Assembly (NCBI GenBank): GCA_030324005.1
Contig: JARDVH010000084.1
Location: 53,032,666 to 53,096,665, forward strand
From: Negaprion brevirostris
Lineage: Eukaryota
DNA length: 64,000 nucleotides
Direction: 5' to 3'
Position 1 is the stretch's first letter. Each line of letters begins with the position of its first letter. The notes beneath the pieces are model-generated. The model searched no databases and was not told the origin of the DNA. It saw only the letters and a list, made by a program, of their open reading frames with translations. Position numbers and translations under genes: made by a program. Of this stretch, positions 1 to 64,000 are shown one piece after another.

Positions 1-575
1 TCCTCTGTTGTACTGCAGGTCAACACACGGCTGTTGTACTTTTTTTTGGCCTCTGTTTGCAATGAGGGTAATCAACCACCTCTTGTTCTCCATAAGCCAA
101 CCATAGACCTGTGCTGATGTCTAAATAAAATGGAGGCAGTTGCAAACACATAGTACAAAAGAATTATGGCAATAGCCAAGGTACACTGCACTTGTATTTC
201 ACACCACCTGCACATTCAGGTAGTGGAAAGGTTTTCTGTTTATGAATGTGTCAGGTTGATAACTTGATTCCCTCATGGTGACATGGGGTGCAGTCGCTAG
301 CCCCTGTACTTGAGGGAAGCTGGCTAATCCCTGATCCTTTGGGAGTTTATGTGCTCCCTACACAAGTAAAGAGGGCACCTATATCTGCCTTGATGCGCCT
401 GTGTGTGTAGCTGATTGTGAGATGCCACAGAGATCTCCAGCTGGGCACTGGAAGAGCCAGCAGCATAAAACTTCAGAGCATTTGTGATCTTAAGTGCCAG
501 TGGGTGGGCAAGTGAATCGGCACACTGTGGTACCAGACCTTTTGGCTGCAAGGTATATGTCTCAGTCACCAATTC
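1..575 (-). mobile_element. Decayed PIF/Harbinger (HARBI1-like) transposase, copy 1
   Basis: Frameshifted translation LALKITNALKFYAAGS ... ASFPQVQGLATAPHV ... FINRKPFHYLNVQVV ... GWL ... QTEAKKKYN follows the HARBI1-type motif order. Confidence 0.85.
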
Positions 576-854
576 CCAGGTTAACCTGAGCTGCCTTTGG
601 TATTCAGTTAGTCATATCCAGATATAACCTCACCAAAAAGGTACTTGACCCCCTCCAAAAGGGTACCCAACCTCTCCAGAGAGCTCCACTAGTTAACACT
701 TTTCGCTCAAAGTTGTAACTCCCATGAAATCTTGGTGAAGAAAATTGCTTCTGATTGAAAGCAGTTGCACTTCTAAACTTTGAAACATCCATGCTGATGA
801 GTTCTGTCCCAAATGGTCAGGCAGGTAAGTTGCACATGTGTGGGGAGCATGCTG

Positions 855-1696
855 CAGTCATCAGCCATGTCATCGGCTGATAGTTCTTGTCGTCCAGTGG
901 CCATTCTGCTGTTATTTTTTGTGCTGGATCAAATGCAGTAGGCACAGCGATTGCTGCAGAGCAAAGGCTTCATCACTACAGTCATTACAGCAGACATTAA
1001 CCTGAATAATTCTCTGCCTATGACCAGACTCCAGTGAATGTTAAGAGAATGGCGTGCTCTTCGATTCTGGTGAAGGCAGAATTCATGTGCAGTGCTCACA
1101 AAATGAACAGTCTGCATTCAATGACACCTTGCACCAAGGGGAGCCTTGGCCTCACTTTTTCTACTTTCCTCTGGCAAGAGAGAATTAAATCTAATTAGCT
1201 CTCAGTAGTAGTCAAAGCATAGTGACTTTCCTTAAACACCAGTGGATGACAAATAGCAGCATGCTGAAAATATTTCCAGCTGCAGTCTAGAAAGGCATAG
1301 AAGTTCATTGTCATAATTACTTTCACCGCTACTGGCAGTCTATGCCTTTAGTGAGGTTGCAGTTGTGTCTGCATCAGGTGGCAGATTTAGGTGAGGACAT
1401 CCTAATGGAAGTGCGTCTTCATTGTTTGTCACTGAGGGTCAGGAAGGGAAATTGCTCCCTGAACATTTTTGCCCCTCTCGTTTCCTCAAACCAGCATTGC
1501 ATGCTAATTGACATCATGACCTGTCTATTTTGCATACTTCTGGTGGTTTTAATGCAGGTGCGCTAATGCCCTCATCAACATTGTGTTTAGTGTGGCTCAG
1601 ATGCCAATATACCACTGCAAATCTCTAAAGTGTCTACTGTGCAAACAACAGCTCAACACAGGTGCAATACACGGAGTGTCTAGAATAAATTCCACC
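855..1696 (-). mobile_element. Decayed PIF/Harbinger transposase, copy 2, with probable element terminus near 1696
   Basis: LPVAVKVIMTMNFYA ... LPLVQGVIEC ... NRRARHSLNIH ... WPLDDKNYQPMTWLMT (compare WLLGDKGYPLxxWLMTP). Confidence 0.85.
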
Positions 1697-2320
1697 AACC
1701 CCCTTCCCCCACCCAATCCACATACCCTGCCTTTTGGAGCAAAAGGGATTTAAAAATTTTTTTTATAGGAACAAAATGATACAGTGTACCTTTGGCTGGC
1801 GGAAAGGGACTTCATTTGAGGTTCGAGCGTAGGATGCGTCAGGCCTCTTGATTCTAACTTGCCATTGCTCCCAAAATCCTCAACAGTCATTTCAATGTCA
1901 GCTCACTGAGTAGTGTAGCTCCTGCAGCCTCCAATCTAATCTGTCCTAATCTTAGTCACAGCTCAGTATACATTATAAGTACTGAAAATGGTGGTGAAGA
2001 CAGCTAAGATTACTAGTCACATTTCAGCCACTGCAGAGAAGGACATCTTCAATAAAACAACATAAGATGAAGATAAACTGTTAGGTGGTGGGATGAAGGC
2101 TGTGGAAATTATTGAAAGAAACCCTTAGCAGGGAAAACAATAAAGAGAGAGAACTGAATGGATATTAGTGCTCAAAGCCTTTAAAGGGAAAGGGAGCCAG
2201 ATGGTGTAAGGTGGGTAGGAGTTGTTGAGATAGTGTTGGTTACAGAACCTGTCTGTTAAAGAAATCTTCCTAGCCTTCAGCAAGTTAACTCCCAAAATTC
2301 TTTTTAACCACTTATAACTA

Positions 2321-4506
2321 TGTAATAAAGGGCACAGGCAATGAGCTATCTCAATGTTTAGGTATTAACGTGTCACTGCTCAACACTACATTGACCCTTG
2401 GTCTGAATCGTGTGCCTTCTTACATAATTTTATTGGTGATACCGTACTCAGACCCACATTAACCTTGTTCTTGCCAGACCCCCTCTCCACCCACTGCCCC
2501 CAGGGTTTGTCCCATTAGATATAGGGTTACACTAGTTTATTTCATGTCTTGCATTGTTATGAGTCCTAATGCTATGCTACTATTATTGCTATTACAGCAT
2601 TAACAACAATCTCACTACCCAATCTCCCCCCTTCAAGTCCTTGAAGTTAGAGATTCAGTCTGGAGGTCTTATAACCTTTTCATATCTCATTTGCTGTTCT
2701 GTTGGGAGAGTGGCAGACTCTGGAGATTCGATTTCTTACTGTTAGATCTGAGGTTGGACTGGCATTTAGGTCTGCTTTTATTTTTTATTTCCATTGCTTT
2801 ATGTTGAACCATGCCTGGTCAGTTTAGCTGTTGCATTGATCCATAGTTGCTGTTATTCTCAATCATTTATCGCAGGGTGTAGAGACTTGGTGTTGTCACC
2901 TTGGCATTGTTTTTTTCTTCTTTCACCATGTGGGTCTTCTCAAAGCCTTCTGAGGTTGAGGAAGAGTGTTCCTGTGGTGAGAAGAAGGCACCTTGGTGCA
3001 TCACCTCTGTGTTTTGTTGTCAATGGTGAGAGACTGGTGCCCAGTTCCAGTATCCCTTTTGACTGTGGCATACTGTGGAAGTTGTAGCGAATGCACAGTG
3101 GTTGTTATGTCAACCATTTGTACTATTGTTGTAGTTGGAGATAGGATTTTCTTAGACTGCTAACTATTCTCTGGTTCTGCTTTCACTGAAGGTATCATGA
3201 TAATCTCATGGATGATAGTTTGGTCTGACCAGTGGGGACTTTCCAGGACCTGGAATGATAATGAAAAAAACTTGCTCAGCAAAGAGAGGAGAGCGATCGA
3301 TATGAAATCCGAGTCTTTAGTGTTTGAAGACTCATGCTGCTCTGGCTGTCTAACAATAGTGGTAGTTTTGATATTCTCTACCACTTGAAGGAAATCCAAG
3401 GCTATACAGGCATTCCTGAGAGAAAGGCTGGTTATGGATGACATCCATCAGCTTAAAGATCTGTTTGCTGCTTTACCTCAGAGGTCCTAGGCATTTGTCA
3501 CAATGTTCACTAGGGACATCTGATGCTTAAAATTCATTGATTTTTAAGTGAAGATCTAGCTTTGTTTCTACAAGTTAATAATTTAAGTGTTTTGGGTCCT
3601 CTTTTTTAAGTGTTGTATTTCCTGTGAGCAGCATGCCAGTTTTCTCATCAGCTGTTGCTTTTCCTTAATGAATTCAGCTTTGGTATGTGAAAGCTGATTT
3701 TCTACACTGGTTAGCCGTTCCTTGACAGAGTATAATTTCTCCATGCTAATCTTCAAGCTCACATTCTGTAATTGCATGTCTGTCAATTATTTTTGAAACA
3801 TCTTACACCTCCTTTTGTTTGCCATTCCATGTTTTGGATGTTTATCTCTTTGTATACCTACTTGGGAAAGTAATGTTTTTCTAAAGTTTCTTCCAAATGT
3901 GCAACTGTTTCTTTCAGTGCCGTGGTCTCATTATTGTACTCGTCAGCTTCCTCCAGAGTACTGAAGATTCTTGTACCTTCTCTGAAAACTGGCTTCTCAG
4001 CTCTTTCGAAGTTTGTATTAAATTTATTTTATCCCACTTCAAAATGTGCCAGAGGACAAACTCTGACCTGAGAGATCCTTGCAGTGCGTGAAGGTCTGTT
4101 GTTCTACTATTCCATTGCTTAAGGTAGTCTTTATTTCTTCATGCCGCTGAAGGGTTATACACTGTGCTTGAACTCAATTTTGAAGAACAATTAGCTGTTC
4201 TTTCAACTGTTTATTTTCTTGTTTAACTCTCGATTTCTGACTCTGCATTTCAATGTATTTCTTTGTCACTACTGATAGCTCCAATGCAGCTTTTTCTGTA
4301 GTAGCATTCAACATCTGTTAAAAATAGTTTTAAATATATGCATACACAATGTAAGGGTTACAGAAAAGGTGCTATCTCTATGTTTAGGTCTTAAGACTTC
4401 ACTGCTCAGCACCACACTGACGACAAGTCTGGTCATGTGTCTTCTTACATCACTGTGTGAACAGTACAATACTCAGTCCCACATTAACCCTGCGTCTGCC
4501 TTAACA
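2321..4506 (-). mobile_element. Non-autonomous Gypsy-type LTR element; LTRs ~2321-2478 and ~4350-4506
   Basis: Diverged direct repeats starting TGTAA with shared blocks gctatctc.atgtttaggt, tcactgctca, cttcttacat, tactcag.cccacattaacc. Purine tracts on the minus strand at 2479-2501 and 2623-2634; pol-tail motif VIRPPD near 2660. Confidence 0.75.
3583..4314 (-). pseudogene. Decayed UACA-like coiled-coil fragment carried inside the LTR element
   Basis: MLNATTEKAALELSVVTKKYIEMQ...VLQN*VQAQCITLQRHEE and DLHALQGSLRSEF...TSKELRSQFSEKVQESSV...EEADEYNNETTALKETV align by eye to the recalled UACA coiled coil; stops and frameshifts present. Confidence 0.7.
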
Positions 4507-4527
4507 TGACGCTTTAGTTTAGGAAGG

Positions 4528-4940
4528 TCAGCTTCCCCTCAAGAATGAGGGGAGGTCTTATAGAATCAAATAAGATTATGAAGGGAATAGATAAGATAGA
4601 AGCAGGGAAGTTGTTTCCACTGACGGGTGAAACTAGAACTGGGGGGCATAGCCTCACAATAAGAGAGAGCAGATTTAGGACTGAGTTGAGGAGGAACTTC
4701 TTCCCACAAAGGGTTGTGAATCTGTGGAATTCCCTGCCCAGTGAAGCAGTTGAGGTTCCTCATTGAATGTTTTTAAGGTAAGGATAGATATATTTTTGAA
4801 CAGTAAAGGAATTAAGGGTTATGGTGAGCAGGTGCGTAAGTGGAGCCGAGTCCATAAAAAGATCAGTCATGATCTTATTGAATGGCAGAACAGACTCGAG
4901 GGGCCAGCTGGTTGACTCCTGCTCCTAGTTCTTATGTTAT
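4528..4940 (+). mobile_element. CR1/HER1 LINE 3' fragment with 16-bp TSD
   Basis: ORF2 C-terminus TRTGGHSL...FFPQRVVNLWNSLP; ttcttatg tail; ctttagtttaggaagg at 4512-4527 and 4941-4956. Confidence 0.92.
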
Positions 4941-5989
4941 CTTTAGTTTAGGAAGGATAGATTGAAACTTACCAGCCAAATAGTTGTAGGGGCAGTTAGC
5001 AGGAAACACCATCCATTGGGATGGAGATTTGGCAAAAGACTTCAGCTTTACAGTATTCAAAATCAAACAAAACAACAAGAACTTTACAAGGAAAGAGGGA
5101 TGGCCAGGCTTCAAAGATACAGTACCACCATAGTATGAAAGGATTTTATATTGAATCTGAAAATGATTTATTTCATCCCAAAACTTAACCCAAAGTAAAA
5201 CAATTTATGCAGTTATGAAGAATAGGTTGGCTAAGGTGGATTGGGAAACTAAAAAAAAGATGTTAAACAATCAATGATGAGTAATTAAAGAAATGTTAAA
5301 TAATTTGCAACAAATATAGATTCTTTTAAGACACAATAAACCACATTTAAAATGTTATTCCTGTGTGCACCACATTTTTATTTGTATCAACTTTCTGACA
5401 ATTAATATCCCATGCTCACAGTTTTGATAAAAAGCCCCTATATAAATTGACTTGTCTGTTTGTGATTACAGTGTTGTATTCAATTCAGTGGTAGATCCAG
5501 AGTTATAGATGAAAAAATAGATGACTTAAGCACTGGTTCAATACACAGGGACATTGGGCAATGCATCATATGACCTGGATATTCTGTATCAGGGCTGAAA
5601 ATATGCCCTTTAGAATCATTTGGAAATGTCCAAAAAATCTGCAAGAAGACCATTTAATCTCATAGACATGGAGAAGTCTTTTGCTGATGGGAAGTCAGCA
5701 TTCAAAGACTTGTAATAAAGCAGAAACAGTTGAAGGATTTCGTCATATTTTAAACAATGTAGGAATGTCTCAGAACTAATCTTGAACAGAGTGAGATTTA
5801 CTCACTGTAGCTCTGACTGATTTAAAATTGACCCAAACTATTAAGAGAAGTGCTTTTAACCAAAATAAATCCATGTCCATTTACAATAGCTTTCCTTCAT
5901 GATGGGAAAAACCACTTTTTTTTAATGGCGGTCATGAATGTTTTAGTGTATAAATTACTCGTTAAGTAAATGCAATAACACAGACTTAC

Positions 5990-6071
5990 TCTGCAGAGTC
6001 AGGGTCACACTGCGCTCAACCACACCAGCATCATTCGTAGCAATACACTTATAATTCCCTGCATCTTCATT
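5990..6071 (-). CDS. HMCN1: HMCN1 exon Y (82 nt) NEDAGNYKCIATNDAGVVERSVTLTLQ
   Basis: tctag acceptor, gtaag donor; not in the ORF track. Confidence 0.95.
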
Positions 6072-9000
6072 CTAGAGATGGAACAGAACATTACAAAGCA
6101 GGGTGAATCCAAATTTATGCATTTTGAATGTACATTCAGGGCTGCTACTTTTCAAACACAAACACTTCCTTCTAAATCTTAATCCGAATCTAACAGCACT
6201 GATACCAGGCACAACAGATTAACTATGCTATAAAGAATAATTTATTGCCAATTAACAAAGTTATTTTCTGGATAAACAAACTCTTGGGGCAATATGTTCT
6301 GACTGAATGGTATCTATGAATAGTGCAATATCAAACCTGCCTTGTCAGCATATCACAATGGAATTTGGCACCTGTGGACAGGGAAGGAATAACTGCAACA
6401 ATGAATTTAACAACAATAATGGCAATATCGATTTTATAGAACAATTCTGGCAGAATTAAACATGCTGGGATTTTCAGTCAAAAACAGATACAGGTTGTGA
6501 AGTTGCTGTTGCTATGGTCTGAGTTGTGAGCTGTGGCCTGACACTTCCTGTGTTGACCATGGAAAATTGTTTACTTTGAGTTAGACCTGATGGTGCCGTT
6601 GGGGAATAAAGCTATGTGTCTTACATGCAGGCTTGAGTGAGTATTATGGAGTCATTTGCAAGTAATTCCATTGGCCTGGTTGAGCAATGTGATCAGTTTC
6701 CGGTTACACCATTGGCTGGGTGTCACAGAATGTTCTGGAAGGTTAGGACAGTATGGGGATAAAGGCACATGTTCAGCCTTGTGTTTCCAGCAATAACTCA
6801 GAGATCAGCCATTGCAAGAGTTTCCTGAAGAACATCTTCAGCGAAAGACCATGAGCACAGAATTTATATTGGGAATGGACCTGGCCATTTTGTCCTAAAC
6901 CGGGTAGTATCTATTTTTAGTTAAAAAATTAGAGTTAATGTTTAGTTAAGAGTTAAAGTTCAGTAAAAAAGCTAAAAGTGCTGCAACTGTTGTAAATTTG
7001 AGTTTGTTATCTAAAGTTAAATAAAGGGAAGATTGTTAAAAGAATTTGAGTTGACTCCTGTCCTTGTTTTTCACACTTTGGTGGAAGGCTTGGAAAGAAT
7101 TTAAATTGGTAGCCAAATAATACAGTAAAATATTGTGCTTACAATTTTAAGCAAAGGGTTTCATTCTGGTGGGTTAATTTCCGAAGTTACATTAATACAT
7201 GCAACATCCTGTTTACAGTCAGTATCATGAAATCGTGCATGATTATTAGTTTTAAGATTGTCATGATATTAACTATTTGATACTGACTAAACAATCAATT
7301 CTATATCCACCTTTCCAATATCTGTTGACTGACTTACCACTGTACCATAGATGGCTAGCGAGCCATTGTGGAGCTGGCGAATCCTGTTGGTGATCTGGAT
7401 ATGGATTCCCTTTTTACTCCACTGGATTGTGGGAGGTGGATCACCACGGACCTCACAGTTGAGGATAGCATTGCCTCCAAGAGGCTCAATGCGATTTGGA
7501 TTGAAATCACCGTCAAAGATTGGCGGCTCTGCGGTGTTAACAGACAATGTTTAATTTTCAACAAAACCAATGATGGAATTAATTACTGAATGACAGACCA
7601 TGAAATGAAAGCACCATACGCAGAACTGTTAAATAAATTATCTGAGCCATGGTAATTTTCTGTACACTTTTCCTTGAAAATATAATTTTACCAACTTTGC
7701 AGGTTTTTAAGGAGCTTGCTGGAAATCCAGGGCTGCTGTTTACAATTTGCTAACTAATAATTTAAATGGACAGGTTACCAATTTGTGTTTGCAATGCACG
7801 AGGAAGTGTGGAGTTGGAAATGTACCCCTAAAATGTATATGTATGAAATTATTGTCAAAGTAATGCTGAGAATGCCAGTAAAACTTCCCTGACAACTCAA
7901 TTGGCCTTTCTGCACCCATTAAAAATGCTTTCATATTTATACAAGAACTAATGAAAATTCCACCATGTGACCCCTTTTAACTTTGTTGCATTAATTGTAC
8001 TGAGAAAGCGAAAGAAATAATAGTATCAGGTATAATGAATTAATGACTTCGACACATCATTGTATTCCTCAAAGCACAGTTCCATATTTGCTTTTTAATT
8101 CTGTAACAGCTATTACCAGATAAACTAGATGAACTAGCTTTTTCTTCTTACATCATTATGAAAACAGCCATTCTATTGTTTTACAGGCAACGCCCACATC
8201 AGGGATGGAAAGAAAAAGAGCATTCACATGATTCATAAAATTGCTTATCCATCTTGGCAGGCACCCAGTGACTCAGATGGACTAATTTTGATGTGTACCT
8301 GAAACTTTAAACTCTTTATAGATGCTCGTACCTTACTGCTGTATAACCTCAGCATTTTCTGTGGACATTTCAATATTTAAGAGGGCTTGGTCAGAAATTC
8401 CAATTCTGGAAATGTAGTTAAAACAAACTTCACTCGTGTGAATAGTACTTAAAAGGCCAACATGTGCAACAAAACAAAGGAATTTGCAGGTCTTCCTCAA
8501 TTCACCTTTGACATATACAGATCCAATGGCCTTGATGGATCCCACTTTATTTTCTGCTGTGCAAACGTATGTGCCCGAGTCATCCTTTGATACTTTTTCA
8601 ATGACCAATTTGCTGTGTCCATTGATATTATCATACTGGGCTGTAGGAATAAAATATGTGTTTATTTGTGAGAATGAAATTATCAGATCCGTTTCTCGAT
8701 TTCTGAATTAATGATTTCAATATTTATTACTCAATACATTTTCAGATTTGCTTTTTCATTCTGTAAAAATGGTAAATTAGTGATGGATTTATTTTAATTA
8801 TTGTATCTTCACAGAATCGTAACATCTTACTGTGGAGGAAGGTTGTCTAGTCCTGTGCTGGTTCTTTGAATAAGCAGTGGTGCTTGGTCCCACACCTCAG
8901 ATTTTTATCTGTGACCTTGTAAATTCCTCATCTTTTAAGTGCCTGTCTAATTCTCTTTTAAAATTATCTGCGGAATCAACTTCCACTGAAAAAGAAGCCT

Positions 9001-12000
9001 CTTCTCCTCTCTAGGTCTTTTGTTGATGACCTAAATTGCTGATTACTGACCCACTCATCAGCAAAAATAATTTTTCTCCATTTGTTCTATCAAAACTCGT
9101 CATCTTGAAACTTCTCTGTTCCAACTTCTTTTCATAACTGGAATCCCTAATCCCAGGCATCTTCCTGGGGAACATCCTCTGTACCCTTTCTAAGGATTAC
9201 ATTCTTCTTGAAGTGTGATACCCAGGGTTGTCCAGTTGAGGCCTAACCATTTTGTAACTCATTTTTCCCTCTCTACCCAATTTTCTCTCCTCTTCTGCTA
9301 AAGATAGTGACTCATGCTTGAGCTTTCTTCCACAGGTGCCAGAGAAATTCTGGTTCCTCATTTAGGTGGTCATCTTTCGTGGGTCAGCGTATACAAGAAG
9401 GGGGTCACTATTTGTTTGACCTGAAGGTTTCACAGCAGAGCCCTGTCCTGCCTTTATCTGAAATTCTTAACGCAGATTACAGGAGTAGTCCTCAGTGCAA
9501 AGAAATGTTTGCTTGTATACATCCAATGTCTGAGAAAGAGGGAAACCTAACAGGAAAGTTGAGATGAGTGGGTGGCTGGCTGGCTGGAAAAAATATTTAA
9601 TAGTTTAACAAAAACTTGTCCAGAGAAAGTGAATAGGGACAAAGAGTAATTTTAAATGCTGTTTTTGGCAGGACAAAGAAGCACATGAACAAACCACAAA
9701 ATGGTAAATTTTAGAAAAGTGATCAACAATTGGAATTAGTTGCTAGAGAAAAAATACCATGGAGGCAAAATCCCCAGGAATCATTTAAAAACAATTGACT
9801 GCTGATTTGGGGAAATGCAAAGCTTTTTTGTATGGATTAGTGCTACATCTAAAGCATATTTATTCTCACCAGGTATAATGTTGTTATTGAACGTCCAAGT
9901 GATCTTGGGTGTGGGAATACCTCTCGCTGCACAGCTCAATGCAAGGTGTTCCCCTTTGTTTAAGGATATATCTCCAGGCAGTTCTGTAAAAGCTGGGTGG
10001 ATGTAGACAGTCAGGCTGAAGGTCTTGGAGTCTCGACCAGCCACGTTGGTAGCTGTACATGTGTAACTACCAGTGTCATCAGGCTGATGGGAATAAGAGA
10101 AAATTACAATCATGTTTTTGGCACAAATAGAAAATCCTGGTTTCGCCTTATTTTTGCTCCACTGTTGTCTCTTTCAGGCAAGAAAATGAGATGATCTGAG
10201 CTACTGATATTTCCACTGTCAGTGCGAGTTGATGATCAGCAGAACTGGAGACCTACTGTTTATTTCAGGTGGAACTCTGGTAAAATCTGATGTGTTATAT
10301 AGTGTATTATTGTTAACACATTATGCAATATAGACTTGGTATTGTATCATTGAAAAAATCCCAAGAACTGTTACTGTTGAAGGAATCGAAGGGTTACAGA
10401 GAGGGTCTGGCTGTTGGGAGATACTGAGCTGATGGTGTCAATTAACTGAACTAACAAAGACAGGTGGAGCAATGAAGCTCATTAAAACACTCTGGTTTAT
10501 TTGTGGTACCTACAAATCTTTAGGCAGATTCTGGTGCTTGGCTTAGTGTTTCCTCCGGTTATCTTTCCTGATAATTATTCTAATTATTACTCACAGCCAA
10601 CAAAATGAATAATTACATCCATTGAAATATTTTTTTAAAATTTCGTGCTGTAGACCATCATGGTGAGGTTCTGACAGATTCATGCTAAACATGTCATGGA
10701 TAATGAATACTGTTAGCACAGATCAATGGCAAAGCCAGGTGGAATTATTCTTTATTCATTCATGAGATGTGGGCATCACCGTCTAGGCCAGCATTTATTG
10801 TCCGTCCCGAAGGGCACTTAATAGTCAACCACATTGCTGTGGGTCTGGAGTCATGTGTAGACCACACAAGGTAAGGATGGACGATTTCCTTCCCTAAAGG
10901 GAATTAATGAACCAGATGGAGTTTTACAACAATCAACAATGGTTTCATGGTCAATTTTTATTCCAGATTTTTACTGAATTCAAATTTCACCATCTGCCAT
11001 GGGGATTCAGACCCGAGTCCCTGGAGCGCTCAATTATCAGTCCAGTGACAGTACCACCATGCCACTGCCTCCTCATTGATAAATATTAATACATGTTGAA
11101 TATTTTCACAGTTTAATATAAAGATGAATCATAATCTTTTAAATGGGTTATATTATTATATATGAAATATTTATATTATCTTTAGATANNNNNNNNNNNN
11201 NNNNNNNNNNNNNNNNNNNNNNNNNNNNNNNNNNNNNNNNNNNNNNNNNNNNNNNNNNNNNNNNNNNNNNNNNNNNNNNNNNNNNNNNGGTTATATTATT
11301 ATATATGAAATATTTATATGAATATATACAGATACTAGAAATTCTGAGTTTGTGTTTCTTGATGCAATTTCATTTAAAATTGTGACATTTATAGGTACTG
11401 TGTAACTGGTGTAGGTTTTTTTTCTTTTACCTGATCTTGCAGCTCTACCATTATTGCTATTACACAACATCTTCAAAATTGCAAACACTTCTTTGGATTG
11501 CATCAGAAATTGAACTGAAAATAACCAATTGAGGTGAAAATTTAAATAATTATTTGCATTTATATGGTGCCTTTCATGATCACTGGACATCCCAAAGTGC
11601 TTCACAAACATTGAAATATTTCTGAAATGTAGTCATTGCTGTGAGTAGGAAAAACAGCAGCCAATTTGCACACAGCAAGTTCACAATGATTAGATAATCT
11701 ATTTATATGACACTGACTGAGGTTAAATATTGACTCAGAGTCCAGGATAAATGGCCTTGCTATTCTTTGAAGGTGATATGAGATTTTTTACACCCTCTGA
11801 CAGGACAGATGGGAGCATGCTTTAATAGCTCATTTGAAAAGAGCGTCAACCTTGATTATTATGCTCAAGTTCTAGGCTCCAGGACTTGAACACACAACTT
11901 TCTGACTCTCAGGTGAGAGTTCTACCAGCTGGGCCAAAGCTGAGATAAAGTCCTGCCCTTTACAGTCAATTACTGTCCTGTTAACTTTAAATAAAATATC

Positions 12001-15000
12001 AATGATGTCTCACAATTCCATCAAAACTCGGGTCTGAATCCCATCATGGCAGATGGTGAAATCTGAATTCAGTAAAAATCTGCACTGGTGTGACTTTACA
12101 TTTTAATCTGCAAATGACAGAAAACATTTTTCAAAATCGATCTCTAATCTTACCGTTGTATTTTCCACAATGAGTTCTCCTGACTGCATCAACATGTACT
12201 TTCTTGGTGTGTCATGCAGGTTTGTGCCATCTTTCTGCCAAGTAAGCACTGGTTCAGGAACACCATCAGCAGTGCATGGCAAAGTTCCCTGAGATTCTTC
12301 AATCACAGTGTATTCGGTGTCTGCAGTGCGGATAGTTGGTGGGACTGTACAAGGCAGATTGAGTAAATAAATACAATTTATTGCTTGCTCACAGCAGCAG
12401 GTACAAATCATGAACTCAGCACATGGAATATACTGGGTGAAAATCATTGTGGTATGTATGTTGGATCTCCAAATCTTTGATACCTTTCTCACATATAGTT
12501 TGTTTTCTTTTATTTCATAGAAGTCTATACTTTTCACCAAGCCTGAAGGAAGCGCAGTTAGGTGAATAGTACTGTATTAATATCATTTTCTGACCGCGAG
12601 TTGGAGACAGAAAACTAAGCAGTTTGTCTTCCACTTTCATTCCTTGCTTTTTTGCAAGTGTTTTGCTTTTCCTAGTGTCTCCCTCCTTGGCATCATGCTT
12701 GCGATCTCTAACTCTATGATGCAAGCCTATATCCACATCAACTTGTAATATGGAACCACCTGAGCTAATAATTCTGAAATAGCGGTGAATAAATTGCAAG
12801 ACCTCCTGATTGGAGTTGATCTGAGGCACAACCAAGGTTCTCCATCATGTCTTGCTTCCACACAAGTTGCTTGTGCATTTCAAGCAGCAGAGAAGGACAA
12901 AGATCCAGTGGCTCCAGGGCTGACCCCAGCCATGTAGGCAAGGTGAAGGGAAGGTGGAAGAAGAAGGAATCCTCAGAGAACTCCTCGGAGAGATTGGCAT
13001 TGGGTTGGTCAATTTTTGTGGGGTTGAGGAGGAGGACTCATGTTCCTGTTATGAGAATGGAAATTGCTTCTTAAGTTATTTGTTTTTGGTTGGCTTGGCC
13101 AGCCTACAGTGATTTCTTCAAGGAGTGCTAGTTAGGTCATTCACAACGATAGAGCTTGCATGCTGCACAATCTGCACATTATGTATGAAAATTGCAGCAG
13201 TGATCCATTGATGTCATTAGATCTTCAAGGACCCCCATGAACAATCATAACGGTTCTGGTGTGCTTGGGAACAAAGTGTTAAGATTCTGCTTTTCTACTT
13301 TCCTTGCTTCACTGCTTCATTCATGCCTGAAAACTGCCACAACAAATTGGTCCAGGTGTTTCTTTTAACCTAATTTTATTAATAGTTGAAGAATTCTAAA
13401 TGCTCTAAAAGCAAAATATAATGTGGATAGCGGAACACAGAACAACACTCACTGTGAACAGTCAGAACCATGACTGAACTGCTGGAACCTGCAAGGTTAG
13501 ATGCTGTACATGTGTATCGTCCAGTGTCACTAGGTTGGACAAAGGCAATCTGTAGGGCACCAGTACTGAGGATCCTCTGACGAATGCTCTCGGTCACTTG
13601 TTCTCCATCTTTGTTCCAGGTGACTTCAGGAATTGGATAACCCTTGGCCTCACAGACCATGNNNNNNNNNNTCTTTGGATGGGGTTTTATAACTGGAGGC
13701 ACTTAAAAAAGAGAAAGTACTAACTTCAATTAAATTATAGAAATATTTAGGCACAGTACGCAAAATGTTATTATTGTACATTGCAGATTAGGCTCATCTA
13801 AATTTTGGGGTGGGGTGGGCAGTGAGCACATTTGCAATTTTTCTCATTTAAAGGGCAAATTTTGGAAGGATAAGGTTTGGCATGACACTGAACTGAATTT
13901 CTAAATGAATTGAGCTGTTAAAAAAAGATTGAATTCCTGGGCAAAGTAATGTCTCAACAATAAATTGTAAACGTTCAAAAAGTGTAATTAGTAAAGGTGT
14001 TTGAGGGTGAGAATGTTATGCCCACTCGCAGTCTCAGGATGCTTACTTATTCACTCTTACCCACTATAAGGTGTGTGCGAATCAGTGAGAAACCCCAGAC
14101 AGGGAGTATGGCAAAAGCTCACACTCTGTCATACTCACACACACACAAATACTCTCTCAATGCCACACGTGCANNNNNNNNNNCACACACTCTCTCTCTC
14201 TCTCTCTCTTAATCAAGCATGCACACTCTCACTATATTGCATGCAAGACGGCCTGCACACAAACACACACACGCTCTCTCTTAATCCCATGTGCGTGCTC
14301 ACTCTCTCTCAAACACACCACTTAGACACAGTCAATCCTGCCTGTGCACCCCCTTGTCCCATGTGCATTTATTCTCCATCCTGCTGCGCACACACATACA
14401 CACCCACTCCAATACGAACATTCAATTTTTTTCACTCATTCCTACCAGGCGCGCACNNNNNNNNNNGATTTGGCCATTTGCCTCTATCCTTGTAACCCTA
14501 TCTTTCCCACGTACCGGTCCATATGCTTTTTAAAAGACAAAATTGTACCCATCTCTGCTAATAACTTTGGCACCTGGTCCCAGGCACTCACTCCCGCTCA
14601 TGAACACATTCTCCACCCTATTGGGTATGTACACATACTGTCCCGTGCACATTCTCTCACCTGCACACATACTGAATCCCCTGCATGCGCACTCTTTCTC
14701 ACTCCCCCCGTGCGCACACACTCATTCACTCACTCTCACATGCGCACACATTTCTCTCTCCCACACGTACACACAATCTCCCTCTCCAGTGCACCCTCGT
14801 GTGCACCCATGCACCCCTTCCTATCGCTCACCCTCTCCATCTCTTTCATTTACGTACCCCCTCACCTCCTCTCTCTTTTTCTCAAGTGTGCCCATCCATT
14901 GTCTTCCCCTCTCGTGTGTGCTTGCACACCCCCTTCCTTTCTCAAGTGTGCCCTCTCTTGCCCAGGCACTCCTTTCCTCATGTATGCCAACTCTCTCTTG

Positions 15001-18000
15001 TGTCTGCAACCTTTGTCTCAAGCTCTATCGCTTGCCTCCATGCCTCTTCGCTTGCTCTTGTGCGCCCAGCTTTATCTTCACCCGCTTTTATATATTCCCT
15101 CCTGCTCTCTTGCCACCTTCTGTGTGCCCTCTCTTGATCTTGGCATGTGTGTCTAGGCGCATTCTGACTGTTCTTTCAAAAAATGTGACACAATGTTATA
15201 TGTTTCTAGAACAATTAACAAAGGAGAGACTTGTATTTATGGAGGTCATTTTCATATTGTTCAGACACATTCTAAATATTTTGAAATTCAGTCAGTCATC
15301 GTTATATGCAACATTAGAAATATACTATTGATCAGATAACTTTGGTTAGAATTGTAGAATGGTTAAAGTGCTGAAATGGGCCTCTTGAGCCTGTGTGGGC
15401 TTGCTACAAGAGGAGCTTAACTAGTCCCACTCCCTGCCTTTTCCTGCAATTTGTTTCCCACCAGCCACATAATTCCCTTTTGAAAGCCTTGGTTGAGTCT
15501 GCCTTCACCACACTCTCAGGCAGTGCATTCCAGATCGTAACTATTCACTGTGTAAAATCATGTTCCTTGTGTCGCTTGTGATTCATTTATCAATCACTCC
15601 ACATCACTGTCCTCTGGTTTTTGATCTGTTCATGAGTGGGACCCTTTCTCCTCATCTATACTGTTTAGGGTTCTCATAATTTTGAATATCCCTGTCAAAT
15701 CTCCCTTTTCATCCGCAGTTTCTCCAATCTACTCCTGCAGCTGAAGTCCTGCCTAGCTGGAATACTATTCGCTAATCAAAGTTTGTGCCTGAGGAAACCA
15801 TATAGTATGTCCCACTGTTCAAGTCTGTTTGGCTCTCAGTTTGATTTTCCCTCATCCCAAGATTTGCATGCTCAGAGAACACTACACTTTTTCCACAGCT
15901 GCTGTGTGTCACTACAAAGAGAGCGTCAAAAACAAACACTAACACAAATAATCACCAAAGAAAATTAATAAAAACATTACTTTTGATTTTAATACTTTTA
16001 AAAATGTTACAGATATCTTTTGAGGTACCCTGCCACTTCTCAAAATAAGCCACCTTAATAATTACATTTTTTGTAACTTACCCTGCACTCTCAGTTTTAT
16101 TTTTCCCAAAGCTGTGCCAGTTGGGTTCTGTGCAACGCATATGTATGTTCCAGAATCCTTTACTGCAGCACGAGTAATCTGAAGACCTCCATTGGGTAGA
16201 ACGGTGTAATCTCCTCCTGTATAAACAAAAGAATTGAGGCTTTATCCTGAATAGCACTGAATTACAACACAAAGAAAATAAATTGAGCTTAGATTTGTGG
16301 AGAAATGTTACCAAAGCATTGACTTTATTGACTCTGGAACTATTATTTAAGATAGAAACATGAAAACCCTACAGTGCAAAAGGAGGCCATTTGACCCATC
16401 GAGTCTGCACCGACCACAATCTCACCAAGCCCCTTTTCCTGTAGCCCCATTTATTTACCCTGCTAGTCCCCTTGACACTAAGAGTCAATTTAGCATGGCA
16501 ATCAACCTAACCCCTATATCTTTGGACTGTGGAGGAAACCAGAGCACCCGGAGGAAACCCATGCAGACTCGAGGAGAATGTGCAAACGCCATACAGTGAC
16601 CCAAGATGGGAAATGGAACCTGGGTCGCTGATGCTGTGAGGCAGTAGTGCTAACCATTGTGCTACTGGGCCACTCTGAAAGATGAAAGGAAACATATCTA
16701 ACTCTATTAGAAATGTGGTATAATGTTTACCTGATACAGCCAATCTGCTGAATATTCTCAGAATTCTTAGATGTATTTTTGGAATGACAAATGTTCTGAC
16801 CATTTTACCTGCTGTGTAAATGCTGATGCCCTCCTTCTGCCAAGTAATAGTGGGGCTTGGTGTGCCAGTAGCCTCACATGGAAGAATAATGGGATTATTC
16901 AAAATCACATCCAGATTGCCAGGCTGAGTTTGAATGAGAGGAGGTTCTGGGTGGTAAATAGAATTACAATTAAAAACACCACAAAATTAGTAATCTAATC
17001 TTTTTTTTAAACCGCAAAGCCTTGATATAAAGCACTTTCATATCCTAATGTTCATAGTTATCCTATGATCTGTTCTGATCAAAAATCATTGTGCTACATG
17101 GTGTATGATCCATAAATGCAGGTACAACCTTTGGAAATTGCTGCCATATTAAACACAAAAGTGCTTCAAAGTAAAATATGGAGTTGTCCAAAACCATTTT
17201 CCAAAACTGAGTTTTGAAAGTTAGCTAAATGTGAGTATGGTTATGATTCAAGCACTCTGGGATAAAAATCTTCGGCTCTTCTGGCACAATCCTGATGTGA
17301 ATCTAGAGGAAGGGGTACCAATCAGGACAACAAAGTAACAAGGTTGCATCCTGGGAGGAAGTGCTGGTGGGTGCAGGTTAGTGGTGTATCTGAGCATAGA
17401 ACATAGAACATTACAGTGCAGAACAGGCCCTTCGGCCCACGATGTTGCGCCGACCAGTTTTTTTTAAAAAAAAACACACTGACCCACTAATCTAAACCAA
17501 TCCCTTTTCGTCCATAAACCTATCCACAGATCTCTTAAACGCCCCCAAACTANNNNNNNNNNNNNNNNNNNNNNNNNNNNNNNNNNNNNNNNNNNNNNNN
17601 NNNNNNNNNNNNNNNNNNNNNNNNNNNNNNNNNNNNNNNNNNNNNNNNNNNNTCTTATGAATCATGAATTTGCTCAATTTATGTAAAATAGGTGATCATT
17701 CTTGACCCCAAATACATTGGTAGGATCACTGCTGTTACTCGTTGTTTGGCAGTTCCTGGAATTTACACTAGAATCAAAGGTCTATGGGTTTTCAGAGCTT
17801 ATATGGTTTGTTCCAGTTAAAACAATGAGTTTAAACAGCCCACATTCAGCTACTAAGAGACATTTCCTGTATCTATCTGTTCATTATTTGTGAAATAATA
17901 AAAATTCTACTTGAAACAGCTTTTGCTGTGAGAATTAAAGAGCAATTTAGGAGGGGAAAATGGAATTTGCATAAAAAAACCAGTATAATTTTCAAAGCCT

Positions 18001-21000
18001 TCAAGTGAAGTTTTGATTTTTGTTTTCAGAAACAACGAAAGAGGCCAAAGTCTGTTTCCAAGACACCAAAGTATAAGAGACAACAATTAAATTATGAAAT
18101 AGGATTCATATGATGCCAAAACAAAGAAAGGATCAAGATTTTGAGAGATAAGTTTTGAGATTCTGGGAAAATTTGAGATTAAAATATTGTGTGAATTCTT
18201 GATTTTAAGCATTAAGATTTAGGAAGCTGTATGTGTGTGTGTGAATGCTGAAAAGGAGTCAGAAAGGAAGTTTAGAGGAGCAGCAACTACAAATAAAGAC
18301 AGCATTGTTTAAATAAAGACAAGTTGAGGTTGGGAAATGAGAGAGGAATAACTATCAAATGGCAAGCTTTTACAGGATGTGGAGATGCCGATGTTGGACG
18401 GGGGTGGGCACGGTGAGAAGTCTCACAACACCAGGTTAAAGTCCAACAGGTTTATTTCGTATCACGAGCTTTCAGAGTGCTGTGCTTTCATCACTCACCT
18501 GAAGAAGGAGTAGCACTCTGAAAGCTCGTGATTCCAAATAAACCTGTTGAACTTTAACCTGGTGTTGTGAAGCTTTTACAGGAACATGAACATGTTTGGA
18601 CAGTCACTATGGGTTTGGGGAAATAAACATTCAAGTTTTAGTTAAACATTGTTGACCATAAGAAAACATGTACTTGGCATAAAAGAGAAAACTGGGCCTC
18701 TTGGAGTCAGCTCAGTGCAAGTTCTAATTGAAGCCAAAGATGAGGCTCGGAATCCAAAGATCAGAGGAGATGATTATTTTTCATTACAACTTGCCAGACT
18801 TGACTAAGCTTTATTTTTAAAGTGAGAAACAAAACCTTAATTTCCCCACTGGAGAAGATACAAATCACCTCATGACAAAAGGTTTGGATGCTCTGTGCAT
18901 TGGAGATGGGCAATCTACAAGAAATCAATCAATGTAAAGTGAAATGATCAAGAATTGACCAGGTATGGTTGGGTAACGACTGTAATTAGGTAAACAATTT
19001 GAAGAAAATGATAAAGAGGGTAAAGCCTAGGGAAATCCTTCATCCAGCGGAGAAAAGGTGTTAGAGAATCAACTGTCACCTGAAGAATAAGCTGATATGA
19101 ATGAAAACAGCTGTGCAATTTACAAAGCCTTGGTGAGAAACTACATATCACAGAATATAAAATGTTAATAGCTATTACGCTAATGGCTGATATGCAAACC
19201 AGTGATGTCAGGTCACATGTCTCTCAAATTCAGTGATGCCTTTGGAAGGAGCCTGGTGCCTTTCTGTCCCTGTACATACTTGTATATAGGTAATAAATGT
19301 TTGGAGATTCCAGGATGCGTAATTTTCAGTAATCTCTGTTAGCGTATCTTGGGGCCGTTCTTTGATGATGCTTCATAGTGGCACCAGTAAACTAACCGAA
19401 TTTGCAAGAATCCTTAATGAAAATGCAAATGACGTGAAAGTGAAAGCCATTGAGAATTCAGCAGCAAGGGAACAATTGTAGCTAAGAATCAGAAGGAAAA
19501 GCACCAAATTAGTCCCAAGACAGTTGATGAAAGTCATGGACAGAAGTCCTACCTCTTCCTGACTTCTCTAACCACATGGAAGGCACCAGCCAAACTGCAC
19601 ACTGGCATTGCAGATTTAACAGGTAAATGACTGCTTCAGGGTTAACTCAGAAGCCTGATAAAGAGCAAATTAGTATACTCATCTATTCCACTGAAATCAG
19701 TGTAGATGACATTCTATTAACACAGTGTGTTAATGAGAAAACACAAACCTGCAAGGAGGTTGTTAAGGCCTTCATTACATATTACAGTCTTTAGAAACAT
19801 CATTATAAAACTGGGTGAGATTTAACAGTCTCCTTCAAGACTCAAAGAAAGTATTGATTCTTTCATTAATGGCCTGTATTTTTTGGCTGGTAGTTGTGAG
19901 CATGCGGCTCTAAAGGAGGAATTCATCCAAAACAGTAGAGCAATGGGTGTCCTTGACAAAAGCTTATCTGACTTCTTGCAATTTTTGTCCAAAGAAGAAT
20001 TAACATTATCCAAAGCAGTTCAATTAGTGAGACAGGCTGAGCTTCAGAAACAGAATGGAATTTTAATCTGGGGTGATGAAGAACCTTCCTGGAGTCAAAC
20101 CACTGACTAAGGCCAGTCTGTGAGCAATAGGGGTACCAGCACACCAACTAAAAGCAGACCTAGAATGAAGAGAGGGCACTACTTTCCAGTGCTTCTGTTG
20201 GGCTGTAAAGAATGCTGCACCATACATGTCATTCCTGCCAAGGGCCGGGATGTTTAACAGCAGCATGCTACAACGGAAAGCCTCCTACTCAAAAATTTAA
20301 AGGGAGACAAATTAGATCGATAGAATCCAGGAAGTAAAAAAATGCAACAGAACATAGTGCATTTCTTGGGTGAGGTTGCAGAATCCAAGGAGATTTTTTG
20401 GAGTGCAGATATCAGAGTCAATGGCCATGGAACCAATTTTATGTCGGACATGGAGCAGCAATGTCCATTCTTTCTGGTACGGTACTGTAGCTGAAGCCTG
20501 AATTTCCTCAACCATCTATAATTTAACTTCACAGTCCAGGAGGAACCCATCTCAAGGTACAAGGCAGATGACTGCCACATTTTGAGGTAATGGAAGATAA
20601 CTTATCGACACTTTCTACATTATTTACAATTAAGAGAGTTCTGTATAAGCCGGAAATGCTCATATAGCTTGTCAGCTTCTTTATTGACCAGTCGCAGGGC
20701 AAACCCATGTTAGCCTGGAACAGTTTGAACTAGTCGTCACACAGAAAGCTCTACCTATGCAACCACAGAAGGACATTCTGGATCTTTCATTACTGTTTGA
20801 GGAGAGGTTGGATGAAGAAAAGACAAGACCACTATTGGCAACAGTGATCAGCCACANNNNNNNNNTCTGGACATTACATTACCAAGAAAGAGTGGACGGT
20901 AACCACTAATGAGTGTGACCAAACTATTACTGAGGAATGTGACTGCCAATCCCTTTGACTATTTTGGGAAAGAGCACCAATGACATAACACACCCTTACT

Positions 21001-24000
21001 TTCATGAAGGAAAACCAGGAGCAGAAGCTCTGACAATGACCAGTGAAACAAATGTAGAACATAAAGGTGCCTCCCCAAACTCTGAGGTCAAGGAGAAGAG
21101 GAAGTGACTGAAACTGCTGATATATTAGCTACTGATCTCACACACAATTCAGAGATACAAGAAAGTGTAACTTCTCTGAATCTGATAGAGGTAGCAGTAC
21201 AAAAAACCTGACCCATCCCAAGGTGACATTCTGTTCTATTCCAGATGTTGCTTTGATTGCTGAAGCTCTCAAAATAATAATAGCTAGTGAACAACAAACT
21301 CAAACGACATGAAAACATGAAAGCAAAGGGTATACAGGCCAAATAACTGCAAGCAGAAAGGCAAACCCAATACAATAATTTTAACTCTTTTATTTGTTCA
21401 TGAGATTTACTTTTGAATTAAACATTGGGAGTGTACAACAGTTCATTCGGGGTACAGGAATCATTGAATGTACTTAAGCAATAGATCATTTGGCCAGGAA
21501 ATGAAATTGTGGGATCAGAAGATGGCAGACCCCTACATGTACAAATTTTAATGGAAGCTGACTAAGAAAGAGCAACTTGCAGCATGACCTCAAAAGGAAG
21601 TATAAAATAGAAGAAGAAAAAGAGAATGTTTGTTCACCATCTTTATGCTATTTACCAGAAACACAAATCTCTATCTTGCGATTCAGTTATGTTCCAAAAA
21701 GAATATTGAGAACATAGATCTTATATGTCCTTTTAAGAGAGCCAAGAACATAGTTAGAGAAACATGCCACTGTGCAAGAGACTATGAGGAGGGTGGTGGC
21801 GGGGGTGGGGGCGTAAAGAGAGAAAGAGAGAGCATGGAGGGGAAAGAAGAGTGTATAAATTGTTTCATGAGAAGAATGAAAGTCCTGGGGGGGGCAGATA
21901 TAGTGGACGTAATATAAAAGAACAATAGCTATTCTGCATCTTTGGTGATGTCAGATTACATGTCTCTGGAAGGAGGACTGGAAGGTCTCGATGACATTAT
22001 TGTTACTAGAGAGGTGGTGCTCAGCAGACTGGAGGGACTGATTGTGGACANNNNNNNNNNNNNNNNNNNNNNNNNNNNNNNNNNNNNNNNNNNNNNNNNN
22101 NNNNNNNNNNNNNNNNNNNNNNNNNNNNNNNNNNNNNNNNNNNNNNNNNNTTGAATGGCGGGGCAGGCTCGAAGGGCTGGATGGCCTACTCCTGCTCCTA
22201 TTTCTTATGTTCTTATGTTCTTATAAGTCAGAGTGGTGCGTCTGGAAAGAACCTCATGCTTATTTGGTCTTGTACATAGTTGCATATAATTAATAAGCAT
22301 TTGGAAGTTCCTGGATGCTTTGTTTTCAGTGGTGTCTGGTAACACATCCTGTGACCGTCTCTGATGATGCTTCATGCCAGATCCAACCAAAAGTATTCAA
22401 AATAAGCTAATTCAATAAGCAGAGTTCTAGAGGTGTGCTTGGAGATCATCAAGGAAACAGTTAATGCTCAACAGCATACTGGCAATCATGCATCTGCGTA
22501 GAATGTTCAAGAGGGATAGTTGGGTAATTCTCTCCGTTAATGAGCCGACTGATGTCAAAATATTCATATCAGCGAAGAAAACCTTTTTTGTTCCTAATGC
22601 AGTATGCTACATGTTACTGACTTGGTGTTCCTTGAACCACTTACATTCTGTCCTGTTATTTGAACAATTAAATGATTTGGCATGATTATGGTACTGTGCA
22701 AGGAAAAACAAATGAACAAACTTTATTTATCTCTTGCACCAAATTACAAATTATTCCTAATAACTTGAAATAAATATAAAATTACTGAGTGCCTACCTTG
22801 TACTCTGAGGTTGACTTGCCTGCGTGCAGTGCCAGCAGCATTCTTTGCAATACATGCGTACCTTCCTGTATGACTGAGCTTGGCAGTGCTGATATCGATA
22901 GTTCCTGAATTAATGAGAAGTTGCAGCAAAATGGTAAGTTGACAACTCCGATAACTAGTTTCTGTATTTATTTATCATGTGACAAGTAAACCATATTGAC
23001 ATCCCTGTTTTGCAGAGAGTACTAAAAAACTAACGTAGTAACTAAAACACATTTAAATTTCCTGCAAATAGTTGGAAAGTAAAAAATATCTTCCAGTAGG
23101 CTGTTTGATTTCTTTCTTCTAATTGTTTCTGTTCATGAACTATTAGGTCTGCAATGAAAATTTCCTCTACTTGCATGTCATACAATGTCCTCAACTTACT
23201 GATTAGCAAGACAATACAACACTAATAGTGATACATTGGTACAGTCACTGTTAGATAGGGTCTGTGTAGAGAGATCAGCATATATAAACTTGAATTCTGT
23301 GTAGTGACTTAGTATGCAGATTAAATTAAAGGCCCCACATTTTAAAGATATAGAAGTGTGTTGAAGCAAGTACACAGAACACTGGAAATTTGAAAGAGAG
23401 AAATACAAGCTGTTCAGCATCTGAAAGAAAGAAGATAGGTTAATATTTATCAGTTCTGATAAATGTTAAGTCATTTTTCTCTTTAGATAACTGCTAGACT
23501 TGCTGTGTATCTACAGAAATTCGATTTCCTCTAGGAATGTATTTTACTAAATGCTATTACCTGTGGAGAGAATACGGTAGCCTTCCCCTCGAGGTGGCAG
23601 TTTGACTCCATTCTTGATCCAGTGAATTGTTGGTTCTGGGACACCAGAGGCAGTGCATGTAATAACAGCTGATGACAACTTTGTTACCAACAGGTCGGTA
23701 GCTTCATCAGCAATTGAAGGGGGAACTAAACAGGAAAAAAAATTGAAATGGAACAAACAGGTCAGAGCCAGGACACTCTATAATCAATTTATTCATAAAG
23801 TTATAGAAATGCACAGAATAAGATGCTGCCATTTGAACCACTGGGTAGGTACAGCCAAGAAAAAGGTACCTAGCCTTTTAACTTTCCAGTTCTTGGTCCA
23901 TATCCCTGTATCTACAATATTATGATGCATATCCATGTACTTTTTAAGCACGATGAATGTTTCTGCCTCTACCACCCCCCCTGCACAGTAAGTTTCACAC

Positions 24001-27000
24001 TGAGTTTGTGAGGTTAGGCACTTTGGAAGGAGGAATGGAGGCATAGACTATTTTCTAAATTGGAAAATGCTCAGGAAATCAGAAATACAAAGGGACTTGG
24101 GCGTCCTTGTTTAAGATTCTCTTAAGGTTAGTGTGCAGGTTCAGTCGGCATTTAGGAAGGCAAATGCAATGTTAGCATTCATGTTGAGAGGGCTAGAATA
24201 CAAGTGCAGGGATGTACTTCTGAGGCTGTTATATGGCTCTGGTCAGACCCCATTGGGAGTATTGTGAACAGCTTCGGGCCCTGTATCTAAGGAAGGATGC
24301 GCTGGTCTTGGAAAGAGTCCAGAGGAGATTCACAAGAATGATCCCTGGAATGAAGAACTTGTCGTATGAGGAATGGCTGAGGATTCTGGGTCTGTACTTG
24401 TGGAGGTTGGGGGGAGTGGGGGGATCCTGTTGAAACTTACAGAATACTGCGAAGTCTGGATAGATTGGAGACAGAGAAGATGTTTCCACTAGTAGGAAAA
24501 ACTAGAACCAGAGGCTACAATCACAGGCTAAAGGGACAATCCTTTAAAACAGAGATGAGGAAGAACTGCTTCAGCCAAAGAGTGGTGAATCTGTGGAACA
24601 CTTTGCTGCAGAAGGCTGTGGAGGCCAGGTCATTGAGTACCTTGATTAATAAGGGAATCAGGGGTTATGGGGAAAATCCAGATCAGGAGAATGGGGATGA
24701 GAAAAATATCAGCCATGATTGAATGGCGGAGTGGACTTGATGGGCCGAGTGGCCCAGTTCTGCTCTTATGTCTTATGGTCTTCCCTTCCTTAATTGTCAT
24801 TGTGATCACATCCTTTCTGTAAATAATGAGAACTGTGTCAAGGATCTGCCATCTTCATGGATGTATGAACCACATACCCCAAGGTCACTCTGCTCCTCTA
24901 CACTTGCCAGTATGTTACCATTTATTATGTATTTCCTTGCTTTGTTTGTCCTGCACCACGGAGAACCAATTATTGGCAGACTGCCAGTGCATAGTGACTT
25001 ACCTTTGCTTTAAATCCAAAACATCTGTCATATCTGCCCACTTAACCTGTGCATCTTCGTACTGTGGGAGGAAACTGAAGCACCTGGATGAAACCCACAC
25101 AGATGTGGGGAGAACATGCAAACTCCACTCAGTCATCCAAGACCAAATTCAAACCCCGGTCTCTGATACTGTAAGGCAGCTGTGCTAACCAGTGCTTTTA
25201 CTCCTTCTAACTCTTTCAGAATAACTATGAGCATAAATTTGGCACTATCCAAAGTTAGCAATTTAAATCACTTTGTTGGATGGTTCTCAGACCAGTGCAA
25301 TTATCCAGCAGAATTTAATCCTTCTTGACAATTTCTGGGTAAATCCTTACCAGGAAACTNNNNNNNNNNTGATGGACCCCAGCACATCTTTGGGGTACCC
25401 CAAAGTAAAATAATGTAGTATTGAGAAACATACAACTCATTCTTAATTTTTTTATTGATGTCAGCATTGAAATTTAGCAAGCATTTGGATAATACTGAGA
25501 ACATGCTGAACTAAGTCTCCCTTGAGCAGGAAGCAATATAAAACCAGTGGTATAATTCAAGTGTACCAGTCTTGCATTGCTCTTGGGGGGTTATTCCTCA
25601 AATCTATAGAGTAATGAGTTCCACACAAGTATATCATGGGCGCTTGTACATGCAAATCATTTTCGTAGCATCATAGAATCCCTACAGTGCAGAAGGAGGC
25701 ATTTGGCCCATCAAGTCTGAACCAATCCCACCCATGCCCTATTCCCATAACCCCACATACTTACCCTGCTAATCCTCTGACACTAGAGTCAATTTAGTAT
25801 AGCCAATCAATCTGTGGGAAGAAACCAGAGGAAACACATGCAGACACGGGGAGAATGTGTAAACTCCCCACAGACAGTGACTCAAGGTCAGAATTGAACC
25901 CGGGTCCCTGGTGCTGCGAGGCAGCAGTGCTAACCACTGTGCCGCCTGACATTTCACAGAATGGAATCCACTGATTTCCTTTAGTAAACTTGTCCACAGA
26001 TTATTTTTACACTTATCAAAGGAACGATCTGAGNNNNNNNNNNNNNNNNNNNNNNNNNNNNNNNNNNNNNNNNNNNNNNNNNNNNNNNNNNNNNNNNNNN
26101 NNNNNNNNNNNNNNNNNNNNNNNNNNNNNNNNNAGTACACCATACACCTTCTTGACCACATCCTCCACCTGCGAGGCCGATTTAAGAGTCCTATGGACCC
26201 GGACCCCAAGATCCTTCTGATCCTCAACACTGCTAAGACTCCTACCCTTTGTTATTTTGTTATTATTACAGCTGTGTTAAAATATTGCACAAAATAATAA
26301 AGCAAACAGCTCCCTGCAGGTATAATGTTGATAGTCAGGCGTGAAAGATAGAATTAGAGTCTAATTTTTACATACTTGTAAGCTTTTACTTACAGAAACA
26401 CATGACAAACATGCATCTCCAAACCCAACAACCACAATTAGCCAACTCCTATATGTAAGCATAAGTGAATTTCTGGTTAATGCCCAAGAACAATTATACA
26501 CTGAATTAATATACAATTAACATTTTGTCAGAGAAAACTGAACTATTGTGCCTTACAACATGAAGAATCCAACCCATCATAGTCTATCAATACCTACCTT
26601 GTACAGTAAGTCTGATAGCTCTTTGATCTTCTCCAGCATAATTAGACACTTTACACTCATAGTGTCCAGTGTCTTCTACAGTGGGTGAGATGATTACAAG
26701 AGAACCAGAGGAAAGCAGTCTGCAGGGAAAAACAAATCAGAAAATTAGCTCATTGCTATAGTTCTCCTTACTGGATTCTTGTTGCAAATTTGCTGATAAT
26801 CAAAATGAAGTCCTAAGCTTTTTAAACTATTTTTCCCTTCCCACAGGCCACTTAATACATTTAATTTTAGAAAACTACATAAAGGTCGTTTGTCTAGGGC
26901 AGTGTTATTTACCCTTTTGCTCAGGCTAACAATCTTACTCACTAACACAATACTTCCTTAATAACTGGCCGTGAAATGGTTAGCTCTTTTATTTGCAAAA

Positions 27001-30000
27001 TGGCAAATATTTGCAAAATTAGCCATATGTTGTTCACAACCCTGATAATCCACATTCCACAGGCAGTCAAAGAGTGAATGGTGACTGAGAGGGACGAAGA
27101 TGTTTCCCCTTATGGAAGAACTAGAACTAGAGGTCACAGTTTAAAAATAAGACATTTCCCATTGAAGATGGAGATGACGATTTTTTTTCTCCCTCGGAGG
27201 GTCAGGGGGAGGCAATGGCCTAGTGGTATTATCACTAGACTATTAATCCAGAAACTCAAGCTAATTCTCAGTTCTGGGGACCCAGGTTTAAATCTGNNNN
27301 NNNNNNNNNNNNNNNNNNNNGAATTACAATTCAATAAAAAATATCTGGAATTAAGAATCTACTGATGACCTTGAAACCATTGTTGACTGTTGGAAAAACC
27401 AATCTGGTTCGCTAATGTCCTTGAGGGAGGGAAATCTGCTGTCCCTACCTGGTCTGGCCTACAGTGCCTTCAAAGCCACAATAATATGGTTATCAACTGC
27501 CCTGGGACAATCAGAGATGGGTAATAAATACTGGCCAGAGACGCCCATGTCCCATGAATAAATTTAAAAAAATAAACTTTGGAACTCTCTTCCTGGACAG
27601 CAATGGAGGCACCATTTTTAAGTGCTGGGAGCATCGTATGGACTGTGGCAAGAAACCCACGCAGATACATGAAGACTCCGTACAGGCAGTCACTCAAGCC
27701 AGGAATCAAACCTGGGTCCCCAGTGTTGAGTGGCAGTAATGCTAACCACTGTACCATCGTGTCGCCCCAAGAGCAGTGGAGGCAGGGTCAATAAATATTT
27801 TTAAGTCAGAGTAAATAAATTCTTGCCAAACAAGGCAATCAAATGTTAATAGGGTTAGGTGGAATGTGAAGTTGAGGCCACAGTCAGAACAGCCATGATC
27901 AGCTAGAACAAGCTCTAGGGCCAAATAGCCTGCTCCTGCTTCTAATTCATATGTTTGTACATGGATCACCATTCTGCTGAGGGCAGCAAATGAATGGGAA
28001 ATGGGTCATTTTATGAATACAATCATTTCAGACTTCTCCATTAATGGTGCCCAGCAATTAGCTGCAAGAAAATGTAATCAACTCAATGATTAGATGATGT
28101 CGGTTTTCCCACCTAATGAGCAGTCTGACAAAAACTGAAAGAGAAAGGTATAATGCAGCAGCGGAGTTAGTATGATAGCTAAATCTATCCAATACTTTAT
28201 GAGAAATCAATGTTTTTCCTTTACTTTTGACATTCACAAAAAGTTTGGAAAATATAATTTTGTTGCATTTTATCTAACCACAATTTAAAATCCCAATAAA
28301 CAGTTTAAAATAGTCAACACTGCACAGAGGTAAGTATGGGTAAGATTCACTTTGAATTCACTTCGGTATTTAAAAGAAAATGCTCAGGAGACCTTCTCCG
28401 TGATAGGACCCGAATCTCACCTTTTTAATGCCATTGTCTCTGCTCCAAAAGGCAGTAACTCACACAGGGTTAAGGGTTCACAGGCACCTTTGCACACCCT
28501 GTTTACTTTCATGTGAACCTGGTCAGTGAGTGATTTGACTATTTCATCAGTTCAAGGAGGGTGGGGAAAGTGGCATAACAGCGAAGGGTTGAACCTGAAT
28601 ACTGCCTTTGTGTTGTTCACTTAATTAAGCACAGGACTAGAACCTATATGTGGGATATCAGAAGATATTTTGCAATAATTCACTGAGTTTATAGTGGAAC
28701 CCCATTGTAACATTCATGTTACTGCTAGGATACCAAAATGATTAGATTTTTAAAAAATAATTTTACCAATTGGGATAAAGAAGTGGTGCAGCAAGGACAG
28801 CCTTGGATGCAGGAATCTTTATACTTTATTTGGGTGGTCTTGGCTGGATACAAATCAAGAATTTACCAGTGTAGTATGCTGCTACATTAATTGACTTTAG
28901 ATGGTTAGATTGTACATGTGCGTACCTCATCTTGGACTTTTGTCAACTCATGAATAATTTCTCTAGACATAGTAAACAGAGCATGTCCTTTAAGGGGACA
29001 TTAAAGGACAAATATATCCTTTACGTACCTCATTTGAATAAACAAGACACACTAGTTGTGTGGAATATTCACTGGATTGGTTTGGAGACCCTTAAGCATA
29101 ATGATATGTTTAACCACTAATTAGACCAAAGAATAGTAATCCTGCAGTATTAGTGCAATGACCTATCTGAACTGTAGAGGTCAACTAGAGCACACAATAG
29201 AGGCAGCTTGGTTCAGTTCACTGCAATTTTGCTTCTGGTGAATCCATCAAGAGGTTGGCGACTGCCTGTGATTGATTTCTTTTAGATACTTCATAACAAA
29301 TCACTAAAGTTTGACATCAGTATATTGAAACTGTTTGACAATGCAATAGCGCGTGCCATTGAGTGTTATAGGGACAAATATGTTCAAATATTTTGTTGGG
29401 CAATGTCAGGAATCATTATGTTTTCCGATAATAAGATGTAATCACCTGTACATATTCTGATTTTGATCAGTGCTGAGTAGGCGCCCGTTCTTACTCCAGC
29501 TGACTGTAGGCTTTGGGATGCCAGTAGCTTCACATGCCAAAGTGGTCTGCACATTGACAAGAACTGTGATATTGTTGAGGTCAGCAGCAATAGATGGAGG
29601 AACTAGGAGAGATCAGAGAAGACTTTGTTGTGTATTGGACAAAAAGATTTCAGAAGTATAAAAAGTAGAAGTGAGCAATGTTTGTTTATAGAGATAGATA
29701 GCTCAGTTGTAGTCTGAGTTTCTGCATAAATAGGTAACAATAGATATTTGGGGAAATAGAATTTTTTCCTGATAATGAGAACATATACTATGGAGGAAAT
29801 ATTCCCATCCTGCTGGCCACAGGAATCATAGTGGGCGGGGGAGGTGGTGACACATGAAGGTCTGTTGATATCAGGTGGCACTTTCCGGTTTTGGGGTGAG
29901 TGCGACTGGAAAATCCTGCCCTACATGTATAATGGTATAAAGTCAGATATGAATTTTATTTCCTTATTCATCTGTAGATTCACATTTTATCAAATTTTTT

Positions 30001-33000
30001 TTTGATTACAAATTGCTTGAACATTTACCTTGTTTATCTTAAAGTAGATTTCTATACAACTTTAATATAAAAATGTTAATCAACAAAGGATGATATAAAC
30101 AAAGAAAATGGAACATGGTTCTAAAACAGATAGAAGACACATAACACACAAAAATATGGAAAAGGCAAAGATGGCATCATTTGAAGTGCTTGTAAAACCC
30201 CTAGCATTTAAGCCAGTATATTTCCTCTAAAGGACTAATCTTTTATATGTTTTAGTAATTATTGTTAGTTTGAAAATGACAAGAATAGCATAAAACTTTT
30301 AACATTTGCCACACAATGTTGGGTCCAGATAAAGTCAAGATAGAAAATGTGTTGGAAGAATTCCAGCTTGAGTTCCAAAGTTTGCTTTGCTAACGATGAA
30401 AATTAATTGAAAACCTTAACTGATGTCTCCACATCAGATGTAATGGAGACAAATGGTATTCTGTTTGAAAATCAGAACCTCCTTTGTTCAGGTTTAGAAA
30501 TGTTCAAATCACTCAGCAAGGTGTTGACCTGTTTAAAAAAGATTCAGTAATAGTAATTTACCTATAGGCTGTTGCTCTGCTCATTTCTGCGCAACCTCTA
30601 GTCTTGGGCTTTCCTCTTAGTTGCTTGTGGGAGCCTCCTAATTTCAATCTTCTAAGAGCCATAAACAATATAGCGAGGGAAACTGGTACACGAGGTACCA
30701 GTGTTTCCCAATGTCTTCCTCATGTGTGCTCAAGGGAAACACAGGTCCTATTCCCAAATAGTTTGCTGCCTGGAAGTGGCATTGTCTCTAGAGGTTCAAG
30801 TTCTTCCACTATCACTACAGAAAATTAGCTGGTTCTGCCACTGGCCATAGCATGCTACCCTGAGCGTGGCATTCTTACCTGGGTCTTTTTCTGCTAAAGA
30901 GGAGGCATGGCCATCCCTTGAAGTTTCAAATGACCCTGCTACCAAGTTGTGTCCGTAATTTATGATTATGATATGAACAGTATTTACCGTAGACTTGAAC
31001 ATCAATTCGCTTCCGAGCGGTTCCAGCTGTGTTGGTTGCCATGCACAGATAACGACCTGTATCTGTTACTTGAGCTGAGCCAATTTGCAAAGAGCCATCA
31101 TCCAAGAATGAATACCTAGTGGGGGGGAAAATATTACTTTCATGTAGCACATTTTGCAGAAACATCTCAAAATGCTTCACATATAATTAATTACTTTTGG
31201 ATTGCAGCATCAATTCTAACAATGTTACTCACTAACATTTTGTTGAGGGCCAGAGGGCCATGATCCTTTTTTTGTAAGTAATTAGCCATAGTCCTTATGA
31301 ATTATCCAATGGCTGCTCTCAGGAATGCTGTATCCAAAAACGATAGATACAGACTGGTACTTGACATTTCTCACACAATGAACATTTTATTTTAGCAATA
31401 CCACTGTGGGATCTTGGGATTAATTGGCTTAGCAAAAAAAGTGTCATGCACTTCACAAAAGGAGCTTATGATATTTATATTGTATTTTCTACTTTAACAA
31501 AGGCATTGTGATGGGAAGGTAGTGTAGTGGTTATGTTATTGAATTAGTAATTCAGTAAAATAAAAATAGAANNNNNNNNNNNNNNNNNNNNNNNNNNNNN
31601 NNNNNNNNNNNNNNNNNNNNNNNNNNNNNNNNNNNNNNNNNNNNNNNNNNNNNNNNNNNNNNNNNNNNNNNATAGAAAATTTTGAAAATAGCCAGTTTGA
31701 TGGCATTGTGGAGAGAGAAACAGAATTAACATTTCAGACCAAGGACCTTTCTTCGGGACTGAAGGGAATAGAGATTTAATAGATTTTAAGGAAGTGGAAG
31801 GGAGGAGAAGAGGAAAAAGAACAAAAGGGAAGATCTGTAATAGGGTGGAGGATGAAAGGGATTAACTAACAAAAGATTTTATGGTACAAAAGGCAAAGGA
31901 AGTGGGTCAGTGGCTGTAGTATGAAACAAAAGACTTGCCCAGAGCAGATGTGAATTACCTAATAATGAACAACTGTCTCTGCAAGTAATATCATGAAAAA
32001 TAAATTTGGTGGTGGGAGTGGAGTGGGTGGGGGCAGTACAGAGGTGACAGGCTGAAATTGTTGAACTCAGTGTTGAGTCCAGAATGCTGTATAGTGACAA
32101 ATTGAAAGATCAAGTGCTATTCATCAAAGTTGCATTAAGCCATTAAGCTTCACTGGAACAGATTGTGATTCCAGTGAAATTCAATGCAAGCTCAAAGAAC
32201 AGGGTCTATTTCAATTTGATTCTCTGTGTGAAAAAATTTTCCCTCATGTTACTTTTGCTTCTTGTGCCAACTGTATTAAATCTTTGCCTTCTTGCTCTTC
32301 ATCCTTTCATGAGTAGGAAAAGTTTCTCTTCATCAACTGTATCTATGATTTTGAATAAATATCTCCTCTCAACCTTCTCTTCTCCAAGAAAAACAGTCCT
32401 AACTCCTCCAAGTGATATTTATAACTGAAGTTGTTCATCCCAGGAGCCATTTTCATTAATCTAGTCTGCATTAAATCCAAAGCCTTCAGGTCTTTGCTAA
32501 AATACAGAACCCAGGACTGCACACAATACTCCAGCTGTGGCTGAACTCGTGTCTTGGCAAGTTCAACACAGCCTCCTTGCTTTTTTGCCTTTTTTAAGGC
32601 TCCTTTGCCTTAGTGATTATTTTCCAAACCTCGCTGGATTCCGGGGAAGTGCCGGAAGATTGGAAAACGGCTAATGTTACGCNNNNNNNNNNNNNNNNNN
32701 NNNNNNNNNNNNNNNNNNNNNNNNNNNNNNNNNNNNNNNNNNNNNNNNNNNNNNNNNNNNNNNNNNNNNNNNNNNNNNNNNNTATTGAATGGCGGGGCAG
32801 GCTCGAAGGGCTAGATGGCCTACTCCTGCTCCTATTTCTTATGTTCTTATGTTTATGTCCCTGTTAATAAAACAGGGATACTGTATGCTTTATTAGCCAC
32901 TCTTAACCTATCCTGCCAACTTCATTGACTTCTGCACAGATAAAGCCAGGTCCTTCTGCCCTTGTGCCCCTTTCAAAGTTGTATTCTTTATTTTTTTTCT

Positions 33001-36000
33001 CACCCTGTTCCTATCAAAATGAATCACTTCACATTTCTCCATGTTGAACTTCACCTGCCACTCATCTGTCATTTCACCTATGTTCTTTTGAAGTTCCACT
33101 CTATCCTCCACACTGTTCACAATGCTCCCAAATTTTGTATCACCCTCAAATATTGAAATTGTGCTCTGTATACTAAAGTCTAGGTCATTAACAGACACCA
33201 GCAACAAACACTAATCCTGGGGAGCTTCACGACAAAACTTATCTCCAGCCCAACATACATCCATTAACCACTCATATGTGTTCTGTCATGTAGTCAGTTT
33301 TGTATTCATGTGGCTACCTTCCTTCTTATTTCATGAGCTATAACTTGGCTTAAAAGTGTTGTTAGGAATTATATCAACAGCATTGTCCTCATCAGCCCTC
33401 TCTGTTATCTCTTCAAAAAAATCTCCAGCATGGAGCTAAACATGATTTTTCCTTCAGAAATCCATGCTGACTTTCCTTAACTGATCCATATTTGTCCCTG
33501 TGATCATTAGTTTTGTCTTGGATTAATATTTCTACAAGTTTTCCCAACAGTATGCCTGTAGAAGACTTTGAGATTTGCATTTATGTTAGTTCAGTCTCAT
33601 TTCATACCCCCTCTTTGCTTCTCTTATTCACTTTTTCATTTCCATTCTGAACCTTCTATATTTAACCTGGTTCTCCATTCTACTATCCGTCTGACAACTG
33701 TCATAAGCAGATTTTTTCTTCTTCATCTTAAACTCTTTCTTTTTTATCATCGAGGGAGCTCTGGATTTGTTTACCTTATCTTTCTCTTTCAAGTAACTAT
33801 ACTTTAACTGTGTTTCAACTCTTCCTTGAAGGTAACCTATTGTTGACCATGTTTCCTGTCAACCTTTGATTTCAATTTATTCAGTCCAATTCCACTCTTA
33901 GCCCACTGAACTTAGCTTTCCCTTATTAATTACTCTTATTTTATACTGTCCTTTGTCTTTTTCAGTCGCCAACCTAAACCTTTTGGTACAATGATCACTG
34001 TTCCCTAAATGTTCTCCGAATGCTATTTGATCCATTTGGTCCATCTCATTCCCAAGAACAAGGGCCAGCAGTGCCTCTCCTCTCGTTGAATTACAAACAT
34101 ACTGCTCTGGAAGTATTTTATGAACACACTCCAAGAATTCTTGCCCCTCTCTGCCCTTTATCCCACTACTATTTCAGTCTATATTTGAATAAGAACATAA
34201 GAAATAGGAGCAGGAGTAGGCCATCTAGCCCTTCGAGCCTGCCCCGCCATTCAATAAGATCANNNNNNNNNNNNNNNNNNNNNNNNNNNNNNNNNNNNNN
34301 NNNNNNNNNNNNNNNNNNNNNNNNNNNNNNNNNNNNNNNNNNNNNNNNNNNNNNNNNNNNNNAAACCTATCTACCCGTGACTTAAATATATTTAGCGAGG
34401 TAGCCTCCACCACTTCAACGGGCAGAGAATTCCAGAGATAATTGAAGTCCCCATTATAACTACTCTATAATTCTTCTGCGTCTTTGCAATTTCCTTGCAA
34501 ATTTGTTCCTTTTCACCATTTGGTGTCATTAGACTACACAAAGCAATGTAATTGCACATTTTTTTGTTCCTTAGTTGTAGCCTAATAATTTCTGTCCTTG
34601 ACCCCTGTGACATCCTTGCTCTCCAGCACCACAATGCTCTCCTTAATCAATACTTCAATATTGCCATTCAGCCCCTTTCTTCCTTTCCTACCATTCCTGA
34701 ATATCTTGCATCTAAGAATACGTAACACCCAGTCCTGAGCATCTTTGAGCCAATTATCTGTTGTAGCCACAACATCATATTTTCTGATGAAGAGAGGGTC
34801 ATCCAGATCTGAAACGTTAGCTCTGTTCTCTCTCCGCAGATACTGTCAGACCTACTGAGATTTTCCAACATTTTTTGTTTTTGTTTCAGATTCCAGCATC
34901 CATAATAATTTGCTTTAATCATATTTTCATGTGCCAAACTACATCCGTAACTTATAAATTTTATTAATCACACACTGTGTATTCGCATTCATGCTTGTTA
35001 ATCCTAATTTAGATTTTACTACTTTCTCCCTTACTCTGATCCCACGTAATAACTTACTATTCTACTCTTGTGCTATCTATCTCTTGTCAGTATTTTAATA
35101 TCATCTCTAATAATTCTCCCTTGTTCCCACATCCCTGCCAATTTAGTTTAAGCCTTCCCGAATGGCACTAGCAAATCACCCCTTGGGCTATATTTAAGTA
35201 CATACCAACTACGCAGATCCCATCTCCCCGAGAACAGGTTCCAATATTGCAAGATTCTAAAACCCTCTGTCCTACACCATCTCACCAGCCATGCATTCAT
35301 TTACTTTATTCTCTGATTTAACTGAGTTCTGGTTGGTCAATTTTTCTTAGCTAGCTCATGAATAGAAGTCATGAGACAAAAGAGCAGCAAGTTTATCAAG
35401 CCAGGTCATGGGCAGCTCGGTGGCACAGTGGTTAGTATTGCTGCCTCACAGCTCCAGGGATATGGGTTCAAATCCAGCCTTGGGTCACCACTGTCTGTGT
35501 GGAGTCTGCACATTCTCCCTGTGTCTGCATGGGTTTCCTCCAGGTGCTCTGCTTTCCACCCACAGTCCAAGGATGTATGGGTTAGGTTGATTGGCCACGC
35601 TGACTTGCCCCTTAGTGTCAGGTGGGTTGGCAGGGTGGATGCATGGGGTTTCAGGGATGGGGGCCTGGGTGGATTGTTGATGGTGTGGACTCAATGGACC
35701 AAATGGTCTCCTTCTGCACTGCAGGGATTCTATGGACCAGGATGTAAATAGTCCTTGGACTGTATGATGACCCTGTAGGGCCACCAAAAGAAATTTTAAG
35801 TTGAGAAAAACATATTATTAGCATTTCTCTAGATTCCCTTGCCATGCCCACCCCAGAAAAATAAATTGAATTGTGTGAAAAGTGACTTCTGACCGCAGGT
35901 TGCTTGTTGAAAGAACAGCACCATCCTTCCTCCAGGTAACTTGGGGAGCTGGTACCCCACCTACTGAACAATTGAGCACAGCAGGCTGGTTCATGTGGAC

Positions 36001-39000
36001 AGTCACCGTCTGCGGACCTTCTTTTATTGTTGGAGCAACTGTATGTTCAAAACAACAGAGATTAGGACTAATTTAATGCGGTTATATCTACATTGTTTGT
36101 CAAAAATAAAAGATCTTGTTGAAAAAAAGTCTTTCTTTGCTAACAAAAGAACATCAGTCATTCAAACTGCTAATTATACAATACAACTTTGATAGAATCC
36201 CTGCATTTGTTTGTTTGAACCTTTCATACACACAAGTTATTGATTTCATAGTTCAGAAAATAAATTGATCCAAGCTTTGTTGTTGGATTCTAGTAGGAGT
36301 CTAGGCTGCATGTGCACACACGGTATTTGGAAATCTCTAACAGAAAGTGTGTACAGGATATCTGCAATTTTCCAGCACATTCTTCTGACTTGTAAGGCTC
36401 TGGGTTGATATTGCAAGCTTGAAATAATGGTGGAACTAAATGCATCCCACGGCCTGGCAGTGAGTTTGGAGGCAAGGGGAATTTAATTGGATGGGAGGTT
36501 GTTTGCTGGGGATCCTGCCACCTCTTGGTTTATACCTGATTAAGTCTGTGACCTACGAACAGCTTTCCTACCTAAACTCTAATTGAAGCCTTTAAGTGGG
36601 CAATTAATGCCCAATAAATTGCCCCACCACAATCACTGCTATTTAGGGGTGGGAAGGGAGTTGCCATACAGGGAGCCTGTGAAGCAAAACGCTATTGGGT
36701 TTGCTTGCAGGTTTTCGGTGGGGTTCACTTATGGGTACTTCATTCCAGTGGGCCTTTCTCGAAGGAGGGGACAAAGGACAGCTGTCAGTTCTTCAGCCAT
36801 GTCACAAACACCAGTTACTTTGGGTCCCAATGTTCCAGCAGGTGCTGTCAATTGTTTAGTTAAATCCAGAGTCACATGCCCTTACTCTTCCTTTGAGGTC
36901 AATAATTCTATTATTTTGGCATCGATTTTAAAATCCAAATAGTCATTTCCATTTCACATTACCATGCATTTTTTCCAGAAACAGTGACTATGTTAATAAC
37001 CATTTCCCTGAACCAGAGATGGAAAGATTTTGAATGTATACTTACCATTTACTGCTACGGTAAATTCTCTTGTCATTTTTCCTGCAATATTGCTTGCAAC
37101 ACAAGTGTATAGGGCTGTATCTGCAAGCTCAGCATTATTAATCTGAAGGTATCGTCCACTTGAGAGGATGCGTAAACGAGGGGTGGCCTGCAAATTTAAT
37201 TAAAGGAGCACCAAGTCACAACCATAACTTCAAAAACTAGCTGGGATGCAAGTAGCAACACAAGGGCTTGAGGTGAGCAGGTGGCAACCAAGTGCTTTGG
37301 CTGTTCTGAATTCTATCACAATGTGTAGTAAACTCTGCTATGTTCTAACTCACACAACGTCCTATTCACTCATTACCCATTACACCTGTGTTCATTGATT
37401 TATACTGGTTCCTTATTAAGCAATGCCTTTCTTATCCTTGGACTGGAATTTGCAGCCAAATAATTAAGTGTGTTTTTAGCAGTGGGAAGCCACATAAAAT
37501 TTGTTGGGTGTTAGGCCACTACTTTGCCGCCTGCCCGTGACCTCTCCCATGATACAGTGGATGGGTAAGGTGCCATTAGCCTGCCTACCCTTAAGCGGTC
37601 AACTATTGTCCACTTATTGCCCTTAATCTGCCTCTACAGTCAGAATGCACTGGGCATTGGAAAGTAAGCAAGAATGGAAAGTGGGCCAGAGTGGAAAGGA
37701 TATATTTTAACAAATTTGGTGAAGAGGTGGGAAGGAAGATGGAATGTCCTGTATGCATTTGAGACACCACCCCCAAGTTACCCATACTCCAGAACCTGTT
37801 AATCTGTCTTTCACCCTTCTCCTTCGTCCCTTCCCTGGACCTCATGGGCCTATTGGTGCTGCTAGGACTTCAAGAGCTCGCAAGGCAGGATGTTCTTCTG
37901 CTGAAGGGCAGAAGTCTGACCCTCTGTTTGCTAAGGTTGTGGACAGCTTGCTATTGTTGATGGATTACTGTGGGTAGGTTTTCTACCAACCTTTCTTCCA
38001 CTGGTCAAGTAATAATGCCCTCCTCTAAAATTCTTTGTAACTTTCTCTAGTCCCAGAACCCTATAAGATATCTGCTCTCCTTCAAATCTAGCCCTTTGAG
38101 TTTCCTTGATTTTAATTATTCCACCATTGCTGTCCACTCCTTCAGCTGCCAAAGATCCTAATTCCTGGAATTCTTTCTCTAAACCTTCTACTTCTCTTTT
38201 CTCCTTTAAGACACACCTTAAAGCCTACCAGTTTGACCAAACTTATTAGGTGGCAGGTATCAAATTTTGTTTCATCATGCTCCTGAGAAGCACCTTGGAC
38301 CATTTAAGAGTGCCCCATAAGAGCAAGTTATTGTACAGGTGGAGTTGCTCATTCTGCTACAGATTTTTGGAAACCCACTATCAAAATTGGTTCAATCTCC
38401 ATTTCGTTTTCAGGAATTCTTTCATCAATATTGGGAAATAGACAAGGCAATAATTTACTTAATTGTGGGATTTTGCTGATACAAATTTGTTATAATGTGG
38501 CTCTGTTGTGAGATTTTTCAGCACTATGATAAAGTCCTACAAAAGTTTAATTATAGTAGAATAATTATCCAATTTTTTTGTTTGCAATGCCGGCAGTGAA
38601 TTTGTAAGTCACTTGTGGGTTAGAATGAGACTCAATCTATTTAACCCATCACAATATAACACTCAATGTTAAAAAGTTTTGCAATACTCTCTAAATCCAG
38701 TTACCTTGTATTAACGTGGAGATGGCTATTTACCTGTAATGGCTTGCCATCCTTTAGCCAGGTTAAGGTTGGAGGTGGTACAGCATCAGACTTGCATTCC
38801 AGGATTACCTGTTGATTTTTTAACACAGCCATGTCCTGAGGCCCACTTTGACCAGCAATGTTTGGTGGGACTGGAACAGAAACACAACAGCAACCTAGGT
38901 AAAACTAGGTAACAACATTTAAATTAACTCCCCCTTCTTCATAAAACAGAGTCTGCTCGATCATTGAAAGATGTTGCACAAACTGACATTGTGATATTTG

Positions 39001-42000
39001 TGACTGGCTTCTCTAGCCTCTATGGACATTGGAGCTTGCAAACCACACACTCATTTTACGGACAGATAAGAATAACTCAACATAGGACTTGTTTACACAC
39101 TGGGCAATGTCACAGTTTGCGAGATTCCCTGTACAGATAAGACCCTAGAAATCACTCTTCCTAGCTGATAGATACTAATAGACCTGACTCCCAAAGCATT
39201 TGATCCTTAGCTTCTGCTTCATTGTATCAATGGGGTTGGATTTTCCTGTTCAAGTGGGAATCAGGAGGTGGGGTTGATCCCAGCTTGCATTCCTGCCTCA
39301 ATTGCCAGGAGGTGTGATTTTCACAGGGTCAGTGTCTTAATGGCCCTAATCTACCTCCACAATCATAATGCACCAGTTTTCCAGGCAACTAATGCCTGGG
39401 GCAAGTGTTGGAAATGGAGACAAAACACCAGGCTACATTCTAAACTGAATTGTCTGTGTATGGTCTCAAAAATAAAATGAAAGGTTCTTCATCTTCAAAG
39501 TGACCAAGGCAAATGGAGGGCTTACAGCAATTTGGTTAGTAATATTTCATTGCTGGTCTGTAGATTGTTGTCCAAACTTTCACTTTTTCCCCCATTTCAA
39601 AAAAAACTTTTCAGCGCTGCAACCCGTGTTTCCAGAGGTTGGAGCTGGTCGTAATCCTTTATGCAAATCTCAAAAACACAATGCAAGCACTAAACTCCCT
39701 AAAGACCACAACATGTGCAATTAATGAGGTGGGAGACTTCACTTTCCCACTTCTCTTTGTTCTTGGGAAAGTCAGCAGAGCTGGGACTGGAGGCACCAGA
39801 CTGGCACTCAGGTTGTTAGTGCTATTTATTTTGCCGTTCCATCCTGATTTGGGATGGGAAAATCCAGCCCAATGTGTCAATATATTTTACTTCAAATATG
39901 CTGCAACATGTATATGTGTATAAAGGAAAATAAACTAAATCTCCAGTAACAATACACACATCTACTTTTATGAAACACCTCTTTCATTAGGACAAGAAAC
40001 CAGATAGAGGATCTATCTGTGGAAGGTGTACAAATTGGAACAGACCTGTTTCTTCCAATGTAATGATAAGCTCCTGTAATCAGAAGTCATAAACGTGAAA
40101 ATGAATACAGTATTTTCAATGTCACCATATACAGGAATGGTTGTGGCCTGAAACTTTGCTCTCTATCTTCTTCTCTCAGAGGGTAGTGAATCTCTGGAAT
40201 TCTCTGCCCATTGAAGTGGTGGAAGCTACCTCGTTGAATATGTTTAAGTCACGGGTAGATAGATTTCTGATCGATAAGGGAATGAAGGGTTAGGGGGAGC
40301 AGGCGGGTAAGTGGTAATGATCCACTTCAGATCAGCCGTGATCTCATTGAATGGCGGGGCAGGCTCGAGGGGCTAGATGGCTTACTCCTGCTCCTATTTC
40401 TTATGTTCTTCTGACAGCAGATGCACAGGAACAGTGCCCACTTCCTCTCCAAGTCACGTACCAACCTCGTTGGAAATGTATCACCATTTCTTCACTGGGT
40501 CAAAATGCTGGAACTCCCTCCTTCGCAGTACTGTTGGTTCACCCATTTCAGGGGGGGCTCATCACCACCTTCTCAAAGACAATTAAGAGTGGACATTAAA
40601 TGCTTGCCAGCGATGCCTACATCCCATGAAAGAATAAAATTTAATAAGACACTGTGCTGTTTTATTCAGCGTTCACCTGCTGGTTTTATATCCTCAGACA
40701 TACCTGACCACCCCTAAAATCAACCCTGCCTTCCCTCAAATCAGTAATTTGGCCTCGTTTTGGAAAATACAGTTGCCCTCCATCATCACTTTCCATGTCA
40801 TTAATGACTGACAAGTGGTTAAAAGGCCTGATGGTTACTTCCACCATTCCAGCCCTGTCATTACACGGGAGATAATGAAAGCCTTCACGCTCCAATTCAG
40901 CAGAGTGAATCTTGGATCCTGCTGCAAGTTTTAACACTTTGACTGACTAGTCCGTTCATGACTTTGGAATGGCTTGAAAAAGTATAATAATTCATACTTT
41001 AGAGTAACCTTGATTCATGTGAGATTAAGTGTTGAGCTCCACCCAGCTTCTTGTTTGAAAATACAGGAAATGTTGCCTTACTGAAGGTGCAGGCGTAATT
41101 AATTTTCTTAAAGGGGCTACACCTTCCCTTTTGGCATTTTTTTTGTTAATGCATTTATTGAAAAAGAGGATAATGTCCTGTTAATTTTTTAAAAATAATA
41201 TGACTGCATAAAGGTGCAGCTGGACTGTGCAGTGAATGGGCATCCTTTACACTTAGGCAACACTCAAATTTCCATTTAGTGCACCTCTAACTCTAAGAAA
41301 TAGAGGGATTCTTCCCCATAAAATTCTAAGAATTCTTGTAAAAAGTAGAGTAAATCCCACTGCTTTTTTCAGTGGGATTTTCAAAGTGGACCTCTACACA
41401 TCACAGCGAGCCCTAGTGTGCATCAGTCTGAAAAGCTGGGGGTGGACCCTATTCGTGCTGGAAAGGCCTGCAGCATTGCACTGTCATGGTGGAGTTCGGC
41501 ACGTGTGCAGTAGCCCCACACTACTGGCTTCCCAATTTCTGGCCCACTCTGTGAGCCTGCAAAGCTGCCCCTCCAAGCTGGGNNNNNNNNNNNNNNNNNN
41601 NNNNNNNNNNNNNNNNNNNNNNNNNNNNNNNNNNNNNNNNNNNNNNNNNNNNNNNNNNNNNNNNNNNNNNNNNNNNNNNNNNCAGGCTCAAGGGGTTAGA
41701 TGGTCTACTCCTGCTCCTATTTCTTATGTTCTTATGATCTTAGTCAAAATGGTTACAGAGGGACAATTCTGGAAGCCCTGTCCCTGAATCTGGCCCCTGC
41801 CATTTTCACAGAGGAATGAAGGCGCATTCCAAATAGTACATCAGTGTTTCATGGAGGCAACTGTACATGTTAAAGTACAGCTGCCTCATTTAGATTTGAT
41901 TTTCACTAGTGGAGTGGTTAAAACACGACTTGTACACTTTAGGCTTGCTTGGACAAGGTCTACATTTATCAGAGCTCTTTGGAGAGGCATAGTATCCTTT

Positions 42001-45000
42001 GTATATAGTCCTGGGACAGCTTTGATACAAGTCAAGTACCTTTTCAGAGGGGTAAAGTGCCCTTTGTGAGCGGTAAATTGCCCTTTGAGATTGTTAAAAG
42101 TAGATATGAATGTGTTTTAAACAGTGCATAAACTCATTGGAATGGTTAAGAAAGCTGGCTCTCTTTAAATTGCTTGCCCTCTAAATATCTGAAAAAAAAC
42201 TGTCAGTGTTTAATAAAATTCCTTGCTATTTTATGCTACCTGTTGACGTAAACCTGAGGTCTATCATTGCAGTCGTGCTAACCTGTCATTACAATGGGGT
42301 GTCTGCTAGTTCACAGTTTGAATGACAGCTCCAAGTAATTATAAAGTTTTTGAAGTGAGACTATGAATGCAAATGCTTCTTTCTATAAGGGGTTAAATAA
42401 AGTTAAATGTGATGTGTGGATTTTTATCAATTAAGAGGGTCTTTTTGAATTTGTGAATTAATCAACTTACACTTAAGAAATTAACTTAAACTCAGCACGG
42501 ACTTTGATGCTCGTCCTTGGTGGACCCTGGATGTGTTGGCATGGAGCATGCAAGGGAAAAAGGATGGTGGGGGGCCTGGGTTAGAAACTGGGTGTTCTCC
42601 AGACCAGATTCTCCAAGGCATTCACCATCCTCCCCATGGAGACCTTGATGTGAGCACATGTTGCTACCACTTCACCAGCCATCAGATGGACAAAGTCCTC
42701 CGCCTCATACTAATTTGTTGGGCAAATCTGACACCTCTGCCTGATGCATCCCACCTCTCACTGCATTTCCAGCATCTTTCCAGACTATTCCCAGAAACTT
42801 GTCATCAGGCTCTGACTTGGCAGGGGCCTTTTCCCCAGTAGTCCTCCAGGTATTGGTGACCATGGCTGATCTATCTCCTGCTGTGGACTTAATTGTGTGC
42901 TATGACCATTGAATGCGAGAGCCTGCCTGAACTCATTTTAATATCTGCAATAATGTGTCTCTGGGCTGGTGGATGCTGCAGGCGATTCCTGTGATAGCTC
43001 AATAGGTGCAATATCATTATAATCATCATCCTCCTCACTCCTCTGCGAGCTGGGGCTGGAGTTAGATTGAGGCTTAGTGTCTAAGGCCTAAACCCTTTCT
43101 TGCTAGACCCTGAAATGGAAGGAGGAGAAAACAAATGACTATATGGCCTGCCTCCAATATAGTACTGAGCATTTAGGTTTCAATATGAAGACATGAAGCA
43201 TGGTTCCTCGCTGGATTATGGGTAGACACTGACCTCACTGTCTCCACATCCAGAGCCTTGAACCTCATTGCTAGCTCAGAAGCCCACTCTTTGAATGATG
43301 TGAGAAATTAGAGATTGGGCATGCCCTGTCTTGTCTTCTCTCTCACAACTGTACATTAACTTGCCCTAAGCAACGAAAAAAGATGTTTTGACAGCATTTG
43401 GGATGCACATGACATTCACATGGCTGCCAACCTTCAGCCACACCCCACTGGCAAATGTGTGTCAATGTAAAAAATGCAATGCAACTATTCCCTGACGCCG
43501 TTAGCAGCACCCTTGGGGGCCGTGCCTTTGAGAGGGGAGTTGGCACTTGCCACTTTGCAGGAGTGTAGTGATGGGTGGGCCACCTCTGCCTATTCTTCGA
43601 GTAAAGGACATCCTTCTCATCTTCCACTGCATTTAGTAGCATTTGTAGCCACTCATTACTGAATCCGGGGGCCAGTGCACCATAGCTTCTGCGTGCTATC
43701 TCCTGCTCTGTTATAAAGAGCAAGATAAAAGTAACTGTCTGGGTGTCTTTTAAATATACACTTGGATAGGCCTGGAGAGGATGGCGAGGATGTCACATCT
43801 TACCCACTCTACAATGAAATACATTGGAAAATCCTGCCTCCGTAATTAATGGGCCTAGTATTGTGTGTTTTGGGCAATTTCTTGCTAGACTCCACAACGG
43901 CAAACACTCTCGCTTTCCACTCTGATCACAGGACTTAGGTCCAGAACTGACGATTCCATCGCTGGTATGTGACAGAATTACATCTATTGCAGTATAAAGA
44001 AGGTAGTAAAACTTATTGTGTTTATTAAACTCACTACAAGTGGTAATAGCAAGATGGTAGCGGAATGATTTATCAAACACACATAAAATTAAATCAAAAA
44101 CCTGTGCTACAAGGACAAACTTTTGAGCTGCTTTATGTTTTTAGAATTTGCAACTGAAACTGAAAAGTCAATTATACCTAAACGTTATGATGACTTACCA
44201 TGTACCCTTACCAAATACTCTCGGTCATCATCCCCTGCTGTACTGGAAGCTAGGCAAGTATACCTGCCTGTATGTTGTACCTGCCAAGGGAAGAATACAG
44301 AAGTCTTAAACTAAACTGCACTTAATTTTTTTTATGGTGTCACTCCTCTGTCATGATGCTTTTTTGTTATGTTACAACAAAGCTCATACTAATGGGAAAG
44401 GTTGCTGAAATGATAGTGCATTGAATTTTGCCAAATGAATCAAGAACACCTGGAGGGGATAGTCTCATATTACTTCAACACAACTGCCAATGAGGAAAAC
44501 GCCTAATACTTTATGACTCTCAGCATATTGAAGAACAAATTANNNNNNNNNNNNNNNNNNNNNNNNNNNNNNNNNNNNNNNNNNNNNNNNNNNNNNNNNN
44601 NCTTGGTACTGAATCATATCACCAGTCATGCTATATAGGTTAAGCTGCAAAGAAGTAGTGGTCTCAAACTAATATCTGCCGTAAGGAGTTCTGATATGTC
44701 TGAATTGAACCTTTCACTGTTCTCAACTCAAATTTAAACTCTCTGATCAGATTTGGTATGGTCATGTTATAACCGTTATTGAGAGAATTCAATGAGTCAA
44801 TATTCATAATTGTAAGAATTAGGAGCAGCAGTAGGCAATTTAGCCATTGAGCCTGCTCCATCATTTAATATGATCATAGCTGATCTTATCTTGGCCTTGA
44901 CTCTATTATCCTGCCCATTCACCACAGCCCTTCAAACCCTTCCTAACTAAAAATCTATCCACCTCTTCCTCAAATGCTTTTGTGGGCACCAATGCCTCCA

Positions 45001-48000
45001 CAATTCTCTGGCCGCCAGATTTCCAATGCCATCAGCTCCATAGCAGAAATTGGTTTGGAGCTACATAAATTATGGTAATACACATCTGATTCTATTTTAT
45101 ATCCCATTAGCAGGTGCAGGAATGAAGTCTCTGGGCCCGCTAGTGTCTCACCCTGCCAGGAGTGGTTCACTCCAACAGCGTTTACTGTAGCTCTGCATTT
45201 GTGGGGAGCTGGTAGCTGGACCCTGCTGGAGTGAAGGGGAGCAATTGACCCCCCCCCCCCCCCCAGAGGGTCAAAGATAAGGGGATGCCTCATGGGCATT
45301 GCCACCTTGGCAGTGCCAGCCTGGCCCCTTGGCACTGCCCAGGTGTATCTTGGCAATGCCCACTGGGCATGTGGCAGTTCCCAAAGGGGAGGGGCCTAAT
45401 GGGGTGGGGCCTAAAGGGGGAATTCTGCTGCCACAATGCATAGGGAATAAGAACAAAGGAAGGAGGTGGGGAGATCGAGGTGGGCCAGATTGGGGGAGGT
45501 GGTGGGTTGTAGCTGGCCCAGATATGTTCTTGGGGCCAGCAATTGGGCCGTGGTGGACTCAGAGGGGCAGCGATGGAGGGGTGCCATGCCAGCCAACGAT
45601 CAAGCTGGCCGATAATTGGGAGGCCAGCAGTGTAAGGCTATTACACATGTGCTGATCTCAGCCCTGACAGAACAATGCATGTGCAGTGCTATGCTGCTGG
45701 CTTCTTCAGTGGGATAGGTCCTGCTCACTGATATTTGGAGTGATTTATGCTGGTGCACTTTGCAGTGCACAAAGTGTAGGAGATTAATTTTGAAAATCCC
45801 ACTAAAGATAACCAGCAGGATTTACTCCAGTTTTTATGCAAATTTTTTTATAGGAGAATCCCACCCATAATTTCTCCTCATCTTTGTTTTAAATCTTCAT
45901 CCCTTATCCTAAACCCATGACCTCTTGTTCTAGATTGCCCTCCATGTCAACTTTGTCAATCCCCCCCCTTATCGTCTTGTACACCTGAATTAGATGTCTT
46001 CTCATACTTCTAAATTCCATGGACTATAGGCCTAAACTGCCATATCTGTCCTCATAAGTCAAACCCCTTATCTCTGGAATCAATCTATTGAACCACCTCT
46101 GAACTGCATCCATCCTTAAGTAAGGGGACCAAACGGTACACAATATTATAAGTGCAGTCTCATTAATGCTTTGTACAGTAGCAGCACCACTTCACTACTT
46201 TTATATTCTTTTCCTTTAGCAAAAAGTGCCAATTTTCATTTGCCTCCTTTATTATCTGCTACTTTTCTGTGATTCATGCACAAGAACACCCAGATTCCTC
46301 TGTACCAAAGCACTCTGAAGTTTCTCTCTATTTGGATAATGATTTACCTTTGTATTTTTCCTACTAATAATCTCACACTTATCCACGTTAAACTCCACCT
46401 GTCCAATTTTGCCCCACTTAATCTATCCATATCCATAATTCTCAGAGCCAAGCTTGCATGTTGGAAACTTAAGTATCAGAGGTCACTGCAGTATGTACAA
46501 CATGCAAGATTTTTCATCAATTAACGTCAATAGTTCGACAATAATGTGGGCACATTGGCCTCTGCATCTGGATTCCTGATGTGCACTACCGTTGCATAAA
46601 ATTTGGCGTCAGAATCACATTAACTCCATGTATTGGGTAGTGTAATATACAGTAATTGTGAGAGTGTATTTAATCACATGATTTAAAACAAAGTGCAATA
46701 CAAGAGTGGTTTGAAATCAGGACAGATTGAATTGTGATAAGCAGTGAGAGATCAGTTTAAAGAAGTATTAGTGCTAGAATATGTGCAAACTATTCGAACA
46801 ATATTGTTTAAGATTTAACCAATCCTAGGAGCTCCTTCACTCTGTACTTAAACTTTTAATATTGCTGAAGAGCAGAGAGGGTGGTAAATCTTTTCTAAAA
46901 TAAAAGCATTTGATGAAACCTTCCTTAATTACTAATGGTGTGGAGATGACAGTTTAACCCAAATAACTGATTTGGTCCACTCATAAGCAGGTTCTTGTGT
47001 AGAATTCATACCAACAATATAAAAGTTATGAATCCATATGGTGAGGATTTGCATAACATTAATTTTTAATTATTGGTAAAACTAAAAGTAGATATAGTTC
47101 AAGCCAATATAGTTTATCTCTATACAAATGGGTGTATTAGTGCACCTGAGCATTCACTATTTTCAACACTTCACCATTGTGAAGGACATGAATGGCATCT
47201 GTTTGTGGCAATGGCCGTCCATCCTTAATCCAAGTCAGTTTGGGAGTTGGGATGCCAGTGGCAATGCAGCGAAGTTCTAGGGGATTGTTCACAACTACAG
47301 AGGTTTCCTCTGTGAAATTGGAGCCATTGATATGAGGCGGATCTGCAATAAAAAAAACTTAGGTTAAAGTTTTTCACTCCTTATGCAAGGTGACCTGAAC
47401 TAAGTGAACAGAAGAAAGGAAAATACCTGGGGAATAAGTGACAAACCTAATTAGGTTCAAATTGAAAATAGGTAAGATAAAGAGTTAAAACTTTTGGAAT
47501 TGAAAATAAAATAGTTCAAGTGTATAGAGTGCACACTTACTGTTCACAAGTTTATTTGCAGTTGTCAACATTTTGGTCTTGTGTTAGTATCAAAATTTAT
47601 CATTCTAAGTTTTTTTAGTTTATTTGTGAATGTCACAAACAGGCTTACATTAACACTGCAACGAAGTTCGTGTGAAATCCCCTAGTCGTCACACTCCGGC
47701 GCTTGTTCGGAACACAGAGAGAATTTAGCAATGCCAATCCACGTAACCAGCATAGTCTTTTGGACTGTGGGAGGAAACCGGAGGACCTGGAGGAACCCAT
47801 GCAGACACAGGAAGGCTGTGCAAACTCCACACAGACAGTGGCCCAAGCTGGGAATCGAACCCAGGTGCCTGATGCTATGAGGCAGCAGTGCTAACCATTC
47901 TACATCACCATTTTCCATTCTATATTGCAATGTCAGCTGTTACCTGTAAGGCTTGGTCATTGGGGTTGCTCTTTGGAACAAGTTTCTGAAATTTCTCTCA

Positions 48001-51000
48001 CCCAAGTGCCATTTTGGGCAAATTTTAAAAAAAACTGTATATCTATCACCTACTTAACCATTGACAATGCCAAGGACAACTTATTAGTTGTTGTCCATTA
48101 TTGTTGATGAGATCTTTTCAACTTACCCAGCACTTTCAAATTGAAGTGTTTGTTGACCTCACCAGCTTCATTGGCTGCCACACAGGTGTATTTTCCTGTG
48201 TCTTTCACCTCAGCTATGGAAATCTCCAGTGACATTCCCTGGTTTCTAACAGTCATGTGAGGGCCTAATTTGAGGGGGTGTGATTCTTTAAGCCAAGCTA
48301 GTGTCGGAGCTGGAGTTCCATCAGTGATGCACGTTAGAGAAACTGGATTTCCTTTTACAACAGTGAGGTCTTCTGTGGCACCAGCATCATCCAGCCTTGG
48401 AGGAACTACAGGCGACAAAGACAGCTCAGTTAAGACACCGTAAACCATCATTTGATTAAATCCATTCATCCTAAATGTATACTTTAATTGCAGGATCGTG
48501 CCTCCTTGCTGTTAGTAACAAAATCATAAATGGGTTCTCACAACTTTACCGCAAATCAGGGGAGATCTTCCCCAGTGTGACATATTCAGTCTTTATATAT
48601 TTGTCCCCTCTCACAATAAACAAAGTCCAAATAAACATGGCAGCCAATCCATAAAACCCAAAAAAGAATCATTGCTCAGTATCAAGATCTTATGTAGGAG
48701 TTACTGAGAATCAAGATGGAGGCTTGGAGGTGGAGTGGAAGAAGGGATGGTGGATGGGTTCAAGAGATCGGAGTTGGTTAAGGAGTGAGGGGGAGGTGTT
48801 TGGAAATCTGACGAATGGTGAGCTTGGGAGTATGGTTTGAGGGATCTTATATGAGGATAAAATGGGGAAGGAAAGTTCTTGAACTAATGATTGTTACATC
48901 ACGGGATGTTTCAACAAAAGTAGCCACTGGGGCTGAAACTTAAACAAACATAATAGTGAAAGACCGCCTTCACTTGCAAAGCCTCATGTTGCTCACCGTA
49001 ACAGCACTGTTGATGACAACCTTTTTCATTGAAAGAGAAATCTCTGTGCAGGAAAGCTGAAGTTGCACTGTAAACATACCCAAAGCTGTTCAGATGGTTG
49101 GAGGTTGGACATACCCTGGAAAATGCACAGTAGGGCCCATGAGAAGACCCAATGCAAGGACTCAATGAGAATTGCTCTGGAGGTTTGAACTTCTGATGGC
49201 CAATTCTCTTACTTCCTGGAACCCTCCAAAAAAGTCTCCAACTCTGAGTTAGAGTCAGATGTTTACTTAACTGGACAATTACCCAGAAAATATTGTTAAG
49301 GAAAAACCTTGGACAAACTCCTGGGTAACTATATAATTAGACCCCACAATTGCTCAAATGAACACCCAACAATCACACCCAACTTGACCTGTTTAGCCCT
49401 AGACCACAGGCTGCTGTGGGACTGTTGCAAAGTAATGCACATTTCCCTGCTTACAAACTCACCATACACTATTAGGTTGTAATGTTTGTTATCCACACCA
49501 GCTCGATTAGAAGCCACACAAGTGTAGGTACCAGCGTCTGACATCTGCGTTCGTACAATTCTGTAAGAAAGTAATAAATAAGTACAGAAGTATCAAGTTT
49601 CACTGCAGACTTATTGGAGGGATCAAGATGGTGGTGGTGGGTGAAGTGTTATTGATTAATTTCATTTTTTGTGGTTATAATTTTTGCTATTCCTCAAGTA
49701 CATTATTGATGCTGAAAATTCGAGCTGGATGGATGAAAGACCAAACACAGCTCATCATGTGGTACTGCGTGGAAGCAACTCACAGGAAATGTTTGGCTTT
49801 TCCTTAAGTTCATCCATTTAGCAATCTCCTAGTTGGAATTGGGAAATAATAAGTGTAAAGGAGCATAGCAACAGGTGAGAAATATTTAGATCTCTATCTG
49901 TTCAGCCACTCTATCAGATCATGCTTGATCTGCAATCTTAATACATATATCCACTTTTGCCTCATACTCTTCAGTTACTTTGATGAACAAAAATATATCA
50001 ATCTCTGATTTAAAATTAACCAAGGTCTCACATCAATTGCCCTTTGTGGAAGAGAGTTCCAAACCTCTACTGCTCTCTGTTTATAGAGGTGTTTCCTAAT
50101 CTCACACCTGAAAAGGTCTGGCTCTAATGTTTAGAAAATGCCCTCTGGTCCATAATCCCAAACCAGTGGGAATAATTTCTCTCTTCCTGTTCTATTTGCT
50201 GCCCTTAATAACTTGAACAATTTGATTAAACCGGCCTTAAACTGTCTAAATTCTACTAGTTTGTGCAATCTTTCCTTGTCATTTTGCCAGTATCTATGCT
50301 GAAATCCTGCTCACAGTACACACTGGCATGGTTAAAGTGGAGCTTTGTATAGCAGAAGCATGGACTTTATCCTCTTGCATTCTAATCCTTCAGATATAAT
50401 GGCAAAGTTACCATTAGCCTTTTTCATTATTGACTATATTGTTTCCAGCTTTCTACTATTTAGAAAGTATCTTGTTCTGTCCTTTTCAGATTCAAATTGG
50501 TTGATCAACATTGATTTGCATATATTAAAATACACTTGCCACAATTTTTCACTCAATCTAGTAATATCCTTTATAATATTATTATTCAATCTACACTATT
50601 TGCAACATTGCCTACGTATTTATCATTGTGGAACTTGACTATGTGATTTTCTATCTCATCACTTAAGTTATTAATAAATTACTGAATAGTTGAGGCTCTA
50701 ACACAGCTTCTTACGGGACATTATCATCATATTCTGCCGTTTAAAGAAGCTGCCTCTTATCCCAATTTTCTGTCTCCTGCTGCTCAGCCAATCTCTTGTC
50801 CAGGTCAATAACTTACTTCCAATTTGGAGCTTCAGCTTTTGCTAATAGCATCTAATGAGTAATTTACCAAATGCCTTCTCAAAGTTGCATTACCATTCTT
50901 TTGCCCACTACTTTAGTCACCTCTTCAAAAGAATTTTAGTTTCACCAGGCCCAACCTAAACTTTCCCAAATCCAAAGTAAAAATAGAATGGTGGAATTAC

Positions 51001-54000
51001 TCAGCTGGTCAATTTCCAGCAACAGCTGTATTCTGATTTACATTTCCATGCTGGTTTTCTCTGATCAACTAGAAATTTTCAAGGTCCTCAGTCATCTTAT
51101 TCTTAATTATAGACCCCTGTAATTTTCCTGACAAAGATGCCAAACTAGCTCTTTTAATAGAAGAGTGATATGCAAAATTTTTATTTCTAAATGAAAGTTC
51201 CTGAATCAAGAGAACTTTGGAAGACTTCAGTCAGAACGTCTGCAATTTTCTTACTCACTTCTTTTAAAATCATTGGATGGAAATCTTTAGTGCCACTAGT
51301 TTAGGTTAGATTTCCTTGAGACACCCAAGGTGCTGACTTCTTCTTCAGTTACAAACATTGAAGCAAATTAATTATTTAACTTGCCTGGCGCTTCCTTATT
51401 TTCATTGAACATATTACCAACATCAGTTTTCAAGAGATTTACATTGCTCTTAACTATCCTCTTTTTCCTAGTAGAATAAGAATTTTGATAAACCTTGCAT
51501 GTTTATTTTTATACATCTTGTAGCTTTCACTATCCATATGTCACCTATTGCCGTTCTTTGTATCCATCTTTTCTATTCCCTAGGATCTGTCCTACATTAT
51601 TGCATTACATGTGCTATTGTACAATTGCTCTTTTGTCATCTCTTAGCTCTTTAGATCTTTATGCTTTTTTTTATAGAATCCCTACAGTGCAGAAGGTCAT
51701 TCAGTCCATCGAGTCTGCACCAACAACAATCCCTATTCCCTAGGGATTGTTGTCGGTGCCCTAGTCCCACAAACCCACGTAATTATCCCGCTAATCCCCC
51801 GACATGAAGAGGCAATATAGCACTGCCAATCCACCTATCATACATCTTTGGACTGTGGGAGGAAACCAAAGCATCTGAAGGAAACCTATGTAAACACAGG
51901 GAGAACATACAAACTCCATACAGACAGTCACCCAAGGCAGGAATTGAACCCAGGTCCTTGGCGCTGTAAGGCAGCAATGTTAACCACTGTGCCACCATGC
52001 TGCTATTAAAACTTTAGTGTAGTCAAAACAAATTAAAGCAAACATGCTTAAAATGCATAAGAGAAATGTTTTTGCTTCTCCAACCCTACCCACCCCAATA
52101 AAAAGGATGTGAGATACCAACATTTTACATACCAGACAGCTGAAACACCCTACTAACTTAGAACTGGTTTGGAAGAAAAGGGAACAATATCTGATGAATG
52201 TACCATATTAAAAGAGTCAATCTTGGGTCATAATTTGAAATTAGATCTGTATAGTTCAAGTACTGTTGCCCTAAAATCAAATCATTATTAGTTCATCTCA
52301 TGGAATTTCCTTCAAAGTTAACTGAAGCTTCTTCCACTTGTTGTGGAAGGGAAGAGTGACTTGTCAATCAATCTTCCCCCTCACAATACAAGATCATAAA
52401 AGATCCTCGAGTAAAAATAAACCAAGCCCCATTTAAGCCATTGAAGTGACAATAAAAAGATTTCTAGCTGATGGCCCGGCAACAATGAGGAAAAAAAACT
52501 CAAAGTCTGCTTAAGCTGCAGAAAACACAATTTTAAAAAATTTCTTAAAGGTACACTAACATCATAGAAGTTCCTGCAATGGGTTGATTGTTTGGTACTG
52601 TGACATTCAATTCTGCATTGATACTTCTCTTGCATTTCACAGTCCACTGAGATTTTACAAATAATGGTACAATGAGAACAAGGAGATTTCTTGAACCATA
52701 AAGTGGGATGAAAGCCTGTTTTCCCATTCTTCAGGTCTATCTCAATCTATGGGTGCATGTACTCCAATTAAAGTCTCACCCCAATACTGATACAAACATA
52801 AAATTTCAATGCACTATTTCCATTCACTCACATTCCACAATAATAACTCAAACACAAATTTCCCATCATGTATTTACTTTGACAAGTACTCTTGCCCCTT
52901 AGGAACATGAACTCAATCTGTATCACATTAACTTCTTTTTTGAACAATTCTCACTGTGCTTCTTTATCTTTATACTTTAACAGACTTGTCCAGTTTACTG
53001 TAAATAGTCTGTATCTTCACTGCATGGAAATCAACCTTACCTAAATCTAGAAGTTTAATGGCTGTTTCATGTTTTTCCCTTTCAAATGCTACATTGAACT
53101 TGATTATCTAATGTCTGCCATTAAACAAATGCTCACCGATTCCTCAGTCAATAAAAACATCATTCTCAAACCTTTAGTGTGATGAAAGTGTGCTATTGCT
53201 ATAGGTGTATATAGTTTTTTTATGCTTAGGGAGACTGTTTTAAAGTTCATTTTTTTTAAAGCAGTGGGTATATCTGGTGGGAATGCAGCTCAGATGCTGG
53301 GAGATCAGGATAATTACTCATTTTAGCCATGTAGCGTTTACTTAGGAGAAAGCGAATGGATTTTTATTTCTGGAGGAAGATTTCATCTGGGGTTTTTGAT
53401 TAGATTGATTGACAAGAGCATGTGATAATGTGGTTAATAGGAGGTGCTAGGTATGTAGCAGAGAAAAAAAGCTTTCAGTTCTGGCTAGAGTTTGTTTAAA
53501 GACAGAGGTCTGCAGGCTGCTCTCTCCATAACATCTCTCTGAAAGCTTCCAGGATGTTCACATTCTTTACTGCAAGTACATTTATGGTTGCTAATTGTAT
53601 TTAAAATGGTTTTTGAGTCATAGAATCATAGAAACCCTACAGTACAGAAAGAAACCATTTGGCTCATTGAGTCTGCACCAACTACACTCTCAACCAGGCT
53701 CTATCCACTTATCCCTATATATTTACCCACTAATCCCTCTAACTTACGCATCTCAGGACAGTAAATGGCAATGTTAGCATGGCCAATTAACCTAACCCGC
53801 ACATCTTTGGACTATGGGAGGAAACCAGAGCGCCCAGAGGGAACCCACACAGACACAAAGAGAATGTGCAAACTCCACACAGACAGTGACCCAAACCGAG
53901 AATCAAACCCCAGGTCCCCGGAGATGTGAAGCAGCAATGCTAACCACTGTGCTACTGTGCTGAGTCTGTAAAAAGAATGTTGCTTATTTGAAATTGAAAC

Positions 54001-57000
54001 AGTAGTAAGTTAGAAATTAGAGTTGTTTAAATGATGTTATTAAATAATGTTTGTTCTACTATAAAAGATCTCTAATTTGTCAGAGGAATTACTCCAGGAG
54101 TGAAGCATCCTATTCTCACATTTATGCCAAAAAAGAAAAATTGTTGGGATTTAGATTGGATTCTGGTCCAGGGCCCTAATAGTAATTGGACACCCTATTT
54201 GTTTGAGTGAACAATAATCAAGTTGTCCTCATCTGACCCAGGGGTGCTTGACACTTAAAGTTGTTATTTAAAAAGAAAAAGATGCTGAAATGTAAAATCA
54301 AACCAAAATAAAAGCACTAATCTATCAGCATTTAAAGAGAGGAAAGATCCATTAATAGTCAGGCAGACACAATCAGAGAAGGTTTCTCTCAAGTATTAAA
54401 CTGAATTTTATCTTTCAATAAGTCAGTGTTTCATCTTCAGTGTTTTTTCAGCATTTTCCATTGTTATTTTAAATTCTATACCTATTCTTTTTAGTTATGA
54501 TGGAGAACAAAAAGAGTTACAAATGCCAGCTGACATTTCAATCAAGTGGAATGAGGTTTCCTCTTGCATGAGGTAATTTCTAACTGTGTTATATTCTTTT
54601 ACTAATCATCAACCTGCCTCCTTAACACTTGCGCCTCCCTGTATCCGCATTACGTTAATAAATGATTCATTACTCTCCAACACCAAATCAACTTTTCCTG
54701 GGAATACATTCCTCAATCTTCCCATCCTCCTGCAGTTTTTAAAACTTAACATAAACTTGCTATAATCTAACCACTATCTCACAACTCTCTCTGGCTGCTT
54801 TGATGTCCCATGCACTTTCTGGGCTTTGACCTTCTGTCAGGTTTCTGAATTTAAATAGATGCTGGAAAACTAACCTCAAAACCTTCCCAGCAGAGAGAAG
54901 TCTGATCTGAGAGGAAATGGGCAGAGGTAATCCATTCTTCAGCCAGTTCAGCTGTGGAGGAGGGGAGCCTGTAGCCACACACTCAATGTTAATGGAGTTG
55001 TCCAAGATGGTTGTGAGTTCCTCACTCCCCTTCTGATTACTGTGAATGGTTGGTGGAACTAAAACACAGAATAGATGTTGGAGCATTAGGAAATTTTTGT
55101 GACTTACCATTTCATGTCCTGCAGATGAATTAGAAACGGTAATGGCACAAATAAGACTGTCACAATCTGAAAGATTCTTTTTTAGAACTTTGGAAACTTT
55201 AGTATTTTGTCAAATAAGTATTACAATACTATTCAAAATGTTACAAAACAAACTAAGAACAAATTCAATATTTTATACTGATGTATTCTAAGGATACATT
55301 TATGAACCTCAGGTCAGTAGTTTTAGCTGCGGGAAGGGTAATTATGAGGCCATTAGGAGAGAATTAGGAAGCATAGGTTGGACTAGGAGATTACAGGGAC
55401 TGGGAACNNNNNNNNNNNNNNNNNNNNNNNNNNNNNNNNNNNNNNNNNNNNNNNNNNNNNNNNNNNNNNNNNNNNNNNNNNNNNNNNNNNNNNNNNNNNN
55501 NNNNNNNATTGTTTTTTAACTGGTCGGCGCAACATCGTGGGCCGAAGGGCCTGTTCTGCGCTGTAATGTTCTATGTTCTATGTACCATCAAACTTAAAAT
55601 GGAGAACATAGGAGCATATGCAATAGGAGCAGAATCAGGCCATTCAACCTCTCGAGTGTGTTCCACCATTCAACGAGATCATGGCTAACTTAATATAAAT
55701 TTCCCACACTATTGCCATATCCCTTGATGCCTTGAATATTCCAAGCCACCCACCATTGTGATTTGGAAATATATCAACGTTCCTTTATTGTTGCTGGGTC
55801 AAAATCCTGAGACTCCCTCCCTAACTTCACTTTGGATCTATCTACACCACATGGACTGCAGTAATTCAAGAAGGCAGCTCACCATCACCATCTCAAAGGC
55901 AATCAGGAAAGGTCTGGCCTAGCCAGTGATGCCCCCATCTAAGAATGAATAACTTTTTTAAAAATCTGGAAATGTATCAATCTCAGTCTTGAATACACTC
56001 AATGACTGAATCTCTAGAATTCCCTAGGATACAGAATTCCAAAGATTCACCATGCTGAGTGAAGAAATTCCTCCTCATCAGTCCTAAATGGCCTACCCCT
56101 TATTCTGACACTGTATCCCTTGGTTCTGGTCCCAATAGCTAGGGGCACCTGTGTTCCTGTAAGAATTTTGTGTGCTCAATGAAGTCATCTCTCATTCTTC
56201 TAAACTCGAGAGAATACAGGCCCAATCTCCACAATCTCTCAGCCATCCCAATAATCAACATATGATTCTTTGTTGCAGTCCCTCAATGGCAAGTATGTCC
56301 TTTTTTAGGTAAGAAGACAGGTGTGCTCTCACCAAGGCTCTATATACAATTGCAACAAGATATCTTTACTCCTATACTCAATTCTCTTGCCATGAAGGCC
56401 AACATCCTGAGATTACTGCCTTTGAAGTCTGCTTTTCAATCTCTTCATAGCTAGAGGTGGAGCAAGGTGGCAGAAATGTGGCCAAAGCTAAAACCAATCC
56501 TGGCTATACATACACTTTCTAGCAGATGTTGCTGGATGATAATCAGAATTTTTTGTAGGATCTTGGCTCAAATGTCAATATGGCTCAATTAGGAGTTTTC
56601 TCACCTAATCGGGGCACTCAAACCCCACTTCAATACTTGAGCAGATAAACTAGGCTTGTAATCAATTATGGCACTGGAGTGGTACTTCAAGATGTTGTTT
56701 TGCGGATGGTACTTTAAACAAATCTTGTCTGCATCTTCCAGTGGGTATGATGGATGGTCTCCCTTTGTATTAGTCAAAGAATAGCAGAGATTTTTTTTCT
56801 ATGTCCTGGCAAAGGTACTTTCCTCAATCAAAATTGCCAGCTGTTTGAAAGATCTTATTGTGTACAAAATTGCAGCTGTCTCAGCCTACTCATTGTAAGT
56901 ATTTGTAGGTATTTAGAGATGTTATAAATGGTGATAAAGTACTACCATAAATAGAAATATTTTCTTTGGATTTTCATCCTCTGTAGCACGGGGAAATTGG

Positions 57001-60000
57001 ATGAATGAGGATTTGCAGCATCTTAGCCATTGTTATGATTAAGTTCAGATCACTGAATTCAGACCAGCCATTGAGATTGGGTCTTTTGAATGGCTTGATT
57101 GCCACGGGACAGAATTTTACATGTCCTGGGCAGGTGCATGCCTGACCTGGGAGAGCATAAAAATAGTGTATGATAATACTGGGCAATCATCCTGTTGTCA
57201 TCCTGCACTCGTGTGGTATTTCAGTCAATGGGCACATGCATGCATCAGCAGCTCACCATCTAACAATCATGGAGCCAACTGAAGTGATTATCTGTCCTAC
57301 GATGAGATTATTTGCTTGTACAAATTTTAGGTCATCACATGAGCATAATGGGTAGGGGGGCAATCTGTCTTTCAATTTTTCTCAATCACAGATGGGATGG
57401 AGAAGGGGCATCACCTCAAACGGATGGCCTTTTCAGATTTGGGGTATCCCCCCCACCCCTTCCCTCCAGGACCTGGGAACTCTGGCCTTCTCTCTACCTC
57501 ATCCTACTCCTTGATGTCATAATCAGCCCTCTGTTGACCTCCCAAGGCATCCCCAATCATCCCGTCTCCAGGACTTACGTTGGGAATGGTCCAGGGATTT
57601 AATTCCTGCAGAACACTATTGTATCTCTTCTAGCCACTGCAGTGTTGGGTCTGGAGGGGTTGGAGAGCTATCAGCCAATGTGATTGGCCAACAGCTCTCC
57701 AAGATGGGACTGCCTTCCAAGGGCAGACAGAAGAGCTGTCCACTGTCAATAAATAACCACTCAATTAGCATTAAATGGCAGTGGGCTTCTGAGTCACCTG
57801 GAGCGTGTAATGCACTAATTCTCAAGATAGCAAGTGCTAAAAATTCTACCCTAAATGCATTTACCCACTTGGGTATCTGGAATCTTGAATCTTCTGTAAC
57901 TGATATTTTTGTTCTATAATTACAGCCAGGACCAATAGAGCTGCAGAAATGTTCTGAGTGACAGAGCTATTCAGTTTAACTCACCATATACATTGAGGTT
58001 GAAAATACGATCTTCCTCACCAGCAGAATTGGTGGCTACACAAGTGTATTTACCAACATCTGTAGTCATTGTGCCATTAATGTCGAGGGTGCTACCATCT
58101 GGACTCACTCTGAGAACCACAAAAAAATATATAAAACACAATAAAATACTTTCCTTTAGTGAAGCAAATGAGATACAGCAATAGATACCTGATAGAAGTC
58201 TACAAGATTATGAGGGACATGGACAGAGTGGATAGTCAGAAGCTTTTTCCCAAGGTGGAACAGTCAATTACAAGGGGGCATAGGTTTAAGGAGTGAGGGG
58301 CAAGGTTTAGAGGAGATGTACGAGGCAAGTTTTTTTACACAGAGGGTGGTGGGTGCCTGGAACTCACTGCCGGGGGAGGTAGTGGAAGCAGGTATGGTAG
58401 AGAGTTTTAAGAGGCATTTGGACAAATACATGAATAAGATGGGAGTAGAGCGATATAGTCCTCAGAAGGGTAGGGGGTTTTATTTCAGTCGGGAACATGG
58501 TCGTTGCAGACTTGGAGGGATGAAGGGCCTGTTCTTGTGCTGTAACTTTCTTTCTTCTAGAGTTCTGCAGTTTCCTGATCTCTCCCAGCATAATAGTGGC
58601 AGAAATCCTTGAATAATTGCGTCAGCAGCTGTTTACACCTTTTGCCTTGGGCTTCTTCTAAACTTACGGCAGGATATTAGAAGAAAATATAGCAGCTGAA
58701 ATTATAGCCCACAATGTTTTACAGAAAACTGTCTGGTCAAAATCTGTCAAAAAGCAAAATTAAAATGTACCTCAGGTTCATATATCCACAGTACCATTTT
58801 AGATGTTTACTAAGAGAAATAGCTACATTTATTTTACTATATACAACATGCATTATTGGAAATGTACAAAATATTTTTCTATGTGAGATATGAGAGAAAG
58901 CACCATCATATCTCTATGTAAACCAGCCTGGACTGATGGGGTGAAAGTTCCCCGTGTGAAATGAGTTTGGCTAGTATTATTTATTTCCTAGCTGCCATCA
59001 ATTCACAGCACTGATTAAGTAACAGCTGACACCAAATTGATAAACATAGAGTCAAAGAGGTTTACAGCCTTGGCCCAACTTGTCCATGCCGATCATTTTT
59101 TTAAACCACTAAGCTAGTTGCAGTTGCCCACATATGGCCCATATCCTTCTATACTCATCTTACCCATGTAACTGTCCGAATGCTTTTTAAAAGACAAAAT
59201 TGTATCCGCCTCTATTATCACCTCAGGCTGCTTGTTCCAGACACCATTCTCTGTCTGAAAAAAATGCCCCTTTTGTATCTCTCCCCTCTCACCCTAAACC
59301 TATACCCTCTAGCTTTAGACTCCCCTACCTTTGGGAAAAGATGTTGATTATGTAACTGATCTATATTGAGACATTACAGCCACCTTGTGCAACAGAACTC
59401 CACACCATTACTGTGAGATACCTATGGACAGATTAGAGCCGACTAGCTATTTTGAGTATGGAGCTGGAAGAGACGGGCATAGTTTTAAGCAAATAGTTTG
59501 CATGTGGCTTGACAAAACAGAGGTACACTGGCAACATTGTAGTCAATGAGGAGACAGAAATATTGGATGGCAAATTTAGTGAGAGGAGACATCCGAAAGG
59601 GATTAGCATTTTGAAAGTGAATAAATTGCCAGCCTTGGATTAAACATCTCTCCAGTTTCCAGGAGAAGCAAGGAACGAAATCAGCATAACCTCAATAATG
59701 GGCAAATTATTGCAAAAACATTCTGAAAGACAGTGTAAATTGTCATTTAGAAAATCATGGATTAATCAAGGAAGTCAACATAGGTTTATTAGTGAAGGCC
59801 TTGTTTGAGTAAATCAATCAAATTTTTTCAGGCGGGAACAAAGCGGATCAATGACACTAGCATATTTGCATGTATTTCAGTAAGGTTTTTTGACATTGTC
59901 CTACATATCAACCTGGTTGGAAAAGTAATAATCCATGGAATCCCAGGGAAAGTGGCAAGTTGGATTCAAAATTGGCTCAGTGGCAGGAGCAAAGGGTAAT

Positions 60001-63000
60001 GGATAATGTATGCGGTTGCAATGGAGACAGTTGCCAGTGGGGCTCAGAATTTGGTCCCTTGCTTTTTGTGGCATTTTTCAATGAGTTTGACTTAAATGCA
60101 AGGGGCATGTTTGAGAAGTTTGTGGAAGATACAAAATTGGTTGTGTGTTTGATAGAAAGGCTGAAAGCCGTAGACTGCAGGAAGGTATCAATAATCAGGT
60201 TGATAGAAACATGCCAAATGGAATTCAGTCTGGAAAAAGTGTAAGACATTGCATAAGTGGAGGGGAGAAAAGGCAAAGGAATACACAATAAATGGTGGGA
60301 TTCTGCATTGTGTAGAAGAACAGAGGGACCTTGGAAAGTGCATCCACTGATCCATGAATGTAGCAGGACAAGTAAAAAGGCAGTCAAGAAGGCATACAGG
60401 CCATTTTCCTTTAGTAACTGAGGCACAGAATACAACAATGAGCAGGTTATACTGTGGCACCATGAGTACTGTGTACAATTTTGGTCACTGCATTGTAGGG
60501 AGGATGTGACCCCAGTTGAGAGGGTTCAGAGAACATTTAAGAGGATGTTTCCGGAAATGGATAACCAATCTTTCCTCATAACTAAGATTAAGATAGATTG
60601 TCTCCTTTGAAGATCATTAGGTAATTGAAGTGTACAAGATTTTGGAAGGCACGACAGGGGTGGGGGGGGCCATAAATGGAATGGGTAGGAAGGATTATTT
60701 CTTCAGCAGAGAAGTTAATAATCAGGGCCAAATTGAATGCATTAGGGGGGAGGGGGAACATTTGTTGAGTAGAAATCTATTCATTCAAAGGGCAGTATAT
60801 GCAGAAATGCATTGATAAACTCTAGAAGTGCCTAACCTACAGGGCTACAGACCAAGAGTTGGAAAGTGGGATTAGACTGGATATTCCTTTTTGGCATGGA
60901 GATGATAGACCAGATGGCGACTCCTTGTGTTGTAAATTTTCCATGTTTCCACGGACTACTCTGAGATTGACCTTGAGGCTAATCATTGGCATAGACTTAA
61001 AAGAAACTTTAGCTTTATTGTGCTCCAATGTGCTATGTTGCATTTAGGTTTCATGCTGCTACACCAAAACACAAAACGGAGAACCGTTCCGCTTCAGTTT
61101 TAAATGCTGACACTTCAGAACAGGATGAGGGATAGAAATGAATGAACGGAGAGTAGAGAGCTGCAAAGCAAAGTCTGTGCTTGTGAGGGGGGGAAGTGGT
61201 TTGCAATGGGGATTATGAGATTATGTTACATATGTTCGGACAAAAACTGCATGTGAAAGATTCTGATAACTTTTTCCATATGACTTNNNNNNNNNNNNNN
61301 NNNNNNNNNNNNNNNNNNNNNNNNNNNNNNNNNNNNNNNNNNNNNNNNNNNNNNNNNNNNNNNNNNNNNNNNNNNNNNNNNNNNNNNNNNNNNNNNNNNN
61401 NNNNNNNNNNNNNNNNNNNNNNNNNNNNNNNNNNACCAAGTAAAACACTGACTTCACTGGGCATCTCTGCACCAAAGATATTAGGAGGGACTGTAACAGC
61501 AACCGTCAGGAATAATTATCATCCTTAATAAGCCACCCTATAAAGAACCCGACATTCAGAAACATTCATCTCAATGACTCTTCAAAGCAAAGTCACGAAA
61601 ATAATTTTTCAGCTTGATGACATTTTGTTTAACAATAGGTCATTGATCTGAAAAGTTGACTTTTATTGCTCTATACATCGATGCTGTCATACATACTAAG
61701 AAATCTCACAACACCAGGTTAAAGTCCAACAGGTTTATTTGGTAGCAAAAGCCACTAGGTTTAGGAACGCTTACCGCTCCTTCGTCAGGTGAGTAGGAGT
61801 TCTGTTCACAAACACGGCAGAGACTTACATTCTGCCATATCTCCAAAACTTTCTCTTTTTATCTTATTCTGAGAATCATAAATGTATATAAATGAAACAT
61901 CTGGAGACTGCAAGTTATGAAGATTGGATTTCTTACAGCTTTAGTTTGGAGTGCAGTACCGACTGGCTTTCCCTTATTCTTTCTCGTTACCCATTAAAGA
62001 AAAACAAATGGATTACTGATAATAACAGCCAGATGCATGGAACAACAAATATTTCCTTTAATATTTTGTGGTATACAGCTTTTTTGTTGCATTCTGTGAT
62101 CTCTAAGATTTCTGTGCAGTCGCGCTTGCACCCATGTTACGACTTCCCAATATTCCTAAAGCAACAGCAATAGTGCTGTAATTACAAAGTGCATACATAC
62201 TTTGAATAGTCAGGATGTAGTTTTTCTGTGCCACTCCCTCCACATTTGATGCCACACAGGTATAAGTTCCACTGTCCGTCAGTTGGGAACGAGCAATTTG
62301 CAGTTTGCTTCCTCCAGACAGAATATGCATCTCTAAGGACTCGGCATTTGCTGAAGTAAAAATAATACAATAGCATGTTCTTTTCCAGATTATTTTGTTA
62401 AAGACTGTTATCCATTTCTATTACCTTGGGAGAAAGGATTATTTGAAAATAATATTCAACAATTCATATTTATAGCATATTTAAGGTGTGAATTGTTTGT
62501 TCTTGTAAGATCAATTATAGTTAAAGGAAAAAATAATATCTGTATCTCATCAAACAAAAATAACTCACTCATTTATTTAATTTGCTATTCATTTTCTATT
62601 TGAGTCTAAAATATTTATTTTATTTACTGGAAATGCAGTGCAGAAAATCTAAACATACAACAAAAAAGATTAACAATTAGTACAAAACTGACCAAGAAAA
62701 AGATAAGAGCTAAAAATGATAAGTTAGTTTGAAATGAAGCGTGCTAAGCATGTCATGGAACCATAGAATCCTTCAGTGCAGAAGGAGGCCATTCGGCCCA
62801 TCGAGTCTGCACTGGCCACAATCCCACCCAGGCCTTAACCCCATAATCCCATATGTTTACCCTAGCTTGTCCTCTGACACCAAACAGCAATTTAGCCTGG
62901 CCAATCCTCCTAACCCGCAGGGAGGAAACCAGAGAACCCGGAGGAAACCCATGCAGACACAGGAAGAATGTGCAAGCTCCACATAGACAGGAATCAAACC

Positions 63001-63959
63001 CAGGTCCCCGGCACCGTGAGGCAGCAAAGCTAACCACTGTGCCACCGTGCCATCCTGTCATTCTGTACAGAATGTCATTCTGAACTTTTGAATTTGTAAT
63101 ATATAACATAACAGAAAAACCCAAGCTACACGTACTGTGCTTTTCAACTAATTGTACATATTTTCAGAATGAATCTGAATTAGTCTTTTGGTACCTAATG
63201 CCACATTTGTGTTGATTACCCTCCTGGACTATCTTTGGGAGTCTCCAGGAATGGAAAAATCACCCAAATGTCATGTGATCATGTCACATGATTGACCCAT
63301 CAGGAATATGTTTAAGCAAGTTTGGTAATCCTGTGCTAGGAGTGGACCAGACACAGAGCTGGGATGAGAAAGCAGAATAAGCTCTTTTTTCACTGGTGCA
63401 GTGCGACTCACGTGAGCTAACATGTTGGGCCATTAATTCTCTGACCCCAGTTGTACCACTCGAGTAACAAACAGGCAACTGCAACCATAATACTCAATAT
63501 AGCATTACAACTACAAACTGCAGTGTAGAATTAATAATTATAAACAATTATATTTAATTGTAACTATATTATATTTACAATTATATTTGCAATTATAATT
63601 ATATTTACTTTTAATTTTTTTAAACTGCAAAATGAAATAAAATTTGCAAGGTGCTATGACATCTACTTGACTAACTGGAATTAAATGAGAAAGATGGTAA
63701 ATCTAGAAATGATATTCGTACTGGTATTTCCAGTTGTACCACTAGGGGGCATTATTTACCCAGTTTGAAGGAAGCAAACATATCCTTTTTATACCTTTAA
63801 TCAAATGCAACAGTAGCAGTAGCTTACCAATGATTCTCCCGTTCTTCAGCCATGTTAATGTAGGTGGAGGAATGCCAGTAGCATCACATGCAAAAGTGAC
63901 AGGGTTGCTAATGACCTCATTGATTTTTTCTTCTGCCAGACCTTCAATACTGGGTGGGA
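5990..63959 (-). CDS. HMCN1: Hemicentin-1, internal part of the gene: 25 coding exons, 14 Ig domains; the gene continues beyond both window ends
   Basis: Exons splice in frame (VPPSIEG...TWLKNG...GGSKLQIARSQ...GGNAILNCEV...VERSVTLTLQ) in the same order as the recalled human HMCN1 sequence. All visible junctions are GT-AG with consistent phases. Confidence 0.97.
6497..7143 (+). mobile_element. Probable solo LTR
   Basis: TG...CA bounded block with CCAAT-like (attgg) boxes, a TATA-like motif and aataaa; boundaries approximate. Confidence 0.35.
7338..7528 (-). CDS. HMCN1: HMCN1 exon X (191 nt) EPPIFDGDFNPNRIEPLGGNAILNCEVRGDPPPTIQWSKKG...NGSLAIYGTV
   Basis: cgcag acceptor, gtaag donor. Confidence 0.95.
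8506..8640 (-). CDS. HMCN1: HMCN1 exon W (135 nt) AQYDNINGHSKLVIEKVSKDDSGTYVCTAENKVGSIKAIGSVYVK
   Basis: tacag acceptor, gtgaa donor. Confidence 0.95.
8810..9250 (-). mobile_element. Old CR1 LINE 3' fragment
   Basis: Degenerate similarity to the reverse complement of the other CR1 3' ends in the window. Confidence 0.65.
9870..10083 (-). CDS. HMCN1: HMCN1 exon V (214 nt) PDDTGSYTCTATNVAG...[40 protein letters not shown]
   Basis: atcag acceptor, gtgag donor. Confidence 0.95.
10745..11071 (-). mobile_element. tRNA-derived SINE with LINE-shared tail (same family as 27206-27575)
   Basis: Box A/B-like head, central cagatggtgaaatttgaattc block, tail aataaatgctggcc...cccacatctcatgaatgaataaa. Confidence 0.8.
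11550..11945 (-). mobile_element. Deu-domain SINE (SacSINE1/AmnSINE-like)
   Basis: tRNA-like head with gttcaagtcc, core cttgctgtgtgcaaattggctgc, L2-type tail. Confidence 0.7.
12154..12344 (-). CDS. HMCN1: HMCN1 exon U (191 nt) IPPTIRTADTEYTVIEESQGTLPCTADGVPEPVLTWQKDG...GELIVENTT
   Basis: tacag acceptor, gtaag donor. Confidence 0.95.
13453..13701 (-). CDS. HMCN1: HMCN1 exon T, one full Ig domain VPPVIKPHPK[gap]MVCEAKG...VMVLTVH; internal N gap 13662-13671
   Basis: ttaag acceptor, gtgag donor. Confidence 0.94.
14115..15155. repeat. Low-complexity CA/CT-rich degenerate microsatellite tract with a short CR1 tail piece at ~14467-14570
   Basis: Runs of cacaca, ctctct and gtgc; source of the spurious His/Thr/Leu-rich ORFs. 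Confidence 0.85.
15348..15770 (-). mobile_element. Old CR1 LINE 3' fragment
   Basis: tctgccttcaccacactctcaggcagtgcattccagatc is the reverse complement of the WNxLP...VEA region. Confidence 0.75.
16082..16216 (-). CDS. HMCN1: HMCN1 exon S (135 nt) GGDYTVLPNGGLQITRAAVKDSGTYICVAQNPTGTALGKIKLRVQ
   Basis: tacag acceptor, gtaag donor. Confidence 0.95.
16352..16671 (-). mobile_element. HE1-type V-SINE
   Basis: tRNA head, V-domain gggtttcctccgggtgctctggtttcctcc, CR1-derived tail. Confidence 0.9.
16809..16946 (-). CDS. HMCN1: HMCN1 exon R (138 nt) EPPLIQTQPGNLDVILNNPIILPCEATGTPSPTITWQKEGISIYTA
   Basis: cccag acceptor, gtaaa donor. Confidence 0.95.
17394..17552 (-). mobile_element. Young CR1 3' end running into an N gap
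   Basis: (catagaa)n tail; near-identical to the reverse complement of 55510-55583. Confidence 0.85.
18378..18569. mobile_element. Penelope-derived palindromic element with 14-bp TSD
   Basis: 59-nt inverted arms at 18423-18481 and 18512-18570 (3 mismatches); TSD aagcttttacagga at 18364-18377 and 18570-18583. Confidence 0.85.
18495..18531 (+). ncRNA. Minimal type I hammerhead ribozyme motif (Penelope-type)
   Basis: UCAC CUGAAGA A GGAG-uagca-CUCU GAAA GC UC GUGA: helix I UCAC/GUGA, intact core boxes, palindromic AGCU helix III. Confidence 0.65.
19146..22374 (+). mobile_element. Decayed Gypsy LTR retrotransposon: LTRs ~19146-19375 and ~21899-22374, gag, protease, integrase zinc-finger relic
   Basis: Both LTRs end tgatgatgcttca; PBS tggcacc at 19379; PPT 21887-21898. 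gag ESIDSFINGLYFLAGSCEHAALKEEFIQ...LTLSKAVQLVRQAE; protease FWSADIRVNGH.TNFMSD/GAAMSIL; IIWPG near 21490. Confidence 0.85.
21968..22224 (+). mobile_element. Young CR1 inserted in the 3' LTR (middle collapsed in N gap)
   Basis: ORF2-like start (IIVTREVVLSRLEGL) and (ttcttatg)n tail. Confidence 0.85.
22797..22904 (-). CDS. HMCN1: HMCN1 exon Q (108 nt) GTIDISTAKLSHTGRYACIAKNAAGTARRQVNLRVQ
   Basis: ttcag acceptor, gtagg donor. Confidence 0.95.
23375..23530. mobile_element. Old Penelope-derived inverted-repeat element
   Basis: Degenerate fold-back centred on atttatcag-tt-ctgataaat; resembles 34785-34917. Confidence 0.45.
23561..23725 (-). CDS. HMCN1: HMCN1 exon P (165 nt) VPPSIADEATDLLVTKLSSAVITCTASGVPEPTIHWIKNGVKLPPRGEGYRILST
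   Basis: tttag acceptor, gtaat donor. Confidence 0.95.
24008..24782 (+). mobile_element. CR1 LINE 3' fragment nested in an older opposite-strand CR1 (~23795-24950)
   Basis: ALVRPHWEYC...LERVQRRFTRMIPGM...FSQRVVNLWN. Confidence 0.92.
25040..25195 (-). mobile_element. V-SINE, partial/older
   Basis: ctgtgggaggaaactgaagcacc...caaactcc...gctaacc. Confidence 0.75.
25668..25946 (-). mobile_element. HE1-type V-SINE
   Basis: Head and CR1-type tail, small internal deletion. Confidence 0.9.
26598..26719 (-). CDS. HMCN1: HMCN1 exon O (122 nt) LLSSGSLVIISPTVEDTGHYECKVSNYAGEDQRAIRLTVQ
   Basis: tgcag acceptor, gtagg donor. Confidence 0.95.
27095..27960 (+). mobile_element. CR1 3' end split by two SINEs: tRNA-SINE 27206-27575 (+) and partial V-SINE ~27625-27768 (-)
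   Basis: TRTRGHSLKI before the insertions; AVEAGSINIFK and the tail after them. Confidence 0.8.
29446..29602 (-). CDS. HMCN1: HMCN1 exon N (157 nt) VPPSIAADLNNITVLVNVQTTLACEATGIPKPTVSWSKNGRLLSTDQNQNMYR
   Basis: cctag acceptor, gtgat donor. Confidence 0.95.
29792..29921. mobile_element. Short Harbinger-type MITE
   Basis: Right end ggaaaatcctgccc; degenerate left end ggaggaaatattcc. Confidence 0.6.
30988..31115 (-). CDS. HMCN1: HMCN1 exon M (128 nt) YSFLDDGSLQIGSAQVTDTGRYLCMATNTAGTARKRIDVQVY
   Basis: actag acceptor, gtaaa donor. Confidence 0.95.
31672..32160 (-). mobile_element. Penelope-like element 3' fragment (GIY-YIG C-terminus plus degenerate hammerhead)
   Basis: E*HLIFQFVTIQHSGLNTEFNNF (compare EQHLIFRLGTLQPxGLN); ccgaaga...gaaatgtt on the minus strand at ~31727-31755. 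Confidence 0.75.
32215..35310 (-). mobile_element. Long decayed CR1 (ORF1 esterase end, endonuclease, RT, 3' end) with nested young CR1s at ~32608-32852 (+) and 34191-34440 (-)
   Basis: WCRTEGFRIL; YDVVATTDNWLKDAQDW; TRGEALLALVLGNE...HLGNSDH; VNDLD...ISIFEGDTKFG. Confidence 0.9.
34785..34917 (+). mobile_element. Penelope-derived short element with hammerhead core and 11-bp TSD
   Basis: CTGATGA 34784-34790, GAAACGTT 34811-34818; atcatattttc at 34774-34784 and 34918-34928. Confidence 0.8.
35410..35734 (+). mobile_element. HE1-type V-SINE, full length
   Basis: tggcacagtggttag box A, ggttcaaatcc box B, V-domain, gattctatg tail. Confidence 0.92.
35894..36038 (-). CDS. HMCN1: HMCN1 exon L (145 nt) VAPTIKEGPQTVTVHMNQPAVLNCSVGGVPAPQVTWRKDGAVLSTSNLR
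   Basis: tacag acceptor, gtcag donor. Confidence 0.94.
36428..36800. mobile_element. Degenerate non-autonomous DNA transposon (Harbinger-like)
   Basis: ttaagtggg/aattaa motifs shared with 37440-37930 and 57107-57851; ends unclear. Confidence 0.35.
37046..37187 (-). CDS. HMCN1: HMCN1 exon K (142 nt) ATPRLRILSSGRYLQINNAELADTALYTCVASNIAGKMTREFTVAVN
   Basis: tgcag acceptor, gtaag donor. Confidence 0.95.
37330..38335 (+). mobile_element. L2 LINE 3' end interrupted by a MITE-like block (~37440-37990)
   Basis: ITPVFIDLYWFLI ... WNSFSKP ... FKTHLKAYQFD (L2 ORF2 C-terminus) followed by an L2-type tail. Confidence 0.7.
38734..38870 (-). CDS. HMCN1: HMCN1 exon J (137 nt) VPPNIAGQSGPQDMAVLKNQQVILECKSDAVPPPTLTWLKDGKPLQ
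   Basis: tccag acceptor, gtaaa donor. Confidence 0.95.
39232..39870. mobile_element. Harbinger-type MITE with TIRs and AAT TSD
   Basis: gggttggattttcc (39233-39246) vs ggaaaatccagccc (39857-39870), 13/14 complementary; aat on both sides. Confidence 0.8.
40168..40645 (+). mobile_element. Young CR1 3' end (40168-40410) followed by the 3' end of a second LINE family (40415-40645)
   Basis: FFSQRVVNLWNSLP and tail; the second block shares its tail with the SINEs at 10745 and 27206 and recurs at 55741-55955. Confidence 0.85.
41302..41582 (+). mobile_element. Harbinger-type non-autonomous element end (runs into N gap)
   Basis: Aligns to the reverse complement of ~45560-45867. Confidence 0.7.
42500..43840 (-). 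mobile_element. Harbinger transposon relic encoding the Myb/SANT (NAIF1-like) partner protein
   Basis: APGFSNEWLQMLLNAVEDEKDVLY...AKWQ, then a second-exon-like block EREDKTG..PNL.FLTSFKEWASELA...CGDSEV; TIR-like ggaaaatcctgcc near 43826. Confidence 0.7.
44199..44280 (-). CDS. HMCN1: HMCN1 exon I (82 nt) VQHTGRYTCLASSTAGDDDREYLVRVH
   Basis: ggcag acceptor, gtaag donor. Confidence 0.95.
44812..46430 (-). mobile_element. CR1 3' fragment interrupted by a GC-rich Harbinger-type non-autonomous element (~45000-45867)
   Basis: CR1 sequence resumes at 45868 after the TIR-like ggagaatcccaccc. Confidence 0.8.
47146..47342 (-). CDS. HMCN1: HMCN1 exon H (197 nt) DPPHINGSNFTEETSVVVNNPLELRCIATGIPTPKLTWIKDGRPLPQTDAIHVLHNGEVLKIVNAQ
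   Basis: tgcag acceptor, gtgcac donor; not in the ORF track. Confidence 0.94.
47613..47910 (-). mobile_element. V-SINE with a different 3' tail (gcagtgttaatgtaagcc...aaataaact)
   Basis: Same head and V-domain as HE1; tail is not the CR1 gattctat type. Confidence 0.85.
48127..48405 (-). CDS. HMCN1: HMCN1 exon G (279 nt), one full Ig domain VPPRLDDAG...HFNLKVL
   Basis: tgtag acceptor, gtaag donor, phase 1/1. Confidence 0.95.
49463..49560 (-). CDS. HMCN1: HMCN1 exon F (98 nt) IVRTQMSDAGTYTCVASNRAGVDNKHYNLIVY
   Basis: tacag acceptor, gtgag donor. Confidence 0.95.
49865..51660 (-). mobile_element. Long old CR1 fragment
   Basis: 3' tail, FINNLSD and KAFGKL RT relics. Confidence 0.75.
51672..52002 (-). 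mobile_element. HE1-type V-SINE with an internal inverted duplication
   Basis: Head, V-domain and tail present; hairpin at 51717-51759. Confidence 0.9.
53178..54180 (+). mobile_element. Probable solo LTR interrupted by an HE1 SINE
   Basis: Starts tgtgatga; LTR-like composition; boundaries approximate. Confidence 0.45.
53618..53961 (-). mobile_element. HE1-type V-SINE
   Basis: (tcatagaa)n tail, V-domain, tRNA head. Confidence 0.92.
54875..55058 (-). CDS. HMCN1: HMCN1 exon E (184 nt) VPPTIHSNQKGSEELTTILDNSINIECVATGSPPPQLNWLKNGLPLPISSQIRLLSAGKVLR
   Basis: tttag acceptor, gttag donor. Confidence 0.95.
55313..56405. mobile_element. Young CR1 (+, 55313-55583, gapped) followed by an older CR1 (-, 55605-56405) with a nested LINE tail at 55741-55955
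   Basis: KGNYEAIRRELGSIGW ORF2 piece; (gttctat)n tail; reverse-strand CR1 3' end. Confidence 0.85.
56600..56965 (+). mobile_element. Degenerate Deu-domain SINE
   Basis: gatcttattgtgtacaaaattgcagctg core resembles 11550-11945. Confidence 0.55.
57107..57851. mobile_element. Harbinger-type MITE
   Basis: ggacagaatttta ... aaaaattctaccc imperfect TIRs. Confidence 0.65.
57985..58109 (-). CDS. HMCN1: HMCN1 exon D (125 nt) VSPDGSTLDINGTMTTDVGKYTCVATNSAGEEDRIFNLNVY
   Basis: ctcag acceptor, gtgag donor. Confidence 0.95.
58186..58555 (+). mobile_element. CR1 LINE 3' fragment
   Basis: LIEVYKIMR...FFTQRVVGAWNSLPGEVVEAG...FKRHLDKYM. Confidence 0.92.
59044..59365 (-). mobile_element. CR1 LINE 3' fragment
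   Basis: atgctttttaaaagacaaaattgta shared with 14523-14547. Confidence 0.85.
59450..60945 (+). mobile_element. Old CR1 ORF2 (RT region to tail)
   Basis: GIPGKVASWIQNWLSGR; GPLLFVAFFNEFD; KFVEDTKL. Confidence 0.88.
61435..61490 (-). CDS. HMCN1: HMCN1 exon C, partial: IPPNIFGAEMPSEVSVLLG; 3' part lost in N gap 61287-61434
   Basis: tacag acceptor; matches human VPPSVAGAEIPSDVSVLLG. Confidence 0.9.
61698..61824 (-). mobile_element. Penelope-derived element (family of 18378-18569) with a mutated hammerhead
   Basis: tctcacaacaccaggttaaagtccaacaggtttattt is identical to 18421-18457; minus strand reads CTGACGA...TAAA. Confidence 0.8.
62201..62350 (-). CDS. HMCN1: HMCN1 exon B (150 nt) ANAESLEMHILSGGSKLQIARSQLTDSGTYTCVASNVEGVAQKNYILTIQ
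   Basis: ttcag acceptor, gtatg donor; DxGxYxC motif. Confidence 0.95.
62752..63051 (-). mobile_element. HE1-type V-SINE
   Basis: Head, V-domain and CR1 tail. Confidence 0.92.
63828..63959 (-). CDS. HMCN1: HMCN1 exon A (132 nt) VPPSIEGLAEEKINEVISNPVTFACDATGIPPPTLTWLKNGRII
   Basis: tgcag acceptor, gtaag donor, phase 1/1; not in the ORF track. Confidence 0.95.
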
Positions 63960-64000
63960 CTGCATGAGAAATAGAGCAATTGAGCAGTGCAAAATTATAA

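What the first reader, a model, noticed from the sequence alone, without database searches (positions are those of the whole stretch)
2321..4506. LTR retroelement that appears to have captured a host UACA coiled-coil fragment
Seen: two diverged ~157-bp direct repeats (2321-2478, 4350-4506), minus-strand purine tracts and a Gypsy pol-tail motif (VIRPPD), but no recognisable gag, RT or integrase core. Immediately inside the 5' LTR the minus strand reads MLNATTEKAALELSVVTKKYIEMQSQKSRVKQENKQLKEQLIVLQN*VQAQCITLQRHEEI, then across frameshifts DLHALQGSLRSEFV.LAHFEVG*NKFNT.SKELRSQFSEKVQESSV.EEADEYNNETTALKETVAHLEETLEK. From memory, human UACA has TLNDTLAKTNRELLDVKKKFEDINQEFVKIKDKNEILKRNLENTQNQIKAEYISLAEHEAK and KELDTIQECIKVKYAPIVSFEECERKFKATEKELKDQLSEQTQKYSVSEEEVKKNKQENDKLKKEI. 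The blocks are collinear and the matches go beyond heptad positions (QN, HE, FE, KF, KEL, SE, SV, EE). Inference: a non-autonomous LTR family transducing a host gene fragment, which could have seeded many UACA-like copies in shark genomes. An acceptor-like tttttaacag sits directly before the ATG at 4314, on the same strand as HMCN1.
Basis: partly seen in the sequence, partly recalled or inferred. Interest (0 to 1): 0.72.

Follow-up and report, generated by a model that had tools for sequence, protein, structure and literature searches.

The report
Shark retrotransposon carrying UACA and TPR
This is a dead copy of an old shark jumping-gene family that carries pieces of two host genes (UACA and a spliced piece of TPR) joined in reading frame behind a stump of its own capsid gene and spread to well over a hundred places, likely by borrowing the copying enzymes of intact relatives; it is a clear new case of a known kind of gene capture.

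Summary
The interior matches the genome's own UACA big exon at 70-77% DNA identity. It belongs to an old multi-copy Gypsy-type LTR family (at least 144 loci). Fuller copies read LTR, Gag N-terminal stump, linker, UACA (exon nt ~853-2405), an unidentified coiled coil, TPR, pol-like tail, PPT, LTR. It joins host exons without introns, so that capture went through mRNA. The frame stays open from gag into UACA and from UACA into TPR. The seven main shared deletions keep frame, and intermediate-frequency changes are about twice enriched for silent ones. This hints at a selected chimeric protein but does not prove it. Corrections: the LTR is ~271 bp, the right copy is cut by a deletion, and the ATG and 'acceptor' are an internal UACA Met and a junction accident. 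Capture predates the carcharhiniform-lamniform split on the tree. The mechanism is known (LTR-mediated retroposition, Tan 2016). This scan has noted the same kind with other cargo in other shark and ray genomes; UACA plus TPR was not among them.

The parts
4322..4505 (-). 5' LTR remnant (first ~190 nt of a ~271-nt LTR; its 3' end, the primer site, the gag stump, the linker and ~500 nt of UACA cargo are deleted in this copy)
4095..4319 (-). UACA-derived coiled-coil cargo, host exon nt 1352-1576; stop at 4176-4174; ATG at 4314 is an internal UACA Met
   Evidence: 76.9% DNA identity; 59% aa to Mustelus UACA 855-928
3844..4093 (-). UACA-derived cargo, host exon nt 1666-1916, after a private 88-nt frameshifting deletion
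   Evidence: 69.8% DNA identity; deletion size
3742..3843 (-). Short coiled-coil joiner shared by the family; donor not identified
3484..3741 (-). Spliced TPR-derived cargo (host CDS nt 289-553); crosses host exon 3/4 and 4/5 junctions, and runs 22 nt past 5/6, without introns
   Evidence: 67% identity, E 9e-31; host exon map; named
3400..3483 (-). C-terminal end of a Gypsy aspartic protease (approximate limits)
   Evidence: DNA shared with L190/L193, which carry gag and protease upstream, and with L188, whose same stretch matches the L100 Gag-protease frame at E 5e-4; the window's own stretch gave no direct tblastn hit
2502..3399 (-). 3' interior shared with gag-protease relatives that show no RT or integrase core before the 3' LTR; holds the pol-tail-like VIRPPD motif (~2700-2650) and an inner purine tract (~2626-2640)
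   Evidence: the tail motif as 'pol C-terminal' is recalled, not from a call
2494..2501 (-). Polypurine tract before the 3' LTR
   Evidence: sequence; same position in L042 and L061
2223..2493 (-). 3' LTR, full length (~271 nt), TG...CA ends
4512..4963 (+). Neighbouring high-copy LINE-like 3' fragment with duplicated flank (4512-4534 and 4941-4963) abutting the 5' LTR; not part of the element
   Evidence: (D4), ORF 4518-4766, depth; LINE identity recalled

Best explanation
This is a decayed, internally deleted copy of a non-autonomous Gypsy-type LTR family that carries an internal UACA exon piece and a spliced TPR piece in the frame of a truncated gag, likely gained when reverse transcriptase switched templates onto co-packaged host mRNAs and likely spread in trans by autonomous relatives. 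Shown: cargo identity, intron loss in TPR, family architecture, frame continuity across the gag-UACA and UACA-TPR joins, one origin of the UACA cargo, shared deletions, and old age. Inferred: template switching inside particles, an RNA route for UACA too (single exon, not testable), mobilisation in trans, recombination of this subfamily with a gag-protease relative at its 3' end, and loss of this copy's LTR end, primer site and gag after insertion. The source elements probably expressed a Gag-stump/coiled-coil fusion under weak constraint (about 45%). This copy is inert intronic DNA.
For: UACA. TPR: name; host exons with AG/GT ends; 48 of 50 TPR-bearing loci cross at least one junction; intron flanks gave only 2 short hits, in L161 and L133, not examined further. 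Architecture: 53 of 67 UACA-bearing loci have a same-strand LTR, gag or tail (36 gag, 37 LTR, 9 both LTRs), against 3 LTR and 0 gag loci on the opposite strand. The gag stump is 38% identical over 82 aa to an intact Gag-protease frame, E 1e-18 (PNMA E 6e-4, below the curated cut-off). Frames: stops 33/1219 in the gag-UACA frame vs 83/1207 and 97/1205; UACA to TPR 195 majority columns, 0 shared stops vs 4 and 2; no shared stop in the cargo frame of either gene. Shared deletions of 282, 102, 450, 96, 186, 33 and 117 nt, six of them with visible short repeats in the host. Copies form one clade (support 0.93) within galeomorph UACA. Mechanism: Tan 2016, PMC5131818.
Against: No target-site duplication is visible at this copy, and my automated TSD test on solo LTRs was not significant (4 usable loci, P 0.42; one perfect 5-bp pair in L047 by eye). 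Only 9 of 67 loci show both LTRs, partly because the fetched stretches were 7-10 kb and LTRs are diverged. Some gag and LTR queries came from the loci themselves (L075, L081, L082, L103, window), and 4 loci were found through gag. One position in the linker frame is a stop in 7 of 11 copies. The in-frame test for subfamily A (UACA 3' end to TPR) had only one usable row. No autonomous partner with matching LTRs was identified. The donors of the linker and joiner are unknown.
Confidence: 0.9

Rival explanations
1. The cargo was not a passenger: source elements were selected to make a Gag-N-terminal/coiled-coil fusion that helped them (for example oligomerising into helper particles, or touching the nuclear basket through TPR).
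For: Frame open across joins. The seven main shared deletions keep frame. Non-CpG transitions at intermediate frequency are enriched for silent changes relative to rare changes: UACA OR 2.05, P 0.004; TPR OR 1.99, P 0.036. Rare (post-insertion) changes look neutral (pN/pS 1.2).
Against: Short repeats in these coiled-coil exons are in frame 47-69% of the time anyway, so seven in-frame deletions have a null chance of about 0.01-0.07. A 38-nt shift recurs in 4 copies at the 33-nt site and a 14-nt shift in 2 copies near nt 755. Transversions show no significant signal. Clade-diagnostic changes were 35 N, 18 S and 1 stop, only weakly silent-rich. An open frame could be kept simply to avoid RNA decay.
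Confidence: 0.4
2. LINE-made retropseudogenes or DNA-level duplicates of UACA and TPR that happen to lie near LTRs.
For: 14 of 67 loci showed no LTR, gag or tail by my queries. L167 and L169 carry TPR exon 1 joined to exon 3 sequence with no gag or LTR hit.
Against: Same-strand gag/LTR context vs opposite-strand control. The cargo ends are internal and shared among copies, and two unlinked genes are fused in one order in 29 of 67 UACA loci.
Confidence: 0.04
3. The piece has been taken up as an exon of the surrounding Ig-repeat (HMCN1-like) gene through the acceptor-like sequence before 4314.
For: Same strand as the Ig exons; an AG precedes the ATG.
Against: The AG is the host Lys codon at a deletion junction. 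There is a stop 46 codons later and a frameshift follows. Orthologous copies diverge about as fast as nearby DNA: 5-6% interior vs about 8% flank plus LTR in X15 and X19.
Confidence: 0.02
4. Generic coiled-coil resemblance, no host origin.
For: None beyond the low complexity of coiled coils.
Against: 70-77% DNA identity to the host UACA exon and 67% to the spliced TPR CDS.
Confidence: 0.01

Closest known systems
LTR-mediated retrocopies of animals (Tan et al. 2016, PMC5131818; abstract, section 6 and Discussion read)
   Same: Partial mRNA pieces between LTR-element parts, several parental genes in one chimera, sense orientation and frame kept, further amplification as non-autonomous elements.
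   Different: [quoted passage not shown] This family is old (copies about 30% apart), reaches at least 144 loci, split into subfamilies by shared deletions, and has an all coiled-coil cargo in frame with a gag stump.
Maize Bs1 (as described in the Tan 2016 Discussion; primary papers not read)
   Same: Non-autonomous LTR element with fragments of several host genes fused, re-retroposed with shared switch points.
   Different: Bs1 has 1-5 copies and is described as able to give a hybrid protein; here there are many copies and all that I read are broken.
Acutely transforming retroviruses with gag-onc fusions (recalled)
   Same: Replication-defective element, host coding piece fused in frame to truncated gag, helper dependence.
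   Different: Gypsy-type, no env seen, germ-line spread, no signalling domain captured. The TPR coiled coil is the part seen in a rat raf fusion protein (hit), but no kinase was seen here.
Other chondrichthyan Gypsy captures noted by this scan (CLIP1; SH3KBP1/RABEP1; mych; circular RNA; histone) (unchecked AI notes)
   Same: Pol replaced by in-frame host pieces, often coiled coils, multiplied to hundreds of copies.
   Different: Different cargo.

Membership tests
Ty3/Gypsy LTR retrotransposon (non-autonomous) | Paired LTRs with TG...CA ends | tested here: met
   271-nt LTR (L044, L047, window 3' copy); pairs in 9 of 67 loci; window 5' copy truncated
Ty3/Gypsy LTR retrotransposon (non-autonomous) | Primer-binding site after the 5' LTR | tested here: inconclusive
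   TGG-starting motif directly after the LTR in L041 and L044, similar in L057 and L060; tRNA match not tested; deleted in the window copy
Ty3/Gypsy LTR retrotransposon (non-autonomous) | Polypurine tract before the 3' LTR | tested here: met
   window 2494-2501, L042, L061, L082
Ty3/Gypsy LTR retrotransposon (non-autonomous) | 4-6 bp target-site duplication | tested here: inconclusive
   None at the window copy; one perfect 5-bp pair (L047) and a few 4/5 by eye; automated test not significant
Ty3/Gypsy LTR retrotransposon (non-autonomous) | Gypsy-type gag/protease homology | tested here: met
   gag stump E 1e-18 to the L100 Gag-protease frame; relatives sharing the 3' interior carry gag and protease
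Ty3/Gypsy LTR retrotransposon (autonomous) | RT-RNase H-integrase domains | tested here: not met
   No Pfam hit in the window interior or in the 5' interiors of three fuller copies; L082 is mapped almost end to end by LTR, gag, linker, UACA, joiner, TPR and tail
LTR-mediated retrocopy (Tan 2016) | Partial host mRNA piece without introns inside LTR-element sequence | tested here: met
   TPR: 48 of 50 loci cross exon junctions. UACA: single exon, so not testable
LTR-mediated retrocopy (Tan 2016) | Microsimilarity at the capture junctions | tested here: inconclusive
   Donors of the linker and joiner are unknown and copies are too diverged; short repeats are seen at later internal deletions only
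LTR-mediated retrocopy (Tan 2016) | Secondary retroposition with shared switch points | tested here: met
   Shared starts near UACA nt 853 and TPR nt 289, shared deletions, one clade
LTR-mediated retrocopy (Tan 2016) | Co-transcription from the LTR | not testable with these tools
   No RNA holder listed

The most novel reading that the evidence does not exclude
Cartilaginous-fish Gypsy elements repeatedly evolved a helper-dependent class in which the Gag N-terminal domain is fused to captured host coiled coils (here UACA plus the nuclear-basket protein TPR), trimmed in frame and kept by selection because the rod helps the element hijack helper particles or reach the nuclear pore.
Probability: 0.2. 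Interest if true: 0.75.

Novelty: new member of a known kind. Interest (0 to 1): 0.45.

Why it matters
It is a well-supported, ancient vertebrate germ-line case of multi-gene transduction by a Gypsy-type element, with enough copies to measure selection on captured coding sequence. It also warns that shark genomes hold many UACA- and TPR-like fragments that are mobile-element debris, not paralogues. If the coiled-coil bias noted across several shark and ray families is real and selected, it would point to an undescribed strategy of defective retroelements.

Tried and rejected
Long open frames among gag hits (1402, 2950 and 612 aa) are assembly gaps of N. The protein-database search with the gag stump found nothing. 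No donor was found for the joiner by genome search (98 matches of 150 scored, no clear host exon), Pfam (one weak Cnn_1N hit below cut-off) or PDB sequences (0). Similarity of the linker to upstream UACA was within the shuffle range. A splice-defined or circular-RNA origin of the UACA ends was considered; the ends are internal to the exon, no splice sites were evident there, and a few copies show the 3' end piece upstream of the cargo; not resolved. The shared TPR deletions do not fall on exon boundaries, so they are not exon skipping. No RNA holder was listed. The IQ-TREE run timed out and FastTree was used. Paper searches gave no report of this family: 'UACA, retrotransposon, shark' 0 papers; some searches gave listings only, none on it by title or abstract start. 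Repbase, Dfam and subscription journals were not searchable, so the family may be catalogued there. No structure or complex prediction was run, as it would not change the verdict. RAI14 and ANKRD24 were not compared directly.

Full report
Observation. The two repeats, the purine tracts, the VIRPPD motif and the quoted peptides are all in the sequence. The repeats are 73% alike over 146 nt; over 176 aligned sites the K2P distance is 0.36. A search with the right repeat gave 40 matches of 40 scored among 565 candidates. Aligning 24 of them shows a 271-nt LTR with TG...CA ends, a TGG-starting motif after it in a few loci and a purine tract before it in others. The window's left repeat is a full 3' LTR (2223-2493). 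The right one stops near 4322 and runs straight into coding sequence.

First cargo, UACA. The interior 3560-4330 gave 54 DNA matches from 40 scored of 313 candidates, and its first 92 residues gave 144 matches of 150 scored from 343 (both counts include the window itself). The best non-self protein hit lies in a 959-codon open frame on contig C164. Its 2715-nt exon retrieves UACA proteins at the top, 89% to Mustelus and 80% to Carcharodon. The window matches exon nt 1352-1576 (76.9%) and 1666-1916 (69.8%). Across copies the cargo spans about nt 853-2405, inside the one exon, and the full Mustelus protein hit copies only between residues 688 and 1209. The ATG at 4314 is the internal Met of host UACA, and the AG before it ends the host Lys codon. 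The LTR's poly(A)-signal region and that UACA stretch share a short A-rich likeness, so a deletion between them is the likely origin of the junction (inference).

Second cargo, TPR. A profile of six copies of window 3586-3783 found TPR and a TPR-domain raf fusion in the 5.8-billion-protein search (whale shark E 1e-15, 53% over 93% of the query; 8 hits at E up to 1). In the 1.84-billion representative library it found one protein, an eel TPR. I mapped twelve host TPR exons on C84, all introns AG/GT. Of 91 loci examined, 50 match the spliced CDS and 48 cross at least one junction. One locus is counted twice (L118 lies in L175), and about 20 were chosen because they held TPR. Among the 67 loci chosen for UACA or gag, 29 carry TPR. 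The window copy covers CDS nt 289-553 and crosses junctions 3/4 and 4/5, where the host has introns of about 6.7 and 1.1 kb. This capture therefore went through spliced mRNA.

Family anatomy. Of 77 loci of 7-10 kb, 67 hold UACA; the 10 without came from the gag search. Of the 67, 36 have a same-strand gag piece upstream, 37 an LTR, 9 both LTRs, 12 the tail and 53 at least one of these; the opposite strand gave 3 LTR and 0 gag loci. Five loci supplied queries and hit themselves, and four were found through gag. The gag piece is about 85 residues and 38% identical to the N-terminal part of an intact Gag-protease frame in L100 (E 1e-18; PNMA E 6e-4 for that frame). Near-complete copies such as L082 and L139 read LTR, gag stump, linker, UACA, joiner, TPR, tail, LTR in 3.4-4.5 kb. 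The window's 3' kilobase is shared with at least 40 loci. Several of these carry gag and protease rather than cargo upstream, with only about 1 kb to the 3' LTR. So this subfamily likely took its 3' end from a gag-protease relative that already lacked RT and integrase (inference).

Reading frame and selection. In 11 copies the columns between gag and UACA number a multiple of three. That frame has 33 stops in 1219 codons against 83 and 97 in the others; one position is a stop in 7 of 11 copies. Raw per-copy distances are scattered by later indels (3 of 15 are multiples of three). The UACA frame stays open for about 240 nt beyond the end of UACA homology (11 stops in 1120 codons over the first 270 columns). 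In the window's subfamily the UACA-to-TPR join is in frame in 7 copies. Neither cargo has a stop shared by half the copies in its host frame, against 20-31 such positions in the other frames. The main shared deletions are 282 (10 copies), 102 (8) and 450 (6) nt in UACA and 96 (15), 186 (11), 33 (9) and 117 (3) nt in TPR, all multiples of three. A 38-nt shift in 4 copies and a 14-nt shift in 2 are not. Short repeats in these exons are in frame 47-69% of the time, and most deletions sit on such repeats, so this is only modest evidence. Rare changes look neutral. Intermediate-frequency non-CpG transitions are about twice enriched for silent changes in both cargos (P 0.004 and 0.036), transversions are not, and clade-diagnostic sites are weakly informative (L167 and L169 were left out). 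Silent-rich fixed differences in TPR cannot be assigned to the element, because the host branch contributes. I put a translated, weakly constrained fusion at about 45%.

Age. Copies differ from host UACA by a median 25% and from each other by 30% (67 copies). On a protein tree of 63 copies and 16 references the copies form one clade (0.93). It is sister to carcharhiniforms plus Carcharodon (0.75), inside galeomorphs (0.92). Informative sites side with galeomorphs 9 to 0 of 10, and against the host-Mustelus group 8 to 1 of 10. The tree's order of horn and carpet sharks differs from the accepted one (recalled), so the exact node is uncertain. Contigs from four other coded organisms bridge the 3' LTR and its flank, at 2-8% difference. 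The insertion is old, fixed and not specially conserved.

Mechanism. Shown: two host pieces, one spliced, in frame behind a gag stump, multiplied with shared ends and deletions. Inferred, following the model in Tan 2016 (PMC5131818; abstract, section 6 and Discussion read, supplements not seen): reverse transcriptase jumped between element RNA and co-packaged host mRNAs. The chimera kept LTRs, primer site and purine tract and was copied in trans. Later jumps at short repeats trimmed it. This copy then lost its primer site and gag and decayed.

Novelty. The process, multi-gene chimeras and secondary amplification are in print. This scan has unchecked notes on similar shark and ray families with other cargo. 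None matched this DNA or TPR/UACA, and six paper searches showed no report of the family (listings only). Repeat databases were not available. Verdict: a new, well-documented member of a known kind, interest 0.45. The bolder reading, a selected Gag-coiled-coil strategy recurring in cartilaginous fish, is not excluded.

Noticed in passing
G000:C84:52767000-52794000 (L163-L165): The host TPR gene lies only about 240 kb from this TPR-carrying copy on the same contig. Another related 3' segment lies between them (C84:52953389), so chance is plausible given many copies.
   Followed up: partly
L167:4228-4937, L169:4393-5161: Two loci carry TPR exon 1 sequence joined to exon 3-4 sequence, share upstream DNA by eye, and had no gag, LTR or UACA hit; possibly a separate TPR retrocopy family.
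   Followed up: no
L065, L069, L070, L073, L122 (also L180): A subfamily has the 3' end of the UACA cargo plus the joiner placed upstream of UACA nt ~920, a permuted or tandem-duplicated arrangement, in frame in L073.
   Followed up: partly
L102, L105, L107, L175: Gag-stump elements with little or no UACA, some with TPR or the joiner only; deletion derivatives or pre-UACA states.
   Followed up: partly
L100:6539-7897 (-): A 452-codon open Gypsy Gag-protease frame followed by degraded pol-like sequence.
   Followed up: partly
L190, L192, L193: Gag-protease elements that share the window's 3' interior and LTR and have only about 1 kb between protease and 3' LTR.
   Followed up: partly
window 4512-4963: Very high-copy LINE-like 3' fragment with a 16-23 nt flank duplication directly beside the 5' LTR.
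   Followed up: no
window 2626-2640 and 2494-2501: Two purine tracts about 130 nt apart; L082 also has a spacer between tail and LTR.
   Followed up: no
window 5958-63999 (-): More than 20 Ig-domain exons of a hemicentin-like gene on the minus strand.
   Followed up: no
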